This document shows positions 1-64,000 of a stretch of 64,000 nt of DNA, piece by piece (the stretch's first letter is position 1; every line of letters begins with the position of its first letter). Location of the stretch: contig CAWJZV010000008.1 of assembly GCA_963847445.1 (NCBI GenBank), positions 1 to 64,000 on the forward strand. The letters are read 5' to 3'. Source of the DNA: an uncultured delta proteobacterium. GTDB lineage: Bacteria > Desulfobacterota > Binatia > UBA9968. The notes under the pieces were generated by a model. It was not told where the DNA came from. It did no database searches and was given only the letters and a program-made list of their open reading frames with translations. The translations under genes and the position numbers were made by a program.

Positions 1-82
1 CGCGGACTTTGATTTGGCTGAAGCCCGACACCGGCAACAGCAGGACAATCAGGAATACGATTCGAGGGATCATGGTATTCAT
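1..82 (-). CDS. N-terminus of a probable ABC substrate-binding protein, running off the window edge
   Basis: Manual translation from ATG at 82 gives MNTMIPRIVFLIVLLLPVSGFSQIKVR: signal-peptide-like, and QIKVR parallels QTKLR in the upstream SBP. Starts 2 nt after that gene's stop. Confidence 0.6.
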   Translation of the reverse strand, partial: MNTMIPRIVFLIVLLLPVSGFSQIKVR

Positions 83-84
83 GG

Positions 85-1041
85 CTATTTTTTTCGTTCG
101 CGCTCCACTTCGGCGAGCAGACTGGTATCGAGAAAAAGCTCGGCATTGAGCGGCTCTTTCAGCTTGCCTTCGTCGCGCAGGATTTCCAGGAACGACAGCA
201 CCGCAGCTTTGGTCAAATAGGGGTAATCAGGAAACATCTCGACCATGGATTGATAGCGTTTCGCCATCAAGCTGTCATCGCTTTGGCGATAGATTTCATG
301 CAGTAATTTTTTGCTGCGCTCCGGCTGGGTTTTGACGAACTGAATGACTTCAACCAAGCCGCGCACGAATCGCTTGACGTCGTCTCGATTGGTTTTTAGA
401 AAAGCCCGGGTGGTCACCACGGCATTGCCGGGGAACTCGACATCGCTGGGATCGGCCAGGATATGAAAACCATTTTTGACGGCCAACTCCTTCTCGCTGC
501 TGCTCAACGTTGCCGCTTCGATGGCCCCCGACAACATGCCGCCGATGCGCGCCGGGGTGTCGCCGATCTGGATCAGGGTGACATCTTTTTGCGGCTGTAA
601 TTTGAGCTTCTTGAGGCCGATACGCGCGCCGTAATCCGCGGTCGTACCGAAGCGGCTGATGCCGATCCGTTTGCCGATCAGATCGGCGCCGCGTTTGATC
701 GTCGGCAGCGCGACGAGAATCTGGTCGAGTCCGTTCAAGCCGGCGAGCATGACCACGTCGGCGCCGCCGACCCGCGCCAAGATTGCCGGCGGGCCGCCCA
801 TAAAACCGAACTGAACATCGCCGCTGATCAAGGCCGAGACCGATCTACCGCCGATATAAATGGGCTCGAGATTGAGGCCGTTTTTCTGAAAAATTCCGGC
901 GCGCACTCCCAGAGGCAGGACGACTTGCGATACCGCGAGGGAGCCATAGGACGCCCGCAGCTTGGTCTGCGCCGAGCAGTTTTCGCGGGCGAACAGCAGA
1001 AGACCGACGATTGCGGCGGCGCAAAATACCCAACGGAACAT
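85..1041 (-). CDS. ABC transporter substrate-binding protein, NMT1/THI5/SsuA-like
   Basis: Signal peptide; motifs GIFQKNGL, ALISGDVQF, DLIGKRIGISRFG, RFVRGLVE. Confidence 0.85.
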   Translation of the reverse strand: MFRWVFCAAAIVGLLLFARENCSAQTKLRASYGSLAVSQVVLPLGVRAGIFQKNGLNLEPIYIGGRSVSALISGDVQFGFMGGPPAILARVGGADVVMLAGLNGLDQILVALPTIKRGADLIGKRIGISRFGTTADYGARIGLKKLKLQPQKDVTLIQIGDTPARIGGMLSGAIEAATLSSSEKELAVKNGFHILADPSDVEFPGNAVVTTRAFLKTNRDDVKRFVRGLVEVIQFVKTQPERSKKLLHEIYRQSDDSLMAKRYQSMVEMFPDYPYLTKAAVLSFLEILRDEGKLKEPLNAELFLDTSLLAEVERERKK

Positions 1042-1067
1042 GGCGAGTTCCTCGGCGAGTTAATGGG

Positions 1068-2181
1068 TTAATGATGATTATAAAGCTTGGCGCAATTATC
1101 CCAGAGGATTTTTCGCTTCGACTGCTCGGAAATCGGCATCGACAAGAACTCCTCCAACGCGTGCGGCCAGCGGCAGTCGATATGCGGATAGTCGGTGGAG
1201 ATCACGATATTGTCGTCGCCCATATACTCGATGACGTTTTTCACCAGCGCCTCGTCGACGTCGACCGAGATATAGCATTGCTGTTTGAAATATTCGCTCG
1301 GTTTCTGGCGCAGCGGCACATCGGCCATCTTGCCCTGCATCTGCCAATATTCATCGATGCGATAGAGCAGCCATGGCAGCCAGGCGCAGTTGCCTTCGAG
1401 GAAAGCGACCTTCAATTTAGGGAACTTTTCCAAGACGCCGCCGGCACAAAACGCGCTCACGGCGAGTATTTGCTCGATCGGATTGCGCAACGGGTTTACC
1501 AAGAGCGCTTGATTGGGATGGCCCTCGAAGCGGTCTTGCGACACCTGGGGCTGCTGCGGCCGGGCCGGCGGATGAAAACAGATCGGGATATTCATCTCCT
1601 GCGCTTCCTGCCAAAGGGGATCGAAGTAACGATCGTGTATTTGCCGGCCATTGATCGGCTCCGGACAGAGCGACAAGCCGGCGGCGCCGTTCTGCACCGC
1701 TCGTTTGGCCTCTTTGATCGGCCAAATCGACATCGTGCAGCGTGATCAGCGCCGAGCCTTTCAATCGTTGCGAATCCGCCTTGCAGAAGTCCGCCATCCA
1801 GTCGTTCCACGCGCGACAAAGATCGTTGGCATACTCCGGCTCAAAGTGTTCATTGGCGTGCAGCGGCGAAGTGCGGAACAAGACAGCGATGTCGAGTCCT
1901 TCCTTGTCCATCGCCGCCAATTGCGAAACGTTATCATAGTCGCGCGCCAGCGAATCGGCGAAACGATCCGCCATGCGCGTTTCATGAAATTCGACGACGT
2001 TGCTGGGTTTACGAATCGGCTCGCCGTTACCCAAGAAATAGCGCGTCATGCCATGTTTGGTGCGGGGCTCGCCCACTGGAATCCGTTCGCCCCATTTGGG
2101 GTTCATGTACTTCTTGTACAGATCCGCCGGTTCGAACACGTGCATGTCGCTGTCGAAAGCTCGGAAGCCATTTTTAGCCAT
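1068..2181 (-). CDS. Amidohydrolase_2 family protein, frameshifted near 1725
   Basis: N-terminal DSDMH metal motif in ORF 1417..2181; FHP, FLEGN and ISTDYPH in ORF 1068..1733. Confidence 0.85.
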
Positions 2182-2404
2182 AACGTTGCTCCCTCGACGA
2201 TAGAGTTGGGATCAATCTGTTCGCTTCTATCTCAAAGTGACGGATGTAAGCAATCAAAACCTGAAGGACTACCAGGCGAATTTGCCTGCGTGTTTGATGG
2301 GTAAGAATCGACATGAATGCTTTTTATCGCCCGCAGCTTTAGCGCCCGTCTTTATTGAATGAGTCAGTGTTCTATGTCGCCAAGCCGCTGCGCCAATCGT
2401 TTTG

Positions 2405-3108
2405 CTAAAACTTTTCCGACCATGGCCGCAATTCAATGTGCGAGGCCCATGAGCTGCGGTGCTGACGGTGCAGGTGGAGATAGGTCTGCGGCGATGGCGT
2501 CCGGATCGAGGCAACCGTCGGGGCCGCGGGCGGTGCGACGCTCGGGCTGCTTCGGGTTATCAATGCCGCCATCGATCACCACTTGGGCGACGTGAATATT
2601 TTTCGGCTGCAGCTCACGCGCCATGCTTTGCACCAGCCCGGTCAAACCCATCTTGCCCATGGCGAACGCCGGGGAGTTGGCGTAGCCTTTGACGCTCGCC
2701 GATGCTCCGGTAAACAGCAGTCGTGCCGTTACCGGCTTTGACCATTCGTTTGGCAGCCTCCTGGCCGACAAGAAAGCCGCCGTAACAGGTGATCAAGATC
2801 GTTTGGCGCACCTCTTCGGGGTCGAGGTCGGTGACCGGACCGCGCACCCGACCGCTGGCGTTGTAGACCACCAGATTGGGCTCGCCGAGATCTTGACTCA
2901 CCGACTGGTAGAGCTTTTTCACGTCCGTTGGACTGGTGGCATCGCAGGCGTAGGCGCGGCCGTCGATTTCTTTGACTAAGCCGTCGAGTTTCTTGACGTC
3001 GCGCGCGGCCAGCGCCACCTTCATCCCTTCTTTGTTAAACAGCCTTGCCAGCGATGCGCTCAATCCCGGCCCGCTGCCGACAATCAATGCGATTTCTGGT
3101 TGTGCCAT
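2405..3108 (-). CDS. Short-chain dehydrogenase/reductase, frameshifted near 2720 and 2490
   Basis: GSGPGLS Rossmann motif, YNAS, FTGASAS, FAMGK; C-terminus QTYLHLHRQHRSSWASHIELRPWSEKF* read manually, stop at 2405. Confidence 0.85.
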
Positions 3109-3392
3109 GGCGATCCTCCAACGGCCGGATATCAAGATGCGCTCAGGCTGTCAATCAAGAAAATGAAGTTTACTGGGGAGACATTAGAATCGAATCTTGC
3201 TCTATGGGATGAGATTTCGGCGGTATCGTCAATCGTAATTTAGAAGCCCTTCTGCTACCAAACAATTAGGCTGAGACCTTTTCCGAATGCGTACGACGTC
3301 TTTAATATGCTCTGGTTCAAGGCTGCAACAATTCGTTTAAGCACGGCGACGGAATGATCTTAGCGCAGCCTTCTGGTGATCCGGTCAATTGT

Positions 3393-3683
3393 TTAAGCAG
3401 CCTTCCTAGGCACCAGCGCAACCACGACTTGGGCGTCGAGGACCTGTGCGATGCGGCGTAACAGCGGCAATGAATGACTCTTATAGCCAGCCTGCTCGAC
3501 CGCGGAGATTGCCTGCTGGCTGCAGCCGACCTTTTTCGCTAAATCTTTTTGACTCCAACCCTTGCTCTCTCGTAAACGGCGAATTTGGAAAGCTACCTCA
3601 GCGTCCCCACGTTTTTTATCGAATGCGGCGGCGAAGGTTCGACTGGTGCGCAACCGGTTCAACTGCTTTTGAAAATCATCCAT
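3393..3683 (-). CDS. XRE-family HTH antitoxin, HigA-like
   Basis: IRRLRESKGWSQKDLAKKVGCSQQAISAVE is an HTH_3 pattern; ATG at 3683 lies 5 nt after the toxin stop. Confidence 0.85.
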   Translation of the reverse strand: MDDFQKQLNRLRTSRTFAAAFDKKRGDAEVAFQIRRLRESKGWSQKDLAKKVGCSQQAISAVEQAGYKSHSLPLLRRIAQVLDAQVVVALVPRKAA

Positions 3684-3688
3684 GTCCC

Positions 3689-4027
3689 TTACCTCCCAAG
3701 AAATTGTCTCATGCGACGTGTGGCGATGCGAATTTCTGAATCGGGAACTTCCCGAGTCTTTTTCACAAAAGCGTGGAGCAAAACAAAATTTCTCTCCATA
3801 CTGAGAAAATATAGAATGCGGAGTTGACGGCGGGTCCTTATGCGCAGCTCCCAAAGCCCTTTCCCCAGTGGTGCAACCCAGGGTCGGCCCAACGAGACTC
3901 CGTGCGATCGCAGCATATCGATCCCGACCATGGTGTCTGCCTTTTCGTCTGTGGAAAGTGCATCGATAAACGACTCGACCGGGGATCTCCCGCTATCCTC
4001 GCGGAAGTAATTGATGCGCCAATCCAC
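3689..4027 (-). CDS. Type II toxin, RelE/HigB (Gp49-like)
   Basis: SPVESFIDAL, LGKGLWELRI, RILYF and LLHAFVKKT are Gp49/HigB signatures; toxin-first gene order. Confidence 0.85.
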   Translation of the reverse strand: MDWRINYFREDSGRSPVESFIDALSTDEKADTMVGIDMLRSHGVSLGRPWVAPLGKGLWELRIRTRRQLRILYFLSMERNFVLLHAFVKKTREVPDSEIRIATRRMRQFLGR

Positions 4028-4210
4028 TCGCTCATGGTACTAGATATATCTTGTAACGGCAATCTTGGAAAAGTGCGGGGGCAATTAGGAACTGCGCACA
4101 TCCCGAGAGCCCAGGGACCGATAATATCTGTTTGGATATTATTACCGACGTTTCACTAATAACTTCGAACAGTCTTGCTGTAAGTCGTGAGCAGTCATAA
4201 ACTTCCAGCA

Positions 4211-4594
4211 ATGTCATCAAAGAAGACCCGAGCGGATAACGACGAGCTGGAACATATTCTCGCCGAGGCGCGGCAGATGCGGGTGCGGCGGGGCAATCTT
4301 TATCGCGATCAAGCGCTCAAGATATTGCCGTGGATATGCGCCTGGTGCGGCCGGGAATTTACCAGCAAGAAACTGCACGAGCTGACGGTGCACCACAAAG
4401 ACCGCAACCATAATAATAATCCGCCCGACGGCAGCAACTGGGAACTCTTGTGCATGTACTGCCACGACAGCGAGCACTCACGCTCCTTGGATCGGGACGC
4501 GAGTAGCGACACCGTGGTGCATGACGAAGCAGATCCTCCGGCGACCTACAATCCTTTCGCCGATCTGAAAAATCTGTTGAAGAACAAGAAGTAA
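4211..4594 (+). CDS. yajD: YajD-family HNH nuclease
   Basis: YRDQALKILPWICAWCGREF, LTVHHKDRNHNNNPPDGSNWELLCMYCHD. Confidence 0.8.
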   Translation: MSSKKTRADNDELEHILAEARQMRVRRGNLYRDQALKILPWICAWCGREFTSKKLHELTVHHKDRNHNNNPPDGSNWELLCMYCHDSEHSRSLDRDASSDTVVHDEADPPATYNPFADLKNLLKNKK

Positions 4595-4867
4595 ACACCG
4601 GCAGCGGGTGCCGGACTGGTCGTCGTCGTTGCGTCGAATAAGTGAGCTATTAAATAACCTGTCGCTGATTTCACCATAGTCGATCAACGATTTGTTCCGT
4701 TCGTTGCCGCAGAGCGGGATTGTCTGGGAATGAAAATCGGCGTCTTGTCTTGACTATAAGCGGACCCCCTATCGCATTGGGTGGTTGCTTCTCACTAAAC
4801 TCTTATAGTGAATTTCCCTATCTCGACTGAACAGCGGTCGAAGCCGTCAATTACAGCTTCATTTTTG

Positions 4868-6704
4868 TCACACCGTGCCTGCGTCAAGAAGAATGATCTC
4901 GCCCAGATCGGCGATGGTAGCGACCGTGAAAAACGCAGCAATGCCAATTTTCCAGCCAAACCTTTGTTGTAACCGAGAAATTATTTGTGTCGCCTTGAGA
5001 GAATCTCCGCCGAGCGACAGAAACTGTTCGTTGACGCCGATCGGTGCGATCTCTAGGACTTCCTGCCAGATTTCGCAGAGCGCCGCCTCGATACCGTTGC
5101 GCGGCGCATCGTAAGATCGATCCGCGTCGCGATGACCGCGCGCGATCCGCGGCAGTGCTCGGCGATCGATCTTATTATTGATTTGCGGAAACTCAGTCAT
5201 GAAGACGAACTGCGCCGGCACCATGAAATCCGGCAGGCGGCTCTGGAGAAAGGTCGTGAGTTCACTCGACAGTCGGCCGACTCTCATCACTGGGCACGAC
5301 GTAGGCGGCTAGATAATTGCCGCCATCGGTTTCAGCAAAAGAGGTCACGGCAACTTGTTTGACGCCGGGGTGTTGCATCAAGGCGGCTTCAATTTCGACG
5401 AGACCGACGCGGTATCCGCGAATCTTGACGATATCGTCCTTGCGTCCCAGGTGGACGAGCGTGCCGTCCGGCAAGAGGCGGCCAAGATCGCCGGTGAAGT
5501 AAAGGCGTTCTGCCGCGCAGTCGGGAGACGGGGAAAACTTGGCCTGGGTCAGATGCGGATTGTTCCAATAGCCCAGGGCGACGTAACGGCTCTGTACGAC
5601 GATCTCTCCCGGTGTTCCGTCTGTCACGGCGTCGCCATGTTCGTCGCGCAGCGTGATGGTCAGGTCGGAGGGTGGATGGCCGACGGGGACGAGATCTCCC
5701 TGGATCTTCGTATCCGGGTCGATGCGGAAGTGCGCGGCAAAGGGTGCTTCGGTTGCGCCGAGCGAGTTCACCAAGACGCATGCTGGTGAGAACAGTCTTC
5801 TGCAGATATCGATATCGGTCTGGTAAACCGGTTCTCCCGACAGGGTTACTTCGCGCAGCGCCGGCAACGGCTCAGTGTCAGTGGCGATCCCGGCGATGGT
5901 GCGAATCAGCGTCGGGCCGAAAGAGCACATCGATATTTGATTGGTCCGCAGCCAATCCAACAGGTTGAGTATGCCGTGTTGTTTCAGATTCAAGGGGAAC
6001 AGAGCAGCGCCGTTGAGTAGAGTGCCGAGGGTGTGTGTGCTGCCTCCGATCACCGTCAGTGTTCTCAATAGCGCGATACGGTCGTGTTGGGTGACGCGAT
6101 GGAGATTCGTATAACGCATGGTGAGATGAAGGAGCGTGCGGTGACTGTGCATGACGCCTTTGGGTTGTGCGGTCGAACCCGAGGTGTAGAGCAGCGCTGC
6201 CAGGCGGTCCGGAGTGATTGTCGTCGGAAATTCTCCAGGCAAGGCGCGATTCGGCAAACTGTCTAGATTTAGAATCGGCAAGGCCGTATTCGCTATCAGC
6301 TCACGCGCCAGGGTGAGGGTCTGGGTGTCGGTTAGCAGCAGGCGAGCGCGCGAATCCTCGATTAGATATCGCAGCCGCGGCAAAGCCAGCGAGACGTCGA
6401 GCGGGAGATAAATTTTACCCGCCTTGAGTATGCCAAAAATGGCCGCGACGGCTTCGCTGGTATCGTTTAGCAGGATCGCGATGGGTTCCGATCCATCACC
6501 GAGCTGGTCTAGGAGCGCGTCGGCGATGCGATTGGCAGCAGTCTTCAGGGAGGCGTAGGTGTAAGACCTTTCTTGAGTCTGGATCGCGATGCGCTGTCCC
6601 AACCCTTGTGTGCGCCGCTCGAACACCTCAGGAATGGAACTCTCGACTTCACTCTGGGTGAAGGGCTGGTAATATTCATCGTTAGGCGGTGCGACGAAAT
6701 TCAT
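4868..6704 (-). CDS. Stand-alone NRPS-like adenylation plus carrier (A-PCP) protein, frameshifted near 5280
   Basis: YTSGSTAQPKG (A3), NSLGATE (A5), YFTGDL (A7), GRKDDIVKIRGYRV (A8), NKIDRRAL (A10); carrier motif FLSLGGDSL; AGGAG RBS. Confidence 0.85.
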
Positions 6705-7331
6705 TAAATTCTGCTCCTGGCAACCGGGGACGGAGAGGCTTAGGTCTGTCTTGCTAAGTATATCATACCCTTCGATAAGGGGGGCGCTGACCGGGGACAG
6801 ATGCGGGACTCGGGACCGATGGTCGGCAAAACTCTAGGCAATAATATTCGACAGAGTAAGACTCGCTGCTCAGACGACACCCAATACCAAGTTTGGCAAC
6901 TGAGGCAGAAACGATCTCGATGCCAATGTTTTGCCAAATCCTTCCACCGGGTAAAATACCATAAATTCCGCTGGCTGAGGCGAGTGTCGTCTGATGTGCC
7001 CATCGCACTTCCCGAAAATATTTGCGCGATCTCGCGCAAACGGCGTTTAAGAAGTCTGGGATGCAGAAGTAAGAGCAAATTTGCCGGCGTGGCGGATGTT
7101 ATAAACTCACCTAATTCAATGGACTCATGGGGCGCTACCCGGGATGAATTGTTTAGATGTGCTGACCCTGATTACCGGGGCGATTGAGATGGACGCTCCC
7201 CGGATTGTCATCCAAACAGATTTGTCCATCGATAAATAGATCGCTGCCCGAGCGGCGATTCATTCTACGCAGCAGTTGCGCAGTGAGCGTCGTCGGCATT
7301 TGCTTTCAGGTTTGCCAAATCAATTGCCTTG

Positions 7332-8399
7332 TTAGGCAGAGCCGCTACGCTTAGATTGACCCTTTGCCCAGAGATCAAGCAACAAGGCACGATGCTCAAA
7401 CGCATCGGACTTCTTCGCTTGGGCAAAGCCGAGCTGACGCAATTCCTCAGGAAAAGGTTGGGAAATAATTTTCAGCGCTTCGTCCAACGTGTTGTAGAGA
7501 AACCCGGCCGCGCCGACATAGTCACGCAGATCGCCCCGGATATTCGCCATACACACCCCAACGCCAGATGCTTGCGCTTCGGCAAGGGACAGGGGCCACC
7601 CGACATTGCCTTGCGGAGCGGCGGTATAGACCAGCCAGCGATGCTGTTTGTAGGCTGCGGGCATCTCTTCGAGCTCTAATGGCAGGTTGAAATGGACCGG
7701 GCTATTGCGGGTTTTGGCAAGTTCGCGCAACTCTTCGACTCTATAACCCAGTGCGTAAAGATTGAAACGCATCTTCGGCGCCGCCATGGCAAGATCGAGA
7801 AAGTCCTCCATTCTTTTCTTGGGGATGCAGGCGCCGACATTCATGATTTCATCGCCGTTCGGGCCTTCGTTATGGAACAGTCGGTAATTGACCACAGGAT
7901 AACAGTCGAAGAGCTTGTCCGGACAAATGCCTGCGCGCTCGAGCCGGGAGCGCGCGAAGGGAAAATTCAAAATTCCGAGACAAAGTTCGCCGTTAATCAA
8001 ATCGACCGCGCGCCGAATATGCGACGGGTTGCGAAAAGCGCCAAAAAAGGGCACGCGTTGCACCACCGAGTAGGGCTCCGGCCAAATCGAGTCGAAGGAA
8101 TGGGCCCGCACCGTGAACGGCACCCCGGTCAGGCGCGACAATTTGCCGAGAATTTTAACCGAATGTAGCCAGTGACTGTGCAAGACATCGGGTCGGAACT
8201 CTTCAATCACTTCTCGAATCGCAGCCAGATCGGTCAATTGCTCGTAAGGCGCATGATTTTTTGCCGGCAAATTTGCCGCTTTGGTCGAGACAATCCTGAT
8301 ATCGCAGGATTCCTTTACCGCTTCGATCTCGGTCTTGATATAAGTCTCCGACATCTGCGGGAAATTTTTTAGCACGTAAAGCACCCGGCAAGGTTTCAT
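7332..8399 (-). CDS. Glycosyltransferase, GT-B/GT4-like
   Basis: FPQMSETYI, LHSHW, VRAHSFD, VGACIPKKR, LAEAQASG; likely start MKPCRV at 8399. Confidence 0.75.
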   Translation of the reverse strand: MKPCRVLYVLKNFPQMSETYIKTEIEAVKESCDIRIVSTKAANLPAKNHAPYEQLTDLAAIREVIEEFRPDVLHSHWLHSVKILGKLSRLTGVPFTVRAHSFDSIWPEPYSVVQRVPFFGAFRNPSHIRRAVDLINGELCLGILNFPFARSRLERAGICPDKLFDCYPVVNYRLFHNEGPNGDEIMNVGACIPKKRMEDFLDLAMAAPKMRFNLYALGYRVEELRELAKTRNSPVHFNLPLELEEMPAAYKQHRWLVYTAAPQGNVGWPLSLAEAQASGVGVCMANIRGDLRDYVGAAGFLYNTLDEALKIISQPFPEELRQLGFAQAKKSDAFEHRALLLDLWAKGQSKRSGSA

Positions 8400-8421
8400 G
8401 GCAATGCGGTGCAAGCGCGAG

Positions 8422-9330
8422 TTAAACGTCAGGTCGACTGCGGATTTTGTCATTGGCCATGGCGCGATAGTGATAGATGCGGCCTTTAGCACGATATTTC
8501 TTTCGTTCGTTGTGCGCCACAGAGTAGACGCCGAATTCGAGCAGCGAACGCAGCAGATTGCCGGCAATACTCAACGCGCTGGATTGCTTGTAAATAAGCC
8601 GGCTGCGCCCCTGCATTTCGTGGCGCTGGCGAAAATAACTTTCAGTGAGCCGGTCCCAATCGACTTGATGATAGACAATCGAGCTCGGCGCGTAACCGAT
8701 ACGACCGCCGACGCGCATCACTCTTTCGCCAAACTCGACGTCCATTGAAGTGCCCGATCGACCCGGGCCGATCCGTTCGTCGAAAAGCCCGCAGCGTTGC
8801 AAGAACTCGCGCCGCAGCGCCATATTAGCTCCATTGAGGCTGCGGATCTCCCGCACCTCGGAACCTGGTTTTTGATAATAACAAATCGTCCGATAACGAT
8901 CGAGTAAGCTGTGCAGGTTCGCGTCCCCGCTAAACTCCGGTGGGACCAGTATCGATCCCTGTTTGACTTCGTAGGCGTGTTGCGCGAAGAACTCCGCGGT
9001 AACTCGAAGCCAGGACTTTTCCACAGTAACGTCGTCGTCGATAAACCCGAGTATCTCGCCCTGAGCAAGTGGAATGATCTTGTTCAATGCTCGAGATTTT
9101 CCCGGCAGAGGTTCGCGCACATGGCGCCACCGTCCGGGTTCGCGCGCGCCGTACTGCCCGACAAGGTTCTCGACCATTTGGGCCGTAAGTTCAAGCGGCG
9201 CATTATTGGCGACGATGATTTCGTGCGGGATACGGTCGCGCGCGTCCATTTGCGCTAAGCTCGACAAGAGCTCGCGCAACTCCCGCATACGGCCCTGGGT
9301 GGGAATCAGGATGCTGACTTGCGGCGTCAT
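8422..9330 (-). CDS. Glycosyltransferase family 2
   Basis: VSILIPT, GKSRALN, FIDDD (DxD), GANMALRR, FDERIG. Confidence 0.9.
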   Translation of the reverse strand: MTPQVSILIPTQGRMRELRELLSSLAQMDARDRIPHEIIVANNAPLELTAQMVENLVGQYGAREPGRWRHVREPLPGKSRALNKIIPLAQGEILGFIDDDVTVEKSWLRVTAEFFAQHAYEVKQGSILVPPEFSGDANLHSLLDRYRTICYYQKPGSEVREIRSLNGANMALRREFLQRCGLFDERIGPGRSGTSMDVEFGERVMRVGGRIGYAPSSIVYHQVDWDRLTESYFRQRHEMQGRSRLIYKQSSALSIAGNLLRSLLEFGVYSVAHNERKKYRAKGRIYHYRAMANDKIRSRPDV

Positions 9331-9336
9331 GGTGAC

Positions 9337-10530
9337 TCAGGGCATTTTCTGAGTCGCCGATAGAGCCGGCACGACCGCGGACGTAGCGTGGGCGGTTTGC
9401 GACGAAGGCTTGACGAAGTCGAAAAGGAGCGATTCAACTTGGTCGAGATAAGCATCCCAGCTGTACCTCTCCGCCACGGCGCGCGCCTGGCGCGACAGCG
9501 ACGGCCAGCGCAACGGATTCGACAGGCGCAAGATTTTTGCGCGAATTTCCGCGATGTCATCCGGGTTATCAAGAATTCCTTCGCGCAATTTTTCGCCGGC
9601 TTTGTCGAGCGCTCCGACCCCAGCTACGGTCAACACCGGCAATCCGGAGGCTAAAGCTTCCAATACGACGTTGCCGAAAGCTTCTTGCACCGAGGGCAAG
9701 ATGAGGAGATCCGCGGCGGCGTAGAATTCTTCCACATTCGGCCTTGCGCCGGCAAAAATGACTTGCTTATTGTTGCGCCAAGCTTTGCGATAGGAGGCCA
9801 AGTGGGCGTCGTTGCCAACTACCAACAAGTAGCAATGCGGCGGCGCATCATGGCGCCACAAACGCAGCAAACGATCCAGACCCTTGCGCCGAAAACCAGT
9901 ACCGACGAACAGCATGATCCGGCCTTCGACTGGAATGTTGAACTCCTCGCGAATCTGGTTTGCGCAAAGCTGCCGGCGCGATGGATGGAATCGGTTATGA
10001 TCAACGCCATTATGAATAACCTCGACCCGTGACTCGGCCATGCCGTACGCTTCGATCATCTCGCGCCGTGTCTGGTCACATACGGCAATGACTTTCCAAC
10101 TTCCCGAAGGGCTGAGTTGACGTCTTTCGATCGCCAAGGCGATTCGGTGATAGGGGCTGAGCTTGTACCATAGCGATTTTAGCAAGCCGCCATGGGCCTG
10201 CATTTTGTCGATAAAGGTTTTGTGCGCGCCGCCGCCGCTGCGGAACAGATCTTGCCTGACGAGACGGTCGAAACTCATAGTGACATCGCAGTTGAAGCGC
10301 GCGATCCATTGGGGCGCCAGCAGTCCAAACGTCAGTAGCCGCGCGGTTCTCGGCCAGGAAATTCCCGGCACCCGATGGATGGAAATTCCTTGCGGCACCG
10401 GCATGCGGAATTCTTGGCAGAAAAGATGTACCTCGTGACCGCGATCGCGTAGTCCTATCGCCGTCTGAAAAAACACCCGCTCGGTGCCACCGCGAAGATC
10501 CAATCTTTTATGAGCCAAGGCAATTTTCAT
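9337..10530 (-). CDS. Glycosyltransferase family 4, WaaG/RfaG-like
   Basis: MKIALAH, GGTER, IHNGVD, FVGTGFRRKG, EAFGNVVLEALASGLP. Confidence 0.9.
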   Translation of the reverse strand: MKIALAHKRLDLRGGTERVFFQTAIGLRDRGHEVHLFCQEFRMPVPQGISIHRVPGISWPRTARLLTFGLLAPQWIARFNCDVTMSFDRLVRQDLFRSGGGAHKTFIDKMQAHGGLLKSLWYKLSPYHRIALAIERRQLSPSGSWKVIAVCDQTRREMIEAYGMAESRVEVIHNGVDHNRFHPSRRQLCANQIREEFNIPVEGRIMLFVGTGFRRKGLDRLLRLWRHDAPPHCYLLVVGNDAHLASYRKAWRNNKQVIFAGARPNVEEFYAAADLLILPSVQEAFGNVVLEALASGLPVLTVAGVGALDKAGEKLREGILDNPDDIAEIRAKILRLSNPLRWPSLSRQARAVAERYSWDAYLDQVESLLFDFVKPSSQTAHATSAVVPALSATQKMP

Positions 10531-10686
10531 GGCCGTTCCGAAAAAACCGGCATGGCAATCTTTTGAATGCGCAAAACCTTGAGAGTTGTTATAGCGCGCA
10601 AATCGGCCATTTTCCATACTGCGAAGCCACGACGATGCACCACGCCTATCAGTGAAGCGGCCAACTTTACAATACAGTCGAATCAG

Positions 10687-11076
10687 CTAATCGGCAGACT
10701 TATCAGGCGGATATGGCTGGTCACCAGCGGCTTTCTGTGCCGGAGGCAGGGCGTTTCCCGACACACCGAAGTCAGCCTCGCCGGAAGAATTGTGAATAAC
10801 CGCCCCGTCGCCGGGATCAGGGCCGCGCTCTGCACCGGAACTACGCCCCATTCGACCCAAGGCATTAGGACGGCTGGAGTCGCCGTTACTGGCAAAAATG
10901 ATGAACGCGGCAATCAGGCCGGCTAGGCCGATGAGCGAGTAGACAATCCGGCTGATCGTGGAAGAGGGGCCGTCCATCAATGCCGCCAGCCCATCGATCT
11001 GTAGCAGTCCTACCAGACCCAAATTGATGGCACCGAGGATTATCAGGATGAAAGCAATTACGCGAATTGTTTTCAC
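10687..11076 (-). CDS. DUF378 family small membrane protein with low-complexity tail
   Basis: IILGAINLGLVGL and SRIVYSLIGLAGL match the DUF378 pattern; probable GTG start at 11076. Confidence 0.75.
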   Translation of the reverse strand: MKTIRVIAFILIILGAINLGLVGLLQIDGLAALMDGPSSTISRIVYSLIGLAGLIAAFIIFASNGDSSRPNALGRMGRSSGAERGPDPGDGAVIHNSSGEADFGVSGNALPPAQKAAGDQPYPPDKSAD

Positions 11077-11091
11077 AGTGGCAGTGGAATG

Positions 11092-11107
11092 AGCAACGAT
11101 TATGCCA
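11092..11107 (-). promoter_or_regulatory. Sigma54 -24/-12 promoter upstream of the DUF378 gene
   Basis: Minus strand reads TGGCATAATCGTTGCT (GG-N10-GC). Confidence 0.55.
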
Positions 11108-11284
11108 TGTGGAAAAATGGCCGAGAGGGGCGACAGCGTCGCAGCCCAACAAACTTTGCCGCCTTGCTGTCGCAAGAATGGCACGCTTCCCATGCCCATG
11201 AATCAGTTTCGGGACAGAGTCGGCCGGTGCACTGGCCCGTAGCGAAACTAGAACTAATCTAAAATTGACTGCGCCGGGGCGCGC

Positions 11285-11914
11285 TCACGATACGCTTGGC
11301 GATGAGACTTTAACGGGCGGATGGGGTCTCGGTACGCGTACCGCCGAGATGGACGAAGCGGCAATATAATCGAGCTCGCGCTGTTCGCGCACATGGCGCA
11401 GCAAGAGCCCGCCGCGGCTCATGTCGCCCAATCCGATAAACGCCGCCGGAACGCGCAGCCGCTCGCCGAAGATCGGTAGCAGCAGGTTAAGGTATTTCGT
11501 GCTGGCGATGCTGCCGAGCAGCACCACCTCGCAGGCCGGTCCGATCTGGTCGGCAAAACCTCGGGCTGCCCGGCACAAGGAAGTGCGATAACGCTGATTT
11601 TTGATGCTGATAGGCACTCGGCTAAAACCGCGCAATTGGGCGATGCTTATTGGAGCATCGCAGGGCAACAGCCCGGCGGTCGGAGTGATGATCGCAACTC
11701 CCATATTATGCTCAGGCGGCCGGGCGAAGGTAACCGCATAGGTCAGTTTGCCGCGAAAATATAGCGCGCTAAGAAACTTAAAGACGTCGCCGATGGGCGC
11801 GCCGCCGTCGCTGCGCAGCTGCTGCGCCAGCGCAGACGGGCCATTTTTGCGAACCAACCAGCGCGCCCGGACGCCGTTGCAATTGGCCGGCGATATGAGA
11901 AACACCCGGTTCAC
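11285..11914 (-). CDS. Hypothetical protein, possibly YaaA/DUF6884-like fold, coupled to polX
   Basis: 209 aa; GTG start overlaps the polX stop (GTGA); motifs FLSALYFRGK, IITPTAGLL, VLLGS..KY, GDMSRGGLLLR. Confidence 0.7.
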   Translation of the reverse strand: MNRVFLISPANCNGVRARWLVRKNGPSALAQQLRSDGGAPIGDVFKFLSALYFRGKLTYAVTFARPPEHNMGVAIITPTAGLLPCDAPISIAQLRGFSRVPISIKNQRYRTSLCRAARGFADQIGPACEVVLLGSIASTKYLNLLLPIFGERLRVPAAFIGLGDMSRGGLLLRHVREQRELDYIAASSISAVRVPRPHPPVKVSSPSVS

Positions 11915-13629
11915 GGATGCACCGCCTGGGCGAATGCCGCCGGGTTCAAAGTATTCAAAACGTCGGAGCGCTGTAACCAGCCGCGCCGCGCCATGGCGAC
12001 GCCGAAGTGAAGATTACCCATGCCGCGTGTCGAATGGGCGTCGGTGGAGACAATGAATTTGATGCCGCGTGCGCGTGCGCGGCGAATCCAGTGCGGTTCC
12101 AAGTCGAGTCGATGGGGATCGCCATTGATTTCGATGGCCGCGCGGGACGCCGCCACCGCATCGAGAATTTCTTCGACCCGACATTCGATGGGGGCTCTGG
12201 ACTGAATCAGGCGGCCCAACGGATGGCCCCAGATTTTGAATAGCGGCAGCTGCAGTACTTTCAATAAACGGTCGGTCATTTGCGCCGAGTTCATTTTGTT
12301 GCGGGCGTGGATGCTGGCGATGATCACATCGAAACGCTCGAGAATGTAGTCGGGATAATCGAGCGCGCCGCTTTCGGTGATATCCGATTCGGTTCCTCGG
12401 AGCAGCTTGATGGGGACCCGCTCCTGCACCCTCTCGATCTCTTCCCATTGGGCCAATAGCCGGTCGATCTGCACCCCACGGGCGTAAAATGCCGTGGGCG
12501 AGTGATCGGTAATGGTTAGATACTTCATACCCATCGCCGCCGCGGCCAGCGCCATTTCTTCGACGCTGTTGCTACCGTCGGAATAGTCGGTGTGACAATG
12601 CGTCATGCCCTGAATATCTTCCAGCCGCAGCAGGTCGGGGAGTTGTCCCGCCGCAGCCGCTTCGACTTCGCCGTCGTTTTCGCGCAACTCCGGCGCGATG
12701 TAGGGTAATCCGAGTCGACGATAGATGGCTGTCTCACCGGGCTCGGCATCCGCTGCGATTTCGCGCGGATTCCCGGCGTCCGGCTGATCGGCGACGGTAT
12801 TTTCGGTCCGCGCCGCCAGTTGCGCCAAGCTGTCAAGGTGCGCGCGCGAACCGGTGCAGCGATGCAGCGTGGCGATATAGCTTTGCGGCTCGGCAATAAT
12901 CAGTTGCGCTTTCATGCCGTCAGCCAATTGCGCCAGACATTCGCGCTCGGTCAATTCGAGGGTGGTGCGCATCGCCGGAAAGCGCAAAAAGCGGTCCATA
13001 ATCGCCTTGGGTTGATCGGTGCCGGCAACGATTACCAATTGGCGCACGGTTTCCCGGCGCCGCCGCAGCCCGCCGGCGGCGGCCGCGGCTATCAACTCAG
13101 GCGCCGCGCGCAGGTGCGCCAACAACTGTTCCGTCGCGCCCAGGGCATGATGCAGCAAAAACCGTTCACTGGGCTGCGCCAGCTTATCAATATCGACGAG
13201 CAGTTTGGCTTCGGATTTTTTGCCGAAACCTTTGACGTTTCGCACCAACCCCTCCTGGCAGGCGGTTTTCAAAGCGTCGACGCTCTCGATCGCGAGCTGG
13301 TCATGGAGTGCAGCGATTTTTTTCAGGCTCAATCCCGGCACCCGGCTGAGTTCCACGGCGCCGGGTGGCAACTGCTCGCGCAATTGCTGCAACAGGTAGC
13401 TCTCACCGGTCTGGTAAACTTCTTCGATGACGGCAGCGAGCGCTGCACCGATGCCGGAGATCGCCGTTAGCCGTTGGGCGCGCACCAATGCGTCGAAATC
13501 CTCGGCGAGATTTTCCAATGCGTGGGCGCCGCGCTCGTAAGCCTGGGCCTTGAACGGATTTTCGCCTTTCAAGGCCAAGAGCTGGCCGATGGCGCGCAAC
13601 TGATTAGCGACGTAAAAACGATCCGGCAT
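11911..13629 (-). CDS. polX: DNA polymerase X family / PHP protein with degenerate polymerase active site
   Basis: GENPFK, HhH motifs, TGSRAH, APELRE; intact PHP motifs HCHTDYSDG, TDHS, GHP, STDAH; the DxD motif reads QLV. Confidence 0.9.
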   Translation of the reverse strand: MPDRFYVANQLRAIGQLLALKGENPFKAQAYERGAHALENLAEDFDALVRAQRLTAISGIGAALAAVIEEVYQTGESYLLQQLREQLPPGAVELSRVPGLSLKKIAALHDQLAIESVDALKTACQEGLVRNVKGFGKKSEAKLLVDIDKLAQPSERFLLHHALGATEQLLAHLRAAPELIAAAAAGGLRRRRETVRQLVIVAGTDQPKAIMDRFLRFPAMRTTLELTERECLAQLADGMKAQLIIAEPQSYIATLHRCTGSRAHLDSLAQLAARTENTVADQPDAGNPREIAADAEPGETAIYRRLGLPYIAPELRENDGEVEAAAAGQLPDLLRLEDIQGMTHCHTDYSDGSNSVEEMALAAAAMGMKYLTITDHSPTAFYARGVQIDRLLAQWEEIERVQERVPIKLLRGTESDITESGALDYPDYILERFDVIIASIHARNKMNSAQMTDRLLKVLQLPLFKIWGHPLGRLIQSRAPIECRVEEILDAVAASRAAIEINGDPHRLDLEPHWIRRARARGIKFIVSTDAHSTRGMGNLHFGVAMARRGWLQRSDVLNTLNPAAFAQAVHP

Positions 13630-13638
13630 AAATCGGCA

Positions 13639-14191
13639 TCAGTTGCTGAAGTTGGCGAGCCGGCTCACTAGCCAAACCACTCCCGCCAGAATGGCAAAAA
13701 TAATGATCAGCAGTGCGGCAATCAGAGCGATGACAAACGACCAGTCGCCTGCTGTCGAGGCGCGCCGTGGAGCGCCGGCGTAGCGTTCCAGTAGCTGGAC
13801 GTTTTTAACGTTGCTGCGAAACCAGATCGAAAAAATATCGCCGAAGATCGGAATCGCGCCGATCATGGCGTTGATCGCGATGTTCAGCCCCATGCGCAAC
13901 AAGACGATCTTGGGTATGTTAAACTGCGCCGCAATAAACAGAATCGCCGAACCGGTCAAATTGGCCAACAAGTCGCCGACCCCGGGCACCAGGCCGAGAA
14001 TCGGGTCCAATCCGATGCGGATCGACGTGCCGGGAATGGTAAATCGCCGATCCAGCAGCTCGGCCAGGTAGCGGGCGATCCGCAGCCGCTGCGCGGCCAG
14101 GTCGCTTGCAGCTGTGGGCAGGTAACTTGCTGGGCTCGTTTATCGGGTCAGCAGCTGCTCTCCGGTAATTTCCGGTTCGCTGTTTTTCCAT
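13639..14191 (-). CDS. DUF4112 membrane protein, frameshifted near 14085
   Basis: RFTIPGTSIRIGLDPILGLVPGVGD, IGAIPIFGDIFSIWFRSN. Confidence 0.8.
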
Positions 14192-14642
14192 TTTGCGTAT
14201 TCCTCCGCGGTCGCTTCGCGTCAGGGCGGGAAAATTGTCCAGTCAGTTTCTCGCCGTGAGATGCATCGTTGACCGTGACGACAACATAGCTGCCACCCTG
14301 CGCGGTTGGTCTTTTTCTTCATACTTCGCGCCGGCTGATGATTTGTCGTCGCCCTCAAACCCGTGGGCTTGGCAGCTATTTGCGCGGCGGTTTCGCGATG
14401 GCGTCATATCGGCATCGTGCGGATTCTCGTCGAGCGCTATGAATCATTCTTTGCTCTACTAACTATGATTAGCGTACCTCTGAATAATCCTGGTTCAACC
14501 CCAAATCTTTTGTAATGGCAGCCGCGCGTTGCGCGCTTTTAGATTGACAGAAAGTGAGCCATCGCATAGGTTCGCTACGGGACTGATCCAAAACTGCACA
14601 CGCGCAGAGGTAACGCTAGGCCTGCGGCCTCTAGGAGGAACA

Positions 14643-16319
14643 ATGGCATACGATCTAGTTATCAAGAACGGCAAGGTGATTGACGGTTCCGGGCTGCCGG
14701 GCTTTCATGGCGACGTCGCGGTTAGCGGCGGGCGGATCGTCGAGATCGGCAAAGTGAATGGCGCGGCGCGCCAAACCCTCAACGCCGATGGCTTGGTGGT
14801 GGCGCCCGGCATCATCGATAACCACACGCACTATGATGCCCAGGTCACCTGGGATCCGCTGTGCACTTATTCTTGCTATCACGGCATTACCACGGTGGTG
14901 ATGGGCAACTGCTCGCTGGCGATGGCGCCGGCGCATCGGGAAGATCGCGCGATGCTGGCGAATGTCTTGTCCCATGTCGAAGCGATTCCGTTGGAAGCGA
15001 TCGAGGCCGGGGTCAACTGGTCTTGGGAAACCATTCCGGAATATTTGAATGCTCTGGACCAAAAGCTCGGCATCAACGTCGCTGCGCTGATCGGCCACTC
15101 GGCGGTGCGCCGTTATGTGATGGGCGAAGCGTCGCAGGAGCGCCATGCCACCGATGAAGAAGTGACGGCGATGAAGGCGATCGTGCGCGAGGGATTGGAA
15201 GCCGGCGCTGTCGGCGTTTCCTTCGAGCGCAACCTGCGCCACTTCGATTGGAACGGCCGGTTGGCGCCGACCAATCTCGCTTCTGAAGAAGAGATTTTCG
15301 CCGTCGCCGGCGTGGCGGATGAGATCGGCCGCGGGGTGATCCAGTTTGGCGGCGACCGAGCGATCAGCACGAGGCTGGCCAAGGCCAGCCGGCGGCCGGT
15401 TTTCTACGGCAACATCACGCAGCAGGCGGTGGCGCCGGACAAATGGCGCAAACAGTTGACCGAAGCGGAAAATTTAATGCGCCAGGGCCATCGCGGCTAT
15501 CAATTCGTCATGCCGCGGCCCGGCGATCTGCGTTATACGCTCAAAACCGCGCAACACTTCGACGCCATGGCGACCTGGAAAAATGTCATGTTGTTGCCGC
15601 TCGAACAACGCAAAGAAGTCTTCCGCGACCCGGCGACCCGCGCCAAGCTGCATTTTGAAGCGGTCGAGTCGCCCCTCGATCCCGATCGCGCCGGCGACTT
15701 TACCCGCCGCTGGGATTTACAATTTGTCTTCAAACCGGCGCTGGCGAAGAACCAACATCTTACCGGCAAGAGCGTGGCCGAGATTGCCGGTGAACTGAAC
15801 AAGGACGTGCTCGATACCTTCCTCGACCTGGCGCTGGAAGAAAATCTCGAAACCGAGTTCGAACGGCGCGAAGTCAACAGCGACCAAGCGGCCATGACCG
15901 CACTGCTCACCAGTCCGTACACCGTCATCGGCCAGTCGGACGGCGGCGCTCACGTGGTTTTTCGCACTGACTATAGCTACTCGACTTACTTGCTGTCGCA
16001 CTGGGTGCGCGAGAAGGAAATCATGTCGCTGGAGGAGGCGATCCGCAAGCTCACCTTCGTGCCGGCGTCGCTCTTCGGATTCTCCGACCGCGGGCTTGTG
16101 CGGCCGGGCATGGCCGCCGACTTGATGGTCTTCGATCCGACGACCATCAGTCCATTGGAGCCAGGCGTAGCGCAGGATCTGCCGGGCGGAGCCAAGCGCC
16201 GCAAACAGCTCGCTCAGGGCATCGAGTGGACCTTGGTCAATGGCCAAGTCCTGATGGAACATGGCCAACATACCGGCGCTTATCCGGGCAAAGTGGCGCG
16301 CAGCGCTGCGGCGCAATAA
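14643..16319 (+). CDS. N-acyl-D-amino-acid deacylase family amidohydrolase
   Basis: AGGAGG RBS; MAYDLVIKNG, PGIIDNHTHYD, GNC, SDGGAH, DRG..G.AADL. Confidence 0.88.
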   Translation: MAYDLVIKNGKVIDGSGLPGFHGDVAVSGGRIVEIGKVNGAARQTLNADGLVVAPGIIDNHTHYDAQVTWDPLCTYSCYHGITTVVMGNCSLAMAPAHREDRAMLANVLSHVEAIPLEAIEAGVNWSWETIPEYLNALDQKLGINVAALIGHSAVRRYVMGEASQERHATDEEVTAMKAIVREGLEAGAVGVSFERNLRHFDWNGRLAPTNLASEEEIFAVAGVADEIGRGVIQFGGDRAISTRLAKASRRPVFYGNITQQAVAPDKWRKQLTEAENLMRQGHRGYQFVMPRPGDLRYTLKTAQHFDAMATWKNVMLLPLEQRKEVFRDPATRAKLHFEAVESPLDPDRAGDFTRRWDLQFVFKPALAKNQHLTGKSVAEIAGELNKDVLDTFLDLALEENLETEFERREVNSDQAAMTALLTSPYTVIGQSDGGAHVVFRTDYSYSTYLLSHWVREKEIMSLEEAIRKLTFVPASLFGFSDRGLVRPGMAADLMVFDPTTISPLEPGVAQDLPGGAKRRKQLAQGIEWTLVNGQVLMEHGQHTGAYPGKVARSAAAQ

Positions 16320-16394
16320 GCGCCGTGGGTAGCTGGTCGCCGCTGATCCCGGTCCCGATTCTGTGATGGCCGGTAGTGAGTCTAAGGGCAGCCG

Positions 16395-17234
16395 ATGGCG
16401 GATGAAAAAGAACGAATCGCTTCGTTGCTCGTGAAGGCCAGAGCAGACTTGGACGATGCGTTGTTCGAGATGGAGAAATTACCGGCGGTCAGTCAGAGCG
16501 CGGTCAATTTCGCGGCGCACACATTAGGCAACTTCCTTTCCGTCACAGGCGGAACCGCGGAATTATTGCAGCTGGAATTGGCGGATCACCCGGACCCGCA
16601 AGTTCACAAGTGGCTCGATGCCTTGATCCGCGCCACTGAACTCATGACGCACACCGTGGGCCAGCTCATGAACACCGCCGCCGGCAGCGAAGCTCAACTG
16701 CGCTTCGAGAAATTGGACTTGCGCAGGTTGGTGCGCCAGTCGTGCAGCGGTTATCAAAGAGCTGCCGACCGCAAACAAATCCAACTGATTATCGGCGCCG
16801 CTGCCAGCGTCGACGTCCCGCAAGTATGGACGGATCCGGTAGCGCTCGCCTCGGTACTCGACAATCTGCTTGCCAATGCCGTCAAATATTCATTCCCCGG
16901 CAAACGCATCTGGCTGAATATTTTCGCCGATGAAGCTGGGGTAGTCTGCCGCGTGCGCGATGAAGGACCGGGCTTGAGTGCCGAAGACCAAACCAGGCTG
17001 TTTGAGCGCGGCGTTAGACTCACCCCCCGTCCCACGGCCGGCGAGGTTTCGACGGGCTACGGCCTGGCGGTGGCCAAGGAGTGGATCGAAAAATTAGCCG
17101 GAACTATCTGGTGTGAGAGCCAACTGGGGCGAGGAAGCTGTTTCTTTCTTCGCGTACCGGCCTACCGGCAAGACCTGCACGGTACGGATCCCATTGCTCG
17201 AAGCGGCTACTGGGGCAGTGCTCGACCGGCATGA
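16395..17234 (+). CDS. Soluble histidine kinase (DHp plus HATPase) with no sensor domain
   Basis: AAHTLGN H-box, DNLLANAVKYS N-box, DEGPG G1, GYGL G2. Confidence 0.8.
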   Translation: MADEKERIASLLVKARADLDDALFEMEKLPAVSQSAVNFAAHTLGNFLSVTGGTAELLQLELADHPDPQVHKWLDALIRATELMTHTVGQLMNTAAGSEAQLRFEKLDLRRLVRQSCSGYQRAADRKQIQLIIGAAASVDVPQVWTDPVALASVLDNLLANAVKYSFPGKRIWLNIFADEAGVVCRVRDEGPGLSAEDQTRLFERGVRLTPRPTAGEVSTGYGLAVAKEWIEKLAGTIWCESQLGRGSCFFLRVPAYRQDLHGTDPIARSGYWGSARPA

Positions 17235-17313
17235 GCTGACGCCTCACACATGACGCTGCAGCGAACTTGGCGGTCCATCGCTGCCTGAAAAACTTCTGCG
17301 CTGCTACCTTTTC

Positions 17314-19020
17314 TTACCCGAGCGAGACGATCACCGGCTGCTTGCGAATCTTGTATTTGCCGACCTGCTTCATCACCAGCGGCACCAGGGCTCCGGGGAC
17401 ATCGACGAAGGATTTTTGGCCTTCGATGTGGATCTTGCCGATGGCGTTGCCGGGGATATCGGCGTGATAAGCGATGGTGCCGACCAGGTCGCTCGGGCCG
17501 ATGCCATGTTCCTTGCCGACGTTCAGCGTCAATCTTACCATCCCAGATTCGTGAGCATCTTTGCCGCCGCGCTGCGCCGGCGTGCGCTTGGCTGACTCGC
17601 GCGAGTAAGCCGGCGCGGCCGACGCCCGGCCGCGCTGCTCGGTGCGGTAACTGCCGCGCCGTGGTTCGCGTGGAAAACGATTGTTCGGCGCTTCCCGTCG
17701 CTCTTCTACTTCGGCCACCGGGGCGAGGGTGCGTTGCTTCTCGTCGCCGCGCGCGAGTTTCAATGCGGCGGCAGCGACGTCCAACGGGTCATGGCCCTGG
17801 GCCACCAACGCGTCGACGATGGTGCGTTCACGGTTGATCCGGCCGCGCTTGAGCCAGAGCGTGACTTGCTCGGACAGCTGCACGCTGCGCCGTTTCATGA
17901 TGTCTTCGACGCTCGGCAAGGTGGCGCGGAGAAATGTCTGCCGGGTAAACGCTTCGATGCGGCGCAGATGGGCGTGCTCGGCCGGCGCGATCAAGGAGAC
18001 GGCGATGCCGGTTTTGCTGGCGCGGCCGGTGCGGCCGATGCGATGGACGTAGACTTCCACTTCGCTGGGCAGATCGTAATTAAACACATGGGTGATGTCG
18101 TCAATGTCGAGACCGCGCGCGGCGACGTCGGTGGCGACCAGAATCTGAATTTTATCGTTGCGAAAGCGATTCAAGACGCGCTCGCGGGCTTCCTGGGTGA
18201 GATCGCCGTTCAAAGTTTCGGCGGGAAATCCTTGCTGGGTGAGCGCCGCGGCCAATTCGGCGGTGCCGATGCGCGTGCGCGCGAAGATCAACGCGCGCTT
18301 GACGTCTTCGTTCTCTAAAATTCGTGTGAGGGCGGCGATCTTGTCGGACGGCCGCACCAGATAATAGCGTTGCTCGATGGCCAGCGCGGTGACTTGATTG
18401 CGTTGAATGGTCACCGACTGCGGCGCGCGCATATATTTATCGGCGAGGCGGCGGATCGGCGGCGGCATGGTCGCCGAAAACAGCGCGGTCTGACGCGCCG
18501 CCGGCGTCTTCGCCAAAATCGCTTCGACATCGTCGATGAACCCCATCTTGAGCATCTCATCCGCTTCGTCGAGCACCACCGTCTGAATGGCGCTGAAATC
18601 GAGCAACTTGCGATCCAGCAAATCGAGCAAACGCCCAGGCGTGCCGACGACGATATCGACGCCGCGGCGCAGTTGCATGACCTGCTGGCCATAACCCTGG
18701 CCGCCATAGACCGCCAGCACCTTGACGCCCAAGTGGCGTCCGTAACCTTGCATGGCTTCGGCGACTTGCAAGGCCAACTCACGGGTGGGCGCGAGCACCA
18801 AGGCTTGCGGGCTCTTGCGCGGTTGATAGTTGTTGAGAATCGGCAGGGCGAAGGCGGCGGTTTTGCCGGTGCCGGTCTGGGCTTGGCCGATGACGTCGAC
18901 GCCGGTGAGCATGAGCGGAATCATGCCCGATTGAATCGCCGTTGGCGTCGTGTAGCCGAGCTCGGTCAACGCTTTTAGCAATGACCCATGGAGATTGAAT
19001 TGGGCAAACTCTGCGGTCAT
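17314..19020 (-). CDS. deaD: DEAD-box RNA helicase, DeaD/CsdA type, with DbpA RNA-binding domain
   Basis: AQTGTGKT, PTRELA, TPGR, DEAD, SAT, ARGLD, HRIGRTGR; C-terminal IGKIHI...SFVDVP. Confidence 0.9.
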   Translation of the reverse strand: MTAEFAQFNLHGSLLKALTELGYTTPTAIQSGMIPLMLTGVDVIGQAQTGTGKTAAFALPILNNYQPRKSPQALVLAPTRELALQVAEAMQGYGRHLGVKVLAVYGGQGYGQQVMQLRRGVDIVVGTPGRLLDLLDRKLLDFSAIQTVVLDEADEMLKMGFIDDVEAILAKTPAARQTALFSATMPPPIRRLADKYMRAPQSVTIQRNQVTALAIEQRYYLVRPSDKIAALTRILENEDVKRALIFARTRIGTAELAAALTQQGFPAETLNGDLTQEARERVLNRFRNDKIQILVATDVAARGLDIDDITHVFNYDLPSEVEVYVHRIGRTGRASKTGIAVSLIAPAEHAHLRRIEAFTRQTFLRATLPSVEDIMKRRSVQLSEQVTLWLKRGRINRERTIVDALVAQGHDPLDVAAAALKLARGDEKQRTLAPVAEVEERREAPNNRFPREPRRGSYRTEQRGRASAAPAYSRESAKRTPAQRGGKDAHESGMVRLTLNVGKEHGIGPSDLVGTIAYHADIPGNAIGKIHIEGQKSFVDVPGALVPLVMKQVGKYKIRKQPVIVSLG

Positions 19021-19355
19021 GAGAGGCTCCTTCAGATACTTATGTGTAGACGTTCATTTTGCTGCAACGTCTCTGCAGATACCGTTGTGGTTCAACAATC
19101 GGACCCATCACATAAGCACGAGCCGCTCTGTTGCATCTAAACGTCCGACCCATGGGGCGGACACATTGGGCGATACCAAGCCCTGACGATTTGCCACTTT
19201 CGGAAGGTGAAGCACCGTAGCATATTAAATACTCAACTTCGACCAGGGCAGATTTGTCGTGGACGGCGAGTGCCACAACGTAAATGTCGGGGAAGGGCCT
19301 TGTCGAGTTTGTCGTGCCGCCTTGTGTTGTCACCCGTGGGGGACTAAAGTGCCTT

Positions 19356-19550
19356 ATGGCTAGAATCACAGTGGAAGATTGTTTAGAAAAAATTCCCAGT
19401 CGCTTTATCCTTGTACAGCTCGCCTCGAAACGAGCCAGGCAGCTTCTCAAAGGCGCCAAACCGCTCATCGAATCGGACAACCGAGAGATCGTCATCGCTC
19501 TGCGCGAGATCGCCGACGGCAAAGTCCGCTGGGCGACGCCTAAGACCTAA
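19356..19550 (+). CDS. rpoZ: RNA polymerase omega subunit
   Basis: [32 protein letters not shown]. Confidence 0.95.
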
Positions 19551-19662
19551 CGCATTGACGCAATCGCCTCACTCGTATCTTCAAAAATAGTTTCGGCAAT
19601 CGATTGGCGCCCCACGCCGTTCTAAGGCCGTCGCATTGTTTCGCGTGACTCTGGCCGCGCGC

Positions 19663-19810
19663 TCAATCTGCTGCCGAATCCTTATGGGTGCGTAAGAAAT
19701 TCTCCCAAGCTGAACGCGACGGCGCGATTTTTTCTTGCAGCTTCTGCTTGCCGCTTTCTCGGAATTGCGTGAAGTTCATGACGGCTTGGACGTCTTGTTC
19801 GAGCTCACTT
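19663..19810 (-). pseudogene. Diverged duplicate of the 3' end of the aldo/keto reductase gene
   Basis: Translates as ELEQDVQAVMNFTQFRESGKQKLQEKIAPSRSAWENFLRTHKDSAAD*, versus LEQNIQAAMNFTPMGESGKQKLQEKVAPSRSAWENFLRTHEDTIPV* in the intact gene; in-frame stop just upstream. Confidence 0.85.
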
Positions 19811-19909
19811 GCAACGGCAATTTTGACCTGGCCAAAGTAAGGTCACCGCTGCTTCACGACTTCGAGAGGTTGACGACGCTGGGCCGTCCTGTGGTAAGCG
19901 TTAAAGCAA

Positions 19910-20908
19910 ATGAAATTGCCGAGGTCATTAAGGCGCGCGCCGTTGCCAAACCTGCCGCCGTGGCTGATCGCTGTATTGCTGTTCCTTGCGCCCGGCAACC
20001 TCGCCGCGGCCGACGGCAGCGCGCCGGAGCGCCTGCGCATTCTCTACGCCTCGACGGCGACTTCTTTCGCGCCGATCTGGATCGCCAGCGATCTGGGAAT
20101 CTATCGGAAGCATGGACTGGACGCCGAAGCGGTGCTGCTCGGCGGCGGGCCGTTGATCGGCTCGGTGCTGCTGTCCAATTCCGCCGACGTGGGCGTCGGC
20201 GTCGGCGAGACGCCGATACGGGTTGCCTTGCAGGGCGGTGACATGAAGATATTCGCGCTGCAGAAACACGCGCGCATTCTGAGCATCGTCAGCAAAGCTA
20301 CGCTCCAAGACATCGGCCAGATCAAAGTGCTGGGCATCCAAAGTCTGGGCAGCAGCACGCACAACTACTGGCTATGGTATGCGCGGCAAAAGAAGCTTCC
20401 TGAGTCGCAGGTGCAGTTCGTCCACACCAACTCGTCGGCGGAAAACTATCTGGCGCTCAAAAGCGGCCGGGTCGACGCCGCGGTCTTCGGTCCGCCCTTC
20501 GATGTGCAGGCGCAGCAAGAAGGGTTTCGACTGCTGGTGGAGGGGATGAAGAATCCGCAGCCGTTTCCGGCTACCTGTTACTTCGCCACGGCGGGATTTT
20601 TGACTAAGCGGCCGGAAGCTGCCCGACGGTTCGTCGAAGCGATGAAGGAGGCGGTGCAGCTGTTTCACGAGGACAAAGCGACGGCTCTGAAAGTCATCGA
20701 GCGGCGGTTGCGGCTGCAAAACCGCGCGGTGCTCGAGCGGTCCTATGAATTCGAGCGTATTTTCATGCGCCGCGATTTGTCGCTGCAATATGATGTTATC
20801 GAAAATGCCCTGGCGGAGACCAAACGGCTGCTCGGCGCCGACGCGAAGCGGCCCGAATACACCGTCGACGACGTGATCGACAGGAGTTTTGTTGCCGTGG
20901 CGCGCTAA
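19910..20908 (+). CDS. ABC substrate-binding protein, NMT1/SsuA-like
   Basis: Signal peptide; GIYRKHGLD, ALKSGRVDAA, RFVEAM. Confidence 0.8.
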   Translation: MKLPRSLRRAPLPNLPPWLIAVLLFLAPGNLAAADGSAPERLRILYASTATSFAPIWIASDLGIYRKHGLDAEAVLLGGGPLIGSVLLSNSADVGVGVGETPIRVALQGGDMKIFALQKHARILSIVSKATLQDIGQIKVLGIQSLGSSTHNYWLWYARQKKLPESQVQFVHTNSSAENYLALKSGRVDAAVFGPPFDVQAQQEGFRLLVEGMKNPQPFPATCYFATAGFLTKRPEAARRFVEAMKEAVQLFHEDKATALKVIERRLRLQNRAVLERSYEFERIFMRRDLSLQYDVIENALAETKRLLGADAKRPEYTVDDVIDRSFVAVAR

Positions 20909-20993
20909 AGCCTACTCGAGTTCTAGTTCAGACGGGCCCGGTCGCGCAACGGTGCATCCGCTTTAACGACTTCGGTTTGACCGACTCGATCCT

Positions 20994-21995
20994 TCACACC
21001 GGGATTGTATCCTCGTGGGTGCGCAGGAAATTCTCCCAAGCCGACCGCGACGGCGCGACTTTTTCTTGCAACTTCTGCTTGCCGCTTTCGCCCATCGGCG
21101 TGAAATTCATCGCGGCCTGGATGTTTTGTTCAAGCGGCGCCAGTTGTTCGCAGCCGATGATGACGCTGGCGACGGGTTGGCTTAAGTTGAACTGCAAAAG
21201 CTCGGCCGGGGAGGCGCGGCCGGCGCCGCTGCCGACGAGCATGCCTTGGCCCATCACTTTCATCGACAGGATGCCGATGTTTTTCTGCAACGCCACCGGC
21301 AACGCGGCGCTCTCGAAGGCGGGGATCGGTGCCATCTTGCGCTGGGCGACCGGATTGGCCGATTGGGCGGCGTTGAGCGCCATCAAGACCGTGTCGAAGT
21401 CGTAGCGCCGCAACGCTTCTGCCATGGCGGCGCCGTCGTTATGGCCGGTGATGCCGATGAAGCGGGCAACTTTCTGTTCTTTCAATTCCCGGATGGCGGC
21501 GAGCACGCCGCTGGCGCTGGCGATGCGCTCGAGATCGTCGAGATTGCTCAGACTGTGGATCTGAATCAGATCGACATAATCGGTCTGCAGGAACTTGAGG
21601 CTGGTCTCCACCGAGCGCAGCGCGCCGTCGCGGTCGCGCGGATCGATCTTGGTGGCGAGAAAGATTTCCTTGCGGCGCGGCTTGATGAACTCGCCGAGCC
21701 GCTTTTCGCTCAATCTTTCGATTGGACGGCGCGTGTACGAGCTCGCGGTATCGAAGTAGTTGATGCCGGAAGCGAAAGCCCGTTCGAGTAGGGCTTGCGC
21801 CGCGTCTTCGTTTTCGATGGAGCAGAAACGGGTGCCGGAGCCGAAACCGATGCAGGAGACCATTTCACCGGTTTTGCCGAGGCGGCGTTTCGGCAGCGAA
21901 CTTGCCGCGGCGGCCGTCGCCCTTTCCGCCGTGCCGAGCACGACGGCGGCGGCGGTGGTTTTGAGAAATTGACGACGGGACCATTGTGATTCCAT
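20994..21995 (-). CDS. Aldo/keto reductase with twin-arginine signal peptide
   Basis: AGGAGG RBS; SRRQFLK; RRLGKTG, GINYFDTA..Y, LATK, DLIQIH. Confidence 0.88.
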   Translation of the reverse strand: MESQWSRRQFLKTTAAAVVLGTAERATAAAASSLPKRRLGKTGEMVSCIGFGSGTRFCSIENEDAAQALLERAFASGINYFDTASSYTRRPIERLSEKRLGEFIKPRRKEIFLATKIDPRDRDGALRSVETSLKFLQTDYVDLIQIHSLSNLDDLERIASASGVLAAIRELKEQKVARFIGITGHNDGAAMAEALRRYDFDTVLMALNAAQSANPVAQRKMAPIPAFESAALPVALQKNIGILSMKVMGQGMLVGSGAGRASPAELLQFNLSQPVASVIIGCEQLAPLEQNIQAAMNFTPMGESGKQKLQEKVAPSRSAWENFLRTHEDTIPV

Positions 21996-22200
21996 AGATC
22001 CTCCTATCGATGCCAACCGAAGAACTATATCGCCGCCATCATACTCCAACTCCTGGTGGTGTCGTCAAATGGTTTTATTCGCAACGCGCCAGCCAATCTT
22101 TCTTCCCTTGCAAACGGCGTTAGCGCGGGAGTACAAAATGGCTACGTTTGAACGAGGGTACGAAAACCCCAGCTATGTTTCAGCTAACTGAGGCGCCGCA

Positions 22201-25200
22201 ATGACCTGTCCGCGCTGCCAGCATGACAATCCCGCCGGTGTGAAGTTCTGCGGCGAGTGCGGCGCGCGGCTGGCGTCGGTGTGCGCTTCTTGCTCAGCTG
22301 CGAATCCTCCAGGAAATAAATTCTGCGGCGAGTGTGGAGCCTCGCTAGTCCAAGCACCAGCTGCCACGAAGTTTTCGTCTCCCGAAACTACACGCCCAAG
22401 CACCTCGCCGAAAAGATTCTCACCTCCAAGAGCGCCCTCGAAGGCGAGCGCAAGCAGGTCACGGTGCTGTTCGCCGACATGAAGGGCTCGATGGAGTTGC
22501 TCGCCGACCGCGATCCCGAGGAGGCGCGCAAACTGCTTGATCCTGTGATCGAGCACATGATGGAAGCGGTGCACCGCTACGAGGGCACAGTCAGCAATTT
22601 AATGGGCGACGGCATCATGGCGCTGTTCGGCGCGCCGCTCGCGCACGAAGACCATGCGGTGCGCGCGTGCTACGCGGCGCTGAGGATGCAGGAGTCGGTG
22701 AATCGGTATGCCGAAGGAGTGCGGCGGACGGAGGGCGTGCCGATTCAAATCCGAGTGGGTTTGAATTCCGGCGAAGTGGTGGTCGGTGCCATCGGCAACG
22801 ACTTGAAGATGGACTACACGGCGGTCGGCCAGACGGTGCATCTGGCGGCGCGCATGGAGCAGATGGCGATGCCGGGATCGGTTTTGCTGACGCCGGACGC
22901 TCTGCGCTTGGCGGAAGGTTATGTGCAGGTGAAGCCGCTCGGTCCGGTCAGCGTCAAGGGATTAGCGAGCCGGTGGAAGTTTATGAAGTTACCGGCGCTG
23001 GCGTCGCGCGCACTCGACTGCAAGCCGCTGCCGCGCGCGGCCTCACTCGCTTTGTCGGACGCGACGCTGAGACGGAGCAGCTTCGCAAAGCACTTGAACA
23101 AGCACGAGCCGGGCCATGGTCAGGTGGTGCCGTTGTCGGCGAACCGGGCGTTGGCAAGTCGCGTCTGTTCTACGAGTTCACCCACTCGCATCGTACCGAA
23201 GGATGCTTGATCGTCGAATGCGGCTCGGTGTCTTACGGCAAAGCTACTCCTTATCTACCCGTGATCGACCTCCTCAAAGCGTATTTCAAAATTCAGGACC
23301 GCGACACTCAGCGCGAGATGCGCGAGAAGGTCACCGGCAAGCTGCTGACATTGGATAAGGCTCTGGAGCCGACGCTGCCGGCGTTTCTGTCGCTCTTGGA
23401 TGTCGCGGCGGAAGATCAGCAATGGCAGAACTTGGATCCGCCCCAGCGCCGCCAGCGCACTCTTGGAAGCGATCAAGCGTTTGCTGCTGCGCGAGAGCCA
23501 GGTCCAACCGCTGCTCTTGGTATTCGAGGATCTGCACTGGATCGATTCGGAGACCCAGTCGTTCCTGGACAGCTTGATCGATAGCCTGCCCACTGCGCCG
23601 CTTCTTCTGCTCGTCAATTACCGGCCGGAATACCAGCATGGTTGGGGCAGCAAGACGTACTACAGCCAGCTGCGGATCGATCCGCTGCCGCCCGAGAGCG
23701 CCGGAGAATTGCTCCAAGCGCTGCTGGGAGACGACGCGAGCTTGCAGCCGCTGAAGCAGCTTTTGATCGAGCGTACCGAAGGCAATCCGTTTTTCCTGGA
23801 GGAAAGCGTCCGTACACTGGTCGAAACAAAAGTTCTTGCTCGGCGAGCGAGGCAAGTATCGTCTTGCCGAGCTCGATTCGAGATCACCCAGGTGCCGGCC
23901 ACGGTCCACGCGGTGTTGGCCGCGCGCATCGACCGGCTGTCGCCCGACGAGAAACGTCTGCTTCAGTCGGCGGCAGTCATCGGCAAGGATGTGCCGTTTG
24001 TCCTGCTCCAGGCCATCGCCGAATTATCGGAAGAAGAACTCCGGCGCGAACTCGGGCATCTTCAAGCAGCTGAGTTTGTTTACGAGACGCGCTTGTTTCC
24101 CGATCTCGAATACACGTTCAAGCATGCGCTGACCCACGAAGTTGCTTACGGCAGCGTCTTACAAGAACGCCGGCGCACGCTGCACGCGCAGAATCGTCGA
24201 AGCTATCGAACGACTCTATCCCGATCGTTTAGTCGAGCAGGTTGAGCTGCTCGCGCATCATGCTTTCCACGGTGAGCTGTGGGAGAAGGCGGTGACATAT
24301 TTACGGCAAGCTGGCGCCAAGGCGGCGGATCGCTCAGCGCATCGTGAAGCGGTGAGTTACTTCGAGCGAGCACTCGAAGCGCTCAAGCATCTGCCCGAAA
24401 GCCGTCAAATGATGGAGCAAGGCATGGATATTCGTATCGACATGCGTAGCTCGCTCCAGCCGCTTGGGGAACAAGCGAAAGTGCTCGAGAGAATGCGCGA
24501 GGCGGAAGTGCTCGCTGCGTCAATCGATGACCAACGGCGCCTCGGGCAAATCTCTGCGTATCTCAGCGGTTATTTTGTGCAGGCGGGAGAGGATCCCACT
24601 CAGGCTATTGAGAAGGCAGAGCTGGCTTTCACGATCGCCTCATCAATTGGCGATTTTAACCTCCAGGTTCAGGCGAACCACTTCCTTGGCACGTCCCATC
24701 GCATGATTGGTGATTATGACCGGGCCATTTACCATTTCAAGAAAAATGTCGATTCGCTAGTAGGCGATCAGATCTACGATCGCTTCGGCTTGGCTTTCCT
24801 TGCTTCTGTAGGGTCGCACTCTCAATTAGTAGAGATCCTGTCGGACCGTGGCGAGTTTAACGAAGCGGCCATTCACGGAGACGAAGCGGTTCGTATTGCC
24901 GAGCTGGCCAATCACCCCTTTAGTCTAAACACTGCGTACCTGGCTGTCGGATACCTGCATTTTAGAAAGGGCGCCTTGGACAAGGCGATTGCGCTGCTAG
25001 AACGCAGCATGGAAATTTGTCGCATATGGGACCTCCGTCAGAATCTTCCCCGAGTCGCGGTTGCTCTCGGTAATGCATTTGCTGCGACTGGGCGTGTCGG
25101 CGAGGCTATGCCACTTTTGGAATTGACCAACGAGCGAGTTAGAAATGCTTGGATGCGTGTACAGTTAGCGCAGGGCTATCTTTTGGTCGGAAAACTGCAA

Positions 25201-25548
25201 GAAGCCACGTCGCTTGCTAACCAGGTGCTTGAATCGTCCCAGACCCAAGGGTATCGCGGTCACACAGCGTTGTCACTTTACGTTCTCGGCGAGAGTATTT
25301 TGCACGCCGATACTCAGGATGCAGCGAAGGCTGAAGATCATTATGTTCACGCGATGGCATTAGCTAATGAACTTCGCATGCGCCCGCTTGTCGCGCACTG
25401 CCATGTCGGTCTTGGAAAACTATATCGGCGCACCGGTAATCTCGAAAAGGCGAAAGCGCATCTCACCAACGGCGTCGCAATGATGCGCGAGATGGAAATG
25501 GGATTGTGGTTGGAGAGGGCGGAGGCGGAGTTGAAGGAGTTGGCTTAA
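22201..25548 (+). CDS. Double zinc ribbon - class III nucleotide cyclase - STAND ATPase - TPR protein, several frameshifts
   Basis: Four CxxC pairs; VTVLFAD, GDGIMALFG, TVHLAARM; Walker A GEPGVGKS, Walker B VFEDLHW, GNPFF, YTFKH; helical repeats. Split across ORFs starting 22201, 22332, 22667, 23400, 24142. Confidence 0.88.
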
Positions 25549-25560
25549 AAAGGAGCAGCG

Positions 25561-26901
25561 ATGCGCATTCGATTCTGGGGGACGCGCGGCTCGCTGGCAA
25601 AGCCGGGGCCGAGCACGATTCGTTACGGCGGCAATACCTCCTGCGTCGAGGTGCGCGCGGATGACGGGACGCTGATTATCCTGGACTGCGGCACCGGTGC
25701 CCACGAGCTCGGCCAGAGCCTGGTAGCGTCGGGCGAACGCCCGATACGCGGTCATCTCCTGCTCACCCACACTCACTGGGATCACATCCAGGGTTTACCC
25801 TTTTTCGCGCCGCTCTTTGTCCCCGGCAATGAATGGGACATCTACGCGCCGCAGGGTCTGGGACAGCGTCTGGAGGATACCCTCGCCGGGCAGATGGAGT
25901 ACGCGTACTTCCCGGTGACACTCGGCCAGCTCGGCGCGACGATCCGCTACCACGAGCTTGGCGAGGGAAACTTTGACCTGGGCACGGTGCAGGTCACCGC
26001 CGGTTTCATGAACCACCCCGGGCTGGCTCTGGGCTATCGCTTGGAAACCGGCGGCGTCGTAATGGTTTACGCCACCGACCACGAGCCGCACTCGCGCCAC
26101 CAATCCGAGGGGGTTGACACGATTCAGGCCGGCCCGATCCACCGCGAGGACCAGCGCCATGTTGAATTCCTTGCCGGTGCTGACCTGGTGATCCACGACG
26201 CGCAGTACACGCTGGCGGAGTACCCGAACAAGCGGACGTGGGGCCACAGCCCGGCCGAGCTGGCCGTGGATTTTGCCCTCGCGGCGGGCGTGAAGCGGCT
26301 GGCGCTTTTTCACCACGACCCGCTGCGTGATGACGCGGCGCTGGATCAACTGGTACAGACTTGCCGCCAGCGCGCTGGCGCCGGCGCTCTCGACGTCTTC
26401 GCTGCCGCCGAGGGTCAGACCATCGAGCTGGCGGAGCGGCAGGCCGCCCCATTGCGCGCGGAGCGGCAACCGGAATCCGCCATTGCCAAAGTGGTTGGAG
26501 TTGCGTCAGCGACCATCTTGCTGGTCGACGACGACCCGGACATCGTGCGTCTTTTGACCATGACACTCCGGCCAGAGGGCTTCCGCCTGTTGTCGGCGAG
26601 CGACGGCAACGCGGCGCTGGAGATCGCCCGCGCCGAGCGCCCGGACCTTCTTCTGCTCGACTGGAACATGCCTGGGCGCAATGGGCTGGAGGTGTGCCGG
26701 GCCCTGCGCGCCGAGTCAGACCCGTATCTCCGCAACGTGCCCGTGGTGCTCCTGACCGCGCAGGCGGGGGCGGAGGATACTGCGGCGGGATTCGCTGCCG
26801 GGGTCACCGACTACGTAACCAAGCCGTTCGCGCCAGCGCATATCCGCGCGCGCGTGCACACTTGGCTGTTGCGAAAACGCGCGGGGGCAGAGGGCACGTG
26901 A
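25561..26901 (+). CDS. Metallo-beta-lactamase-fold hydrolase fused to a C-terminal receiver domain
   Basis: FWGTRGS, GGNTSC, THTHWDH, TDHE, WGH, FHHDP; REC motifs LVDDD, LLDWNMP, LLT, TKPF. Confidence 0.9.
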   Translation: MRIRFWGTRGSLAKPGPSTIRYGGNTSCVEVRADDGTLIILDCGTGAHELGQSLVASGERPIRGHLLLTHTHWDHIQGLPFFAPLFVPGNEWDIYAPQGLGQRLEDTLAGQMEYAYFPVTLGQLGATIRYHELGEGNFDLGTVQVTAGFMNHPGLALGYRLETGGVVMVYATDHEPHSRHQSEGVDTIQAGPIHREDQRHVEFLAGADLVIHDAQYTLAEYPNKRTWGHSPAELAVDFALAAGVKRLALFHHDPLRDDAALDQLVQTCRQRAGAGALDVFAAAEGQTIELAERQAAPLRAERQPESAIAKVVGVASATILLVDDDPDIVRLLTMTLRPEGFRLLSASDGNAALEIARAERPDLLLLDWNMPGRNGLEVCRALRAESDPYLRNVPVVLLTAQAGAEDTAAGFAAGVTDYVTKPFAPAHIRARVHTWLLRKRAGAEGT

Positions 26902-28754
26902 ACCAAAGCACGGCTTTTTTTTCTAGTCTGCAGGCCCGGCTGTTGCTGCTGGTCCTGCTCGCCGTTATCCCGGCGCTCGGGCTCACGCTCTACACCAACC
27001 TGGAAGAGCGCAAGCTCAGAAAGGCCCAAGTGCAGGAGCACGCGCTCAGGCTGGCGCGCATCGTATCCGCGGATCACGAGCAGCTGATCGAGGGCGCGCG
27101 CAAACTGCTGGCGAGCTTGGCGCGACTCTCCCCGGTGCGCGATCGCAACCGCGCCGCCGCCTGCAATGAGCTCTTCGCGGATCTGCTCACGCGCCATTCG
27201 TCGTATGCCAACCTGGGAGTCATTGGCGCTGACGGCAACGTCTTCTGCAGCGGCGTGCCGATGACCGGTCAGGTCTATGCTGGTGACCGCGCTTATTTTC
27301 GCCGCGCCCGGGAGACGCGCGACTTCGCCATCGGCGACTATCAGATCGGTCGCATCACCGGCAAGGCCACGCTCAACTTCGGCCATCCCGTGTTCGTTAA
27401 CGGCCATCTTCGGGTCGTACTGTTCGCCGCGCTTGATCTGACCTGGCTCAACGAGTTTGCCGGCCGAGTGGGGCTGCCGGCAGGGTCAATGCTTACCGTG
27501 ATCGACCGCCATGGCACGTCCTGGCGCGCTATCCGGATCACGCGAAATGGGTAGGCAAGTCCATGCCGGAGTCTCTCGTCTTGAAGGCAACTGCGGCTCA
27601 ACAAGGGAACGGCACGACCGAGGCTCGAAGTGAGGACGGCATCCCGCGCCTGTTTTCGTTTGCGCCGTTCGGCGGGACTGGGTCAAGCGCGAATGCTTAC
27701 GTTAGCATCGGCATCCCGACCACTGTCGCCTTTGCCGACGCTAACCGGATTCTCACCCGCAATCTGCTGGCGCTGGGGCTCGTCGCCGGCCTCGCGCTCG
27801 CCGCCGCCTGGGCCGGTGGAAAGCTGTTCATCGTCCGCCACATTCAGTCGCTCGTCGACGCGACCAAGCGTGTCGCCGCCGGCGAGCTGAACGTGCGCAC
27901 CGGACTTCCCCAGGGGCAAGGGGAGCTGAGCCAGCTCGCCAGCGCCTTCGACCAAATGGCCGAATCGCTGGAACGAGCACAGGAACGGCGGCTCCAGGAG
28001 GAGGAGCTGCGCCGGAAAAACTACCAGCTCGAGCAGCAGAACCTGGTCATTCAGGAGGCGAACCGGTTAAAGACCGAGTTCGTCTCGATGGTATCGCACG
28101 AGCTACGGACTCCGCTCACGTCGATTCGGGGGTACGCCGAGCTGCTGCTCGAGGACGAGCAGATCGCCGGCGAGGAACGCGAGAGCCTGACGATCGTCAA
28201 GAAGAATGCCGACCGGATGCTCGGGCTGATCAACGATCTGCTCGATCTCTCGTGCATGGAGGCGGGCAAGATCGAGCTCCAGCGCACGAACCTGGACCTC
28301 GCCCGTCGTGATCCCCGAAGTGGCCGGCGCGCTGCGCCCGCTGATCGAAGCCAAGCGGCAGCGGCTCAGGCTCGACCTTGATGACGCGCTGCCGGCTGTG
28401 TGGGCGGATGCCGATCGCGTGACGCAGATTCTCACGAATCTGGTTTCCAACGCTCACAAGTACACGCCGGTGGAGGGCAGCATCTCGGTGGCAGCCCGGC
28501 GCGACGATGGCTTCGTGCGCGTGGACGTCAGCGACACCGGCGTTGGCCTCTCGCCTGAGGCTCAGGCGCAACTCTTTACCAAATTCTTCAGAGTCCCCGA
28601 TCGCTCGCCCCAAGCCGCCACCGGCACCGGGCTGGGGCTCGCGATCACGCGATCGCTGGTTGAACTGCACGGCGGGCGGATCACGGTGTCGAGCGTTCCA
28701 GGCCAGGGCTCTACTTTCACCTTCTCTCTGCCCGTGCTGGAGGTCTCGACATGA
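26898..28754 (+). CDS. Membrane sensor histidine kinase (Cache-like, HAMP, HisKA, HATPase), frameshifted near 27520 and 28300
   Basis: GTGA overlap with the upstream gene; TM helix, DRAYF, second TM, HAMP, SHELRTPL, NLVSNAHKY, DTGVG, GLGL. Confidence 0.88.
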
Positions 28755-28879
28755 AGTGTCCTCAATGCGGGTTTGAGAATCGAATGCAGGCAAAGTTCTG
28801 CGCGGAGTGCGCGCATCCGAGCTGCTGGGCTGTAAGGCGGAAGAGACAAAAATTCAAAGCTCGAAATCCGAAATTCTAA
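28751..28879 (+). pseudogene. Truncated zinc-ribbon N-terminus, probably of a second cyclase gene
   Basis: ATGA overlap with the kinase stop; MKCPQCGFENRMQAKFCAECA parallels MTCPRCQHDNPAGVKFCGECG at 22201, then runs into AT-rich repeat DNA and stops at 42 aa. Confidence 0.75.
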
Positions 28880-28920
28880 ACAATATCAAATCGTCAAAAT
28901 TCAAAAAGCTCCAAATAACG
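28845..28920. repeat. AT-rich intergenic repeat, CGAAATCCGAAAT type
   Basis: aagctcgaaatccgaaattctaaac matches aaggcacgaaatccgaaatcccgaaac near 33770-33797. Confidence 0.55.
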
Positions 28921-29067
28921 GTTTGCGGTGAAGCGAGAACCGGACAACAGTCACCGCGGCGAATTTCGAATGTTTTTTGTTCGCTCCTTGGCGCGCCAAC
29001 TTTTGTTGAAATGGTTTTGTTGAACGTTTAAAACATAACCGTCTAAAACCATTCGGGAGGCACTCTC

Positions 29068-30426
29068 ATGACTACACTCGATCAAGCAAGTATCGCCGAG
29101 CTGTCTGCGCGCTTTTCGGGAGTGCTCCTAGGTCCCGATCAATTGGGCTACGATGATGCACGCCGGGTACACAACGGTATGATCGATCGCCACCCCGCGT
29201 TGATTGCCCGATGCCTGGGGACCGCTGACATCGCTGACGCGGTGAACTTCGCGCGCACGCGCGGCCTTGATTTGGCTGTGCGCGGCGGCGGTCATAACGT
29301 CGCCGGCAGGGCCGTCTGTGATGACGGGCTGTTGTTGGATCTGTCGCTCATGAAAGGCATTCACGTCGATCCAGCGCGCCGCGCGGCGCGCGCCCAGGGC
29401 GGTGTGACCTGGCGCGAATTCAACCGCGAGACCCAAGCCCATGGACTGGCGACGACCGGCGGCGTGGTCTCCACGACCGGCATCGCAGGTTTGACGCTCG
29501 GCGGCGGCCTCGGCTGGCTCATGGCCAAGCACGGCTTAGCGCTGGACAATCTGCTCTCGGCGGAGGTCGTGACCGCCTCGGGTGACATCCTGCGGGCGAG
29601 CAAGGATGAAAACGCCGATCTCTTCTGGGGTCTTCAAGGCGGCGGCGGCAACTTCGGCGCTGTCTCGTGGTTAGAGTATCGCTTGCATCCGGTTGGAACG
29701 GTCACGAGCGGTCTCATCGCCCATCCCTTCGACCGCGCCCGCGACGTGCTGAAATTTTGCCGGGATTTCACAGCGGGCCTGCCAGACGACCTGACGATCT
29801 TTGGCGCTCTGCTGCATGCGCCTGACGGCGCTAAGATTGCCGTTATCATTGTATGCCACTGCGGTGCGCTCGCCGCGGCCGAGGCTGCGCTGCAACCGAT
29901 TAAAAAGTTCGGCTCGCCGATCATGGACACCATCGGTCCGACGACCTACGAGGCAACGAATATGATGCTGGATGCCGGCTTCCCTCGCGGCGCGCTCAAT
30001 TACTGGAAATCCAACTTTATGATTGAACTGAGCGATCAGGCTATCGACACACTCATCGCGCAGTTCGCGGCGTGCCCATCGCCGATGAGCGGGCTAGTGT
30101 TGGAGCATATTCACGGCGCTGCGACGCGGGTCGGCATCGACGAGACGGCGTTCCCGCACCGGCGCGAAGGCTATAACTTTCTGGTCGTTTCCGAATGGCT
30201 CAACCCGGATGAAAACGGGCAGAATATTGCGTGGGCGCGGCAATCGTATGACTTAATGCGGCCATGCTTCGCGCCAGGGCGCTACGTAAACTATTTGGGT
30301 GATGATGATGGGGAAGATGCCGTCGCGGCAGCCTACGGACCGAACTATCCGCGCCTGCGAACGCTGAAAGCGAAGTATGACCCGACGAATCTGTTCCACC
30401 TGAATCAGAATATCCGACCGGCCTGA
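29068..30426 (+). CDS. FAD-linked oxidoreductase, VAO/BBE family
   Basis: VRGGGHN covalent-FAD His motif, GLTLGGG, GGGGNFG, YVNY, LKAKYDP.NLF. Confidence 0.9.
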   Translation: MTTLDQASIAELSARFSGVLLGPDQLGYDDARRVHNGMIDRHPALIARCLGTADIADAVNFARTRGLDLAVRGGGHNVAGRAVCDDGLLLDLSLMKGIHVDPARRAARAQGGVTWREFNRETQAHGLATTGGVVSTTGIAGLTLGGGLGWLMAKHGLALDNLLSAEVVTASGDILRASKDENADLFWGLQGGGGNFGAVSWLEYRLHPVGTVTSGLIAHPFDRARDVLKFCRDFTAGLPDDLTIFGALLHAPDGAKIAVIIVCHCGALAAAEAALQPIKKFGSPIMDTIGPTTYEATNMMLDAGFPRGALNYWKSNFMIELSDQAIDTLIAQFAACPSPMSGLVLEHIHGAATRVGIDETAFPHRREGYNFLVVSEWLNPDENGQNIAWARQSYDLMRPCFAPGRYVNYLGDDDGEDAVAAAYGPNYPRLRTLKAKYDPTNLFHLNQNIRPA

Positions 30427-30589
30427 GGGCGGCTAAGACGAAAGGATCGTGCTATGAGGTGTACAGGGCGCCAAAAGGAGAATCCGCCGCAGGCCCGCTT
30501 TCTTCCCCGAGTGGCCGCAGCCAGTTACATAGGTTATGACACTCTCGACCTGGAGCCTGGAAATTTCTGTAAAATGAAATGAGGTGAAT

Positions 30590-31591
30590 ATGAATGTTCG
30601 CTGGATCATAACTGCCGCACTCGTGGCTGTTCTCGCTCACGACACCATTGGTGGGAGAAAACTCTTCGCCGCCGCGGCGCCGCACAAAGCGATCTTCACT
30701 TACGGCGGCTTGAATGAACGCAGCGGTGTGCTGTTCGTCGCGCGCGATGCCGGGATCTTCCAGAAGCATGGTTTGGACGCGACCATCGTCAATGTGCGTA
30801 ATGCGCAGGTCGGCATGTCAGCGTTGGCCGGCGGTGAGACGCAGTTTCATGTCGGTTCCGCTACCGGCACCTCCATCGGCGCCATGGCGGGCGGGCTCGA
30901 TCTCGCCTTCATTGCCGGTTTAATCAACAAGCTCGACGGCGCGTTCGTAGTCAATCAGAGCATCCGTTCGCCGGCGGACCTCAAGGGCAAACGGATCGGT
31001 GTGCAGAGCATCGGCGGCGGCGTGTGGATGTTCACCATGCTCGCCTTCGAGCATTGGGGGCTCGATCCCGAGCGCGATAAGATTCAGTTTCGCATCCTCG
31101 GCGACCAGTCGGTGCAGGCACAGGCGATCGCGCAGAACGTTATCGACGGCGGCTACTTGAGCTACTCTTACGGCGCCCAACTGGAGCGCCAGGGATATCG
31201 AATCATGGCCGACCTGATAAAGATGGGCATTCCCTATCAGGGCCTGGGCGTCATGGCGAAGCGCAGCTTGATCGACAAAAATCCCGAACTACCGGAGCGG
31301 GCGCTGCGGGCGATGGTGGAGTCGATCGCCTTCGTCAACAATCCAGCCAATAAAAACTTCGTGGCGAAATCCCTGATGAAAGAGTTGCGGCTGGCAAAAG
31401 TTGAAGATGCCCAGGCCGGTTATGAAATGATGCGGGTGCTTTTTGAAAAGCGCATTTTTGCCAATGTCGACGGCCTGCGCAACGTCATTCGGCTGCTCGG
31501 ACGGACCAGCGAGCCGATCCGCAAGCTCAAGGTCGAAGACATCATCGACGACCGGGTGGTCAGAAAGCTGGAGAAAGAAGGGTTGTTTTAA
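30590..31591 (+). CDS. ABC substrate-binding protein, NMT1/SsuA-like
   Basis: Signal peptide; GIFQKHGLD, DLKGKRIGV. Confidence 0.85.
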   Translation: MNVRWIITAALVAVLAHDTIGGRKLFAAAAPHKAIFTYGGLNERSGVLFVARDAGIFQKHGLDATIVNVRNAQVGMSALAGGETQFHVGSATGTSIGAMAGGLDLAFIAGLINKLDGAFVVNQSIRSPADLKGKRIGVQSIGGGVWMFTMLAFEHWGLDPERDKIQFRILGDQSVQAQAIAQNVIDGGYLSYSYGAQLERQGYRIMADLIKMGIPYQGLGVMAKRSLIDKNPELPERALRAMVESIAFVNNPANKNFVAKSLMKELRLAKVEDAQAGYEMMRVLFEKRIFANVDGLRNVIRLLGRTSEPIRKLKVEDIIDDRVVRKLEKEGLF

Positions 31592-31716
31592 CGCGCGCGC
31601 TCACGGGTTTTTGATTGGCAATGGTTGACTAAATTTGATAGCTCATCGTATAGGCACTCCGGGCGGGAGAGGGTGAACAGAATCTATTAAATCGATTTAC
31701 CAAGGAGGAAAAGACC

Positions 31717-32376
31717 ATGGCACTGCACATTAACGAAGAGGCGCCGAACTTCACGGCGGAGACTACCGAAGGGACGATTAATTTTCACGAATGGATCGGC
31801 AACGGCTGGGCGATTTTGTTTTCGCATCCGAAAGATTTTACGCCGGTGTGCACCACAGAGTTGGGCTACATGGCGCGGCTCAAAGGCGAGTTCGACAAGC
31901 GCAACTGCAAAGTGATGGGCTTGAGCATCGATCCGGTGACCGATCATCAGAAATGGGCCAAAGACATTGAGGAGACTCAAGGCCATGCGGTGAATTATCC
32001 GATCATCGGCGACTTCGATCTAAAAGTGGCGAAGCTCTATGATATGATTCATCCCGACGTCGCGGGCAGTTCCGTAGGGCGCACGGCCGCGGATAATCAG
32101 ACCGTGCGTTCGGTCTTCATGGTCGGGCCGGACAAGAAGATCAAGCTGATGCTGACCTATCCGATGACGACCGGACGCAACTTTGACGAAGTCCTGCGCG
32201 TCTTGGATTCCATGCAGCTCACCGCCAAGCACCAAGTAGCCACGCCGGTCAACTGGAAACAGGGCGACGATGTGATCATCGTTACGTCGGTTTCGGACGA
32301 AGACGCCAAGAAAAAATATCCCCAGGGATGGAAAGCCTTGCGGCCTTACCTCCGCCTGGTATCGCAACCTAAGTAA
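31717..32376 (+). CDS. 1-Cys peroxiredoxin (Prx6)
   Basis: SHPKDFTPVCTTE, YPMTTGRNFDE, TPVNW; AGGAGG RBS. Confidence 0.93.
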   Translation: MALHINEEAPNFTAETTEGTINFHEWIGNGWAILFSHPKDFTPVCTTELGYMARLKGEFDKRNCKVMGLSIDPVTDHQKWAKDIEETQGHAVNYPIIGDFDLKVAKLYDMIHPDVAGSSVGRTAADNQTVRSVFMVGPDKKIKLMLTYPMTTGRNFDEVLRVLDSMQLTAKHQVATPVNWKQGDDVIIVTSVSDEDAKKKYPQGWKALRPYLRLVSQPK

Positions 32377-32388
32377 GCTCGACCCTGG

Positions 32389-32430
32389 CGACAACCAAAG
32401 AGGCGCCACTCGGCGCCTCTTTGGTTGTCG
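32389..32430. terminator. Perfect 19-bp hairpin downstream of the peroxiredoxin gene
   Basis: cgacaaccaaagaggcgcc-actc-ggcgcctctttggttgtcg; no clear U-tract. Confidence 0.55.
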
Positions 32431-32586
32431 GTGTCTTCCCGAGCGGTTGGTCCGAGGGCAATTTCATGAAGTTGGGAGACATCCGCGGGTTGCGGGTAAA
32501 CTTGACGCTTCAATACCGATGGTGGTAGACCATCCCGTATAGGCAATTGTCGAGATTCGCAGAATCAGCCCAAGGAGGGAAAAATT

Positions 32587-33648
32587 ATGGCTGGAAACGG
32601 TAGCGATGCAGGTTTCGAAGTTATTATCTCGTCGGACTCCCATGTGATGGAACCGTCGGATATTTTGGCCGAGCGGGCGCCCAACTCGTTTAAAGACCAG
32701 GTACCGCGCTTTCCCAAGCTCCAGGTCGGCAGCAGCTTTCAGACCCATCCCGGTGGTTCGGACCCGACCCAGCGGATCAAGGAAATGGAAACCGATGGGC
32801 TGAGCGCCGAGGTTTTGTATCCAACCTATTTGCTGCCGCACTACGCGATGGACGATGCGAAATTACAGGAAGTCAGCTTCCGCGCTTATAACGATTGGCT
32901 GATCGAGTATTGCAACAGTTCGCCGAAGCGGCTGATCGGTATCGCGGCGATCGCGGTCTACAACATTGACGAGGCGGTTAAAGAGCTTGAGCGCTGCGCC
33001 AAGGCGGGCTTGAGAGGTTCGCTGATTTGGCAAGCGCCCCATCCGGATCTACCGTTGTACTCGGAGCACTATAATAAATTCTGGGCGGCGTCGCAGGATC
33101 TCAACATGCCGGTGCATCTGCATATCCTCACCGGCCATGGCTACCACAAGCAGACGGTGTTCGGTAATAAGCGCACTGGCGTGGAGGCCTACCGCGGCAG
33201 CGTGAATCTCAAGCTTAAAGAAGTCATCGACGACGTCTTTGAATTGATTTTTTACGGCGTGCTCGAGCGTTATCCCAAACTGAAAATCGTCAGTGTTGAA
33301 AACGAGATCGGCTGGATGCCGTTCATGATGCAACAGTGGGATTATTATTATAACCGCTTCAAGAAAGCGAATCCGCCGCCGTTTACTAAAAACCCGAGCG
33401 AGTATTTCAAGACGCAGATCTTCGGGACCTTCTTCCGCGACACCGTGGCCGGCCATAACTTTCAATGGTGGGGCCAGGACAACTGCATGTGGTCCAACGA
33501 CTACCCCCATGGCAACTCGACCTGGCCGGAATCGAAGAAATATATCGACCGCGACTTGGGCCATCTGCCGGCGGATATTCGTAAGAAGCTGGTATATACC
33601 AACGTGAAGCAGATCTATAACATCGATATTCCACATCCGGTGCAGTAG
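32587..33648 (+). CDS. Amidohydrolase_2 family protein
   Basis: SSDSH, VLYPT, HLH, VENEIGW, WSNDYPH. Confidence 0.88.
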   Translation: MAGNGSDAGFEVIISSDSHVMEPSDILAERAPNSFKDQVPRFPKLQVGSSFQTHPGGSDPTQRIKEMETDGLSAEVLYPTYLLPHYAMDDAKLQEVSFRAYNDWLIEYCNSSPKRLIGIAAIAVYNIDEAVKELERCAKAGLRGSLIWQAPHPDLPLYSEHYNKFWAASQDLNMPVHLHILTGHGYHKQTVFGNKRTGVEAYRGSVNLKLKEVIDDVFELIFYGVLERYPKLKIVSVENEIGWMPFMMQQWDYYYNRFKKANPPPFTKNPSEYFKTQIFGTFFRDTVAGHNFQWWGQDNCMWSNDYPHGNSTWPESKKYIDRDLGHLPADIRKKLVYTNVKQIYNIDIPHPVQ

Positions 33649-33739
33649 ACCGGCGTTTCGGTCTGGGGTGAAACCAATTGGCGCGCTAGCGGACGAGCAA
33701 AAGTCTGAGAGCGCGCCAATTTTTTTTCAAATTAAGGAT

Positions 33740-33900
33740 ATCTCGCGCAAAGCACGCCAAGAGAAAGTCCAAGGCACGAAATCCGAAATCCCGAAACGAA
33801 TGTGAGGGTGATAAGCCAGAATTCAGAACATATCCGATCCGGATCCGGCGTTTTGGATTTTCCGAAATGACATTCTTTGCACCTTGAGTTTTTGCGGGGT
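33740..33900. repeat. Cluster of short intergenic repeat motifs
   Basis: tctcgcgcaaagcacgccaag, cgaaatccgaaatcccgaaac and partly complementary tttgcaccttg; related motifs at 28845 and 63704. Confidence 0.45.
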
Positions 33901-33972
33901 AAAAATCATTCAGTCGTTCGGATTTGATCGATTGTTCGGTGTCGTGAGATACCAGGAACAATAGGAGGTTTT

Positions 33973-35721
33973 ATGCCTGCTCGTTACGGATCTGATTTAA
34001 TTGTCGATTTGATGAAAGTATTGGGCATTGAAGCAGTGGCGCTGAACCCGGGCTCGAGCTTCCGCGGCATTCACGACTCGCTGGTCAACTACGAGAGCGG
34101 CACAAAGCCCAACCCCGAGATGATCCTCTGCTGCCACGAGGAAATCGCCGTGGCGGTCGCCCATGGCTACTTCAAGGCAACCGGCAAGATCATGCCCGCC
34201 ATCGTGCATGACGTCGTCGGCCTGCAACACGCCTCGATGGCGATTTACAATGCCTGGTGCGACCGAACGCCGGTGATGGTCATGGGCGGCACCGGGCCGA
34301 TGAATTCGAGCAAGCGGCGCCCGTGGATCGATTGGATCCACACGGCTCAGGTCCAGGGCAATATCGTGCGTGATTTCGTCAAGTGGGACGACCAACCCTT
34401 CGGCGTCGAAGCGATTCCATCGTCGATGATGCGCGGCTATCGCATCGCCATGAGCGATCCCCATGGGCCGGTTTATCTTTGTTTCGATGTCAGCGATCAG
34501 GAGGCGCCCATCGACAAGGAAATCCCTCTGCCAGATCCGCGCCGCTTTCGTCCGCCCGCGCCGCTGCAGGCGGAAGCGGAAGCGATTAAAGAGGCCGCGC
34601 GATTATTAGCATCGGCACAGAACCCGGTGATCGTCGCCGATTACGTCGGCCGCAATCACGACGCGGTTCTAAGCCTGGTGCAGCTTGCCGATCTCTTGTC
34701 GATCCCGGTGATCGATCTCGGCGCCCGGCTCAATTTTCCCAACACCCACGCGCTCAATCTCACCGGCAAGAATCAGGATCTCATCGCCAATGCGGATGTC
34801 ATCATGGGACTCGATGTCACCGATCTGTACGGGGCGCTGGTGAAACAAGACCCGGCGACGCATGCGGCGGTGCCGGCGACCAAGCCCGGTTGTAAAGTGA
34901 TCCATGTCACCTTGGCCGATCTCGCGGTGCGCAGTTTGACCAGCGATTTTCAAGAGCTGGCGCCGGTGGATTTGCCGATCGTCGCCAATACCAAAGTATT
35001 CCTGCCGGCCTTGATCGAGGAGTTACAGCGGCAAGGAAAGTTTTCCAAGAGCGTCGTCGAAGAGCGGCGCAAGGCGCTGGCCGCGCAGCATGATGAGATG
35101 CACGGGCGCTGGGAAAGTATTCTCAAGCGGCGCTGGGATGAAAAGCCGATCGCGCCGCCGCGCTTGGCCTACGAAGTCTGGCAAGCGCTTAAAAACGAAG
35201 ACTGGCTGCTGGTTGCCGGAGCGTTCCGTGGTTGGCCCAGCCGTCTGTGGACCTGGGATAAACCCGGCTTGTTCCTCGGCGGCTACGGCGGCGGCGGTTT
35301 GGGGTATGGTCCTGCGGCGTCCGTCGGCGCGTCGCTGCCCTATCGCGGCACGGGCAAGATTTGCGTCAATATGCAGCGCGACGGCGAAATGCTTTACACC
35401 CCCAGTGCCATGTGGACCGCCGCCAACACCGGCGTGCCTTTACTTACAGTCATGACCAACAATCGGGTTTACTATAATGACGTGGAGCATCAGGAAAACG
35501 TCGCGATCACGCGCGGCCGTCCGGTGGAGAATAAACTTGTCGGCATGGAGATGGCCAAGCCGGCGGTGGATTTCGCCAACCTGGCCCGCTCCTTCAGTCT
35601 GCACGGCGAGGGGCCGATCACCGAACCGGCGCAGATTCGCCCGGCGGTGGAACGGGCGATTAAAGTCATCAAGGAAGAAAAGCGGCCGGCGCTGGTCGAC
35701 GTGTATATGCAGATGATCTGA
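33973..35721 (+). CDS. Thiamine diphosphate-dependent enzyme, decarboxylase/ALS-like
   Basis: LNPG, HEE, AHGY, VKWD, GGGLG, RDG...NN ThDP motif. Confidence 0.88.
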   Translation: MPARYGSDLIVDLMKVLGIEAVALNPGSSFRGIHDSLVNYESGTKPNPEMILCCHEEIAVAVAHGYFKATGKIMPAIVHDVVGLQHASMAIYNAWCDRTPVMVMGGTGPMNSSKRRPWIDWIHTAQVQGNIVRDFVKWDDQPFGVEAIPSSMMRGYRIAMSDPHGPVYLCFDVSDQEAPIDKEIPLPDPRRFRPPAPLQAEAEAIKEAARLLASAQNPVIVADYVGRNHDAVLSLVQLADLLSIPVIDLGARLNFPNTHALNLTGKNQDLIANADVIMGLDVTDLYGALVKQDPATHAAVPATKPGCKVIHVTLADLAVRSLTSDFQELAPVDLPIVANTKVFLPALIEELQRQGKFSKSVVEERRKALAAQHDEMHGRWESILKRRWDEKPIAPPRLAYEVWQALKNEDWLLVAGAFRGWPSRLWTWDKPGLFLGGYGGGGLGYGPAASVGASLPYRGTGKICVNMQRDGEMLYTPSAMWTAANTGVPLLTVMTNNRVYYNDVEHQENVAITRGRPVENKLVGMEMAKPAVDFANLARSFSLHGEGPITEPAQIRPAVERAIKVIKEEKRPALVDVYMQMI

Positions 35722-35785
35722 ACGAAAGAGTTCCAGTCGTTCCAACTGTTGCAAATGTTCCAGTCGTTTGATTCGAGGTGAAGTC

Positions 35786-36790
35786 ATGATTCGCTTTAAG
35801 TTAATTTCCGCGTTCGCTGCCGTGATTTTGATTTTGGCGCTGGCTGCCGCAGGGTTTGCGCAAAACAAACCCTTGAAAAAAATCCGCGTCGGTGTGCCGT
35901 CGGTTGGCATGGGCAACATTATTATCTTCATCACCAAAGAAGGTAAGCTGTTCGAGAAGTACGGACTCGACGCCGAGGTGATCACCGTCATGGGGTCGGG
36001 AATCGGCTCGAAAGCGCTCATCAGCGGCAATTTGGATATCATTCCCATTGCCACGCCGACCGTCATCGCCGCCAATCTGGCAGGTGCCGACATGGCCATT
36101 TTGGCGCACACCATGCCCGCTGTAGTTCACGCTCTGATGGTTCGGCCCGATATCAAACGTCCGGAGGATTTGAAGGGCAAAAAAATTGGCGTGTCGAGTT
36201 TGGGATCGCTGACGGATTTTTTGGTGCGATCGATCGCCAAGAAGAAAGGGCTCAATCCCGATCGCGACATAACTCTGATCTCAACCGGCGGCAGCGATGC
36301 CGAGCGCGTAATGGCGCTCAAAGCAGGTTCGGTTGAAGCGTCGGCGATGTCGCACCCAGGTTACGGCGTGGCCGCCAAGATGGGTTTTAGCATGCTCTGG
36401 GATTCCGCCAAGGAGCTCGACTACCCATGGATGGAAATCACCACGCGCCGCGCCGCGATTAAAAGCGATCGGGAGCTGATCATGCGCTACATGAAGGCTC
36501 ACATGGAAGGTATCGCGCTGTTCAAAACCAACCGCGACTTTAGCATCAAAGTCATCAAGAAGGTCATGAAAATGACCGACGATGAAATGGTGAATGAAAC
36601 TTATGACATCTTTTCAAAGATGTTTTTGCCGACGCCGTATCCCAATCACCCGGGGATGAAAATCAGCTTCGACTATGTCGCGATGACGCGCAACGACGTT
36701 TGGAGCCATAAGCCCGAAGAATTCACCGATCCAAGTTTCGTGACCGAGCTGGACAAAAGCGGCTTTATCAAGTCGCTTTATCCGAAATAA
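35786..36790 (+). CDS. ABC substrate-binding protein, NMT1/THI5-like
   Basis: Signal peptide; FEKYGLD, DLKGKKIGVSSLGS; close paralog at 48327. Confidence 0.85.
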   Translation: MIRFKLISAFAAVILILALAAAGFAQNKPLKKIRVGVPSVGMGNIIIFITKEGKLFEKYGLDAEVITVMGSGIGSKALISGNLDIIPIATPTVIAANLAGADMAILAHTMPAVVHALMVRPDIKRPEDLKGKKIGVSSLGSLTDFLVRSIAKKKGLNPDRDITLISTGGSDAERVMALKAGSVEASAMSHPGYGVAAKMGFSMLWDSAKELDYPWMEITTRRAAIKSDRELIMRYMKAHMEGIALFKTNRDFSIKVIKKVMKMTDDEMVNETYDIFSKMFLPTPYPNHPGMKISFDYVAMTRNDVWSHKPEEFTDPSFVTELDKSGFIKSLYPK

Positions 36791-37009
36791 CCTATCGTCC
36801 CACGACGGGATTGAACCGATGCGCGCAGATAGCCCGCCCTCTTCAGCTTCGGCAAATTTAACTTCTTGGCTGGCGCGCCAGCTGTGACTTCAGCTTAGCG
36901 GGGGACGGATCTTTGCTTTTGCCAATCGATGACACACAACGCAGCGCCGCACTGCTGATGATCGTGTCCATCTCCGCATGATATCGCGACATCGAGAACG
37001 GACTGGAGC

Positions 37010-38195
37010 CTATTGAATCAGGTGGCTAAATCTCTTAACGGTGAAACTGCTCGTGTCGATCTTGCTTTTGCCGTCGAGGACTAGTTCCGCAAGCGCCTCC
37101 CCGATCGCCGCCGAGTGTTTAAATCCATGGCCTGAACAGGGAGACGCAATCATGATGCGATGGTTATCCGGGTGAACGTCTATAACGAAGTGCGAATCGG
37201 GCGTTGTCGTATACAGGCAACTTGCCGCGGCTCTGCAGCGATCGGAAATTCCCGGTAAACGGCGTTGTACATAATCGGCGTACATGGATTGCTCTTCTGC
37301 CATGCTGACCGCCCGGTGCGCGTGATCCGGATCGCTGATCGCGGTAAATTGCTCGGTGGCGATTTTGATCGTTTTGCCGTCGAGTGTTGGAAACCCATAG
37401 AAACCAAACCCGTCGCCCTTGGCAAAGATCCAAATGAAAATCGGCAAGCCGGGCGGCGCAAACATCGAGCGGCAATCTTCCCTGATGTCGAACCAGTACA
37501 TGACTTGGCGGTAAACCTTGAACAGATGCGCGTAGGCCGGCGGTAAAAAACCACCGATCCAGGGTCCGGTGGTGATGATGACCTTGTCGGCACAATAGGC
37601 GCCGCGGCTGGTCGTGACCATTACTCCGGAGTCCGCGCCGCTTGCGACTGACACAATGGTCTCGTCGAGTTTGAACAACTGCGCCGTGCTGGCGCGCGAG
37701 ATGCAGTTGGGCCTCGATACAAAGGTTTGGCCGTAGAAATCCCGTTTCGTATTCGAAGTAAGCGCGCTCATCGGTTACGGCGAACTGCGGATAGCGCTTT
37801 CTTATGTCCGCGGTGTCGAGGATTTCATGGCGGATATTGAACTTCTTTGCACAGCGGAAGGCTTGGTCTAAAAAATCACGCCGGCCGTGCATGACGGCCG
37901 CGCTGTTTTGACTCTCCAGGGTCAGGCCGCCCGTGATCGTCAGGAGCTCCCAGCCGGTGGCTTTTTCGATCTCGCGCCACAATTCATAGGAGCGCAACGC
38001 CAAGGGCACATACTCCTCGCCTTCTCCAATCGCCTGGCGAATAATCCGACTCTCGCCGTGAGATGAGCCGTTATCATGGGGCGGGGAAAACTGATCGAGG
38101 CCAAGCACTTTCTTAGCCCGTTTGGCCAGTTGGTAAAGCGCAGCGCTCCCCATTGCGCCGAGACCGCATACGATCGTGTCGAACTTATTGACCAT
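37010..38195 (-). CDS. solA: Monomeric sarcosine oxidase / N-methyltryptophan oxidase, frameshifted near 37670
   Basis: GLGAMG, GSSHGESRIIR, CLYTTTPD (covalent-FAD Cys), CSGHGFK. Confidence 0.85.
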
Positions 38196-38225
38196 TACTA
38201 TGTTTTTCGGCCCGCACCAGTCAGT

Positions 38226-40821
38226 TCACGCGTGCGCTTCGGCCCAATTGGCGCCGCTGTGCACTTCCACGGCCAAGCCGCAGCGCAGGTCGGCGGCTTG
38301 AGTCATTTCTCTTTCGATCAATGCGCGCGCCTCACTGACGCTGCCCGCTGGCACTTCGAAAACCAGCTCGTCGTGAACCGTCAGCAGCATTTTGGCGATC
38401 TGCTGTTTGCGCAATGCGGCGTCGACGTTGATCATCGCTTTCTTGAGAATGTCGGCGGCGCTGCCCTGGATCGGCGCGTTGAGCGCCATGCGCTCGCCCA
38501 ATGCGCGCAGCCGAAAGTTTGACGACTGCAATTCCGGCAGATAGCGGCGCCGACCGAACAGGGTCGTGGTAAAGCCGTCGACTTTCGCTTTCTCCACCTG
38601 GGCGGCGAGAAATTCTTTCACTCTCGGAAACTGCGCGTAGTAGGTTTCGACGAAAGTGGCCGCTTCGTCCATTTCGACGCCGAGCCGCTGCGAGACGCCG
38701 TAGGTCGACATGCCGTAAGCGATGCCGTAGGAAAATTGCTTGACCTTGTTGCGCATCTCCGAAGTGACGTTGCTCAATCCGACGTCATAGACTTTCGCCG
38801 CGATGGTCGCGTGAAAGTCGTGACCCTGCGCGAATGCCTGGCAAAACGTCTCGTCTTCGGAAAGATGCGCGAGCACGCGCAGCTCGATCTGGGAATAATC
38901 CGCCGACAGCAATACCTGCCCCGGCGGCGCGACGAAAGCGCGGCGGATCTGCCGTCCGAGATCGCCGCGAATGGGTATGTTTTGCAAGTTGGGCGCGCTC
39001 GATGACAAGCGCCCGGTGGCCGCCGTGGTTTGCTCGTAGGTCGTATGGATGCGCCGGCTCTTCGGATCGATGAGTCCGAGGAGCATCTCGCTGAAGCCAT
39101 TTTTGAGCTTTGATACCTCGCGGTATTCGAGCAGTGAGGCGACGATCGGATGGCGACCGGCGAGCTTCTCCAACTCAGCCGCGTCCGTGGAGTAGCCGGT
39201 TTTGATTTTTCTGGTTTTCGGCAACGCTAGTTTGTCGAATAGAATGCGCTGCAGCTGCAGGTTGGAGTTGACGTTGAATTGTTCGCCGGCGAGCTGTTGA
39301 ATCGTCTGCTCTAGGGCTGGTCATCTTCTGGCCGAAGTCGGAATTCAGGTTATAGAGATAGTCGCGATCGACAAGAATTCCGGCGTGCTCCATGCGCGCC
39401 AGCACCGGGATCAGGGGAAACTCCAGGGTCGTGGCAAGCTCCCAGGCGCCTTGCGCGCGGAGTTTCTCCTCGACGACCGGCGCTACGGCCCGTACCGCCA
39501 CGGCCCTCAGACAAACACTCTGCTTGTCGTCGGTTGCAAAAGACAGGGTGGTTTGCTCACCCGCTTGCGGCTCGCTCTTCTCCCCATCAAGGCTGACGCC
39601 TAGATAACGGCTCACGGTATCGCGCAGCTCGTACCCTGACGAGGAACCGGGTTCGAGGAGATAGGCAGCGATCTTGGTATCGCAATTCAAGGCTTCGATT
39701 TCGACGCCGGCGTCGAGGGCGGAACGGAAAAGTCCTTTGGCGTCATGAGCGATTTTTTGCCGGTTAGGATCTTTGAAAGCGTCGGCAAGCCTGGGTATGG
39801 CATCGCTCAATGGCAAAATACGCGCTTCTCCGTCTGCATCACTCACGGCAAGCCAATCATCATTCCAAGCAAGCGCGAGCGTTTCCCCCGGACGTAGATC
39901 GCTCGCCGAAGTCAACTCCGAAGTCGAGCTAATCTTCAGCGCGGGCGACGCCGCGTCACCGTGAAACTTGAGCGCCTTGAGTCGCTCGTGCAGGCTGCGA
40001 AGCTCAAGCGAGTGAAAGAGATTGCGCACCGCTTCCTCGTCCCACGCTTCGAGGCGGAGTTTCGCCGGATCGAGATCGAGTCGCACGTCGTCGAGCAGAT
40101 GGCCCAGCTCTTTATTGATCCGCACCTGACCGGCGTGGTTCTTGACCGCTTCGCGGAGTTTCGGTGTCAGCTCGTCGGCATGGACGATGACCTGCTCGAT
40201 ATCGCCGTATTTATTGATGAGCTGAGCTGCGGTCTTGTCGCCCACGCCGGGCACTCCCGGTAAGTTGTCCGCGGCTTCACCCTTGAGCGCGACGAAATCG
40301 ATCCACTTCTCCGGTGTCACGCCGTAGCGCTCGACTACAGTCGGCGGATCGTAGCGGATCACGTCGGAAATGCCGCGCCGGGTCATGATGACGGCGACGC
40401 CGTCGCGAACCAGTTGAAGAATATCACGGTCGCCGGTGACGATAGTCACCTCGCAACCTTCTTCTCGCGCATGCTTGGTCAAGGTCGCCAGCAGGTCGTC
40501 GGCCTCATAGCCTTCCAGCTCGACCATGGGAATCCGCAAGCTGGCGAGCACTTCGCGAATCAGCGGCAGCTGCTGCTTAAACAAATCCGGGGTCGCCGCC
40601 CGCCCGGCCTTGTACTCTGCGTAGCGGTCGAGGCGAAATTGCGGCGCGCCCTTGTCGAAGCAAACGACTACCCCTTGCGGTCGCTCGTCGGCGAGAAGCT
40701 TGATCAGCATCGCCGTGAAGCCGTAGACGGCGTTGGTCACTTGCCCGGACGACGTGACGAGAGTATCGGGCAATGCGAAAAAGGCGCGATAGGCCAGCGA
40801 ATGGCCGTCGAGCAAGAGCAC
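38226..40821 (-). CDS. polA: DNA polymerase I, frameshifted near 39310; true start may extend to about 40903
   Basis: 5' nuclease motifs LLDGHSLAYRAF, EADD, TGDRD; polymerase motifs TGRLSS..PNLQN, ADYSQIELR, NAPIQG, VHDE; no recognisable 3'-5' exonuclease carboxylates. Confidence 0.93.
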
Positions 40822-41016
40822 TTTATGAGCGTCCGATTTGGTCGATGCGCAGCCATCGTGCGGTTAGAGTTTTTTTAGTTGGTTTCTTCGCTTTGTCGGT
40901 CATGCAGTAACCCTAACCAGTGAATTCGTTTGCGGCAATATCGCGAGCCTTGAGCCGGGCAGAATTCGGCGCGATCTATTTCATATTTGTCGCTGAGTGC
41001 GCGGTGACAATATTCG

Positions 41017-41664
41017 TTAGTACAAGTTTCCTGCAAACACCCATCGGTCGAGATTATCGAAATAGGCGCGGCGTAAGACTAAGCTCATCGCCACGGCGCG
41101 GGCGGCTTTTGCTTGTTTCTCCGCGGTAGTTGCGTATTTGACTAGGATCTCAAACGGGTAGTTGCCATGTTGTTCTTCGTCTGCGTGGATTTTTTGATAG
41201 GGGGCGGTTATCCAGCTCGGTACGGTTCCCGCCTTCAGGCTTTTGGCGATAAGATAATCGGCCACGCCTTCGCCGGCCATTGGGAACGCGGCGATTCTTT
41301 CCACCGTGTCGGTTAGTCCTTCAAAAGCATTGAACATCGCCATCTGTGCCGGCAGCGGTTGGTAATCGTGGGGCGTGGCGCCTTTACTGCGCAGCGCTTC
41401 CTCGAGAAACCCAGCATGCTCGTACTCTTCGTGGGTCGCTTCGGCGAGGGTTTTCTTTACGTCCAGCTCGGGCGTGCTTTTCAGCCAGCCGCCGAAGATC
41501 TCGCCGGCGCGGATTTCGTTGAACAGCCGGCTCTGCATTACTTTGATACGCATGTCATCGTTGGTGAGCGGGATGAAGCTGTAGGCCGGCAGCTTCGCGT
41601 CTAGGTTCTGGCAGAAATCGGCAACCTGTTTTTCCAGCGATTTGGCGAATTCACGGCTATCCAT
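41017..41664 (-). CDS. Ferritin-like diiron-carboxylate protein
   Basis: NEIRAGE, EEYEH, GEG, DEEQH (paired ExxH motifs); AGGAG RBS. Confidence 0.7.
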   Translation of the reverse strand: MDSREFAKSLEKQVADFCQNLDAKLPAYSFIPLTNDDMRIKVMQSRLFNEIRAGEIFGGWLKSTPELDVKKTLAEATHEEYEHAGFLEEALRSKGATPHDYQPLPAQMAMFNAFEGLTDTVERIAAFPMAGEGVADYLIAKSLKAGTVPSWITAPYQKIHADEEQHGNYPFEILVKYATTAEKQAKAARAVAMSLVLRRAYFDNLDRWVFAGNLY

Positions 41665-41737
41665 GGGGCTCTCCTGTTTACCGGATCGACTTCCGGATCG
41701 GTTCCTGGCTATCAATTTGGTTTCGCCAGGTCAACGC

Positions 41738-42607
41738 TTAGCGGCTGGTGATCAGAACGACGCCGCCGACCATCAGGACTGCGCCGCCGATGATGCGCAG
41801 GTTGACGGTTTCGACCTTGCGCAGAAACAGCGCGCTGAAAAATACCGTGAATAGCGGCGTGGTGTTGAGCAAGGGGATGATCACCGACATTTGTCCGCGC
41901 CCCAAGGCGATGAAGTTGGCGACTTGCGCTGTGGTGGCAACCAGCGCGGCGCCAAGAAAGAAGTGAAAGCTGCTGCGGTGCATGCGCAATTGCTGTGTGC
42001 GGCCGGTGGCAAAAACGAAGCCCAACAAAAGCAACAGCGAAACGGTGGTGACCATCGCTACGGCGACAAACGGATCGGGGATGATCTGGAGTGCTTGCTT
42101 GCGCAGGGTCTGCGAGATCGCGGAGATCAATGCCGCGCCGATCGGTAACAGGGCGTCGATGTAGCGCCAAGGCTTGTCATGCTCCTGCTTGCCGGAGATC
42201 AGCCAGAGGCTGGCGACGATCAAAACGGTTCCGACATAGACTTGCAGTCCTGGCTGTTCGTTGAACACGAGCAGCGCGATGATCGCGGCGAAGAGCGGCT
42301 CGATGCCGCGCAGGGGACCGGCGCGGGCGACGCCAATTCGGGTGATCCCTTCGTAAAACAGCGCGCGGGCGAAAATCGGCTGCATGCAGCCACTGATCAA
42401 GTAGTAAATCATCGCCGGCGAGGTGAGAAAGTCCAATGAGGTCGTGGCGATCAGATAGCTCCAGACGCAGGTGATGGAGACGACATAGCTCATCAGCATG
42501 GCGGCGAAAATATTGGATTGGCGCAGGCCGAAGCGCACCAGCACCGAATCGATGGCCCAACCCATGGCGGAGAAAATCGCGACGATTTCAGCGAACAGCG
42601 GTGTCAA
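41738..42607 (-). CDS. DMT/EamA family transporter
   Basis: About ten hydrophobic segments in two repeats (PLFAAIIA...FNE and PLFTVFFS...E). Confidence 0.85.
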   Translation of the reverse strand: MTPLFAEIVAIFSAMGWAIDSVLVRFGLRQSNIFAAMLMSYVVSITCVWSYLIATTSLDFLTSPAMIYYLISGCMQPIFARALFYEGITRIGVARAGPLRGIEPLFAAIIALLVFNEQPGLQVYVGTVLIVASLWLISGKQEHDKPWRYIDALLPIGAALISAISQTLRKQALQIIPDPFVAVAMVTTVSLLLLLGFVFATGRTQQLRMHRSSFHFFLGAALVATTAQVANFIALGRGQMSVIIPLLNTTPLFTVFFSALFLRKVETVNLRIIGGAVLMVGGVVLITSR

Positions 42608-42776
42608 AGTAAGTCTCAGTGTCTGAGACTTTCAGATAAGCCGAGGCGGGCGGGATTTGCAACCGATGCTCCGATCTGGTCGATGGGCATCGATCGTGTT
42701 GACGATGCTGCTTGCGGTGATGGCGCGTCTATCCTAAGATCGGCGGTCTTTAACACTATTCGGCAAAGGAGAATCT

Positions 42777-43214
42777 ATGGATCCAAAAGCGCAAGTCGTG
42801 CAATTAAAAACTCAACTGGTGAGCGAGGGCCATACCCGCTTCATGCTCGCCGAAACCGATTTGATGACGCTGCGAATTCACTGCTATGCCCCTGGCATCG
42901 GCGAGAATGCCCTGCACGCGCACACCAAGGAAGATCATATCTTTGTGGTCTTGGACGGCACGGCGCAATTCAACACCGAACGCGACGGCCAAACAGTGCT
43001 GACGGCGACCAAAAATCACGCGGTGGTGTTGCCGGCGGGCAGTTACTATCAGTTCTGCAATTCCGGCCAGACGCCGCTGGTCATGGCGCGCATCGGCGCC
43101 GGTCCGGACAAGGCCGACCAGCGGCTCAATCCCGACGGTTCAGCGGTCCCAGGGCGTGCCCATGAGCAAGGTGTGGCCAAACCCAAACTGATCGAAGGGG
43201 CATTCTTCGAGTAA
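42777..43214 (+). CDS. Cupin domain protein
   Basis: LHAHTKEDHIFVVLDG motif 1; VLPAGSYYQF motif 2. Confidence 0.8.
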   Translation: MDPKAQVVQLKTQLVSEGHTRFMLAETDLMTLRIHCYAPGIGENALHAHTKEDHIFVVLDGTAQFNTERDGQTVLTATKNHAVVLPAGSYYQFCNSGQTPLVMARIGAGPDKADQRLNPDGSAVPGRAHEQGVAKPKLIEGAFFE

Positions 43215-43245
43215 ATTCCGAATCCTTTTGGTTTTGGGAGGGGGA

Positions 43246-43308
43246 CCAACCCGCGCCGGTGGGGGCTGGCGCGGGTTGGCCGGGGAGGAGCTTCCCCCTA
43301 TGGGGAAG
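43246..43308. terminator. Two GC-rich hairpins between convergent genes
   Basis: ccaacccgcgcc pairs with ggcgcgggttgg (12 bp); cttcccc pairs with ggggaag. Confidence 0.45.
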
Positions 43309-43323
43309 TTCGCAGAGCCTAAA

Positions 43324-43533
43324 TTAAGCGATGTCGCGCATGCGCGAAAAGGTATCTTGCAGCTTGCGCAGTTCACTGTTGAGCCAGCGTTGGTGCAAGC
43401 GGTGTTTGCTCAGGTGTGGTTGCAGCAGCGATTCGGGATACATCTTGGCACCGCATTGTTCGCATTTAACCGCACGAAATTCTTTGCGTTCGAAAGCGAT
43501 GACTTTTGAGTTTGCCGCTGCTGCCGGTTCCAT
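43324..43533 (-). CDS. Small protein with a C2H2 zinc-finger motif
   Basis: CEQCGAKMYPESLLQPHLSKH fits C-x2-C-x12-H-x3-H; AGGAGG RBS; sigma54 motif upstream. Confidence 0.7.
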   Translation of the reverse strand: MEPAAAANSKVIAFERKEFRAVKCEQCGAKMYPESLLQPHLSKHRLHQRWLNSELRKLQDTFSRMRDIA

Positions 43534-43565
43534 CTCCACCTCCTGTCAAACTAAATAGAATCATA

Positions 43566-43581
43566 AGCAAGGCATATGCCA
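43566..43581 (-). promoter_or_regulatory. Sigma54 -24/-12 promoter of the C2H2 gene
   Basis: Minus strand reads TGGCATATGCCTTGCT. Confidence 0.65.
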
Positions 43582-43660
43582 CCTGTTCAATTGTAAATAG
43601 GCGCTGCAAGACCCCAACTTCTTTGAATTTTCGCGCGATGGGAAAACTGACGGGCACTGT

Positions 43661-43679
43661 TGACAACGAGCAGTTGTCA
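43661..43679. promoter_or_regulatory. Palindromic operator, candidate enhancer-binding-protein site
   Basis: TGACAAC-N5-GTTGTCA, about 80 bp upstream of the sigma54 motif. Confidence 0.45.
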
Positions 43680-43803
43680 GAGGCATGACGCGGTTGACAT
43701 AGCGTGCGTCAATTTGACAGATTGCGGTGCCGATGGGCAAAAGCTGCCAGCCGGATTGGCTGACGCAGCTGCCGGGGTGATTCTTACTGCTTAGTGAAAT
43801 TGT

Positions 43804-44093
43804 TTACGCGCCGAAGAAATTTACCGCGGTGGAGCGAAAAATATTGTCGCTTTCCTGGCGCGAAAATCCCGCGCGTGCCGTGAGCATGGAGATCATATTG
43901 GGCGATGTCCCATCGGGATAGGCTGGCCGTTTACGCGCAGCGGTTTGGCATGCGCCAATACAAAGGGCGCACGTGCCGGATAGTCGATGCGATAACGCTC
44001 ATCGGGCAGGGAAGCTCTTCGACGTTCTATGCACCGACGTCGCGCGGGAAAAAGCGTCGACGCGAATATTAAAAGATTTGCCAAAAGTGGCAT
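43804..44093 (-). pseudogene. Possible degraded 3' fragment of an amidohydrolase gene
   Basis: Across frames: VIAS/DYP, then PDGTSPNMISMLTARAGFSRQESDNIFRSTAVNFFGA*, resembling Amidohydro_2 C-termini; interrupted by stops and frameshifts. Confidence 0.3.
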
Positions 44094-44126
44094 CGCACGG
44101 GTTGTCGTTGACCTGGCAACGCAAGT

Positions 44127-45104
44127 TTAGCTCGGTGCGACCGCGCGGCGGCACGCAATGACGATGCGCTCTTGGTTCGGCAAAAACTGTTTTTCCAGCG
44201 TCGGTCCGGCCGGCACCGGTGCGAATGGGGCGGCGACCCGAACGATCGGATTGTCGAGGTAGTGGAAAGCCTCCTGCTGAACTCTGGCGACGATTTCGGC
44301 GCCGATGCCGCCATGTTCGACCGCTTCATGGGTGACGATCATGCGGCTGGTTTTCTTCACCGAGTTGGCGATGGTCTCGATATCGAGCGGCGAAATCGTC
44401 CGTGGGTCGATGACTTCCACCGAGATCCCTTCTGCTGCTAATTCTTTCGCTGCGGCCAGCGCCGGCGCTACCATGCTGGACAGCGCGACGATGGTGAGAT
44501 CTGTCCCTTCGCGCAGCAGCGCGGCTTTACCGATGGCGACGCTCTGTTCGTTCGCCGGCACTTCGCCCTTGCTCCAATAAAGACCGCGATGTTCGATGAA
44601 CACCACCGGATTGTCGTCGCGGATCGCCGATTTTAACAAACCTTTGGCATCGGCGGGATTGGCCGGCATAACGACTTTCAGTCCCGGCACATGGGCGAGC
44701 CAGGACTCCAGACTTTGCGAATGATGGGCGCCCATGGCGCCGCTGATGCCGCACTGGACGCGCACCGTCAGTGGAATTTTCAATTGCCCGCCCGACATGT
44801 AGTGCAGCTTGGCGGCGTGATTGACCAATTGATCCATCGCCAGGGTGATAAAATCGATGAACATGATCTCGATTACGGGGCGCAGGCCGGCGGTGGCGGT
44901 GCCGATGGCAAGCCCCATCACGGTGGCTTCGCTGATCGGCGTGTTGACGGTGCGGTTGACGCCGAAGGTTTCGGCCAAACCTTTGGTGACGCCGAAGGGA
45001 CCGCCGAGGGCGACATCTTCGCCGAAAATGTAGACCGCCGGATCGCGGCGCATCTCTTCTTCGAGTCCGGCGCGGATCGCTTCGAGATAGGTTTGTTCGG
45101 GCAT
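44127..45104 (-). CDS. 2-oxoacid/acetoin dehydrogenase E1 beta subunit
   Basis: FGEDV, TPISE, EIMFIDF, HHSQS, FIEH. Confidence 0.9.
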   Translation of the reverse strand: MPEQTYLEAIRAGLEEEMRRDPAVYIFGEDVALGGPFGVTKGLAETFGVNRTVNTPISEATVMGLAIGTATAGLRPVIEIMFIDFITLAMDQLVNHAAKLHYMSGGQLKIPLTVRVQCGISGAMGAHHSQSLESWLAHVPGLKVVMPANPADAKGLLKSAIRDDNPVVFIEHRGLYWSKGEVPANEQSVAIGKAALLREGTDLTIVALSSMVAPALAAAKELAAEGISVEVIDPRTISPLDIETIANSVKKTSRMIVTHEAVEHGGIGAEIVARVQQEAFHYLDNPIVRVAAPFAPVPAGPTLEKQFLPNQERIVIACRRAVAPS

Positions 45105-45159
45105 GGTTGGTTGTGGTTCCATCGGCGGGCGCGGCATGCTGCGCCCCTACATTAGGATC

Positions 45160-46137
45160 TTATGATGCCGTTGCGTACACTTGGCTATCGACTTCGATTT
45201 CTGCTGGCCACGGCGATGACAGAGAGAATGTCGCGGCTTTGTCGGCCAAGGCTTGGGCTTCGCTTTCCATCGCTGCCAGTTCTTTGTCGGTGAGCGCTTT
45301 CTGGCTTTTCAGTGCTCTGGCGACCCGGGCTATGGGATCTTTCTTCTGCCATTCGGCGAGCTGGGACAGCTCGCGGTACTTGGCCGGATCGCCTTCATAA
45401 TGGCCGCGCATGCGATGGGTCAGACATTCAACAAATATCGGGCCGTTGCCGGCGCGGCATTTGTCGACGGCTTTCGACATTACCGCGCGCACGGCAAACA
45501 GATCGTTGCCGTCGACGGTGTCGGCAGGAATTCCATAAGTCTTGGCATGCTGCGCCAGCCGCTCGATCTTGGTGTGCGCCGACAGCGGCGTGAACTCGGC
45601 GTAGCCGTTGTTTTCGCAGACAAAGATCACCGGCAGTTGCCAGAGGCTGGCGATGTTGAGCGACTCGTGAAACGGCCCGGATTGGCCGGCGCCGTCGCCG
45701 AAGAAGACGACCGCGAGTTGGCCTTTTTTTCTTTCTTTCGCCGCAAAGGCCGCGCCGAGGGCGAGCGGAATGGTGCCGCCGACCACGCCGGTGGCGGTGA
45801 TAAAGCCGCACTCTTTGGCGACGATATGCATGGAGCCGCCCTTGCCGCCGCAGTAACCGGTGGCGCGGCCGGCGATCTCGGCCATTAATTTATTTATGTC
45901 CGCGCCCTTGGCGATGGCGTGGCCGTGGGAGCGGTGGCCGCCATAGACCAAATCGTCATCGCGCAATAAGCTCAGCGCGCCGACGGCGACCGCTTCTTGG
46001 CCAATGCCCAAATGGAGCAAGCCGACGATCTGCCGTTCGGCGTAGAGCGCGGAGACTTTTTCTTCGAACGCCCTGATGAGCCACATGCGGCGCAGCAGCT
46101 CGATCACTTCCTTGGAGTTTGTTTGCTTAATGGCCAT
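45160..46137 (-). CDS. 2-oxoacid/acetoin dehydrogenase E1 alpha subunit
   Basis: GQEA, HRSHGH, GKGGSMH, FGDGA...ENN, HRMRGH. Confidence 0.9.
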   Translation of the reverse strand: MAIKQTNSKEVIELLRRMWLIRAFEEKVSALYAERQIVGLLHLGIGQEAVAVGALSLLRDDDLVYGGHRSHGHAIAKGADINKLMAEIAGRATGYCGGKGGSMHIVAKECGFITATGVVGGTIPLALGAAFAAKERKKGQLAVVFFGDGAGQSGPFHESLNIASLWQLPVIFVCENNGYAEFTPLSAHTKIERLAQHAKTYGIPADTVDGNDLFAVRAVMSKAVDKCRAGNGPIFVECLTHRMRGHYEGDPAKYRELSQLAEWQKKDPIARVARALKSQKALTDKELAAMESEAQALADKAATFSLSSPWPAEIEVDSQVYATAS

Positions 46138-46204
46138 CAATCAAAGCGAGCCGCTGGCTGCTATTCGGCAGGTCATCGCAGATTTCAAGAACGCGAAATA
46201 GTGT

Positions 46205-47176
46205 TTACACCAGCGCCGCGCGCACGGCGTCCATGATGCGCGCCTCGGATGGGCCGATATGGGCTTCGAGCCCAGGGCTGTAGGGCACCGGCACATCGAG
46301 GGTCGAGACCCGGCGGATGGCGGTCTTGAGCTTGTCGAAGCCGGTCTCGGCGATGCGCGCGGCGATCTCGGCGGCGACGCCGCAGCTCTGATGGGTCTCG
46401 TCGGCGATGACGACGCGATGAGTCTTCTCAACCGATGCGAGAATGGTCGCGAGATCGAACGGTACCAAGGTGCGCGGGTCGACGACTTCAATTTCGATGC
46501 CTTCCTTGGCGAGTTTCGCGGCGGCTTGGAGCGCGACCTGGACGGTGTAGGAAGTCGCGATCAACGTCACATCACCGCCGCTGCGTTTGATGTCGGCGAC
46601 GCCGAAAGGAATCGGTTTGTCGTTCTCAGGGACGTCGCCGCGGATGTCCAAGAGCCGGGTGTGATCGACGAAGATCGTTGGGTTGTCGCTGGCAACGGCG
46701 GTTTTCAATAATCCTTTGACATCGCGCGGCGACGACGGGATGACGATTTCCAACCCGGGAACGTTCCACAGCATCGCTTGCGGGCTGCCCGAATGCTGCG
46801 CCGCGCCGCCGCCACGCAGTCCGTGAAATAGATGGAACACCACCGGCACGCGGGTCTGGCCGCCGGACATCGAATAAGCATTGGCCGCTTCGTTGGCGAC
46901 TTGAGGCCAGGCTTCATAGATGAAACTGCCGGTGCTCAAATCGACGATGGGGCGGAGTCCTGCCATCGCCGCGCCGGTGGCGAGACCGCAGAATCCCAAC
47001 TCGGAGATCGGCGGCGCAAACATTCGCGCGCTGAATTTCTTTTGCAGGTTTTGAAAGACGTGACGGTGCGGGCTCAAGCTCAGGAAAGTGCCGTTGATCA
47101 GATGGACGCGTTCATCGCCGCTCATGATCTCGTCGAGGGCTTCGAATTTAGCTTCGTAGTAAGCAAGTTCTCTCAT
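46205..47176 (-). CDS. Divergent E1 beta subunit
   Basis: PISE, QHSGS, VVDPRTLVP; lacks the N-terminal GED motif. Confidence 0.85.
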   Translation of the reverse strand: MRELAYYEAKFEALDEIMSGDERVHLINGTFLSLSPHRHVFQNLQKKFSARMFAPPISELGFCGLATGAAMAGLRPIVDLSTGSFIYEAWPQVANEAANAYSMSGGQTRVPVVFHLFHGLRGGGAAQHSGSPQAMLWNVPGLEIVIPSSPRDVKGLLKTAVASDNPTIFVDHTRLLDIRGDVPENDKPIPFGVADIKRSGGDVTLIATSYTVQVALQAAAKLAKEGIEIEVVDPRTLVPFDLATILASVEKTHRVVIADETHQSCGVAAEIAARIAETGFDKLKTAIRRVSTLDVPVPYSPGLEAHIGPSEARIMDAVRAALV

Positions 47177-47185
47177 AATTAACTC

Positions 47186-48206
47186 TTAGGCGAAGAAGCC
47201 TCGCTCCGCCTCTTCCGGTTTTGGATAGGGGCTGTTGACGGCGAAGTCGACGGCGGCGGCGATCACGGATTTAACCTGGCTCTCAATGGCGGCGATCTCG
47301 TCGCGGGTCGCTTGATTCGCTTCGACCAACTCGCGGACATAAACCAATAATGGATCGGCGCTGCGGTACCACTCGCGAGAATTCTCCGGCACCTGACTTA
47401 CGTCCCACGCCAAGCGCTGTGTCCGTCGGCGTCGGTACGGTCGGCCAGTTGGTCGCGCTGCCGGGATAGCGCACCGTCTGCGCTTCGACGAATTGCGGTC
47501 CCTCGCCGCGGCGAATTTTCTCCACCGCTGCCGAGATTGTCGCATGCACCAAGCCGGCATCGATGCCATCGATTTGTTGCGCCGGAATTTTATACGCCTT
47601 CGGCAGATCGGTGAGCGGATAGGCCGCCATGGAGCTCGATTGCGCCGCGGCCACCGCGCGGCCGGTGCCGTATTTGCCGTTGTTCTCGCAGAGAAACAGC
47701 ACCGGCAATTTCAAAAGTGACGCGATATTGAACGCTTCCGGTGCGGCGCCTTCTTCAAGCGAGCCGTCGCCGAACAGGCAAACCGTGAGGCGGCCGTTCT
47801 TCTGCGCTTTGGACGCGTAGGCGGTGCCGGTCGACAGCGGAATGATGCCGGCGACGACCCCTGAGCTATGGAGAAATCCCAGCGACGGCGCGACTGAGTG
47901 AAACGACCCGCCTTTGCCTTTATTCAAGCCGTCGACGCGGCCCAAGATCTCCGCGAAGAGCTGCTTCGGCTCGACGCCGCGGGCGAGCAGATGGCCATGA
48001 TTTCTGTGCGTGGTGAAGAGATAGTCGTCGGCGCGCAGGCAAGCGAGCGCCGGCACACCGGTGGCCTCTTGGCCGACATAGAGATGGTAGTGGCCGCCGA
48101 ACACGCCTTGGTCGTGCAGCGCCACGAGATTCTCTTCAAAGTGGCGGATGACGAACATCCGCCGGCACAGCTCCAACAGATTTTCTCTCGGTAAATTCGG
48201 TAACAT
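47186..48206 (-). CDS. Divergent E1 alpha subunit, frameshifted near 47410
   Basis: GQEA, THRNHGH, GKGGSFH, FGDGS...ENN; VRYPGS in place of RxxGH. Confidence 0.85.
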
Positions 48207-48326
48207 GATGTTTCTGACTTATTTCAATCCACGGGGCTTTGTCAACGCCGGGAACGAACATTGACAAGCCATTCAAGGCGGGACTAAATGCCACTAAAGA
48301 TCGGTATTTCGACGGAGGTTTGAGTT

Positions 48327-49328
48327 ATGAATCTACCGCGCATGTGGCCGGCGCTTTTGCTGGCGAGTCTATTCACCCTTCCATCCACGCTCATCGCGCA
48401 GTCCCGCGGGCTCAAGAAAGTTCAAGTCGGTGTGCCCGCCATCAGCATGGGCAACATCGTCATTTATTTCACCAAAGAAGCGAAAATTTTCGAGAAGTAT
48501 GGCCTCGATGTCGAACCGGTGGCGGTGGCCGGTTCGGGTATCGCCTCGAAGGCGTTGATCTCCGGCAGCGTGCAAATCTCGCCGATCGCCACGCCGACCG
48601 TGATGAACTCGGTGCTCGCCGGCTCCGACATGGTGATTCTCGGCGCACACGATGCCAGGCGTCATTCAGTACTTGATGGCGCGGCTCGGACATCAAGCGC
48701 ACCGAAGACATCAAGGGCAAGACCATCGGCGTGACGACCTTCGGTTCGCTCAGCTGATTTTCTCGTCAAGTATCTGGCCAGACAGAAGGGGCTCAATCCG
48801 GACAAAGACTTCGCCATGCTGCAGATCGGTACCGACAGCGACCGGTTCATCGCCATGCAGCAGGGGCGGATTCCGATGGCGACCTTGTCGCATCCGAATT
48901 ATTTCTTTGCGCAGCGCGCCGGCTTTCACATCCTGTGGGATTTTTTCAAGGAGGTCGATTATCCGTGGAGCGAGATCGCCACCACGCGCACGCAGATCAA
49001 GCAAGACCGCGATTTGGTGATGCGCTACATGCGCGCTCATATCGAGGGCATCGCCCGCTTCAAGCAAGAACCGGAGTTGGGCAAGCGGGTGATCAAGAAA
49101 ATGCTGCGCTTGAACGACGATGCGATGGCCCAGGAATCCTGGGAGCTATTTGCCAAGCACCGCATAGCCGCACCCTATCCAAATATTAAAGGCATGAAGA
49201 CCAGCTACGAATATGTCGCGGCGACCCGGCCGGATATCTATAAGCACAAGCCCGAAGAGTTTATCGACGCCAGTTTCGTCGAAGAACTCGACAAGAGCGG
49301 CTTCATCAAGAAGCTTTACGAAAAGTAA
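48327..49328 (+). CDS. ABC substrate-binding protein, NMT1/THI5-like, frameshifts around 48640-48760
   Basis: Paralog of 35786: shared FEKYGLD, DYPW.EI.T, HKPEEF, ELDKSGFIK. Confidence 0.85.
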
Positions 49329-49337
49329 TTGGCAAAT

Positions 49338-50270
49338 ATGAAAGTCCGCATCGGGATACAGCTCGGCCAGTGGCCGAGCCGCGACATCCGGCCCGAGGCG
49401 GTGCTCGATCTGGTCGACTACTTCGAAGCACTTGACGTCGACTCCATCTGGGTGAGCGATCGGCTGGTCTCGTCGGCCTTAACCCTCGAACCGATCACGT
49501 TTCTCTCCTACATCGCCGGCCGGCTGCGCAAGATGAAGTTCGGCACCAGCACACTGGTGCTGCCGACGCGCAATCCGGTGGTGCTCGCCAAGGAGCTCGC
49601 GACGTTGGATTTTCTCTCCCAAGGAAGATTGTTTCCAGCCATCGGTCTCGGCGGCGAGGAGTCGAAAGACTTGCAGGCGGTAGGGATAAATAAAAAAGAA
49701 CGCGCCGGGCGCACCGATGAGATGATCGTGCTCATGCGCCGCTTGTGGACTGAAGAGAACGTAACCTTCGCCGGCAAATACTTTTCAGTCGAAGACGCGA
49801 CCATCATGCCGCGGCCATGGCAAAAAAACGGCCCGCCGATCTGGATCGGCGGGCGCAGCGAAGCGGCGCTGAGAAGAACCGGCCGATTGGGTGACGGCTG
49901 GCTGGTCTCGTCGGTGTCTGCCGGCGAAGTGGCAACGAGGGATCAATTCGATTCGTCGCTACGCAGCCGATGCAGGCCGACAGGTCGAAGAGGATCACTA
50001 CGGCGTGCTGATACCTTTTTACTTCGCTGACAATGCTGAGAAAGCTTTCGAGATCGGCGGCACGCTCGATCCGTCCGCGCGCCGATATGCCGACGAGCGA
50101 ATTCACCGCCTTTGGCACACCCGACCAAGTCCGCGCCAGAGTTCAAGCCTACATCGCCGCCGGCGCGACCAAGTTCATCATGCGTCCCTGCGGCCCGTTC
50201 GATGGCTGGCGCGAGCAAGTGGACCATTTTGGCGCGGGAAGTTATCGTGCCGCTGCAGACAGCGGTCTAA
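49338..50270 (+). CDS. LLM-class flavin-dependent oxidoreductase, frameshifted
   Basis: IWVSDR, RNPVVLAKELATLD.LS.GR, PPIWIGG, GDGW. Confidence 0.85.
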
Positions 50271-50271
50271 G

Positions 50272-51282
50272 TCACACCTTTGCTGCGCTAGCTGCGGCCA
50301 TCGTCAGCACCGCCGCGCCTTTAATCTTACCGCCACGCAGTCGACGCAATGCTTCATTGGCTTCTTCTAACGCGAACTCCTGTACTTCCGTGCGCACCGG
50401 CACTTTCGGCTGCCAGCGCCATGAACTCTGCGCCGTCGCGGCGGGTTAGGTTGGCGACGGAAGTTACCGTGCGTTCCTCCCAGAGAATCGAGTACGGGAA
50501 AGACGGGATGTCGCTCATGTGGATGCCGCCGCAGACGACGGTGCCGCCTTTGCCGACAGCCTTAAGCGCTTGTGGCACCAATTCACCTGCGGGAGCGAAA
50601 ATAATGGCGGCGTCGAGTTGCTGTGGCGGTGTTTCGTTCGAACCGCCGGCCCATACCGCGCCTAAACTCATCGCGAAGTTCTGTGCTTCTGCATCACCGG
50701 ACCGGGTGAAGGCGTAGATCTCACGTTGCTGATAGCGCGCTACCTGGGCGACGATATGGGCGGCGGCGCCGAAGCCGTAGATGCCCAAGCCGTTTGCCGT
50801 TGCCGGCTTTGACCAGGCTGCGATAGCCGATCAGTCCGGCGCACAGCAGCGGCGCGGCTTCGGCGTCGCTGTAGCCGTCGGGAATTGGCAAGCAGAAACG
50901 CTCGATCGGCGACGGTGTACTCGGCGTAGCCGCCGTCGAGGGTGTAGCCGGTGAATTTGCCATGGTCGCAGAGATTTTCCTGGCCATTTCGGCAATACGA
51001 ACAGGTGTCGCAGGTCCAGCCCAACCAGGGCACGCCGACGCGGTCGCCGATTTTAAATTGACCGACGCCATCGCCCAGTTGCGCCACTTTGCCGACGATC
51101 TCATGGCCGGGGATGAGCGGCAGTTTGGCGTGCGTTAACTCGCCGTCGACAATGTGCAGATCGGTGCGGCAGACGGCGCAGGCGTGGACTTGGATCAACA
51201 GGTGGCCTGGGCCGGGATCGGGTGTGACGACCGAAGTTTTTAGTAGCGGTTTGCCGGGATGGGCGAGGACCATGGCTAACAT
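50272..51282 (-). CDS. Zinc-dependent alcohol dehydrogenase, frameshifted
   Basis: VCRTDLH, GHE, structural-zinc cysteines C..C..C......LC, PLLCAG, GFGAAAH. Confidence 0.88.
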
Positions 51283-51390
51283 AGTTGCTTTTTAACCAAA
51301 CCGACGACGGAAACCAACTTATAATCAGAATACGCCACGCCGTGAAAGTCATGATATATTAGGCGTGATTTAAACTCTTGCCGGACTGTT

Positions 51391-51967
51391 ATGATCACGC
51401 GAATCGCCGCTTTGGCTTTACTCTGGGCAGTGGGCCTGAGCCAGGGGATTGCCGCGCAACAACCAAGGCAAGATGCGATCATCGACTGGTCGCGGGACAT
51501 CGGCTTGTTTGCGGCCAATTCACATGGCAAGTTTTGTTTGTCGATCGCTAATGGCGCGCTTAAGCCGGGCCAGGAGATCGTGCTCATCGGTGCAAGGCGA
51601 GCGGCGCGAGCCGGAGATACGCCGCGGCAAGATTGCGGCGAAGCTGGCGGCGTCTTGTGACCAAGCCAATCAGCTTGTCGGTGAATCCAGCTATCAGCTG
51701 AACGCAGGTAAGCTTGATACCGGCCGGATCTATTTCGCGCTGGCTGGCCGAGCGATCGGGTTGCGGGTGGCCGGCGCTGAAGTGAAAACTCGATTCGCCA
51801 ATCGTGATCTCGTTTTTCGCTCATGCCCGAGCACCGAGGGTTTCCATTTCAGTAGTTGGTCGGGAACCAAACTGAAGGAGCAAGCAATTTGGCGGCGCTA
51901 TTTCTATCTTGGCTATGATGTCGAGCCGACCTGCGCGGAGCGGGACTTTGAGGAGATAAAACCTTGA
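51391..51967 (+). CDS. Secreted hypothetical protein, frameshifted near 51610
   Basis: Signal peptide; C-terminus SCPSTEGFH...YFYLGYDVEPTC. Confidence 0.65.
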
Positions 51968-53089
51968 TCGAAGAATTAACAGACAAATTGCCTCAGCGGA
52001 TTTTCGCCGCGACCACCATGCTACTCGGATTCTTGCTGGCCGGCTGTGAACAGCTACCGCAGCTGCATTTGCCGCAGTCCCAGCCGCAAGTTGTTATAGA
52101 TACCGGTCCGATCGCCGACCCGGTATTGTCGGCGCCGGTGCGGGTGAGCCACAGCCCGGAGGAAAATGAAGACCCGAGCATGATTCTGGCGCGGGATGGC
52201 CGGTTCTACGTGGTTTGGTCTTCAAAACAGCGCGGCCGGGTGGATCTGTTCATCAGCAGTTCGGCGGACGGCCGCACCTGGTCCGACGAGCGGCGCATCC
52301 ATGATGTTCCCGCCGAGGATTATTATCCGTCGCTGATGCAGACGCGCGATGGTAGATTTCACCTAGTCTGGTGCCAACTACAAAGAAAAGAAGGCCGCAC
52401 CGATGTTTGGTATACCGCTTCGACGCGACGGCCGGACGTGGGACAAACCGCAGTCGATCACTAACCGAGGCATCGATTGGGCACCGACGATTTATGAGGA
52501 CGCCAAGGGTGTCTTGCGGATCCTGTGGTCGTCGCGCCGGTCGGGCAGCCGCGACATTTGGGTGACCCGCTCGCTTGACGGCGGCAAGACCTGGCTGTCG
52601 CCCGACCAGGTGACGCGCAGCTCCGAGGAAGACGACTTTCCCCACGCTCTGCAAGCGACGAGCGGCGAGCATTACCTGGTTTGGACCCGTTACCGGCGCG
52701 GTTCGGCGATGCTCGAGTTGCACAAAGACCGCAGTTCCGATGTCGTCCTCGCTACTTCGCGTGACGCTGTGGTCTGGTCGGCGCCGGTGGTGTCGTCGTT
52801 CGGCGATCCCGACAATAAGTTTGTCGACATCCTGCCGGCGGTCTTCCAAGACCCCGACAAAGGACAAGTCTTCGTCAGTTGGACTTCCGGACGCACCGGC
52901 GTGCGCGGCGATATCTTAGCGCGCAGCGTAACGTCGCCGTCATCGCATCTGTTCCAGTTAACCAGATCGGAGACCAGCGATTATTCGGCGAAGATCGTGC
53001 CGACCCGGCAATCCGGCGAGTACTTGATGGTCTGGGTGTCGACCCGCGAGGGCAAGCCCGATGTCTTTGCGCGCCGCTTCAGACTCTAA
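51964..53089 (+). CDS. Lipoprotein with BNR/Asp-box (sialidase-like propeller) repeats, frameshifted near 52425
   Basis: LLAGC lipobox; repeats SADGRTW, RDGRTW, SLDGGKTW, SRDAVVW; TTGA overlap with the upstream gene. Confidence 0.75.
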
Positions 53090-53165
53090 CCGGCGATGAT
53101 GCGATGAATTGGCTGGGCTAATTTGCTAATTAGAACTTGCCAACTTGTTTAGATAGGCGATCCGG

Positions 53166-53470
53166 CTAATCGAGATCGATATCTTTCAGCGGTTTGGTGA
53201 GCGGTTCGTCTTTGGCTTTTTTGAACAGTTCTTGAAACTTTGCTTCTAAAACTTTCGATTTGTTTTTTTCCGCTTCGGCGAGCTGCTGATACTTTTCATC
53301 GCGCCGGCCGGCTTCTCCCTTGACCTGGTTCACAGCATCTTTCAAATTCACCGCCATGCGCGGCTGACAGGCATTTTGTGGTCGAGGACGACGGCGAGCG
53401 TCGGATCGATGGTCAGTATTGCGTCGCAGCAGGGACAGGCAACTTGGATGGTTTTATTTTCGTTGGACAT
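53166..53470 (-). CDS. Small hypothetical protein with CPCC motif and helical tail, frameshifted near 53365
   Basis: AGGAG RBS; MSNENKTIQVACPCCDAILTIDP joins ...KFQELFKKAKDEPLTKPLKDIDLD. Confidence 0.65.
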
Positions 53471-53556
53471 CGTCGACTCCTAAGGCGAGGCACGAGGCGT
53501 GAGGCATCCAGGATTCTAATTTACTCGTGTCTCGCGCCTTTTGCCTCATGCCTTCC

Positions 53557-53925
53557 TCATCCCCGCAACTCGATCTGTTCTCCGTCCGGGCCGGCAAAGA
53601 CGACCCGGCGCCAGCCGTTTTCCCGCGGTTCACGGGCGGCGGTATCATGGGGCGCGCGCAAGAGTTTGACGCCATCGCGCTGCAGTTGCTCGACCGTCTC
53701 GTTAAAACTGTCGGTCTCCAGGCAGAAATGGAAACCGGCCATCGCCCCATCGCTGTGGTGCGTCAGTTCAAGCACCGTGTCGCCCAATTTTAGATACCCA
53801 ATCTGCAGGCCGCCGCTACCGGTCTGGCGAAAATAATGTTTAAAGCCAAAATGTCGTTCGTAGAATGCCACCGAACGGTCAAGATCGGCGACATGAATGG
53901 CGACATGGTCGATGCGCTTGAACAT
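53557..53925 (-). CDS. VOC/glyoxalase family protein
   Basis: IDHVAIHVADLDRSVAFY, LEL, HFCL, PDGEQIEL. Confidence 0.88.
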   Translation of the reverse strand: MFKRIDHVAIHVADLDRSVAFYERHFGFKHYFRQTGSGGLQIGYLKLGDTVLELTHHSDGAMAGFHFCLETDSFNETVEQLQRDGVKLLRAPHDTAAREPRENGWRRVVFAGPDGEQIELRG

Positions 53926-54041
53926 GGCTTTCTCCTCGCTCCGAAGCATAGGCTTTTCGCCGCGGTGAAAGCAAGGATAATGCGCCAACGTGAAAAATTC
54001 TCGCCTTCGCGTTACAATGGCAGCGAATCAGAGCCGCGCTC

Positions 54042-54728
54042 ATGCCGATATTTCGCCTTGTTGACGACCTAGTCTTCCCACCGCCGGATTATGCCGATCC
54101 CAGCGGCTTGCTGGCGGTGGGTGGAGATCTGTCCAGCGAGCGGCTGCTGGCGGCCTACCGCCTGGGCATTTTCCCCTGGTACTCCGAGGACCAACCGATC
54201 CTTTGGTGGTCGCCGGACCCGCGTCTGACATTAGAGCTGGACGATTTCAAACTTTCGCGCAGCTTGGCCAAGACGATGCGTAAGGGGGTATTCAAAGTAA
54301 CCATCGATCGAATTTTCGAAGAGGTCATCGCCGCCTGCGCCGCCGTGCCGCGGGATGGTCAGAAGGGCACTTGGATTACCCCAGAGATGCAAGCGGCCTA
54401 CATCCAACTTCATGGTTTGGGCTACGCCCACTCCGTGGAGACCTGGTTCGACGGCAAACTAGTCGGCGGGCTCTACGGTGTGTCCTTGGGTAAAGCGTTT
54501 TTCGGCGAGTCGATGTTTCATCGCCACACGGATGCCTCAAAGGTCGCCTTGGCGACGTTGGTCGAGAAACTCAAAAGCTGGGGTTTCCAGTTCATCGACT
54601 CGCAGATGACCACCGAGCATATGCTGCGCCTAGGCGCGAAGGAGCTGTCCCGGCGCATCTTCCTCAAGCAGTTGCAGGCTGCGCTGCGCCATCCTACCAA
54701 GCGCGGCAAATGGCGCATTGACGAGTGA
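54042..54728 (+). CDS. aat: Leucyl/phenylalanyl-tRNA--protein transferase
   Basis: GLLAVGGDL, GIFPW, WWSPDPR, AHSVE, FFGESMF, DASK. Confidence 0.95.
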   Translation: MPIFRLVDDLVFPPPDYADPSGLLAVGGDLSSERLLAAYRLGIFPWYSEDQPILWWSPDPRLTLELDDFKLSRSLAKTMRKGVFKVTIDRIFEEVIAACAAVPRDGQKGTWITPEMQAAYIQLHGLGYAHSVETWFDGKLVGGLYGVSLGKAFFGESMFHRHTDASKVALATLVEKLKSWGFQFIDSQMTTEHMLRLGAKELSRRIFLKQLQAALRHPTKRGKWRIDE

Positions 54729-54764
54729 GCGACGCTTAACTCGCCGGCTTTTCCACTGCGTCGA

Positions 54765-55268
54765 TCAAGCCCTCGAGAGATTTTTGCCCGGGAATTCCAC
54801 GGCGAGCAAGACCAAACTCAATAGCGACAAGGCGATCTGATCGCCGACGTAGCGGCCGAGAAACGCCAGAACAAAACCATAGACCGCGATCGCTTCGATG
54901 ATCGCGAAGATGACGACTTTGCGCGTGATGTAAGTCGAAATGATGTAGGCGGCGTTCTGTTCGTCGACGCCGTTGAATTCCGCCACGGCGCGAAACAGTT
55001 TGGTCTGGCGGGCATCGCGCCGGATCGCTTGAGGCGTGAGATTTTTCTTGCGCCAGTAGCCGTAGTATCCCAGATCGACCACAGTCAAGATCCAGAAGAT
55101 GATTCGCGATGGCTCGGCGATCGCAGGGTTGGTGCCGACGCTTGGGTTACCGAGGATCTGGCGCGCGATCACCAGATAAATCGGAATCGAGATCGCAAAG
55201 AAGCTCCATAGTATGACCGCGGCGCCGCGTTGGTCGAGCAAGATTGTTCTGAATTCGGGGCGAATCAT
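54765..55268 (-). CDS. Hypothetical membrane protein
   Basis: AGGAGG RBS before MIRPEF; about four hydrophobic segments. Confidence 0.65.
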   Translation of the reverse strand: MIRPEFRTILLDQRGAAVILWSFFAISIPIYLVIARQILGNPSVGTNPAIAEPSRIIFWILTVVDLGYYGYWRKKNLTPQAIRRDARQTKLFRAVAEFNGVDEQNAAYIISTYITRKVVIFAIIEAIAVYGFVLAFLGRYVGDQIALSLLSLVLLAVEFPGKNLSRA

Positions 55269-55411
55269 CGATCCTCCTGATGATTTTCTATTAACATATG
55301 GCGACCGGCTATGTCTCGTCGTATAAAACATTGTGAATCGGCGCCAATGATCTTGTTGTACTCGTAACACGATGATATAGGGCGCCCATAGACGCGATGT
55401 GAGGAGATCCT

Positions 55412-57004
55412 ATGGCTGAATTCGATATCGTGATCCATGGTGGCAGAATCGTCGACGGCACGGGCAACCCGTGGTTTTACGGCGACGTGGCGATCAAAGA
55501 TGGCAAGATCGCCAGCATTGGCAAGATTAGCCCCGAAGCGGGCGCGCGGGCGATTTCGGCGAAAGGGTTAGTCGTCACGCCCGGCTACATCGATATGCAT
55601 ACCCACAGCGATCAGCCGCTGGTCGCCGACGGCAACGCTGAAAGTAAAGTGCGCCAGGGCGTGACACTGGATATTATTGGCGAAAGCCAAACGGTGGCGC
55701 CACTGGCAGGCGCGATCCTCGAAGAGTACCGCGCCGAGCATCGCCAACGGCATGGCATCGAAGCTGATTGGACAACTTTCACCGGCTATTTCGACAAAGT
55801 CATGCAAAGCGGGATTTCCATCAACGTCGCCTCCGGCGTCTCGCCGCAACAGGTAAAGCGGGTCGTTTGCGGCTTTGAAGAACGGCCGGCCACTGCGGTC
55901 GAACAGGAAAAGATGAATCGCCTGGTCGCCCAGGCGATGGAAGAGGGCGCGTTGGGCTTGACCGCGGCATGGCATGCCAAGGGGCCGGAGAACACCGAAG
56001 AAGTGGTCGAGATGGCCAAGGTCGCCAAGCGCTACGGCGGCTACTACGGCGTTCACGTCGGCAGTGAAGGCTACGACATGATGGAGGAGCTGGCCAAGAT
56101 GCTCCGCGTGGCGCGCGGCTCGCAGATTCCCGTGCATGTTTATCACTTGAAAATGCGCGCCAAGGCGAACTGGGGCAGGATTCGCCAGGTGATCGCCCAA
56201 CTCGAAGAAGCGCGCCGCGAAGGTTTGGAAATTACCGCCAATCAATATCCCTACACGGCCATGCAGCATCCCTGGCGCCGGCTGTTTCCGCGCTGGGTGC
56301 AAGACGGGCCGGTGGGCGAGACTATTTCCCAATTCAAAAGCCCGGCGTTTCGCGAGCGGGTCACGCAGGATCGTGAGTTCAACCAGTATGTCGATGAGCA
56401 TGGCGGCTGGGAAGGCATCGTTGCCGCGCGTTTGGATACTGCGCCGTTAAAGAAATTCGAAGGCATGACCATCGCCGAGATCGCCAAGATCCGCGAGCAA
56501 GATCCGACCAGCGCCTGCTTCGATTTGATCTTCGAAGAGGGCGTGTTCATTCACGGCGTGCATCACACCATGAACGAAGACGATGTCAAATCGGTGATGC
56601 GCGTGCCCTGGGTGTCCATCGGTTCGGATGGCAGCGCGCTCAATCAGAATTTCCCCGGCAAGCCGCACCCGCGCAGCTTCGGCACCAATCCGCGGGTTTT
56701 GGGAAAGTACACCCGGGATGAAAACGTCCTGACGCTGGAAGACGCGGTGCGCAAGATGACCTCGTTGCCGGCGCAGGTGTTGGGACTGAAGGATCGCGGC
56801 CTTTTGCGCGAGGGCTTTTGCGGCGACGTGGTTCTATTCGATCCGGACACGGTGGCCGACACCGCGACCTACGACAATCCCAAACAGTATCCGAAAGGGA
56901 TTCCCTACGTGCTAGTAAACGGCCAAGTTGTTATAGATAATGGCCATCATACTGGAGCGCGGCCGGGACGAGTGGCGTATGGGCCGGGGTGGCGCGGCGT
57001 TTGA
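55412..57004 (+). CDS. D-aminoacylase
   Basis: DGTGNP, PGYIDMHTHSD, YHLK, YPY, GSDG, PHPR.FG, DRG. Confidence 0.88.
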   Translation: MAEFDIVIHGGRIVDGTGNPWFYGDVAIKDGKIASIGKISPEAGARAISAKGLVVTPGYIDMHTHSDQPLVADGNAESKVRQGVTLDIIGESQTVAPLAGAILEEYRAEHRQRHGIEADWTTFTGYFDKVMQSGISINVASGVSPQQVKRVVCGFEERPATAVEQEKMNRLVAQAMEEGALGLTAAWHAKGPENTEEVVEMAKVAKRYGGYYGVHVGSEGYDMMEELAKMLRVARGSQIPVHVYHLKMRAKANWGRIRQVIAQLEEARREGLEITANQYPYTAMQHPWRRLFPRWVQDGPVGETISQFKSPAFRERVTQDREFNQYVDEHGGWEGIVAARLDTAPLKKFEGMTIAEIAKIREQDPTSACFDLIFEEGVFIHGVHHTMNEDDVKSVMRVPWVSIGSDGSALNQNFPGKPHPRSFGTNPRVLGKYTRDENVLTLEDAVRKMTSLPAQVLGLKDRGLLREGFCGDVVLFDPDTVADTATYDNPKQYPKGIPYVLVNGQVVIDNGHHTGARPGRVAYGPGWRGV

Positions 57005-57077
57005 TTGCACGCCGCGCATTACAGACGACAAATTCCAGATTCCAGATTGACGATCAGTGCGCTTTGGGAGGCACCAA

Positions 57078-58765
57078 ATGGATTACGATTTACTGATAAA
57101 GAATGGCCGAGTCGTCGATGGCTCGGGATTACCGTCGTATGTCGCCGATGTCGGTATAAAAAATGGCAGGATCGCCGAGATCGGCCGGCTACGTGGCACG
57201 GCTGCTCGTACCATCGACGCCGACGGCTTCGTCGTCGCGCCGGGCTTCATCGATCACCATACCCATATGGACGGGCAGATTCTTTGGGACCCGTTCGGCA
57301 CCTGCGAACCGCAGCATGGCGTGACCTCGATCATCATGGGCAACTGCGGTCTGGCGCTGGCGCCGGTGAAAAACGGCGACGAGGACGCCATCGTCAAAAG
57401 TTTTGTCCGTGTCGAAGCGATCCCGCGCGTCGCGCTAGAGAAAGGCGTGCCCTGGGGTTGGAAATCCTACGGCGATTACTTGAACAAACTCGAAGGCAAC
57501 GTCGGCATCAACGTCGGCGGCATCGTCGGCCATATCGCCGTGCGCCAATTCGTCATGGGCGAAGAGTCGACGGAACGCAAAGCGACGACAGGCGAAGTCG
57601 ACAAAATGCGCCAAGCGGTGGGCGAAGCGATGGGCGCCGGTGCTTTCGGCCTGTCGACCAACCGCAACGAGCGCCATATGCGCGAGGACGGTCTGCCGGT
57701 GCCGAGCCGGTTGGCCGACGATGATGAACTGTTCGCCCTTTGCGAAGTGGTCAGCGCGTCCAACAGCGGCGTGATTCAGATGAACATGGGGCGCCACTGC
57801 GTCGAACAGATTCCCCAATACGACGAACTCGCCCGGCGCGTCGGCCGGCCGATCGTTTGGCAGAGCGTGCAGTATAAAGAAAGCGAGCCCGAGCTGTGGC
57901 AAAACATGCTGAACGGCATCGCCAAGACCTTTGCCGACGGCTACCAGGCCTATGGTTTGACTCATACGGTGCCGCTGATGCGCCACTTCACCATGAAGGA
58001 CGCGCAGATCTTCGACGAGTTTCCCGCTTTGGAAAAATCTCATGTTCCTACCGGAAGCGGCGCGCAAGCTGGCGTTCGCCGATCCGGCGACCCGGCAAAA
58101 AATGCGCGACGACATGGCCGAGCCGCGGCCGGTGTCGTTTCATAAAAACTGGGGTCGGGTGTTTGTCGAGCAGGTGGTCAAAGCGGAAAATCAAAAGTAC
58201 GCCGGCAAAAGCGTCGCCGATGTCGCCGCGCTGCGCAAGCAGGATGCGCTCGATGCGTTTCTCGATTTGTCGCTGGAAGAAGATTTGGCCACGACCTTCG
58301 AGACCACCAATCGCGGTTTCAACCCCGAGGCGATGAGCACGATCATGAAGAGTCCCTACGTGGTCATCGGCACCTCGGATGCCGGCGCCCATGTCCAGTT
58401 CGGCGCCGACTTCGGTTACTGTACGACGCTGCTCGGCATGTGGGTGCGCGACCGGCAGATGATCGGGCTCGAACAGGCGATCCACAAGCTGACATTCCAT
58501 GTGGCGTCGATTTGGGGCATCGAAGGCCGCGGTTTACTGCGGCCGGGATTCGCACGCCGACGTGACGGTCTTCGATCCCAAGACGATCAAAGCCTGCGCG
58601 CCGGAATGGGCCGACGATTATCCGGCGGCGACCAAGCGTTTGATCCAACGCTCCGAAGGCGTGCATTACACCATCGTCAACGGCAAAGTAATTTACGACG
58701 ATGGCAAGCTGAGCGGCGAGATGGCCGGCAACGTGCTGCGCAGCGCGGCGCATGCGGGGCAGTGA
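57078..58765 (+). CDS. D-aminoacylase-like amidohydrolase, frameshifted near 58030 and 58555
   Basis: MDYDLLIKNG, PGFIDHHTH, GNCG, SDAGAH; paralog of 14643. Confidence 0.85.
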
Positions 58766-58821
58766 AAGAGCCGGGATTGGCCGCATAGAACGCAAGGGCC
58801 GCAATCAAATCTATTTACAAG

Positions 58822-58849
58822 GGGCGGGTTTGAAACCCGCCCTCTTTTT
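58822..58849 (+). terminator. REP-like hairpin followed by a T-tract
   Basis: gggcgggttt-g-aaacccgccc-tcttttt. Confidence 0.6.
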
Positions 58850-58879
58850 ATGTGCCGATAAACAGTCTGGGAGTTACTT

Positions 58880-59833
58880 GTGGCGGGAAGTAGTTTATTA
58901 GCGCTGATCGACGACATCGCCTCGATCCTCGACGACGTCGCGGTGATGAGCAAAGTCGCCGTGAAAAAGACCGCCGGGGTGTTGGGCGACGATCTCGCGC
59001 TCAATGCCCATCAAGTCGCCGGCGTGCGCACCGACCGCGAACTGCCCGTTGTCTGGGCGGTGGCCAAGGGATCGCTCAAGAATAAGGTGATTCTCGTGCC
59101 CGCGGCATTGGCGATCAGCGCGTTGATACCCTGGGCGATCACGCCGCTGTTGATGATCGGCGGCGCTTATCTGTGTTACGAAGGCTTCGAAAAGATCGCC
59201 CACCAGTTTATTCATGACCCGTCGGCAGAAGCGCATCATAAAGAACATTTGCAAGCGCTGGTCAACCCAGCCGTCGATATGGTCGCCGTCGAGAGAGAAA
59301 AAATCCAGGGCGCGATCCGCACCGACTTTATTCTGTCCGCTGAGATCGTCGTGATCGCCTTGGGCACCGTGGCGACCGCGGCGTTCGGCAAGCAGGTCGC
59401 GGTGCTGTGCGCCATCGCCATCCTCATGACCGTCGGCGTCTACGGCATCGTCGCCGGTATCGTCAAGCTGGACGACGCCGGACTGCACTTGAGCCGGAAG
59501 AGCGGCAATGGACCCTGGCGCGAATTCCAGCGCGGCGCCGGCAAACTCCTGGTGAGTCTGGCGCCTTACTTGATGAAGAGTTTGTCCATCGTCGGCACCA
59601 TCGCCATGTTCATGGTCGGCGGCGGCATCCTCACCCATGGCATTCCCGGCGCCCATGAGTGGATAGAACATCTCGCCCATGGCGCCGGCGGGGTTCCGGC
59701 TGTAGGCGCAATACTTGAAACGATACTGCCGTACCTGCTGGATATCATGTGCGGCGTGCTTGCCGGCTTGCTGGTTTTGCTTGGGGTATCCGCCGCGGCA
59801 AGAGTTTTTCGCATGCTCAAAGGAGCCCGTTGA
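58880..59833 (+). CDS. yedI: DUF808 (YedI) inner membrane protein
   Basis: LLALIDDIA, KTAGVLGDDLA, GAIRTDFILSAEI, VYGIVAGIVKLDD. Confidence 0.85.
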   Translation: MAGSSLLALIDDIASILDDVAVMSKVAVKKTAGVLGDDLALNAHQVAGVRTDRELPVVWAVAKGSLKNKVILVPAALAISALIPWAITPLLMIGGAYLCYEGFEKIAHQFIHDPSAEAHHKEHLQALVNPAVDMVAVEREKIQGAIRTDFILSAEIVVIALGTVATAAFGKQVAVLCAIAILMTVGVYGIVAGIVKLDDAGLHLSRKSGNGPWREFQRGAGKLLVSLAPYLMKSLSIVGTIAMFMVGGGILTHGIPGAHEWIEHLAHGAGGVPAVGAILETILPYLLDIMCGVLAGLLVLLGVSAAARVFRMLKGAR

Positions 59834-60297
59834 AAGCCGTTTGGCTGATGTTCCGATACTTGCTCCCGGCGTTGATTCCCTCCTGGAGGTTTTTCGATTT
59901 CATCGCGCCGTCGCCGCGCATCGAGTTCGCCGTCGTCGCGGCAGTGGACGATCCGGCTATGCGCTGGCGAGAGTTTCGCCCGCGGCCGGCCCATTTGCCG
60001 GTCGCCGCGATGCTGCGGCGATTGCTGTGGAATCCGGTCTGGAATGAATCCTTATTCATGGTGAGCTGTGCGGAGAAGCTGCTCGATGAACCGTCCATCC
60101 GGCGCGAAGATGAGCTGCTGACGCGGATCGCCGCCACGGTTGCACGCGGTGAAACAGGCGACAAAACTACAGGTTCGAGTTATCTGAGATTTCGCATCGT
60201 AGTGCTCAAGCGGGAAGGCGAGCAGATCTCCCGGCGCGTCGGCTTTGTCTCCTCGGCGCGGCGGCTCGACGCCATCGGCAAGATTGGCGCGGTATGA
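59830..60297 (+). CDS. Hypothetical HTTM-partner protein, SdpA-like
   Basis: LIPSWRFFD..PSPRIE; TTGA overlap upstream (alternative ATG at 59848) and ATGA overlap downstream. Confidence 0.65.
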   Translation: MKAVWLMFRYLLPALIPSWRFFDFIAPSPRIEFAVVAAVDDPAMRWREFRPRPAHLPVAAMLRRLLWNPVWNESLFMVSCAEKLLDEPSIRREDELLTRIAATVARGETGDKTTGSSYLRFRIVVLKREGEQISRRVGFVSSARRLDAIGKIGAV

Positions 60298-60986
60298 ATT
60301 TAGACCTGGCGCTGCGCTGGAGTGAAATCCTCATGGGTTGCGCTTTTCTCCAGCAAGGCGCCGAGCATTTGGCCGCGCCGGCGAAGGAACGATGGCTCTA
60401 TATACCGCGTATGGTGCTGGCGCTCTTGCTGATCGCCGGCGTCCAACCACCCATCATCGAAGCTTTACTCCTGCTACTGGGTATGGCGATTTTGTATCGC
60501 TTTCAGGGGCCGTATAACGGTGGCAGCGACCGCATGAGCCTGCTCCTGCTGTTCTGTTTGTTGATGTCGCATCTCGCGCCGACTCGGCAGTGGCAAGAAA
60601 TCGCCCTGGGATATCTATCGGTTCAACTCGTGCTGTCTTATGCCATCTCCGGTTGGATTAAATTGTCCAATCCGGATTGGCGCAGCGGGCAAGCCCTGAA
60701 AGATGTTTTTGAATTCTCGGTGTATCCAGTCAGTGAGAGCATCCGTTCCTTAGCCAAGACACCGACCCTGTTGGTTGGCCTGTCATGGATATTGATGCTG
60801 TTTGAAATGCTTTTCCCGCTGGCTCTGCTCGATGCCACCTACTTGAAAGCGGCTTTGGCCGTTGCCGGGTTATTTCACCTGGTCAACGGCTGCGTCTTCG
60901 GTCTGAATCGCTTTCTGTGGATCTGGATCGCGGCCTATCCTTGCCTGCTGTGGTTTCAGCAACGGGTGAATTCAAACGTTTTCTGA
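60294..60986 (+). CDS. HTTM-domain membrane protein
   Basis: YNGGSD, Q..LSY..SGW.K....W.SG, FE..F, FH......GL..F.W. Confidence 0.8.
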   Translation: MNLDLALRWSEILMGCAFLQQGAEHLAAPAKERWLYIPRMVLALLLIAGVQPPIIEALLLLLGMAILYRFQGPYNGGSDRMSLLLLFCLLMSHLAPTRQWQEIALGYLSVQLVLSYAISGWIKLSNPDWRSGQALKDVFEFSVYPVSESIRSLAKTPTLLVGLSWILMLFEMLFPLALLDATYLKAALAVAGLFHLVNGCVFGLNRFLWIWIAAYPCLLWFQQRVNSNVF

Positions 60987-61006
60987 TCTAATTTCTACAG
61001 TCGAGG

Positions 61007-61490
61007 TCACCGTCCCAAGAAGATTTGGCCGAACTCTTTGGTGGTCTGCTCTATGATTGGGCCGATGAACTCGACATCGGCGTGGAAGATTTTTTTTCCA
61101 TCAGGTCGGGGAATTCCTCAGTCCCGCCGCCAACTCGGGTGAGCCGTTGGCAACATCGACGATATGCGCGCCTGTGAATTCGCTTTGGATACGCACCAGT
61201 TGGCGGTTACCAGAAACCCGCGTGGGCACGGGCTTTACGAACGGATAGCGCTTGCGGAAGACCTGCAGGAACGGCTCGATCTGTTGGGCTTGCAGTGTGC
61301 TGTAGAAATTAACCTCGCCTTCAACCTTGGCTTTCTCCGTCAGCGTTGCTTGCCGTTGCTCTGGTGCAAGTTTGCTGAGCCCCGCAAGAATCTGGCCGGC
61401 GGTCTCGGGCGCTACGCCGGCGAAAAGTGTTGCCGCGTGGCTAACCAGCGAAAACAGCGCGAGCAATACTAATAATAACTTCTTCATCAT
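61007..61490 (-). pseudogene. Internally deleted tandem paralog of the adjacent solute-binding protein gene
   Basis: N-terminal ~125 aa match 61522..62592, then jump to FPDLMEK..FHADVEFIGPIIEQTTKEFGQIFLGR*. Confidence 0.8.
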
Positions 61491-61521
61491 CGACAATTCC
61501 TGAGCTCATTCACTCGGAAAT

Positions 61522-62592
61522 TCACCTACCCAAGAAAATCTGGCTGAACTCCTTGCCGGTCTGATCCATGATCGGGCCGATGAAGTCGACGTCGACGAGA
61601 AAGGATTCTTTTTCCACCAACTCGGGAAATCTCTGCTTGACGCCTTTGCGCGCGACCACGCGGCCGAAGCTGGTGATGATCGCTTGGCCCTCTTCCGACA
61701 GCGCCCAGTCGTAGAACAGCGCGGCGGCGTGGGGATGGGGCGCATGGCGCGCCAGCATGAGTTTATTGGCCTGGGCGAAGTAGGGATCGAGAATCACTTG
61801 ATCGACGGGCGCGCCGCGCGCTTTCATGTCGAGCACCGTATGGCCCGACAGCACGATGGCGATGGGGCGTTCGCCGGCGCCCAGGAGCTGGCTCTGCGCG
61901 GTGCGACCGCGCATGAGTCTTAAATCCTGCTTGGCCAGCGCGCGCATATATTGCAGCGCCTTGTCCCGGCCCATATGTTTTTGCAACACTGCGGACCACT
62001 CGTAGGCTTCGTCGTCGAGAAACATGTTGCTTTTCCATTTGGGCTGGAGCAGCTCCTCGTAGGACTTGGGGACGTCCTGGCGCTTGACCATGTTGGTGTT
62101 ATAGCCAAGCACGATGGGGATGACGTAGAGCGACACGAAGTAACCGTCTTTGTCGCGATTCGGTGGGTTGTAGAAATCCCGCTGCGGCGAGAAATAGGGA
62201 TCGATGGCGCCGATCTTTTTGATCGCCGAAGCCTGCTCGGAGGAGCCGTTGGTAACGTCGAATAAGTGATTGCCGCCATTCATCTCGGTCTGGATCTTGA
62301 TCACCTGGCGGTTGCCGGAGACGCGGTAGGGATTGACCTTGATGAATGGATAGCGCTTTTGAAACACCCGGATAAACGGCTCGATCTGCTGCGCTTGCAG
62401 CGAGCTATAGAAAGCGACTTCGCCCTCGGCTTTGGCCTTCTCGATCAGTTGCTTCTGGCGCTGCTCGGCTGGCAACTTGTTCAAACGGGCGAGGATCTGT
62501 CCGGCGCTTTCCGGGGCAGCGCCCGAATAAGCTGCTGGAGCTGTGCTGCTCAATACCACCATGGCGAACAAAACCGCAAAATAGCATTTCAT
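61522..62592 (-). CDS. Extracellular solute-binding protein, Fe3+/polyamine/thiamine-like family
   Basis: Signal peptide; AKAEGEV.FYSS, YNT, PKSYEELL.PKWK, APHPHAA.LF.DW.LS.EGQ. Confidence 0.85.
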   Translation of the reverse strand: MKCYFAVLFAMVVLSSTAPAAYSGAAPESAGQILARLNKLPAEQRQKQLIEKAKAEGEVAFYSSLQAQQIEPFIRVFQKRYPFIKVNPYRVSGNRQVIKIQTEMNGGNHLFDVTNGSSEQASAIKKIGAIDPYFSPQRDFYNPPNRDKDGYFVSLYVIPIVLGYNTNMVKRQDVPKSYEELLQPKWKSNMFLDDEAYEWSAVLQKHMGRDKALQYMRALAKQDLRLMRGRTAQSQLLGAGERPIAIVLSGHTVLDMKARGAPVDQVILDPYFAQANKLMLARHAPHPHAAALFYDWALSEEGQAIITSFGRVVARKGVKQRFPELVEKESFLVDVDFIGPIMDQTGKEFSQIFLGR

Positions 62593-62769
62593 CGCTGACC
62601 CTCCGAGGTTTTTCGACCATGCCGATGGGACTCCCGCGCCATTCTTATCCCAGCGCGCTGGGAATCTGTCAAGTGAAGATTCTTATTGCGCTTTCACGGA
62701 CAAATCATATTGACTCTAATTAGCTGATTCGATAGCGTCACGGCGACTAAACGTAGCTGGGAGGCCCGG

Positions 62770-63621
62770 ATGGAGCAGTTGAAACCAGTCAAAAGCGGCA
62801 AGGTCAAGGTCGACGATGTCAATCTCTACTATGAGATTTACGGCCAGGGCGATCCCTTGGTGTTTGTCGCCGGCACCGGGATCAGCTGCGCGCCCTGGCG
62901 GGTGTCGCAGGTGCCGGAGTTCGCCAAGCATTATCAAGTGGTGATTTACGATCATCGCGGCCTCGGCCGCAGCGACAAGCCGGATATGCCCTATTCCACC
63001 GAACTGTTCGCCAAGGACTGCGCTGGTTTGATGGACGCCCTCGGTATCCCGCGGGCGCATATGTTGGGCCACTCCATGGGCGCGCGGGTGTTGCAGTGGG
63101 TGGCGCTTAAATATCCGGAAAAAGTCCGCAGCCTGGTGCTTTCCGGGCCGGGCTCGGGGAAATACGACGAGTCTCTCGACTATCCGCGCGGCGTGCCGAT
63201 GGACGCGGCGCTGGAGATGATCGAGAAGGGTTATGAGAAATACCAGAGCGATCACTGGGGGCCGGGGTTCATGTTCAGCGAGAGTTTCATGAAAGAGCAC
63301 CCGGATGTGGTGAAGCAATATCAGGACTTGATCGTCGATGAAGTGCCGCCGCTGAAATGCTATCTGCGCCATGTGGTGGCGCGCCAATGCCATGAGACCA
63401 CCCACCTGATTCACAACATCAAGGCGCCGACGCTGGTCATCGTCGGCAGCAAGGATACCCACGAAGGCGGCACCGGCGATCATGTCGCGTCGGCGCGGGT
63501 GCTGGCGGCGAAGATTCCCGGCGCCGAATTGCACCTGGTCGAGGGCGGCCGGCATGGCTATCTGCGCGAGATGCCGGAGAAGGGCCATCCGCCGATCCTG
63601 GATTTTCTGCGACGGCATTAA
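62770..63621 (+). CDS. Alpha/beta hydrolase
   Basis: DHRGLGRS, GHSMG nucleophile elbow, GSKD, GGRH. Confidence 0.9.
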   Translation: MEQLKPVKSGKVKVDDVNLYYEIYGQGDPLVFVAGTGISCAPWRVSQVPEFAKHYQVVIYDHRGLGRSDKPDMPYSTELFAKDCAGLMDALGIPRAHMLGHSMGARVLQWVALKYPEKVRSLVLSGPGSGKYDESLDYPRGVPMDAALEMIEKGYEKYQSDHWGPGFMFSESFMKEHPDVVKQYQDLIVDEVPPLKCYLRHVVARQCHETTHLIHNIKAPTLVIVGSKDTHEGGTGDHVASARVLAAKIPGAELHLVEGGRHGYLREMPEKGHPPILDFLRRH

Positions 63622-63654
63622 CCAGGAAGAGACATAACCACAAAGGGACACAAA

Positions 63655-63678
63655 GTAGGGGCGCGATTCATCGCGCCC
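63655..63678 (+). repeat. GTAG-family REP palindrome
   Basis: GTA then gggg-cgcgat-tc-atcgcgccc. Confidence 0.7.
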
Positions 63679-63742
63679 TCGGACCGAAGAACGGGATTAA
63701 TTAACCGCAAAGAGCGCAAAGAACGCAAAAGGGAATCGGATT

Positions 63743-63765
63743 GTAGGGGCGACCGGCGGTCGCCC
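63743..63765 (+). repeat. GTAG-family REP palindrome
   Basis: GTAG then gggcgacc-ggc-ggtcgccc. Confidence 0.7.
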
Positions 63766-63781
63766 TCTGCCGGTTGCTTCT

Positions 63782-64000
63782 ATGGATAAAAAAGAAATTC
63801 TCGACAAGCAGAAAAAATATTTATTCTCCTGCGTCGCGACTTACTACGACGAGCCCTTGGTCATCGACCACGCCAAGGATCACTCTGTGTTCGATGCCGA
63901 CGGCAAGGAGTATCTCGATTTCTTCGGCGGCATCCTCACGGTCAGTGTCGGCCATTGCAACGAAAAGGTGACCCAGGCGATCGACGCGCAGACTCACAAG
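63782..64000 (+). CDS. Class III aminotransferase, 5' part only
   Basis: Manual translation: MDKKEILDKQKKYLF...DADGKEYLDFFGGILTVSVGHCN; not in the ORF track. Confidence 0.85.
   Translation, partial: MDKKEILDKQKKYLFSCVATYYDEPLVIDHAKDHSVFDADGKEYLDFFGGILTVSVGHCNEKVTQAIDAQTHK

Follow-up and report, generated by a model that had tools for sequence, protein, structure and literature searches.

The locus and its neighbourhood

Examining the minus strand of the window (the whole stretch of DNA that was analysed, 64,000 nucleotides), we found a 69-aa open reading frame that begins with ATG at 43533 and whose last codon (43327-43329) precedes a stop codon at 43324-43326. Its ribosome binding site, sigma-54 motif and upstream palindrome were all located where a preliminary description of this DNA had placed them (Table 1). 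An alternative in-frame GTG at 43539 would lengthen the product to 71 aa, and the homologues begin at the ATG.

Table 1. Features at the finger-gene locus, in window coordinates
Feature	Position	Strand	Basis or remark
Putative activator-site cluster, four TGTCA/TGACA half-sites	43661..43719	minus	Half-sites at 43719-43715, 43699-43695, 43679-43675 and 43665-43661; aligned conserved blocks
A-rich block GAAAATTCAAAGAAGTTG	43615..43632	minus	Between upstream sites and promoter; A-rich columns partly conserved in 14-sequence alignment
Putative sigma-54 (-24/-12) promoter, TGGCAT and TTGCT around ATGCC: TGGCATATGCCTTGCT	43566..43581	minus	Exact match and conservation
Shine-Dalgarno AGGAGG	43539..43544	minus	5 nt ahead of ATG
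CDS, predicted single C2H2 zinc-finger protein	43327..43533	minus	ORF, homologues, pN/pS and fold prediction
Two GC-rich hairpins	43246..43312	minus	Between finger gene and convergent cupin gene

Comparing the window with 13 orthologous loci, genes for a TPP-dependent E1 alpha/beta enzyme were seen upstream in 10 of the 13 (the other three contigs end too early), a cupin gene in 10 and an EamA transporter gene in 11. The cupin, encoded convergently with the finger gene, shows 83-98% identity across its first 60 residues in the 10 loci, and one locus (L012) has no cupin gene although its contig runs on. Next to the finger gene in the window lies an amidohydrolase gene that is a relic, and the finger gene itself is intact. 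The paired hairpins have a folding energy of -44.7 kcal/mol (z = -4.3; none of 200 shuffles equally stable) and probably end transcription; we found no canonical terminator downstream of the finger gene, and no U-run follows the hairpins. Because the only blocks that footprinting found conserved between the cupin and EamA genes read as sigma-70-type -35/-10 promoters, this intergenic region revealed no obvious operator for the 69-aa protein.

A conserved and unnamed gene family

Searching 1.84 billion proteins recovered 45 representatives at E<=1e-3, and a profile search with the family reached 318 clusters. A distant subfamily of 66 aa (for example P0043, P0096 and P0107) also belongs here. 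All 22 close candidates proved to be homologues (63-96% identity), 19 of them exactly 69 aa long, with pN/pS against the window of 0.24-0.53 (11 loci; synonymous sites near saturation) and with the GGAG core of the ribosome binding site aligned in all 14 upstream regions. Because it has homologues under purifying selection, with ligands invariant in 38 aligned members (see below), the ORF is almost certainly a real coding gene, as had been proposed from the window sequence. That it is instead a chance reading frame in a conserved non-coding element has next to no probability; nothing favours this except that the ORF is short and has no family model, and against it stand the conserved length (69 aa in 19 of 22), the pN/pS range, the conserved ribosome binding site and start codon, and an Rfam search of 43150-44200 that gave zero matches. 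The further suggestion that gene callers tend to overlook it failed: public sets already list it among their predicted proteins (22 close clusters, 318 by profile).

Evaluating names already given to the family, we found the public labels 'ribosomal protein S27AE' and 'OB-fold protein', which are wrong, and otherwise unnamed members; the atlas look-alikes belong to unnamed Binatota clusters only. No Pfam or NCBIfam model reached threshold for the 69-aa protein. Pfam zf-C2H2 gave nothing at E<=10 on the window protein and matched four of 38 family members below its cut-off (best E 0.0054), neither the window protein nor the members reaching the curated threshold of PF00096, and the commonest sub-threshold Pfam match was zf_UBZ (11 of 38 members, all below cut-off). 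Two further identities were rejected as sub-threshold only, namely Pfam GP17 'superinfection exclusion' (6 of 38) and PHROGs (at most 2 of 38). A search for fused forms returned one match, P0068, a RecC-like protein with only the family's C-terminal half, which sits on a single 2.7-kb contig and which we judged to be a chimera or deletion product and uninformative. The family is uncharacterised and resides mainly in uncultured, Binatia-type soil bacteria, and our literature search returned no paper joining Binatota with a zinc finger and nothing on the family.

A putative sigma-54 promoter with upstream half-sites

Turning to the DNA ahead of the gene, the near-consensus sigma-54 motif of the preliminary description is an exact TGGCAT-N5-TTGCT, with the -24 GG and -12 GC in register at 43581-43566. 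The 64 kb contain exactly two matches to TGGCAY-N5-TTGCW (dinucleotide-shuffle mean 0.19; 2 of 100 shuffles reach 2), and the TGGCA and TTGC of the promoter motif were invariant in all 14 orthologous regions (the window plus 13 loci), where the flanking intergenic sequence has diverged. A second match to the promoter pattern was absent from the fetched DNA in 12 of the 13 loci; L006 has one, TGGCAT-N5-CTGCG, just downstream of an activator gene. With the usual sigma-54 spacing, transcription would start near 43555. A signature search of the 64-kb window for rpoN returned none.

Farther upstream, the palindrome that had been reported about 80 bp away is a perfect dyad, TGACAAC-N5-GTTGTCA, at 43661-43679, 79 nt from TGGCA and inside the half-site cluster. 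Since this pattern, at up to three mismatches, gives two matches in the window (this one alone being exact) against a shuffle mean of 1.5, the dyad alone is unremarkable; its conservation is what is remarkable. At least three TGTCA/TGACA half-sites stood 50-150 nt upstream of TGGCA in 13 of 14 regions, ~22 times the background rate of 0.13 per 100 nt. Between these sites and the promoter, the A-rich block may be a DNA-bending (IHF-like) site, going by the IHF consensus.

Because the -24/-12 core recurs in 14 of 14 orthologous loci and the half-site cluster in 13 of 14, the enhancer-dependent control proposed earlier is strongly backed, and the 69-aa gene is very probably dependent on sigma-54 and an activator. 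We consider it extremely improbable that the motif is a look-alike rather than a working promoter and that transcription of the gene comes from a sigma-70 promoter at 43589-43560 (TGAACA-18-TATGAT) or reads through from the operon upstream: this 9/12 sigma-70-like match does overlap the sigma-54 site, but shuffles already lead one to expect 0.5 such matches per region, the invariant columns of the 14-sequence alignment are exactly TGGCA and TTGC and not the sigma-70 hexamers, and the upstream half-sites cluster at a distance typical of activator sites.

No sigma-54 activator gene was found in the 64-kb window. In L006 and L012, orthologous sigma-54 activators (68% identical) are encoded after the EamA gene, two genes from the finger gene, and an activator is adjacent in only these 2 of 13 loci. 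Both are PAS-type AAA+ proteins that NCBIfam places generically, below every equivalog cut-off.

A predicted classical-type finger and its C-terminal helix

The protein carries the motif C24-x2-C27-GAK-M31-YPESL-L37-QP-H40-LSK-H44, that is C-x2-C-x12-H-x3-H, which falls within the C2H2 ligand spacing C-x2-4-C-x12-H-x3-5-H and is of the eukaryotic type, as the preliminary description had it, with 12 residues as against the 9 of the Ros type. Across six frames of the window this spacing occurs once (shuffle mean 0.08; 7 of 100 mononucleotide shuffles with at least one), and a fuller pattern with the hydrophobic positions appeared in none of 100 mononucleotide shuffles. Its four Cys/His ligands, together with P33, are invariant in an alignment of 38 sequences with identity down to 29%, a statement that applies to the 38 kept rows, 14 of the 45 matches having been dropped before alignment (six long or repetitive, three fragments P0030, P0062 and P0067, one C-terminally divergent, P0045, and four ligand-deficient). 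The ligand-deficient ones are small-protein matches that lack the first Cys (P0035), have Ser for the second Cys (P0048) or Arg for the second His (P0046), or lack all four ligands (P0038). The hydrophobic core of a C2H2 finger is also present in the 38 members, though position 31 is hydrophobic without being aromatic (M 21, I 13, V 3, L 1); position 32 is Y, F or W in all 38 and position 37 is Leu in 34.

DNA-binding C2H2 fingers carry polar or basic base-reading residues at helix positions -1, +2, +3 and +6. Because these positions here are P33 (38 of 38), a variable residue, L36 (31 of 38) and Pro or Ala at 39 (24 of 38), the aligned sequences suggest a finger that does not look like a base-reading one and that lacks this feature of the DNA-binding subclass.

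In the AF2 model (mean pLDDT 83.9), residues 11-14 and 17-20 form strands, residues 22-23 and 30-31 bridges, and residues 34-68 a helix. These elements make up an N-terminal beta-hairpin, a beta-beta-alpha finger and a helix of ~35 residues that continues the finger helix; the network behind this predicted finger-like fold had such fingers in its training data. Locally, the model superposes on solved C2H2 fingers (ZBTB20, SALL3/4, ZNF692, 1MEY, IKZF2) at 0.8-1.2 Å over 23-28 columns and on the UBZ of WRNIP1 at 0.7 Å over 23 columns. Foldseek against PDB and BFVD (viral predicted structures) returned nothing at E<=0.001, the PDB E-values all being at least 1.9, and the full-length look-alikes MqsA N-domain and ZifS were ruled out by rmsd of 9-14 Å. 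Searching PDB sequences with the family profile instead gave 37 matches, mostly C2H2 fingers, led by 1MEY (E = 0.0017) and HKR3 (E = 0.0029), and phmmer also retrieved tandem C2H2 arrays (P0042, P0049, P0061). The model thus agrees with the beta-beta-alpha fold that had been anticipated, and the protein is likely to form a zinc-bound finger of this kind. A homodimer prediction (two copies, alignment A2) scored 0.00 against a mark of 0.42, which counts neither way on self-association.

The conserved C-terminal helix reads ELRKLQDTFSRMRDIA in the window protein, and its last 16 residues (E-L-K/R-K-L-Q-x-x-F/M-x-R-M-R) are the best-conserved part of the whole, an amphipathic tail whose hydrophobic residues form an a/d-type stripe. 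The basic helix said to follow the finger is true of the window protein (core net charge +5, with HRLHQRW after the finger) and not of the wider family, in which a large subfamily has acidic or neutral residues (DRHELKDMYL) in place of the basic stretch after H44. Of the 38 members, 36 have a core with net positive charge, and positions 30, 56, 57, 64 and 66 hold conserved basic residues. Taken as a whole, the preliminary interpretation is partly supported: real gene, eukaryotic spacing, predicted fold and sigma-54 control all survive, a regulatory role stays a proposal, and escape from gene callers does not.

Candidate functions of the 69-aa protein

Our best explanation, which we put just short of an even chance, is that the protein is a small output regulator of a sigma-54 circuit, with a structural finger and with the tail and basic residues at work. 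Having its own sigma-54 promoter, the finger gene would accordingly stay off until the closed complex is remodelled by an enhancer-binding ATPase. This ATPase would sit about 80-140 nt upstream, on the TGTCA/TGACA cluster, and the likely candidate is an orthologue of the PAS-type activator found two genes downstream in L006 and L012, which would here be encoded outside the window. Once produced, the 69-aa protein would serve as the circuit's output, its zinc finger acting as a structural module, its exposed hydrophobic stripe (L51, L55, L58, F62, M65) providing for self-association or partner binding, and its conserved basic residues (K30, K/R56, K57, R64, R66) possibly binding nucleic acid; likely targets would be the catabolic and transport genes that flank the locus in synteny. 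We infer a small regulator that would act through its conserved C-terminal amphipathic helix, and hold the specific idea that it works by nucleic-acid binding only tentatively, as something slightly under an even proposition.

A different possibility, which we regard as rather unlikely, is that of a protein-binding modulator in which finger and tail dock on a partner, candidates being the sigma-54 activator (as feedback), RNA polymerase, the cupin and the E1 enzyme. Such a protein would resemble UBZ or other protein-binding C2H2 fingers, a likeness to which we give the same limited credence. Docking would suit the Pro, variable, Leu and Pro/Ala residues at the DNA-reading positions, the a/d-type stripe of the best-conserved segment, zf_UBZ as the most frequent sub-threshold Pfam match, the WRNIP1 UBZ among the local fold matches, a basic linker that is not conserved family-wide, and the very high conservation of the convergent cupin. 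Yet the cupin is missing from L012 despite its continuing contig, and the net positive core (36 of 38) and conserved K30 point away from docking; classical fingers commonly carry Lys at the equivalent position (CGK).

It seems highly doubtful that the protein, rather than being a regulator, serves the catabolic enzymes encoded next to it (TPP-dependent E1 alpha/beta, amidohydrolase, cupin) as an accessory or structural subunit. Such a subunit would fit the close synteny of its gene with those for E1 alpha/beta (10 of 13), the cupin (10 of 13) and EamA (11 of 13), but the finger gene has its own specialised promoter, with no other pattern match in the fetched DNA of 12 of 13 loci, and the extra match in L006 lies downstream of the activator gene and not before an enzyme gene. 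Moreover, the cupin and EamA genes have conserved sigma-70-type promoter blocks, and the finger gene is intact in the window despite the relic amidohydrolase.

Classical-spacing C2H2 fingers are practically absent from bacteria according to PMC3541406, and Ros/MucR, the bacterial fingers that have been studied, differ in spacer and fold (PMC9779718). Against this, the 69-aa family is a sizeable unnamed bacterial family (318 clusters by profile) that retains the eukaryotic spacing, and its window member is a variant of the classical finger that is bacterial and uncharacterised. The locus also offers a clean test system, consisting of a single promoter and upstream site cluster, one candidate activator and one product of 69 aa, in which the abilities of a lone finger with its helix are easy to probe in a bacterium. 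More speculatively, Binatia may keep a stand-alone, true eukaryote-type C2H2 finger with a coiled-coil-like tail as the dedicated output of a sigma-54 switch, docking on protein or RNA rather than on bases; we think this improbable, and equally so its example of feedback on the activator or the sigma-54 holoenzyme. If true, this would add a novel class to the small transcription modulators of bacteria and bring bacterial evidence to the debate over the origin of classical C2H2 fingers.

Comparison with known systems

Textbook sigma-54 promoters have upstream activator sites, as in NtrC-glnAp2. The present locus resembles them in its TGGCAY-N5-TTGCW core, in dyad sites ~80-140 nt upstream with an A-rich block between, and in the presence, in 2 of 13 loci, of a nearby gene for an AAA+ activator; it differs in that the only gene driven here is that of the 69-aa protein and in that its TGTCA/TGACA pattern is unmatched to a named activator.

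Among other small zinc proteins, DksA/TraR regulators carry a C4 site (C-x2-C-x17-C-x2-C) after a coiled coil, and we rejected membership, the site here being Cys2His2 with the long helix after the finger and not before it, and no such family being among the Pfam or NCBIfam matches. UBZ shares a single beta-beta-alpha C2H2-type finger, which it uses for protein binding, but its matches to the family are all sub-threshold and it has no long conserved tail; bacteria are not known to have a ubiquitin system.

Ros/MucR of Alphaproteobacteria are likewise bacterial proteins with a single Cys2His2 site. According to PMC9779718, Ros has a 9-residue Cys-to-His spacer within a 58-residue beta-beta-beta-alpha-alpha domain of a ~142-aa protein, with basic flanks that aid DNA binding, whereas the 69-aa protein has a 12-residue spacer, which sets it outside that family; no ROS_MUCR was among the listed Pfam matches. 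AFV1p06 of an archaeal virus is, according to PMC3541406, a small single classical-type finger with extensions that binds zinc and DNA, in which Glu replaces the fourth His and for which its authors found no bacterial homologue. The 69-aa protein is similarly a small protein of the prokaryote world with one classical-type finger plus extensions, but it is bacterial and its fourth His is present; neither the PDB-sequence profile search nor the fold search (PDB, BFVD) matched AFV1p06.

Another likeness is to the classical TFIIIA/Krüppel C2H2 finger, for example the designed consensus 1MEY. The 69-aa protein departs from it as a bacterial, single finger under the Pfam threshold, without a tandem array or TGEKP-type linker, with Met/Ile where Phe is usual, with Pro, variable, Leu and Pro/Ala at the base-reading positions of its family, and with an extra N-terminal hairpin and a helix ~25 residues longer. 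What it shares is the C-x2-C-x12-H-x3-H spacing, the hydrophobic core, CGxK after the second Cys, and a predicted beta-beta-alpha fold that superposes at ~1 Å, with 1MEY itself as the best PDB-sequence profile match.

A small C2H2 finger gene and its relatives

The elements that the preliminary description had recorded for the 69-aa ORF (reading frame, finger motif, ribosome-binding site, sigma-54 motif and dyad) were all correct and were recovered at the same coordinates (see Table). The encoded motif, C24-E-Q-C27-GAK-M-YPESL-L-QP-H40-LSK-H44, reads C-x2-C-x12-H-x3-H with hydrophobic residues at both classical core positions, and this Cys2His2 pattern occurs once across the six frames of the window, while 100 shuffles gave a mean of 0.08 for a loose pattern and none for a fuller one.

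Table. Coordinates of features in the window.
Feature	Position	Strand	Remark
Sigma-54 motif TGGCATATGCCTTGCT	43581-43566	minus	exact TGGCAY-N5-TTGCW match
Perfect dyad TGACAAC-N5-GTTGTCA	43661-43679		79 nt upstream of TGGCA
Ribosome-binding site AGGAGG	43544-43539	minus	ATG 5 nt further on
Finger ORF	ATG 43533 to stop 43324-43326	minus	69 aa
Alternative in-frame GTG	43539		adds two residues to finger ORF
Cupin gene	42777-43214	plus	145 aa, convergent with finger gene
Cupin-EamA intergenic region	42608-42776		between divergent genes
Amidohydro_2 relic	43810-44015	minus	gene position upstream of finger gene
Two tandem E1 alpha/beta pairs	44127-48206	minus	TPP-dependent
E1 alpha gene	47283-48206		matches Pfam model in part only
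Luciferase-like gene	49329-50030		matches Pfam model in part only
Gene for 232-aa protein	41017-41715	minus	after EamA
DNA polymerase I, split	38226-40821	minus	two overlapping ORFs
Exonuclease ORF	39175-40821	minus
Polymerase ORF	38226-39224	minus
Second sigma-54 motif TGGCATAATCGTTGCT	11092-11107	minus	exact TGGCAY-N5-TTGCW match
Small hydrophobic ORF (VKTIRVIAFILIILGAINLGLVG...)	start near 11066		just downstream of TGGCATAATCGTTGCT

All 22 candidates from a word-indexed search were homologous (63-96% identity; 19 exactly 69 aa long), phmmer, run exhaustively on 1.84 billion representatives, yielded 45 matches at E<=1e-3, and a profile from 38 members reached 318 clusters at the same threshold among 943 candidates. 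Comparing the window with 11 orthologous loci by Nei-Gojobori proportions, omitting locus L001 (two-codon deletion) and locus L010 (match begins at residue 5), we obtained pN/pS between 0.24 and 0.53, and pS reached 0.88. These homologues and ratios bear out the claim that the gene is real, and by such conservation the ORF is established as coding. The expectation that gene callers would tend to miss it did not hold, as homologous ORFs are already called in public protein sets and, where the source names them, appear as 'hypothetical protein' or are mislabelled 'ribosomal protein S27AE', 'uncharacterized OB-fold protein' or 'C4-type Zn-finger protein'. The 13 loci compared are from soil MAGs (Candidatus Binatia, 'uncultured delta proteobacterium', Thermodesulfobacteriota and a few others), and Atlas neighbours of the protein are also Binatota. 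One matched protein, P0068 (554 aa, on a single 2.7-kb metagenome contig), is RecC-like (PF04257) and ends in the family's C-terminal half without the Cys pair; its contig is probably chimeric or deleted.

Zinc ligands and predicted fold

Aligning the window protein with 7 close homologues and 30 distant representatives (n=38) revealed that C24, C27, P33, H40 and H44 are invariant and that conservation is 90% or more at A21, G28, K30, L58 and R66. Fourteen of the 45 phmmer matches had been excluded from this alignment: six proteins that are long or repetitive, three fragments (P0030, P0062, P0067), the C-terminally divergent P0045, and four small proteins that lack at least one ligand, namely P0035 (first Cys missing), P0048 (second Cys to Ser), P0046 (second His to Arg) and P0038 (all four lost). 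Ligand conservation thus stands for the 38 aligned members but is not universal, and the ligands are kept in the great majority of the family.

A beta-beta-alpha finger followed by a long helix is predicted by AlphaFold2 (38-sequence alignment; mean pLDDT 83.9), which places strands at residues 11-14 and 17-20 and a single long helix at 34-68; residues 22-23 and 30-31 form short bridges. Foldseek against the PDB gave no significant E-value (best 1.9), as expected because the finger module is only ~25 residues long; its local matches were mostly classical fingers (ZBTB20, SALL3/4, ZNF692, 1MEY, IKZF2, BCL11A, WRNIP1-UBZ), superposing at 0.7-1.2 Å over 23-28 columns with 25-38% identity. Run against PDB sequences, the family profile placed the consensus finger 1MEY at the top (E = 0.0017) and HKR3 next (E = 0.0029), with C2H2 fingers the majority of the 37 matches listed, and phmmer also matched tandem C2H2 arrays (P0042, P0049, P0061). 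The window protein had no model above noise in Pfam or NCBIfam, and the Pfam hits across the 38 members (zf_UBZ in 11, zf-C2H2 in 4) were all below threshold. Spacing and predicted fold are therefore of the classical type, but its score does not place the protein in the curated C2H2 family.

A conserved sigma-54 promoter motif with upstream sites

The TGGCAY-N5-TTGCW pattern occurs exactly twice in the 64 kb (shuffle mean 0.19; 2 of 100 shuffles reach two). We evaluated the 230-330 nt that precede the start codon, using the window and the 13 loci, and found the strict pattern in the window and 12 of the loci, L001 deviating in the last base alone (TTGCG); aligned with MAFFT, all 14 regions share TGGCA and TTGC and adjacent columns have diverged, and the motif begins ~45-60 nt ahead of the start codon. 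The dyad by itself is not statistically striking (2 matches at up to 3 mismatches, 1.5 expected). At least three TGTCA/TGACA half-sites, however, occur in 13 of the 14 regions (four in the window, none in L012) within the 100-nt stretch from 50 to 150 nt upstream of TGGCA, against a background of 0.13 per 100 nt in the same loci. The window and 6 of the 13 loci retain an exact TGACA-N8-10-TGTCA dyad, most others having one- or two-base variants, and an A-rich block between half-sites and promoter may be a bending site. We interpret this conserved arrangement as a standard enhancer-dependent architecture preserved by selection. A sigma-70-like match (9/12) overlaps the sigma-54 site in the window; a working sigma-70 promoter here is very improbable, the conserved columns not being its hexamers.

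Across the fetched loci the sigma-54 pattern is found only at the finger promoter, apart from one extra match downstream of the activator gene of locus L006. Such sigma-54 activator genes, recognised by GAFTGA and Walker motifs and Pfam Sigma54_activat, occur in two loci, L006 (647 aa) and L012 (599 aa, PAS domain), each time directly behind EamA; their products are 68% identical over ~550 residues and both fall below all NCBIfam equivalog cut-offs. The 64-kb window holds no activator gene and no rpoN signature. The second exact motif in the window, upstream of a small hydrophobic ORF, is probably another sigma-54 promoter.

Gene neighbourhood

The conserved order runs from TPP-dependent E1 alpha/beta genes, which can form two pairs, through an optional solute-binding protein and an Amidohydro_2 or aldo-keto reductase gene to the finger gene, a convergent cupin and an EamA transporter. 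Of the 13 loci, 10 have E1 genes upstream and the remaining three are on contigs with <900 nt on that side; Amidohydro_2 is immediately upstream of the finger gene in six, and cupin and EamA occur in 10 and 11. Two stable hairpins separate finger gene and cupin. Two blocks in the cupin-EamA intergenic region are kept across 11 sequences (in the window TTGCAA-17-TTATCT towards EamA and TTGCGG-17-TAAGAT towards cupin) and are read as two divergent sigma-70-type promoters; this region has no further conserved dyad as a candidate operator.

The cupin, which has no NCBIfam name, is 83-98% identical over its first 60 residues (window, L001-L004, L006-L011), the finger protein being far below at 55-83%. 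The window's Amidohydro_2 relic still aligns with two segments of the L002 protein, residues 31-62 and 308-344, and no others; these abut at 43920, hence an internal deletion of ~245 codons, so that the 590-nt 'intergenic' stretch is mostly a dead gene. For the window's two E1 pairs no E2 or E3 gene was recognised among the ORFs scanned; E1 pairs are also doubled in L001, L008 and L012. The 232-aa protein has no Pfam or NCBIfam match; EEYEH and DEEQH motifs, seen by eye, hint at a di-iron, ferritin-like protein, and unnamed ORFs that resemble it in size and position occur in L001 (232 aa, 7813-8508), L004 (215 aa) and L010 (227 aa, 7815-8495). DNA polymerase I, a single 892-aa ORF in L001, is split in the window by a frameshift, real or an assembly error.

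Proposed mode of action and known systems

We propose that an activator of the L006/L012 type would bind the TGTCA/TGACA cluster and switch on the finger gene, whose product would be a small regulator working via its tail. That tail is conserved family-wide (E54-L-K/R-K-L58-Q-x-x-F/M62-x-R64-M65-R66), with a hydrophobic stripe at 3-4 spacing (L51, L55, L58, F62, M65) while positions 56, 57, 64 and 66 are basic; since the monomer model leaves the stripe exposed, on a helix that stands free, it argues for self-association or a partner. Core net charge is positive in 36 of 38 members (range -2 to +10), and binding of nucleic acid as an oligomer is, tentatively, the likeliest action.

A classical finger helix contacts bases from positions -1, +2, +3 and +6. 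Setting H40 as +7, the family is unlike a finger that reads DNA and has P33 (38/38), a variable residue, L36 (31/38) and Pro or Ala (24/38); after H44 the window (HRLHQRW) and close relatives (RHRRRQRW) are basic, and a large subfamily has DRHELKDMYL in place of the basic stretch. A purely protein-binding role is itself doubtful yet nearly as likely as nucleic-acid binding. An enzyme-accessory role is a possibility we consider improbable.

We found no publication on the family (none for 'Binatota' with 'zinc finger'), the wider literature search returning only Ros/MucR, haloarchaeal C(P)XCG micro-proteins, AFV1p06 and eukaryotic work. Passages of one paper give Ros a 9-residue spacer, as opposed to x12 here, within a larger beta-beta-beta-alpha-alpha domain (PMC9779718), which agrees with the earlier remark that the spacing is unlike Ros/MucR, and a passage of another describes classical fingers as practically absent from bacteria (PMC3541406). 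The family is a new bacterial form, of a module and a type of control that are already known, and introduces no new principle.
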